15,601 bases of DNA from a bacterium. Its GTDB lineage: Bacteria > Sysuimicrobiota > Sysuimicrobiia > Sysuimicrobiales > Humicultoraceae. The stretch spans positions 1 through 15,601 of the forward strand of contig JBGQGY010000093.1 of NCBI GenBank assembly GCA_041497675.1, given 5' to 3'. This document shows positions 1 to 15,601 of the stretch, piece by piece; position 1 is the stretch's first letter; each line of letters starts with the position of its first letter. Position numbers and translations under genes: made by a program. Under the pieces are notes generated by a model. It had not been told where the DNA came from. It worked only from the letters and a program-made list of their open reading frames with translations, and searched no databases.

Positions 1-1
1 C

Positions 2-145
2 ATCAGGTCGGTCATGCCGGCGGTCGTTAGCCTGTTCCTGTTGATTCCCTCGGGGGTCATTGTCGCAAAAAAGGACCGGCCCGCCGAGCACCAGAAATGG
101 GCGACGGCCACGATCAGCAGTATTGTGACGTACTGGCTGCGGTAG
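2..145 (+). CDS. 3' end of a hypothetical membrane protein (partial, begins before the window)
   Basis: Frame from base 2 is open to TAG at 143-145: IRSVMPAVVSLFLLIPSGVIVAKKDRPAEHQKWATATISSIVTYWLR*. It has a hydrophobic helix, a short charged loop and a second helix ending YWLR. It ends 1 nt from the convergent stop at 147. Not in the ORF track. Confidence 0.6.
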   Translation: MRSVMPAVVSLFLLIPSGVIVAKKDRPAEHQKWATATISSIVTYWLR

Positions 146-146
146 G

Positions 147-1190
147 CTACTTGCCGGCGGCGTTGTTCCCGATCCGCCGCGTCCACTCGGCGAGCACGCG
201 ATCGCGGTGGGCGGAGATGATCTTGAGGTCGTAGGCGACCAGATCGAGATCCTTGAGCGCGGTGACGCTCCTGGGGATCGGGACGTCAGACCGAACCGGG
301 TACGTCAGCTTGATCTTCGTCATCAGGTCCTGCGCCCGCCTGGAGAGCAACCAGTCGATGAATCGCTGCCCTCCGTCGGGGTTCGGGGCCCCCTTTACGA
401 GGGATACCGTTCCAAGGTCCCAACCGGTCTTCGGCGGGTACAGGAACCGGACCGGTCGCCCCTCGCTCTGCACAAGCGCCGCGTCGTGCGCGTATGCGAT
501 GCCGATGGCGTACTCGCCGGCCGCCACGGCGTTCGGCGGGATCGAACTCCCGGTCGGGTAGGCGCGGACGTTGCGGTCGAGCGCCGCGAGGTACTCCCAA
601 GCCCGCTCTTCACCCAGCCGAGAGATCTGCGCGATTAGGAACGTGAAGCCCGCGATCGACGTCGTGGGATTGGACGCCACGATGTGCCCGCGGTAGCGCG
701 CGTCGAGCAGATCATCGTAGGTCCGCGGAAAGCGCACACCCGGGAACTCTTTACGGAAGCGATCGACGTTGACGACGATTCCCAGCACCTGGATGGTCGT
801 CCCGGTCCAGAACCCGTCAGGATCACGATACGCCGGGGAGATCTCATTGCGCACTGCGCTGAGATATCGGTCCACGAGCCCGCGGTTCTTGAGGATCTCC
901 TGGAGGGCGCCGGGCGGGCCCAGGACGACGTCCGCCCGCGGCCGGCTGCGCTCGGCGGCCAGGCGCGCCGGGATTTCCGTAGACGGCATACGGACGAATT
1001 CAACCGACTGCCCGGTCGACGTGTAGTAGACGCGCATCATGCTGGCGATTTCGATCTCGTGCAACGGCGTGTAGACGAGCACCGTCCGGAGCTCGGGGGT
1101 CGCCGCCGACGACGCGGAAACCGCCAAGAGCGCGCAGACCGCGGCCAGCGCGGCGAGAGTCAGGCGGAGTCGTGCGGTCACGGTGTTCAT
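147..1190 (-). CDS. ABC transporter substrate-binding protein, AfuA/FbpA-like (Fe3+/sugar-phosphate/phosphonate cluster), 347 aa
   Basis: Signal peptide (RLRLTLAALAAVCALLAVSASSA), then family motifs VYTP, RLAAERSRPRADV, YRDPDGFWTG, PRTYDDLLD..YRG..ASNPTTS, GEYAIGIAYAHD and KGAPNPDGGQRFIDWLLS. Start placed at ATG 1190, because the ORF-track TTG at 1226 falls in the -35 box. Confidence 0.88.
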   Translation of the reverse strand: MNTVTARLRLTLAALAAVCALLAVSASSAATPELRTVLVYTPLHEIEIASMMRVYYTSTGQSVEFVRMPSTEIPARLAAERSRPRADVVLGPPGALQEILKNRGLVDRYLSAVRNEISPAYRDPDGFWTGTTIQVLGIVVNVDRFRKEFPGVRFPRTYDDLLDARYRGHIVASNPTTSIAGFTFLIAQISRLGEERAWEYLAALDRNVRAYPTGSSIPPNAVAAGEYAIGIAYAHDAALVQSEGRPVRFLYPPKTGWDLGTVSLVKGAPNPDGGQRFIDWLLSRRAQDLMTKIKLTYPVRSDVPIPRSVTALKDLDLVAYDLKIISAHRDRVLAEWTRRIGNNAAGK

Positions 1191-1197
1191 CCGGCGT

Positions 1198-1226
1198 ATC
1201 CTACTATTCCCGCGTTGCCGGTGCAA
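1198..1226 (-). promoter_or_regulatory. sigma70-type promoter for a probably leaderless mRNA
   Basis: Minus strand reads TTGCAC (1226-1221), 17 nt, TAGGAT (1203-1198), 7 nt, ATG (1190). No Shine-Dalgarno sequence. Confidence 0.7.
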
Positions 1227-1298
1227 TAGGCGCGTCCCGGCTGAAGGAAGGGCGGCGGTGACCGTGAATCAGAGATCAGTCCTGGGTGGAGGTGACGC

Positions 1299-1733
1299 GT
1301 GGCGTTTCTGCGATCAAAGTCGAGTAAGGTAGAAATGCTGAAAAACGTGCCTCTCTTCCGCGGCCTCTCGCAGCGGCAGGTCGAACAGATCGCCCGGCTG
1401 GCCGATGAACTCGAGGTGCCGGCCGGCAGGCGGCTGGCCAGCGCCGGGGACACAGGCCACGAACTCTTCGTCATCGTGGACGGGCAGGCGACCGTCACGA
1501 CGCCGAGTCGCCGCACGATCAAGCTGGGCCCGGGTGAGTTCTTCGGTGAGATGAGCCTGATCGACGGCGGCCCCCGATCGGCGACGGTCGACGCGGCCAC
1601 GCCGATGAAGCTGCTCGTGATCGGACACCGCGAGTTCTGGGAACTGCTGAACGAGGCCCCGCCGTTGACCGGCAAGATCATGCGCGCGCTCTCGCAGCGC
1701 CTGCGCGACGCCGAAGCGGCGGTGACGGCCTAG
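1299..1733 (+). CDS. stand-alone cyclic nucleotide-binding domain protein, 144 aa
   Basis: LKNVPLFRGLS, LFVIVDG and an intact phosphate-binding cassette GEFFGEMSLIDGGPRSATV. It ends after the C-helix with no HTH. RBS GGAGG at 1288-1292 precedes the GTG. Confidence 0.9.
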   Translation: MAFLRSKSSKVEMLKNVPLFRGLSQRQVEQIARLADELEVPAGRRLASAGDTGHELFVIVDGQATVTTPSRRTIKLGPGEFFGEMSLIDGGPRSATVDAATPMKLLVIGHREFWELLNEAPPLTGKIMRALSQRLRDAEAAVTA

Positions 1734-1752
1734 CCGCCCAACGCGGGCGGCT
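1732..1752 (+). other. GC-rich intergenic hairpin without U-tract
   Basis: AGCCGCCC-AACGC-GGGCGGCT forms a perfect 8-bp stem. It overlaps the upstream stop codon and ends 6 nt before ATG 1759. Confidence 0.6.
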
Positions 1753-1758
1753 CGCGGC

Positions 1759-3474
1759 ATGACGCGCCCGCTGACGCTCGTGCTCTCGGTTGCGGTCCTG
1801 TTCGTGGCCGCGCCCTCCCTCCCCGGCATCCCAAATCCAAAAGTCGCCGCTGAGGCCCCCGAGATCGGTCGCTCGGGCGGCACGCTCGTTGACGCGCAGG
1901 TCAGCGAGCCGCGCACCTTCAACCCGATCGTCTATACCGACGTGTCGACCGGCCGCGCGCTCGCCCAAATCTTCGATGGGCTTGTCGAAGCCAACTACAT
2001 CACGGGTGAGGTCGAACCGGCGCTGGCCGAATCGTGGACGATCAGCGCCGATCAGCGCACGTGGACGTTCACCCTGCGACAGGGGATCCGGTGGGCGGAC
2101 GGCCGGCCGCTGACCATGGACGATGTCCTGTTCAGCGTGCAGGTCATCTTCACCAACGGTGTCCAGAGCACGACCGCTGACCTGTTAACCATCAAAGGCA
2201 AGCCGGTGAGATACAAGAAGCTGGACGAGCGGCGCATCCAGTTCACGACCGAAGAACCCTTAGGCTTCTTCCTGCGCCTCCTTCAGGACCTGACGATCAT
2301 CCCAAAGCACAAACTGGCCGGGGCGCTCGCGCAGGGCGGCGTCAAGTTCAACTCGGTCTGGGGCGTCAATACGCCGCCGCGCGAGATCGTGGGCACCGGC
2401 CCGTTCGTAATGCAGCAGTACGTCTTTGGCCAGCGGCTCGTCTATGCGCGCAACCCGTACGCCTGGCGCGTGGATCGCGCCGGCAACCGCCTGCCGTACC
2501 TCGAGCGCTACGTCCTGCAGATCGTCCCCAACGTCGACGCCGAGAAGCTGAAATTCCTGGCCGGTGAGACCGATCTCTACGGCGCCCGACCACGCGAGTA
2601 CGCCGAATTCAAACGGGGAGAGGCGGCGGGCACCTACACCGTCTACGATGGCCCGGAAACGTTCTCGTCGCAGTATCTGGTCTTCAATCAGAACCCGAGA
2701 GGCGTCGGACCGCCGAAGCTGACCTGGTTTCAGGACGCCCGCTTCCGGCGAGCGCTGAATTACGCGATTGACCGGAACACGATCGTCCGGCAGGTGTTCG
2801 CCGGGCGCGCCACGCCCGCGTGGAGCCCGGTCAGCATCGCGGACAAACGGTACTACAACCCGCAGGTGCCGACGTATCCATATACTGTTGCGAGAGCGCA
2901 GGAGCTGTTGGTGGAGGCCGGATACAAGAGGGGCGCCGACGGATTCCTACGCGACGCGACAGGGAACATGATTGAGTTCACCCTCGCCACCAGCGCGCAG
3001 AGCCCCGATGGTGTGGCCATCGCCACCATCGTCCGCGAGGACTTCGTCAAACTCGGTATCAAGGTCACCTATACGCCCGAAGCGTTTGCGACGCTGGTCT
3101 CTAAGCTCGACAGCACCTTCAAATGGGATGCCATCATCATCGGCCTGACCGGCGACAACGAACCGGGTACCGCGCGCACCTACTGGCTGAGTTCCGGGGC
3201 CCTCCACGACTGGAATCCCCGACAGACGAAACCGGCCACAGACTGGGAGGCCGAGATCGACCGGATCTTCGAGCAGGCGGCGCGCGAGGTCGATCCCGAG
3301 AAGCGCCGCCCCTTGTACTTCCGGTGGCAGCAGATCGTGGCCGAACAGGTGCCGGCGATCTACTTCAGCAACCCAAAGACGCAACCGGTGGTTCGCAACA
3401 CCCTGGGCAACACCCGCCTTGGGCTTCAGGGGGCCACCGGGATGCTGATGACACGTTATTATCGCTCACCATGA
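1759..3474 (+). CDS. ABC transporter substrate-binding protein, family 5 (peptide/nickel; DppA/AppA-like), 571 aa
   Basis: Signal peptide, then GGTL, EPRTFNP, EPALAESWTIS..WTFTLRQGIRWADG.PLT.DDV.FS, GTGPF, RNPY.W..D..GNRLPYL and FRRALNYAIDR. Confidence 0.93.
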   Translation: MTRPLTLVLSVAVLFVAAPSLPGIPNPKVAAEAPEIGRSGGTLVDAQVSEPRTFNPIVYTDVSTGRALAQIFDGLVEANYITGEVEPALAESWTISADQRTWTFTLRQGIRWADGRPLTMDDVLFSVQVIFTNGVQSTTADLLTIKGKPVRYKKLDERRIQFTTEEPLGFFLRLLQDLTIIPKHKLAGALAQGGVKFNSVWGVNTPPREIVGTGPFVMQQYVFGQRLVYARNPYAWRVDRAGNRLPYLERYVLQIVPNVDAEKLKFLAGETDLYGARPREYAEFKRGEAAGTYTVYDGPETFSSQYLVFNQNPRGVGPPKLTWFQDARFRRALNYAIDRNTIVRQVFAGRATPAWSPVSIADKRYYNPQVPTYPYTVARAQELLVEAGYKRGADGFLRDATGNMIEFTLATSAQSPDGVAIATIVREDFVKLGIKVTYTPEAFATLVSKLDSTFKWDAIIIGLTGDNEPGTARTYWLSSGALHDWNPRQTKPATDWEAEIDRIFEQAAREVDPEKRRPLYFRWQQIVAEQVPAIYFSNPKTQPVVRNTLGNTRLGLQGATGMLMTRYYRSP

Positions 3475-4799
3475 CGGCCACGCGGGTCGTGATCCTCGGC
3501 GCCGGTGGGCGAGACTTCCACAACTTTAACGTCTACTTCCGCGATCGCCCCGAGTACACGGTCGTCGCCTTCACCGCCGCGCAGATCCCCGATATCGCGG
3601 GACGCACCTATCCGGCCGCGCTGGCGGGGCCTCTGTATCCGAATGGCATCCCGATCGTTACGGAAAGCGCGCTCGACGACCTGCTCCACAAAGAACGCGT
3701 GGACCAGGTCGTCTTCGCGTACAGTGACGTCTCGCACGAGCAGGTCATGCACCTGGCGTCGATCGCCCTGGCGGCGGGCGCGGGGTTCCGGTTGCTCGGC
3801 CCGAGCGAGACGATGTTGCGGGCCCGCATCCCCGTCGTTGCGGTCTGCGCGGTGCGGACCGGCAGTGGAAAGAGTCAGACCGCGCGCCGCATCGCCGCCG
3901 TGCTGCGAGAGGCCGGTCGCCGGGTGGCCATCATCCGTCATCCCATGGCCTATGGCGACCTGGCGCGGCAGGCCGTGCAGCGTTTCGCGACGCTCGAGGA
4001 TCTCGACCACGCGGACGTGACCGTCGAAGAACGAGAAGAGTACGAGCCACACCTCGCCCAGGGCAGCATCGTCTACGCGGGCGTGGACTACGCGGCCGTG
4101 CTGGCGGCCGCGGAACGCGAGGCGGACATCATCATCTGGGACGGCGGGAACAACGACTTCCCGTTTATCCAACCCGATCTACACGTGGTGGTCGCCGACC
4201 CCCTGCGCCCCGGACACGAGCTCCGGTATCATCCCGGTGAAACCAACCTGCGCATGGCGCACGTCGTGGTCATCAACAAGATCGACACGGCGCGACCCGA
4301 AGATGTCGCGACGGTGCGGCGCAATATCACCCAGGCGAACCCCGGCGCCACCGTGATCGAGGCGGCCTCGCCCGTGACGGTCGATCACCCAGAGGCCCTC
4401 GCCGGCCGCAGGGCGATCGTCGTTGAGGACGGGCCCACGGTGACGCACGGCGGGATGGCCTACGGCGCCGGGTTCATCGCCGCCGGGCGGTGTGGCGCGA
4501 CGGTCATCGATCCCCGGCCGTTTGCCGTCGGATCCATCGGGCAGACGTTTCGCGCCTATCCTCACCTCGACCACGTACTCCCGGCCATGGGCTATGGCCC
4601 CCACCAGTTGCAGGAACTGGAAGAGACGCTCCGCCGCGCCGACGCCGACGTCATCGTCATCGGGACACCGGTCGACCTGCGGCACATGTTACGGCTGAAC
4701 AAGCCCGCCGTCCGGGTCACTTACGAACTGGAAGAACGGTCGTCCCCCGGTCTGAGAGACCTTGTCCGGGCGTGGATAACAGATCCTTCCCGGGCCTGA
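3471..4799 (+). CDS. arcE: arginine synthetase ArcE-like P-loop protein (often annotated cyclic 2,3-diphosphoglycerate synthetase-like or predicted GTPase), 442 aa
   Basis: Motifs recognised from the family: ILGAGGRDFHNFN, VAFTA.QIPDI.GR.YP, FAYSDVSHE.VMHLAS, Walker A AVRTGSGKSQ, EEREEYEP, WDGGNNDFPF, HPGETN, VEDGPT.THGGM.YGAG and LPAMGYG. Start is ATG 3471, overlapping the upstream stop as ATGA. Confidence 0.82.
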   Translation: MTATRVVILGAGGRDFHNFNVYFRDRPEYTVVAFTAAQIPDIAGRTYPAALAGPLYPNGIPIVTESALDDLLHKERVDQVVFAYSDVSHEQVMHLASIALAAGAGFRLLGPSETMLRARIPVVAVCAVRTGSGKSQTARRIAAVLREAGRRVAIIRHPMAYGDLARQAVQRFATLEDLDHADVTVEEREEYEPHLAQGSIVYAGVDYAAVLAAAEREADIIIWDGGNNDFPFIQPDLHVVVADPLRPGHELRYHPGETNLRMAHVVVINKIDTARPEDVATVRRNITQANPGATVIEAASPVTVDHPEALAGRRAIVVEDGPTVTHGGMAYGAGFIAAGRCGATVIDPRPFAVGSIGQTFRAYPHLDHVLPAMGYGPHQLQELEETLRRADADVIVIGTPVDLRHMLRLNKPAVRVTYELEERSSPGLRDLVRAWITDPSRA

Positions 4800-4831
4800 G
4801 GGTGGCGGCCGAGGGGTAAAATGGATATATC

Positions 4832-4951
4832 ATGAAGAGATTCAGAATCGTCGCATTGTTCGTCGGCGTGCTCGCCGGCCTCAGCCTCGTGGCGTTCGCC
4901 GCGTACCTGGCGTACGTCGTCAGGCTGTGGCACCAGGCGATGGAAGCATAG
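4832..4951 (+). CDS. small single-pass membrane protein, 39 aa
   Basis: MKRFRIVALFVGVLAGLSLVAFAAYLAYVVRLWHQAMEA*. Basic N-terminus followed by about 25 uncharged residues, mostly GC-ending codons, and TAAAAT at 4817-4822 upstream. Shorter than anything in the ORF track. Confidence 0.55.
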   Translation: MKRFRIVALFVGVLAGLSLVAFAAYLAYVVRLWHQAMEA

Positions 4952-6026
4952 CCGCCTCGATCGCATAGCGCAGTATCGCGCCGATCCCGCCGTGGGCGCG
5001 CAGCCCGTCTGCGGGAGGTCCCTGCACCGGCGCCACCTGCGCACCGTGCCGGCGCGCCAACAGCGGCAGCGTCGGCATCTCCGCAAGCACGTTCCGGTCC
5101 ACGACGAGCGTCAATACCCGGCCCTGTTTGAGGGCATCGAGGGTCGGCTCGATCCCGGTCACCGCGCCACCCCTGGCCGTGCGGTCCAAGAGGGTGCCCA
5201 CGAGCTCGGCGTCCTGCCGCTGTTCCGCATCCAGCGCGATCGCCACCGTCCGGTCGCGGATCTCCGCCATGCCAGCGTGCGACTCCAGCGCAACGACACC
5301 GACAATCTTACTGCGCACCTCGGGCGCCAACGCCAGGCGAACCTCGCCCGTGACCTCGTCGGCCCCGCTCAGGATGAGGCGTTCGATGCCCTTTTCATGC
5401 ATGAAGTGAGCAGTCGCGCGCGCTACTTCTGTCAGGAACTGCCGGCGGCGGGCATCCACGCGGGCGTCAAACGTGTCGCGCTGCGCGCCCCGGCCGACGC
5501 CGACGCCGAACAGCCGGGTCGAGGTGGGCCGGCGTCCGGTCTTCGCGCGCCAGTTCTCGGTATGAAGCTCGAGCGTATCTTCCTCGATGACCGTCGTGTC
5601 GCCCAGATACCCTCTCAAGATACGGGCGTGCTCGTGGTCGACCACGAGGATCGCGTAGGGTTTATACTGATCCACGAGGTCGATCGCCACGGTCACATCC
5701 GGCGGCCCGTAGCGGACACGGTTGGGCACGGGGACAGGTACGTGATATTCCTTCCACAATCCAGGCGCCGCGAAAATGATGAGCCCACGGCCCTCGGGCC
5801 AATGCCGGCTGACAAGCGTCATGATGCGCCGCGCGCTTCGGCTGGCCAGTCGGAGGACCTCACCGGAGAGGTCTTTGAGCGCCTCCCGCATGGCATGCTG
5901 GACCCAGATGGCATAGGCCGGTTTTGCCCCCTGATTTTCCTTTTTGCGGCCATCGACATCAAGATAGATGGAAAAGACGTCCTTGCGATCTGTTTCAAGA
6001 ATCTCGAGGATATCACGATCTCGCAT
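4920..6026 (-). CDS. bacterial archaeo-eukaryotic release factor (baeRF/VLRF1, aeRF1-like) family protein, 368 aa
   Basis: N-domain VFSIYLDVD...GRGLIIFAAP; middle domain YAILVVDHEHARIL, loop GRGAQRD and RLILSG; eRF1 domain-3-like C-terminus AVTGIEPTLDALKQGRV.TLVV...HGGIGAILRY. RBS GGAGGTG lies 5 nt before ATG 6026. Confidence 0.85.
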   Translation of the reverse strand: MRDRDILEILETDRKDVFSIYLDVDGRKKENQGAKPAYAIWVQHAMREALKDLSGEVLRLASRSARRIMTLVSRHWPEGRGLIIFAAPGLWKEYHVPVPVPNRVRYGPPDVTVAIDLVDQYKPYAILVVDHEHARILRGYLGDTTVIEEDTLELHTENWRAKTGRRPTSTRLFGVGVGRGAQRDTFDARVDARRRQFLTEVARATAHFMHEKGIERLILSGADEVTGEVRLALAPEVRSKIVGVVALESHAGMAEIRDRTVAIALDAEQRQDAELVGTLLDRTARGGAVTGIEPTLDALKQGRVLTLVVDRNVLAEMPTLPLLARRHGAQVAPVQGPPADGLRAHGGIGAILRYAIEAAMLPSPGATA

Positions 6027-6055
6027 TTGGTCACCTCCCGCTTCTGTCCACCTCC

Positions 6056-6154
6056 ACCGTACCGGACCTGCGGGGAAGGTGGCATCGGGCACGGACCCGA
6101 TATGCTCACTCGGCCAGGCAGCCGATGGCCCGGGCAGCGCCCGGCTGGCACAAT
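6056..6154. promoter_or_regulatory. divergent promoter pair with two palindromic operator sites
   Basis: TCGGG-cacgga-CCCGA (6085-6100) and TCGGC-caggca-GCCGA (6110-6125). -10-like TACGGT on minus (6061-6056) and extended TGg-CACAAT on plus (6146-6154). Each hexamer is 23 nt from its nearer palindrome. Confidence 0.6.
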
Positions 6155-6183
6155 TGATCTGATTTCGAGGAGGGGATAGCGAC

Positions 6184-8904
6184 GTGCCAGGTGTAGGGCC
6201 AACGCCGTATCCGGCGCACCGCGAGGCCGATGTTGTCTTGAGGGACGGCTCCACCGTCCACGTGCGGCCTGTTCGCCCCAATGACGAGGTCGTGTTGCTG
6301 AGTTTTTTCCGCGGCCTTTCGGACGACGCGCGAATACGGCGCTTCTTCACGCGCACGAGCGACGACGCCCTGGTCCAGCAGGTCCGCAAGATGGCGGACG
6401 TGGACTATGTGCGCCGGTTTGGGCTCGTGGCCACGACCGGTTCGCCGGAACGCATCGTCGGCCACGCCATGTACGCGGCGCTCGACGGCCAGCGCGCGGA
6501 GGTCGCGTTCGCGGTTGCGGAGGACTACCAGGGGCGCGGCCTGGGGACGATCATGCTGGGCCACCTGGCCGAAGTCGCGGCGACCAACGAGATCCGGCTC
6601 TTTGAAGCCGAAGTCCTGCCTGACAACATCAAGATGCTCGACGTGTTCCGCAACGCCGGCTTTCCCACCGAGGCGCACGTCGAGTCGGGGGAGGTCCACG
6701 AGGAGTTTCCCACCGCGCTGACGCCGGACGCGCTGCGCCACTTCGAAGCGCGCGAGCAGACGGCCGCCGTGAACGCGTTGAAGGCCTTCTTCGCGCCGCG
6801 CGCGGTCGCGGTCATCGGCGCCTCGCGGCAGCGCGGGACCATTGGTGGTGAGATCTTTCACAACCTGCTCGCGTATGGGTTCGCCGGACCGGTGTATCCG
6901 GTGAACCCGCGGGCCGAGGTCGTGCAGTCGGTACCCGCCTACCCAGGCGTGGAGGCCATCCCCGGCCCGGTCGATCTTGCCGTAATCGCCGTGCCCGCCG
7001 AACACGTCGTCGAGGCCGCCGAAACGTGCGCTCGGAAGGGCGTGCGCGCCATCGTCGTCATTTCTGCCGGGTTCTCGGAGACCGGTGAGGAGGGACGCAC
7101 GCGGCAGGCCGAATTGGTGCGCATCTGCCGCACTGCCGGGATGCGGCTGATCGGTCCCAATTGCATGGGGATCGCGAACACCAACCCCGCCGTCCGCCTC
7201 AACGCCACCTTCGCGCCGATGGCGCCGCCGCAGGGGCGCGTGGGGTTCCTTTCGCAGAGCGGCGCGCTGGGGCTGGCCGTTATCGACTATGCGGCGTCGC
7301 TGGGGCTGGGCATCTCAACGTTCGTCTCGGTGGGGAACAAAGCCGACATCTCGGGGAACGACCTGCTCAACTACTGGGAAGTCGATCCCGGCACCGACGT
7401 CATCCTGCTCTACCTAGAGTCCTTTGGCAACCCTCGCAAGTTCTCGCGGATCGCGCGGCGGGTCGGCCGGACAAAACCGATCGTGGCCGTCAAGAGCGGG
7501 CGGTCACGCGCCGGTGCCCGGGCGACCTCGTCGCACACGGGCGCGCTGCTCGCGGCCTCGGACGTGACGGTTGACGCCCTCTTCCGCCAGGCCGGCGTGA
7601 TCCGCACGGACACGCTGGAGGAACTGTTCGACGCGGCCGCGCTGCTCGCGCACCAGCCCGTCCCGCAGGGCCGGCGCGTGGCGATCCTGACCAACTCGGG
7701 TGGGCCGGCGATCCTGTGCGCGGACACCTGCGAAGCCTGGGGGCTGGACGTCCCGGTATTGGGCGATGCGACGCAACAGCGATTGCGCGCCATGCTACCG
7801 AAAGAAGCGAGCGTGGGCAACCCCGTCGACATGATCGCGTCGGCGAGCGCGACGGACTACCGCAACGCCATGGGCATCATCGCCGCCGACCCCACCGTCG
7901 ACGCCATGGTAGTGATCTTCATCCCACCATTGGTCACGCGGCCCGAGGACGTGGCGTCGGCGATCGTGGACGCCGCGCGCGCGCTCAATGGTACGAAGCC
8001 GGTGTTGACGGTGTTCATGTCCGCGCGGGGTGTGCCGGATGAATTGCGTGCGGATGACGTGCACATCCCGTCCTATGCCTTCCCGGAAGCCGCCGCGATC
8101 GCGCTGGCGCGCGCGGCCCGCTACGGTGATTGGCTCAGGCGGCCGCTGCCCACACCGGTTGTGCTGCAAGATGTGCGGCGGAACGACGCCGCTGGGATCG
8201 TCGCCGGGGCGCTGCGCCGGGGGAGCGGGTGGTTGGACCCGGTAGAGGTCCAGGCCGTACTCTCCTGCTACGGCCTGCCGGTGGTCGAGCAGCGCGTGGT
8301 CCGAACCATCGCTGAAGCGGCGATGGCCGCCGACCAGTTGGGCGGTCACATCGTGGTGAAAGCCATCGCCCCCGGTTTGGTGCATCGCAGCGAGGTCGGC
8401 GCCGTCCAGTTGGGCCTGGTGGGGGCTGAACAAGTCCGCGAGGCCGCGGCGACCATGGCACAGCGGATGGAGCGGGCCGGCTCACCGGTGACGGGCTACG
8501 TCGTGCAGCGGATGGCGCCGCGCGGTGTCGAGATGATCGCCGGGGTCGTGCATGATAAACAGTTTGGTCCGATGATCGCCTGTGGCGCCGGCGGGGTGCT
8601 CGTTGAACTGATGGGCGACGTGGGTGTCCGGCTGACGCCGCTGGCGCGTGAAGAGGCCGGCGAATTGATCCGGGGCCTGAAGACCTTTCCCTTGCTGTCG
8701 GGGTTCCGGGGCCAGCCGTCTTCCGATGTCTCCGCACTGGAAGACGCGCTCGTGCGGTTGAGTGCCCTCGCGGATGACCTGCCCGAGATCGCGGAACTCG
8801 ATTGCAACCCGATCATTGTCCACCAAAACGGCGCCACGATCGTCGATGCCAGGATTCGCGTCGAGGCCGCCGAGCCGCCCCGACCGCTCGGGGCGAGGGG
8901 ATGA
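6184..8904 (+). CDS. GNAT N-acetyltransferase / NDP-forming acyl-CoA synthetase fusion (Pat-type protein lysine acetyltransferase), 906 aa
   Basis: N-terminal GNAT (VVLRDGSTVHVRP, AEVAFAV..YQGRGLG, DNIKMLDVF), CoA-binding domain (VAVIGAS, VYPVNP, GPNCMG), SQSGALG, GNKAD, SSHTGAL, NSGG, NPVD and C-terminal ATP-grasp (HRSEVGAV, FGPMI, ELDCNP, DARIR). RBS GAGGAGGGG precedes GTG 6184. Confidence 0.92.
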   Translation: MPGVGPTPYPAHREADVVLRDGSTVHVRPVRPNDEVVLLSFFRGLSDDARIRRFFTRTSDDALVQQVRKMADVDYVRRFGLVATTGSPERIVGHAMYAALDGQRAEVAFAVAEDYQGRGLGTIMLGHLAEVAATNEIRLFEAEVLPDNIKMLDVFRNAGFPTEAHVESGEVHEEFPTALTPDALRHFEAREQTAAVNALKAFFAPRAVAVIGASRQRGTIGGEIFHNLLAYGFAGPVYPVNPRAEVVQSVPAYPGVEAIPGPVDLAVIAVPAEHVVEAAETCARKGVRAIVVISAGFSETGEEGRTRQAELVRICRTAGMRLIGPNCMGIANTNPAVRLNATFAPMAPPQGRVGFLSQSGALGLAVIDYAASLGLGISTFVSVGNKADISGNDLLNYWEVDPGTDVILLYLESFGNPRKFSRIARRVGRTKPIVAVKSGRSRAGARATSSHTGALLAASDVTVDALFRQAGVIRTDTLEELFDAAALLAHQPVPQGRRVAILTNSGGPAILCADTCEAWGLDVPVLGDATQQRLRAMLPKEASVGNPVDMIASASATDYRNAMGIIAADPTVDAMVVIFIPPLVTRPEDVASAIVDAARALNGTKPVLTVFMSARGVPDELRADDVHIPSYAFPEAAAIALARAARYGDWLRRPLPTPVVLQDVRRNDAAGIVAGALRRGSGWLDPVEVQAVLSCYGLPVVEQRVVRTIAEAAMAADQLGGHIVVKAIAPGLVHRSEVGAVQLGLVGAEQVREAAATMAQRMERAGSPVTGYVVQRMAPRGVEMIAGVVHDKQFGPMIACGAGGVLVELMGDVGVRLTPLAREEAGELIRGLKTFPLLSGFRGQPSSDVSALEDALVRLSALADDLPEIAELDCNPIIVHQNGATIVDARIRVEAAEPPRPLGARG

Positions 8905-11402
8905 GCGAGCCGCAGGGCTTAGCGAGCGCCGACGCCCGCAGACGGCTGACGGAGCTCGGACCGAACGAACCGGCGCCGCCGCAGCACGTCCCCTTCATCC
9001 GGCACGCGCTTTCGCTGTTCTCGAACCCGCTCGTCCTGATCCTGCTGCTTGCCAGTGGAGTGTCGGCGACGCTTGGAGAGATCATCAACGCCGCGATCAT
9101 CGTCGTGATCGTCCTGCTCAGTGTCAGCCTGAATTTCGTCCAAACCTATCGCTCGCAGCAAGCGGTGGATCGCCTCAGGCAGACTGTCGCGCCGACCGCC
9201 ACCGCCTTGCGCGACGGACAGTGGCGCGAGGTGGCCCGGCGCGACCTGGTGCCCGACGACGTCATCCGTCTGACCGCGGGCGACCTGGTGCCCGCCGACG
9301 CGACGTTGCTGGAAGCCCGCGATCTACACGTGCAGGAGGCCGCGCTCACCGGCGAGTCATTGCCGGTCGAGAAGATCGCGCGCGACCCGCGCGCGGCGCC
9401 GGCGCAGGACGATCAGCAACACAAGGTCTTCCTCGGCACGTCGGTCGTCAGCGGGGTGGCGACCGCGGTCGTGACGGCCACCGGCCCGCGGACGGTCTTC
9501 GGCGACATCGCGGCGCGGCTCAGCCGGCGGCCGCCCGAGACCGAGTTCGAACGAGGCACGCGGCAGTTCGGCCTGTTCATCACGCGAATCGTATTCTTCA
9601 TGGTGCTGTTCGTCTTTGTGGTCAGCGCGGCGCTGCGACATAACCCGCTGGAATCGCTGCTGTTCGCGGTGGCGCTGGCCGTCGGACTGACCCCCGAGCT
9701 GCTGCCGGTGATCACGACCGTCACCCTCGCGCGCGGCGCGGTCCACATGGCGAGGCAGAAGGTGATCGTCAAGCATCTCGAAGCCATTCAAAATTTCGGC
9801 AGCGCCGACATCTTGTGCAGCGACAAGACGGGAACGCTGACCAGCGGCGACATGGTCCTCGACCAGTACCTGGACCCGCTCGGCCGGTCGTCGGAACGCG
9901 TACTGCTGCTGGCGTACCTGAACAGCGCGCACGAAACCGGGATCGAGAACCCTCTGGACGAGGCGATCCTCAAGGCCAGGGAGCGCAACCCGCTGGATGT
10001 TGCGGTCCTGCGGCACGACCACCCGGACGCCCATGCCTACCGCAAGATCGACGAGGTGCCGTTCGATTTCGACCGGCGGTGTGTCTCGATCGTGGTCGAG
10101 GCCAACGGCGAGCGGTTGTTGATCAGCAAGGGGGCGCCCGAGAGCGTGCTGGCCCGGTGCGTGACGCTGGAAGCGGACGGGCAGTCCTCGCCCGTCGACG
10201 CAGCGGCGCGACAACGATGCGACGCACTGTATCAACGGCTGAGCGCGCAAGGGTACAGGACGCTGGCCGTGGCCCACAAGACCGTGCCGCCGCAGGCGGC
10301 GTACGGCGTCGAGGACGAGCAGGGGTTGACGCTGGCGGGGTTCCTCACCTTTGCCGATCCCCCGCGGGCGGATGCGGCCGAGACGCTCCGCGCGATGCGG
10401 CGCGACGGCGTCCTCGTCAAGATCCTGACCGGCGACAACGAGCTGGTCACCCGCCACGTGTGCGCGGAGGTCGGCCTGGACGCAAGCCGCATCGTCTTGG
10501 GATCAGAGGTCGAGCAGATGACCGACCCGGCGCTGGCGGCCACGGCGGAGCAGACCGCGGTGTTCGCGCGCGTCTCGCCGGGTCAGAAGACTCGCATCAT
10601 CCTGGCGCTGAAGTCCCGTGGGCACGTCGTGGGCTTCCTCGGAGACGGCATCAATGACGCGCCGTCGCTGCACGCGGCCGACGTCGGCATCTCGGTGGCG
10701 AGCGGCGTCGACGTGGCAAAGGATGCCGCGGATATCATCTTGTTGGAACGCGGCCTCGACGTGTTGCACAGCGGCATCATCGAAGGCCGGAAGGCGTTTG
10801 GCAACGTGATGAAGTACCTGCTGATGGGAACATCATCAAACTTCGGCAACATGTTCAGCATGGCGGCCGCGTCGGTCTTCCTGCCGTTCCTGCCGATGCT
10901 GCCGACCCAAATCCTGTTGAACAACTTCCTCTACGATGCCGCTCAGATCAGCATCCCAACCGATAACGTCGATCCAACCTTCATCCAAAAACCCAGGCGC
11001 TGGCGCATCAGCCTGATTCGCGACTTCATGCTCTTCATCGGACCGATCAGTTCGATCTATGATTTCCTGACGTTCGGGGCGTTGCTGACCATCTTCCGGG
11101 CACGAGAGCCCCTGTTTCACACAGGATGGTTCGTCGAGTCACTGGCCACCCAGACGCTGGTCCTGTTTGTGATCCGCACAGCGGGGAATCCCCTGCGAAG
11201 CCGTCCCAGCCTTCCGCTGGTGGTAACAACCCTGGTGATGGTCGCGGTCGGGATCGCGCTCCCCTACACACCGGCGGCGCCCTATCTGGGCTTTGTGCCG
11301 CTGCCGGCGGGTTTCTTCGTCTTCCTCGCGGCGGCGACCGGGACGTATCTCGTGGTCGTGGAGATGGTGAAGCGCCGCCTACTGGGCCGGCTCTTCGACT
11401 AG
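8901..11402 (+). CDS. mgtA: magnesium-translocating P-type ATPase (P3B), 833 aa
   Basis: GPNE, LTGESLPVEK, AVGLTPELLP, phosphorylation site CSDKTGTLT, PFDFDRR, KGAPE, TGDN, GDGINDAP, plus MgtA-typical TSSNFGNMFS, NN.LYD..Q..IP.DNVD, GPISSIYD and GWFVESL. Start is ATG 8901, overlapping the pat stop as ATGA. Confidence 0.93.
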   Translation: MSEPQGLASADARRRLTELGPNEPAPPQHVPFIRHALSLFSNPLVLILLLASGVSATLGEIINAAIIVVIVLLSVSLNFVQTYRSQQAVDRLRQTVAPTATALRDGQWREVARRDLVPDDVIRLTAGDLVPADATLLEARDLHVQEAALTGESLPVEKIARDPRAAPAQDDQQHKVFLGTSVVSGVATAVVTATGPRTVFGDIAARLSRRPPETEFERGTRQFGLFITRIVFFMVLFVFVVSAALRHNPLESLLFAVALAVGLTPELLPVITTVTLARGAVHMARQKVIVKHLEAIQNFGSADILCSDKTGTLTSGDMVLDQYLDPLGRSSERVLLLAYLNSAHETGIENPLDEAILKARERNPLDVAVLRHDHPDAHAYRKIDEVPFDFDRRCVSIVVEANGERLLISKGAPESVLARCVTLEADGQSSPVDAAARQRCDALYQRLSAQGYRTLAVAHKTVPPQAAYGVEDEQGLTLAGFLTFADPPRADAAETLRAMRRDGVLVKILTGDNELVTRHVCAEVGLDASRIVLGSEVEQMTDPALAATAEQTAVFARVSPGQKTRIILALKSRGHVVGFLGDGINDAPSLHAADVGISVASGVDVAKDAADIILLERGLDVLHSGIIEGRKAFGNVMKYLLMGTSSNFGNMFSMAAASVFLPFLPMLPTQILLNNFLYDAAQISIPTDNVDPTFIQKPRRWRISLIRDFMLFIGPISSIYDFLTFGALLTIFRAREPLFHTGWFVESLATQTLVLFVIRTAGNPLRSRPSLPLVVTTLVMVAVGIALPYTPAAPYLGFVPLPAGFFVFLAAATGTYLVVVEMVKRRLLGRLFD

Positions 11403-11825
11403 CTACCGGCACCTCTTGATCTTTCGGGTGCCCAGCTGCTCGCAGTTCTTGGTGCAGCGAAACCAGAGGACGCGCTGCGACTTGTTGTCGTAGACGGCCA
11501 CGCCGTACCACCGCTTCGGAGAGGACACTTCGACGTAGGCGGGGACCGACAGCCGGTGTTTCTCGAGCACGTCGCGGACCGTCCCCGCGTTCGTCATGGC
11601 CGAGACCTGAGCGGCCTGGGGCGGCACGTCTTGAACCGCCTCAGTGTACACGTCGACCCGTTGGGTGGTCTTCCCGACCATGCGCGCGCAGAGCTTCGAT
11701 CCTTCGATCGGCACCATCGAGCGTTGGATTTCGTTCACGATCGCCTGATTCAATCGCGGCGCCGCAGCGGCAGACGCCGCCGAGAACGCCATCAGGGTGA
11801 GGATGATCGCGGCCGCGTACCTCAC
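11403..11825 (-). CDS. hypothetical exported protein with four cysteines, 140 aa
   Basis: Clear signal peptide (MRYAAAIILTLMAFSAASAAA). GTG start is 4 nt after the upstream stop, and the stop abuts the mgtA stop. Confidence 0.7.
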   Translation of the reverse strand: MRYAAAIILTLMAFSAASAAAAPRLNQAIVNEIQRSMVPIEGSKLCARMVGKTTQRVDVYTEAVQDVPPQAAQVSAMTNAGTVRDVLEKHRLSVPAYVEVSSPKRWYGVAVYDNKSQRVLWFRCTKNCEQLGTRKIKRCR

Positions 11826-11829
11826 GGCG

Positions 11830-12282
11830 TTACGGGAGCATGACGGTGACGCCGCCGTTCACGAGCACCGAGAGGAGACCCGCGAGCGCCGGGGCCTGCG
11901 ACAGAAGACCTCCGAGGATGGGAGTCTGCGATTGCGACCCGACGGTCGTCCCGGCTGCAAAAAGCACCTCGATGCGCCCCGCCAGCAGTTGCTTCTCCTG
12001 GGCCATCCGTCCGTCGACGCGCACGATATCGCCGACGGCCAGCTTCCCAAACGAGTCGCGCTGGCCGGTGACCTGCGTGGCATCGGTGACGGCGACCTCA
12101 AGCGTGCGGCTACCATCGCGCACGGTGAAGGACCTCTCCGCCTTGGCCGTCACGATTCCCTTCAGGGTCTGCGTGTTTTCCAGGTTGGCGGTGAGCTTCG
12201 CCGCCCGCACAGAGGATTGGGCGGTCACGAGACTGACGACGAGCAAGATAAGGATAACGGGGAGTCGTTGACCTATGAGCAC
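11830..12282 (-). CDS. exported DUF5666-like (OB-fold-type) protein with hydrophobic C-terminal tail, 150 aa
   Basis: RBS GAGGAGG 7 nt before GTG 12282; signal peptide VILILLVVSLVTAQSSVRA; DUF5666-like pattern KGIVT...SFTV...VAVTDAT...LAVGDIVRVDG...LLAGRIEV. Confidence 0.72.
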   Translation of the reverse strand: MLIGQRLPVILILLVVSLVTAQSSVRAAKLTANLENTQTLKGIVTAKAERSFTVRDGSRTLEVAVTDATQVTGQRDSFGKLAVGDIVRVDGRMAQEKQLLAGRIEVLFAAGTTVGSQSQTPILGGLLSQAPALAGLLSVLVNGGVTVMLP

Positions 12283-12355
12283 GGGAGAACCTCCTCGGGC
12301 GCCCTCGGCATTCCGGCGCTTGGAAAGGGCCCGTGTCTTAAGAGATCTATACCCC

Positions 12356-12441
12356 ATCGTGCCCGTCGCCCAGACTTCAAAAGATCGGGTTCGCACCGGA
12401 TGCCGCCGGCGCCGGCCGGTCTCGTATGCTGACCTCAGCAT
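12356..12441. promoter_or_regulatory. divergent promoter pair sharing one palindromic site, plus a second palindrome over the osmC -10
   Basis: TCGGG-ttcgca-CCGGA (12385-12400). CACGAT on minus (12361-12356, 23-nt gap) and TATGCT on plus (12425-12430, 24-nt gap). ATGCTGA-cc-TCAGCAT at 12426-12441. Confidence 0.5.
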
Positions 12442-12500
12442 CTGTTCGTGTCCCTGAGGGATGCACCTTGGTGCCGTCGACCCTCGGAGAGGAGATTTCG

Positions 12501-12944
12501 GTGAAGGCATCGGTGGTCTGGAAGGACGGCATGACATTCGAGGGGAGGACGGAGACCGGCTTTCAGGTGACCACCGCCGCCCCTCTGCCCGACGGCTCAC
12601 CACCATCGGGACCGCTCCCGATGGACCTCGTCCTGATCGCGCTGGGATCGTGCACCGGCATGGACGTGGCAGGCATCCTGAGAAAGATGCGCCAGCCGTT
12701 CACAGGGCTCGTCGTCGAGACCGTCGGTGAGCGGCGGGCCGAGCATCCGAAGAGTTTCAATCACATTGAAATACGGTACACGGTGCGCGGGCGAGGACTC
12801 GATCCTGGGCAGGTCGAAAAGGCCGTCCAACTGAGCCAGGAACGCTACTGCTCCGTCGCGGCTATGCTGCGCCCGGCTGTGCGGTTGACGTATGCCTGGA
12901 GCATCGAGGAGGACGCGCCGGACAGGCTCCGCAAGACGGCGTAG
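12501..12944 (+). CDS. OsmC/Ohr family protein (YhfA-like), 147 aa
   Basis: W.DGMTFEG, GP.PMDLVL.ALGSCTGMDV..IL.KMRQ, ERRAEHPK.F and VEKAVQLSQERYCSV with both conserved Cys. RBS AGGAG precedes GTG 12501. Confidence 0.9.
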   Translation: MKASVVWKDGMTFEGRTETGFQVTTAAPLPDGSPPSGPLPMDLVLIALGSCTGMDVAGILRKMRQPFTGLVVETVGERRAEHPKSFNHIEIRYTVRGRGLDPGQVEKAVQLSQERYCSVAAMLRPAVRLTYAWSIEEDAPDRLRKTA

Positions 12945-12972
12945 TATCGCCATTGGTGGCTGACGAGGCAGG

Positions 12973-12978
12973 TATAAT
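12973..12978 (+). promoter_or_regulatory. -10 box of a probably leaderless transcript
   Basis: Perfect TATAAT, 6 nt before ATG 12985. No SD sequence and no convincing -35. Confidence 0.65.
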
Positions 12979-12984
12979 CACAGC

Positions 12985-13497
12985 ATGACTGATTGGAGCG
13001 CAGCGCTCGTCCAGGGGCTCAAGACCAACGGGATCGAATTCGCGGCCCACGTCCCTGATGAAGTCACGGCGCGCGTACTCACCCTGCTGGAAGCCGACCC
13101 CGCGTTCACCGTGATCCCGGTGACGCGCGAGGAAGAAGGCGTGGCCGTGCTGGCCGGCGCCTTTCTGGGCGGAAAGCGCGGGGCCCTGATCCTTCAAGGC
13201 AGCGGCGTCGGCAATGCGATCAATGCGCTCGCCTCACTCTGCGTTGGCTCTCAGATCCCGCTGCTGATGATCGTCAGCGAGCGCGGGAGGCTGGGGGAGT
13301 TCAATCCCGTCCAGGTCCCGTTGGGACGCGCGATTCCCCGGATCTTTGAGGCCCTGGGGATCCAGTCGTTTTGGATCAACACGACCGAGGAGATTGATCC
13401 CGTGCTGCAAGGCGCCGCCGGTCTTGCGTTTGCGAGTTCCCTCCCCGTCGCCCTCCTCTTACCGACGACCCTGACCGGGGGGAAGCGACTCAAATGA
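12985..13497 (+). CDS. comD: ThDP-dependent decarboxylase alpha subunit (sulfopyruvate/phosphonopyruvate decarboxylase-like, PYR domain), 170 aa
   Basis: HVPD, VTREEEGVAVLAGA.LGG, QGSGVGNAINALASL, IPLLMIVSERG..GEFNP.Q.P.G. The substrate is not established. Confidence 0.78.
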   Translation: MTDWSAALVQGLKTNGIEFAAHVPDEVTARVLTLLEADPAFTVIPVTREEEGVAVLAGAFLGGKRGALILQGSGVGNAINALASLCVGSQIPLLMIVSERGRLGEFNPVQVPLGRAIPRIFEALGIQSFWINTTEEIDPVLQGAAGLAFASSLPVALLLPTTLTGGKRLK

Positions 13498-14069
13498 CCA
13501 CGACGCACATGACCAGGCTCGACGCCACCAAGGCCCTCCTGCGGCTGCTCGATCGCCAGCCGGTCCTGTCAAACCTGGGAGGGAATTCGTACGACCTGCT
13601 TGCGGCGGGCGATCGGCCTGAGAACTTTTACACGTGGGGCGCGATGGGTTCAGTGTCGTCGGTGGGGCTGGGGCTCGCGCTCAGCCGGCCGTCGTTGCGG
13701 GTGGTCGTGCTCGACTGCGACGGGTCCCTGTTGATGAATCTCGGTAGCCTGGCGACGATCGCCTCGCAGCGACCCGCAAACCTCGTCCACATCGTGTTCG
13801 ACAACCGGATGTATGAGACGACAGGCGGTCAGGCGACGCACACCGCGCGCGGCGCGAGCCTGACGGCCATCGGGCGAGGGGCGGGGCTCACCCAGGTCGA
13901 GGATGTCGACACGATCGAGGCCTTCTCACGCGCCGTCGGTCGGGCGCTCAAAGACCCCGGGCCGTGGCTGATCGTCGCTCTGGTCGACGCTTCGGTCTCG
14001 ACAAACAAGATCCCGCGGCGCCCGATCTATTTCAAGGACCGTTTCGTCGACGCGATTCGGCCGCAGTAG
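13494..14069 (+). CDS. comE: ThDP-dependent decarboxylase beta subunit (sulfopyruvate/phosphonopyruvate decarboxylase-like, PP domain), 191 aa
   Basis: DRPENFY.WGAMGSVSSVGLGLAL, variant ThDP motif D(C)DGSLLMNLG...VFDN and YETTGGQ.T. ATGA overlap with the alpha-subunit stop; an alternative Met is at 13509. Confidence 0.78.
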   Translation: MTTTHMTRLDATKALLRLLDRQPVLSNLGGNSYDLLAAGDRPENFYTWGAMGSVSSVGLGLALSRPSLRVVVLDCDGSLLMNLGSLATIASQRPANLVHIVFDNRMYETTGGQATHTARGASLTAIGRGAGLTQVEDVDTIEAFSRAVGRALKDPGPWLIVALVDASVSTNKIPRRPIYFKDRFVDAIRPQ

Positions 14070-15450
14070 GCGGCCGCCGCGTGTGCCAGTCGGTCTCTCG
14101 CTGAAACTTCATCCCCACCTGCAGGATCGTCGACTCGTCAAATAGGTTGCCGGTCACGGCCAGAGACAGCGGCAGGCCTTGCCGGCCAAACCCCATCGGG
14201 AGACCCAGCGCCGGGACGCCGGACAGCGCGCCGAGCACGCTGTAGTTGCCGCGTTTCCGGGGCGTGGTCTTGATGTTCGTCTCCAGCGTCAGCGACTCGT
14301 TCATCAGTGACGGTGAGACGAGCGCGTCGAACGTCTCGAAGAGACGCAGCACGTCGCGGGTTATCACCATGCGCCGCTGCTGTGCCCGCACGTAGTCCGA
14401 CGCCGCCAGCTTCAACGACTCCCGCAGCCCGTTCTTCTGTCCGGTATCGACCAACGCGTCGAGTCTCTCGCTCGTGATCAACTCGGCGTGCGCCGCCGCC
14501 ATCTCGCCGTTGAGGAGCGTCATGGCGGTTTCGACGTACGGATGGTCGGGCATCTGCGCCTGCGCGACCCGCATGCCCGATCGTCTCAGCACGCGCACCG
14601 CCTCGTTGAACGCCGCCTCCAGTTCTGGGGCGTCGGAAAAATCCGCCGGAAGAATGCCAAGACGTAGATTCCTGCGGGCCGCGCGCGGGTTGAACGCGAA
14701 CCCAGGCCGGGTCGCGGTCACATCGTGCCCGTCGGCACCGGCGATCGCCTGCAGCACCCAGCCACAGTCCTCGGCGCTTCGCGCCATCGGGCCGATCTTG
14801 TCCATGCTCCACGACAGCTCCATCGCGCCGTGGCGGCTGACGAGTCCCCAGGTCGGGCGCAGCCCGGTCACGCCGCAGTAGGCCGACGGCGTGACGATGC
14901 TGCCCCATGTCTCAGAGCCCAGCGCGTAGGGCACGAGCCCCGCGGCGACCGCGCTGCCCGACCCGGACGACGAACCCCCCGCCCAGTGCCCCACGTTCCA
15001 TGGATTCAAGCCCGGTCCGTGCAGCGACGCCGTCGCGTACTCGTAGCCGCCGCCACCGGCCAGTTCCACCATGGCGAGCTTGCCGACGAGCACGGCGCCG
15101 GCATCCGCCAACCGTCGAACCACGGTCGCATCGTGGTCGAGCACCTGATCGCGATGCGCCGGCGACCCCCACCGGGTGGGGATCCCTTTGGTCGCCAGCA
15201 GATCTTTCGCCCCGTAGGGCACGCCCAGCAGGGGCGAGCGGCGATCCTTGCTGCGCAGCCGTCGATCCGCCCGCCGCGCCTGCGCCAGGGCAAGATCGGG
15301 TGTCAGTTCCGCGAGCGCGTTGTACGTCGGCCCCATACGGTTGAGCCGATCCAGGAAGATCTTGGTGAGCTCCACCGACGAGATCTTCCGCGCCCGCAGT
15401 TCACGGCCCAGTTCCGTCGCGGTTTTGAAGAACGAGTCGTTGTCAGCCAC
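14032..15450 (-). CDS. amidase signature family protein (GatA-like fold), 472 aa
   Basis: Ser-cisSer-Lys triad motifs GVPYGAKDL, GGSSSGSG and GSETWGSI, plus TGLRPTWGLVSR.G and SMDKIGP. The likely start is GTG 15450 after GGGGGA. No gatB or gatC nearby, so probably not GatA itself. Confidence 0.88.
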   Translation of the reverse strand: MADNDSFFKTATELGRELRARKISSVELTKIFLDRLNRMGPTYNALAELTPDLALAQARRADRRLRSKDRRSPLLGVPYGAKDLLATKGIPTRWGSPAHRDQVLDHDATVVRRLADAGAVLVGKLAMVELAGGGGYEYATASLHGPGLNPWNVGHWAGGSSSGSGSAVAAGLVPYALGSETWGSIVTPSAYCGVTGLRPTWGLVSRHGAMELSWSMDKIGPMARSAEDCGWVLQAIAGADGHDVTATRPGFAFNPRAARRNLRLGILPADFSDAPELEAAFNEAVRVLRRSGMRVAQAQMPDHPYVETAMTLLNGEMAAAHAELITSERLDALVDTGQKNGLRESLKLAASDYVRAQQRRMVITRDVLRLFETFDALVSPSLMNESLTLETNIKTTPRKRGNYSVLGALSGVPALGLPMGFGRQGLPLSLAVTGNLFDESTILQVGMKFQRETDWHTRRPPTAAESRRRNGP

Positions 15451-15484
15451 GCGTGCATCCCCCAGATGTGTCATCACGCTGCAG

Positions 15485-15538
15485 AAGCCTCCCCGCGGGA
15501 CGGGGGCCGCAGCGCCGAGCGCCCCGACAGGGAGGCTT
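15485..15538 (-). terminator. long intergenic stem-loop after the RbsB-like gene (terminator or mRNA-stabilising hairpin)
   Basis: Outer stem AAGCCTCCC (15485-15493) / GGGAGGCTT (15530-15538), inner CGGGG/CCCCG pairing. It starts 4 nt after the stop at 15543 and has only a short U-run. Confidence 0.5.
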
Positions 15539-15542
15539 GAGC

Positions 15543-15601
15543 CTACTTCGTCACGAGCTTCAGCGGGACGGGCGTGAACTTCGGCAGCTTCTGCCCGCCG
15601 A
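15543..15601 (-). CDS. 3' end of a probable sugar (ribose-type, RbsB-like) ABC substrate-binding protein (partial)
   Basis: Minus frame reads GGQKLPKFTPVPLKLVTK*, resembling the typical G.K.....PV.LKLVTK C-terminus of RbsB-family proteins. Only 18 codons are visible. Confidence 0.55.
   Translation of the reverse strand, partial: GGQKLPKFTPVPLKLVTK

Follow-up and report, generated by a model that had tools for sequence, protein, structure and literature searches.

A palindromic operator at divergent promoters of Candidatus Sysuimicrobiota and a candidate low-oxygen or redox regulon under a probable NarL-type activator

Overview

On balance, the sequence studied here is best explained by a regulon in which a NarL-type activator, responding to low oxygen or a redox shift, would act through the 18-bp palindrome ATCGGGY-N4-RCCCGAT. 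The window (the whole stretch of DNA analysed, 15,601 nt) holds two divergent intergenic regions that carry this motif, and the gene labels of the original prediction hold under Pfam and NCBIfam profile matches. Its features are as follows.

4920..6026, minus strand: baeRF10/Balon-like candidate ribosome hibernation factor (baeRF), 368 aa; PF18854, 81 bits against a cut-off of 27
6056..6061, minus strand: baeRF -10 box TACGGT, 22 nt from the 18-bp operator
6084..6101, unstranded: primary operator ATCGGGCACGGACCCGAT, centred near -43.5 for baeRF and -68.5 for pat
6109..6126, unstranded: weak secondary operator, centred near -43.5 for pat; 3 mismatches, 12.7 bits
6149..6154, plus strand: pat -10 box CACAAT (from sequence)
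6184..8904, plus strand: pat, 906-aa fusion of a Pat-type GNAT acetyltransferase with an NDP-forming acyl-CoA ligase (Pfam)
8901..11402, plus strand: mgtA, MgtA-type P-type IIIB ATPase, 833 aa; TIGR01524, 905 bits against a cut-off of 611
11403..11825, minus strand: 140-aa protein with a signal-peptide-like start (from sequence)
11830..12282, minus strand: DUF5666 (OB-fold-like) exported protein, 150 aa; PF18914, 40 bits against a cut-off of 27
12356..12361, minus strand: possible -10 box CACGAT of the DUF5666 pair (from sequence), the weakest of the four promoters
12384..12401, unstranded: operator ATCGGGTTCGCACCGGAT, centred near -44.5 for osmC; 1 mismatch, 18.6 bits
12425..12430, plus strand: osmC -10 box TATGCT (from sequence)
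12501..12944, plus strand: osmC, OsmC/YhfA-family protein, 147 aa; PF02566, 67 bits, over the cut-off
12605..12622, unstranded: fourth motif copy, within osmC; 17.2 bits, in the codons of PSGPLPM

The operator and its promoters

The original prediction defined its regulon by a 16-bp pattern, TCGGS-N6-SCSGA, which does stand at 6085-6100, 6110-6125 and 12385-12400. In the window the pattern gives eight strand-matches at five places (shuffle mean 1.46; none of 200 shuffles reaches eight), two of which had been overlooked, one within osmC (12606-12621) and one within a coding region (3538-3553). The recurring palindrome is real, but the loose form fails as its definition, the genome-wide signal being weak: of 403 matches 30 are intergenic, against 6-19 for 14 other spacers, and the pattern was dropped as too common. 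The informative motif is the longer, 18-bp ATCGGGY-N4-RCCCGAT. In this genome 15 of the 24 matches to ATCGG-N8-CCGAT are intergenic, whereas any other spacer length between 0 and 14 gives 0-3. The proposed matrix scan of intergenic DNA against shuffles bears the motif out with 33 sites of at least 15 bits (shuffle mean 1.15, maximum 4, 20 shuffles), a count with some circularity, as this intergenic DNA also served to train the matrix; the coding DNA, 3.5 Mb, holds 20 copies comparable to the one at 12605. An Rfam search of the window returned no family. That ATCGGGY-N4-RCCCGAT is a real operator is, from its sequence behaviour, virtually certain.

Relatives within Ca. Sysuimicrobiota were searched by patterns, which miss weak sites. 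Of 61 genomes, 45 carry the exact 18-mer and none its reversed control; the site with a -10 box 22-23 nt downstream occurs in 78 of 94 (three control matches in all), kin genomes not being independent. In genus g4 the exact site is found in one of eight genomes and the site with its -10 box in two.

The four -10-like hexamers lie 23, 23, 23 and 24 nt from the 16-mer, exactly as had been claimed, and no good -35 accompanies them, identity to TTGACA being 1, 3, 1 and 1 of 6. A consensus promoter scan, uninformative here, called none at the four -10 places. The operator is centred near -43.5 or -44.5 and ends on the first base of the -35 hexamer, a placement from which it would follow that the activator makes up for the weak -35. 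Across five genomes the site with its -10 box is matched 68 times at 22-23 nt and three times at a shifted 26-27 nt, and TATGCT recurs at the same operator spacing before other promoters. Sequence, spacing and conservation thus support the class II-like activator position originally proposed, in which the operator abuts a poor -35. Primary and secondary sites are paired at 6084/6109 and at four other promoters, and many promoters have a single site. In the proposed mechanism a dimeric transcription activator would bind the palindrome, compensate for the weak -35 and recruit the main RNA polymerase, a single site or a strong and weak pair driving two divergent genes; the operator-bound protein is very likely an activator.

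Footprinting in relatives upheld one of the two regions: the baeRF/pat promoter is kept in four relatives, the DUF5666/osmC site is not. The primary operator at 6084..6101 has no mismatch to the consensus, scores 20.4 bits on a matrix whose training set left this contig out, and is kept in G001, G009, G017, G023 and G014; in the first four of these the right half-site of the secondary operator is kept in place and the baeRF -10 position reads TACGCT, TACAAT or TAGAAT. At the pat -10 region, GGCACAAT is identical in all five genomes that share the divergent baeRF/pat layout. The pat product combines GNAT, CoA_binding, Succ_CoA_lig and ATP-grasp_5 domains (TIGR02717, 529 bits, under the cut-off of 567).

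The candidate regulator and its kinase

The regulator was predicted to be encoded elsewhere and to be possibly NarL/LuxR-type; a gene elsewhere is supported, and the NarL type is probable. The best candidate is the NarL-family response regulator G000:C72:13477-14127, which is reasonably likely to be the reader of the operator; its candidacy rests on elimination, synteny and sites before the regulator's own gene. An orthologue (at least 66% identity) is present in 50 of 61 genomes, including all 21 genomes with at least five exact sites; Fisher's test by hand for regulator presence against at least five sites gives about 0.006, a value given no weight here, since related genomes do not count as independent and not every genome is complete. 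The recognition helix is nearly invariant in all 15 aligned copies. The operator stands immediately upstream of the regulator gene in G045, G051, G054, G060, G059, G053, G004 and G020. A close pat is present in 24 genomes, and in 9 of them the regulator lies no more than about 6 kb from it; in G094, which has 11 matches to the site with its -10 box, pat stands directly before the kinase gene. Among solved structures VraR (E 7e-53) matches the regulator better than DevR does (E 5e-35).

The adjoining candidate kinase, which would phosphorylate the C72 regulator, is soluble and has Pfam GAF, HisKA_3 and HATPase domains and no PAS. Its motif is Cys-X-Cys-X17-Cys, and C79, C81, C99 and H115 are invariant in 15 of 15 kinases; the three cysteines and the histidine probably hold an iron-sulfur cluster. 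A structure model (pLDDT 81, pTM 0.49) led, by fold search, to generic kinases and phytochromes and to nothing on a ligand.

Other candidates were tried. The C26 dCache-GAF system was rejected as master regulator, having an orthologue of at least 70% in 12 of 60 other genomes and none in G009, G023 and G053, and looks like a target. The C69, C90 and C97 regulators were rejected with best matches of 42-48% in G009, G023, G053 and G037; a 67% match of the C90 regulator in G004 is the sole such case among them. Of the other NarL regulators of this genome, three lack an orthologue in G009, G023, G053 and G037, and a fourth in G009, G023 and G053. The elimination left aside the C5 and two C2 NarL regulators, a C65 LuxR match and all other regulator families. 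CRP/FNR was rejected on finding no match in G037 (100% complete, 5 sites). PF00325 gave no match in G037, G014, G008 and G035, four of the eight genomes searched; PF13545 gave no full-length match in G037, and partial, weak or short matches in G023 and G004.

A different reader of the same operator and regulon is unlikely, be it another NarL paralogue, a divergent member of CRP/FNR or a one-component regulator outside those profiled. The operator's 5-6-5 layout, in which T and G positions are fixed, also fits CRP/FNR sites, this genome has CRP-family genes on C18, C65 and C225, and genus g4 keeps the C72-type regulator with an intact helix in eight of eight genomes, yet has almost no sites. 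Against the C72 candidate itself it also counts that 10 of the 50 regulator-bearing genomes lack an exact site; in G008 (78% complete) neither regulator nor kinase was found, yet six matches to the site with its -10 box were; and no operator stands in front of this genome's own kinase-regulator operon. Against another reader count the profile results in G037, G023 and G004, the patchiness of the four other NarL regulators across genomes, and the positional tie of the C72 type to pat and to operator sites.

Targets and signal

Genes behind strong sites include, by Pfam, nosZ, pyruvate:ferredoxin oxidoreductase (PFOR), 2-oxoacid:ferredoxin oxidoreductase, FTHFS and FeoB, all low-oxygen functions that carry some of the strongest sites. 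Site-bearing stress genes encode USPs, Hsp20 and CBS proteins, and OsmC, hemerythrin and copper proteins are further targets; ABC binding proteins and citrate synthase, also targets, do not point to low oxygen. The enrichment originally expected came out for USP, CBS, Hsp20 and response regulators and failed for HPF, with sites directly before two of five stand-alone USP genes, one of two Hsp20 genes and not the one HPF gene. The wider regulon is as much one of anaerobic metabolism as of dormancy. With about 30 sites before genes of anaerobic respiration, ferredoxin metabolism and stress, the trigger would most plausibly be low oxygen or a redox shift; oxygen or redox is, from gene content, the likely signal.

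The same regulator might instead answer to oxidative, nitrosative or sulfide stress or to general growth arrest, although this is improbable. AirS of the Staphylococcus aureus AirSR (YhcSR) system is described in a review as most active when oxidised and low in activity under anaerobiosis (PMC8774646), so that AirS-like behaviour here would give the opposite sign, and sulfide sensing is reported for a three-cysteine [2Fe-2S] NreB (PMC13478379). OsmC, hemerythrin, Hsp20 and the copper proteins would suit such a signal; the low-oxygen genes among the strongest sites speak against it.

In Ca. Sysuimicrobiota one master switch, the GAF kinase with a Cys3/His iron-sulfur site and its NarL partner, might replace both FNR and DosR, a tentative suggestion. 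Through a single, apparently undescribed operator this switch would, equally tentatively, turn on ribosome hibernation and protein acetylation jointly with nitrous-oxide respiration and ferredoxin-based carbon metabolism.

Relation to known systems

In the dormancy regulon of Mycobacterium tuberculosis, DosR (DevR) with DosS/DosT controls USPs, Hsp20, the Balon factor Rv2629 and a P-type ATPase among others, and USP, Hsp20, CBS and Balon-type targets occur here too. The candidate is likewise of the NarL family and a presumed activator, with a proximal box near -43, a weak -35 and divergent primary and secondary pairs. DevR/DosR boxes lie near -42.5 and -63.5 as primary and secondary pairs that serve divergent genes, and either half of the Dev box contains GGGACT (PMC3177182); at M. 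tuberculosis hspX the box has its centre near -43.5 and the -35 is weak (PMC13486717). Here, in contrast, the half-site is ATCGGGY and many promoters are single-site, the C72 regulator is not a DosR orthologue, the candidate kinase has one cysteine-bearing GAF where DosS and DosT have tandem GAFs with heme, and the regulon includes nosZ, PFOR and FTHFS. By its sequence, the system appears to work like DosR and not to be DosR.

Balon factors (Rv2629, Msmeg1130) are aeRF1-like, lack NIKS and GGQ, are hypoxia-induced in mycobacteria and often lie beside Hsp20 and OsmC (PMC10901736). The baeRF protein belongs to the aeRF1-like fold family and its translation also lacks NIKS and GGQ, but it falls far under the NCBIfam cut-offs of three named Balon families (98 bits against 480 for NF052288, the MSMEG_1130 family), and is a candidate ribosome hibernation factor.

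CRP/FNR class II promoters likewise place a palindrome abutting the -35 before anaerobic genes; the core sequence here differs, and at least one complete site-rich genome has no CRP/FNR protein that was found. An NreC site of the form TAGGGA-N4-TCCCTA, a consensus that a literature search did not find in print, would share the 6-4-6 layout of the operator. In staphylococci NreBC pairs a soluble oxygen-sensing HisKA_3 kinase with a NarL-type regulator, which binds a palindrome rich in GC ahead of genes for anaerobic respiration (PMC8139620). The candidate kinase and regulator are of the same types here, but the NreB cluster sits in a PAS domain, not a GAF, and the regulon here is wider, with dormancy-type genes. 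For AirS the motif is given in a review as Cys-X7-Cys-X-Cys-X17-Cys (PMC4601167): the N-terminal cluster and the Cys-X-Cys-X17-Cys spacing are shared, whereas the first motif cysteine is absent in 15 of 15 kinases here, His115 is invariant and the targets differ. A word-seeded search with the GAF region returned no AirS- or YhcS-named protein among 93 matches, most of them unnamed.

As a design, NarL-type control of stress and anaerobic genes is already known from mycobacteria and staphylococci. The operator sequence itself appears undescribed, a literature search having found no paper with an ATCGGGY-N4-RCCCGAT site. Two papers present the phylum as widespread and uncultured and predict a facultatively anaerobic way of life (PMC11604079, PMC11962464); the term 'two-component' is absent from the main text of both. 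The operator offers a sequence rule predicting jointly responding genes, including nosZ in this genome, and the small soluble kinase and regulator named here allow tests that need no culture of the organism.

The window genes as a group

The original prediction joined the six window genes in one module that would connect the protection of ribosomes with acetylation, Mg uptake and thiol redox. The four promoters share the right geometry in this genome and may therefore be co-activated in it, but conservation of the association is lacking for mgtA, the DUF5666 pair and osmC. The mgtA start overlaps the pat stop, and mgtA follows pat in this genome and, among the 13 others that have a close mgtA, in one (G001), so mgtA seems to be a genus-level local passenger of the pat operon; the parallel drawn with CtpF is loose, since MgtA is a type IIIB Mg pump. 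The 12384 operator is absent from the aligned G001 region, before the closest DUF5666 homologue, where the CACGAT box is not kept either. Sites at up to two mismatches occur at none of 14 other DUF5666-homologue loci, and an operator lies directly upstream of one of 29 osmC homologues; this operator appears lineage-specific. The 140-aa protein has no Pfam or NCBIfam match, and the OsmC protein scores 104 bits on NF008009, under the cut-off of 138. As a conserved unit the six genes are largely refuted and very unlikely, and co-expression in this strain would show local recruitment only. Given targets such as nosZ, PFOR, FTHFS, FeoB and USPs, the low-oxygen regulon is the reading to prefer, with baeRF and pat as its presumed conserved members in the window and mgtA, osmC and the DUF5666 pair as local recruits.

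Chance GC-rich palindromes or a REP-like repeat with no promoter role, a reading that could draw on the abundance of the loose pattern and on the 12605 copy, is negligibly probable against the fixed -10 distance (68 against 3), the spacer-specific peak and conservation at orthologous promoters.

Of the sampled words, 6-7% were present in two RNA runs, which yielded short contigs only, and a contig from run X3 has one base missing at 12379, between the CACGAT box and the operator. The 12605..12622 copy is probably a coding coincidence; a like copy lies within the osmC homologue of G039 (L209).

The Operator and Its Geometry

The palindrome is a true operator and the feature is real. The three copies and four -10-like hexamers of the original prediction lie in the window where it had placed them. 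Its loose pattern TCGGS-N6-SCSGA gives eight strand-matches at five places there (shuffle mean 1.46), two of which it had not listed (3538 and 12606, both within coding DNA). Against our own gene calls (3,898 genes, 311 kb of intergenic DNA) the loose pattern proved unselective, with 30 of 403 genome matches intergenic, whereas a longer form, ATCGG-N8-CCGAT, has 15 of 24 matches intergenic versus 0-3 for each alternative spacer from 0 to 14 in the genome pattern search. A matrix seeded and trained with the window contig excluded, though from a seed pattern itself derived from the window, converged on ATCGGGY-N4-RCCCGAT. In the proposed comparison with shuffled DNA, it finds 33 intergenic sites of at least 15 bits, a partly circular count, against a mean of 1.15 and a maximum of 4 in 20 shuffles; the 3.5 Mb of coding DNA holds 20 matches.

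Motif copies in the window and their matrix scores
6084, palindrome, primary site of the divergent baeRF/pat region, 20.4 bits
6109, palindrome, secondary site of the same region, 12.7 bits
12384, palindrome, between the DUF5666 pair and osmC, 18.6 bits
12605, palindrome, inside osmC, 17.2 bits

The spacing to the promoter is equally regular. With flanks read by eye, nAnnnT stands 23-24 nt from the 16-mer at 23 of the 33 sites, and at 21 of the 31 outside the window, where about 4 would be expected from base composition; in five other genomes, an operator with a -10 box 22-23 nt from the 18-mer occurs 68 times versus 3 at 26-27 nt. This fixed spacing bears out the class II-type activator geometry originally proposed. 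The final T of the site is base 1 of the -35 hexamer, the -35/-10 spacer is 17-18 bp, and a few promoters carry TTGACA, TTGACT or TTGACC as that hexamer. The operator is thus positioned as for an activator, and the protein bound there would activate transcription.

A Phylum-Wide Regulon

The unit is a phylum-wide regulon. The exact 18-mer is present in 45 of 61 genomes and its reversed control in none of the 61. Of 94 genomes from this phylum, 78 have site plus box (control total, 3 matches). One genus, g4, is nearly devoid of the operator (exact in 1/8 genomes, with box in 2/8), and neither baeRF nor pat was found in any of its eight genomes. In a near-complete relative, G009, 14 of 18 exact sites fall inside 704-807 kb, with baeRF/pat at the edge near 693 kb; most of its operators form one island of about 120 kb (G009:C1:685000-812000, loci L064-L070), and its kinase-regulator pair lies 16 kb past it.

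Genes behind operator sites in this genome (Pfam unless stated; annotation covered most of the 33 sites, leaving out contigs C57, C72, C206 and C24)
rrf2-nosZ-nosL-nosD; cupredoxin-CopD-ccm genes
Hemerythrin and CBS proteins; two USPs; Hsp20; FeoB
PFOR; 2-oxoacid:ferredoxin oxidoreductase operon; citrate synthase; malic enzyme; FTHFS
Molybdopterin oxidoreductase; multicopper oxidase; Mrp/hydrogenase-like membrane cluster
Peptide-binding proteins; two further NarL-type systems
From translations only: second feoB operon; sugar-phosphate-type binding protein

The stress genes expected behind the motif were found in part: two USPs, CBS and one Hsp20 have it, and no operator lies directly before HPF, the second Hsp20 or three USP genes of this genome, one of the three being the last gene of the oxidoreductase operon. 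At L032:18996-19041 (contig C69) a single operator is flanked by -10 boxes on either side, the rightward one, TAGAGT, being oriented antisense to a transporter gene whose end it points into, so that a small or antisense RNA is possible. Before an arsR operon (L058:3201-3660; G000:C90:8200 and 8632) a 30-bp element occurs twice in nearly the same form, at a distance of 432 bp. Both copies score 15 bits, but their -10 boxes are out of register, which may reflect a duplication or another operator.

The open literature, exclusive of subscription journals, regulon databases and supplements, yielded no description of the operator or of any regulon in the phylum, and neither is mentioned in passages of two phylum papers (PMC11604079, PMC11962464). 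DosR resembles it in geometry and, in part, in gene content (PMC3177182, PMC13486717), Balon and Rv2629 being the DosR-side comparison for baeRF (PMC10901736), but in site, regulator and sensor the present system falls outside DosR; nor is it a strict member of AirSR, NreBC or CRP/FNR.

Candidate Regulator and Sensor

The NarL/LuxR-type class originally suggested for the regulator was a good guess. Among 16 LuxR-type helix matches in the genome, the best-supported candidate is a NarL-type regulator on contig C72 (G000:C72:13477-14127). Orthologues of at least 66% occur in 50 of 61 genomes, including all 21 with at least five exact sites, and the 11 genomes without one have 0-4 exact sites each. 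In eight genomes (G045, G051, G054, G060, G059, G053, G004 and G020) a C72-type regulator gene has the operator directly before it; among the 11 other loci of the orthologue search, 4 do. In 9 of 24 genomes such a regulator and pat are no more than about 6 kb apart, and in G053 the regulator is 65 bp ahead of pat. In G094 pat is directly 5' of the kinase, near USP, CBS and Pfk-like genes, and there are 11 site-plus-box matches; the tally is 4 and 3 in two further genomes whose kinases are close, and 3 and 0 in two whose kinases are distant. The C72 regulator's recognition helix hardly varies across 15 aligned copies, of which g4 supplies three. Three points weigh against this candidate as the reader: g4 retains the regulator yet has almost no sites; G008 has sites, but the regulator was not found there; and the candidate's own kinase-regulator operon lacks an operator in this genome. 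The C26, C69, C90 and C97 regulators were rejected as patchy across genomes, in a profiling that left out C5, two on C2 and C65. No CRP/FNR was found in G037 (100% complete, 5 sites), and matches in G023 and G004 are weak.

The kinase adjacent to the C72 regulator has 392 aa arranged as GAF-HisKA_3-HATPase, with C79, C81, C99 and H115 invariant in 15/15 aligned kinases. According to a review (PMC4601167), the [2Fe-2S] motif of AirS is Cys-X7-Cys-X-Cys-X17-Cys; the kinase keeps its last three Cys at the same spacing and lacks the first. Because this match is partial and none of 93 GAF homologues is a named AirS, we go no further than to infer a putative iron-sulfur oxygen or redox sensor. In the direction of its response it may resemble NreB, active in anoxia (PMC8139620, PMC8774646), or, oppositely, AirS, described as most active when oxidised (PMC8774646). 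A longer, membrane-anchored form occurs in about half of the relatives, g4 included; an example from the g4 genome G026 (L280:2576-4348) has a membrane region at its N-terminus and shares the Cys-X-Cys-X17-Cys GAF.

Conserved and Local Members in the Window

The labels baeRF10, GNAT plus NDP-forming acyl-CoA ligase, DUF5666 and OsmC were right, MgtA is over the cut-off, and a 140-aa protein is unassigned. Phylogenetic footprinting, as originally proposed, divides the promoters: the divergent baeRF/pat promoter is kept in four relatives (G001, G009, G017 and G023), which preserve its primary site, the right half-site of the second operator and GGCACAAT, while the 12384 site is not conserved. 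In G001 an Hsp20-like gene (by eye) sits between operator and baeRF. Allowing up to two mismatches, the 250 bp upstream hold a site at 6 of 29 further loci for baeRF and 5 of 24 for pat; at many of the others the DNA immediately upstream is coding. A close mgtA occurs in 13 other genomes, and only in G001 does it follow pat. The region of G001 that aligns with the window lacks the 12384 operator, 14 other DUF5666 loci are all without an operator, and osmC has one directly upstream at 1 of 29 loci, these homologues being just 46-55% identical. A related contig of an RNA run, X3, is short one base at 12379, so its leftward spacing is shorter. Given the footprinting and the mgtA, DUF5666 and osmC locus counts, the six genes do not stand as one conserved module: baeRF and pat are the only conserved regulon members in the window, with the remaining four being local.

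Several further features accompany these genes. Upstream of the DUF5666 homologue of G001, just past the position matching the window's 12384 operator and osmC, is a c-di-GMP-I-GGC riboswitch (L251:2067-2141; 62 bits, over the cut-off); the DNA beside this homologue has been replaced between G001 and the window species. Some Pat enzymes lack the SHTG histidine of NDP-forming acyl-CoA ligases; the Pat-like protein (6184-8904) retains this motif and so may be an active ligase besides an acetyltransferase. The gene at 1299-1733 encodes a cyclic-nucleotide-binding domain on its own, with no DNA-binding part, and that at 3471-4799 a 442-aa P-loop protein with weak Pfam matches only and no NCBIfam family; the latter gene overlaps the stop codon of one for a peptide-binding protein. 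Two thiamine-diphosphate enzyme subunits that resemble the alpha and beta chains of sulfopyruvate decarboxylase, neither reaching the cut-off, are encoded at 12985-14069; 33 bp of their junction with osmC are missing in an X3 contig, and the pair, which begins 40 bp past osmC, could be on its transcript.
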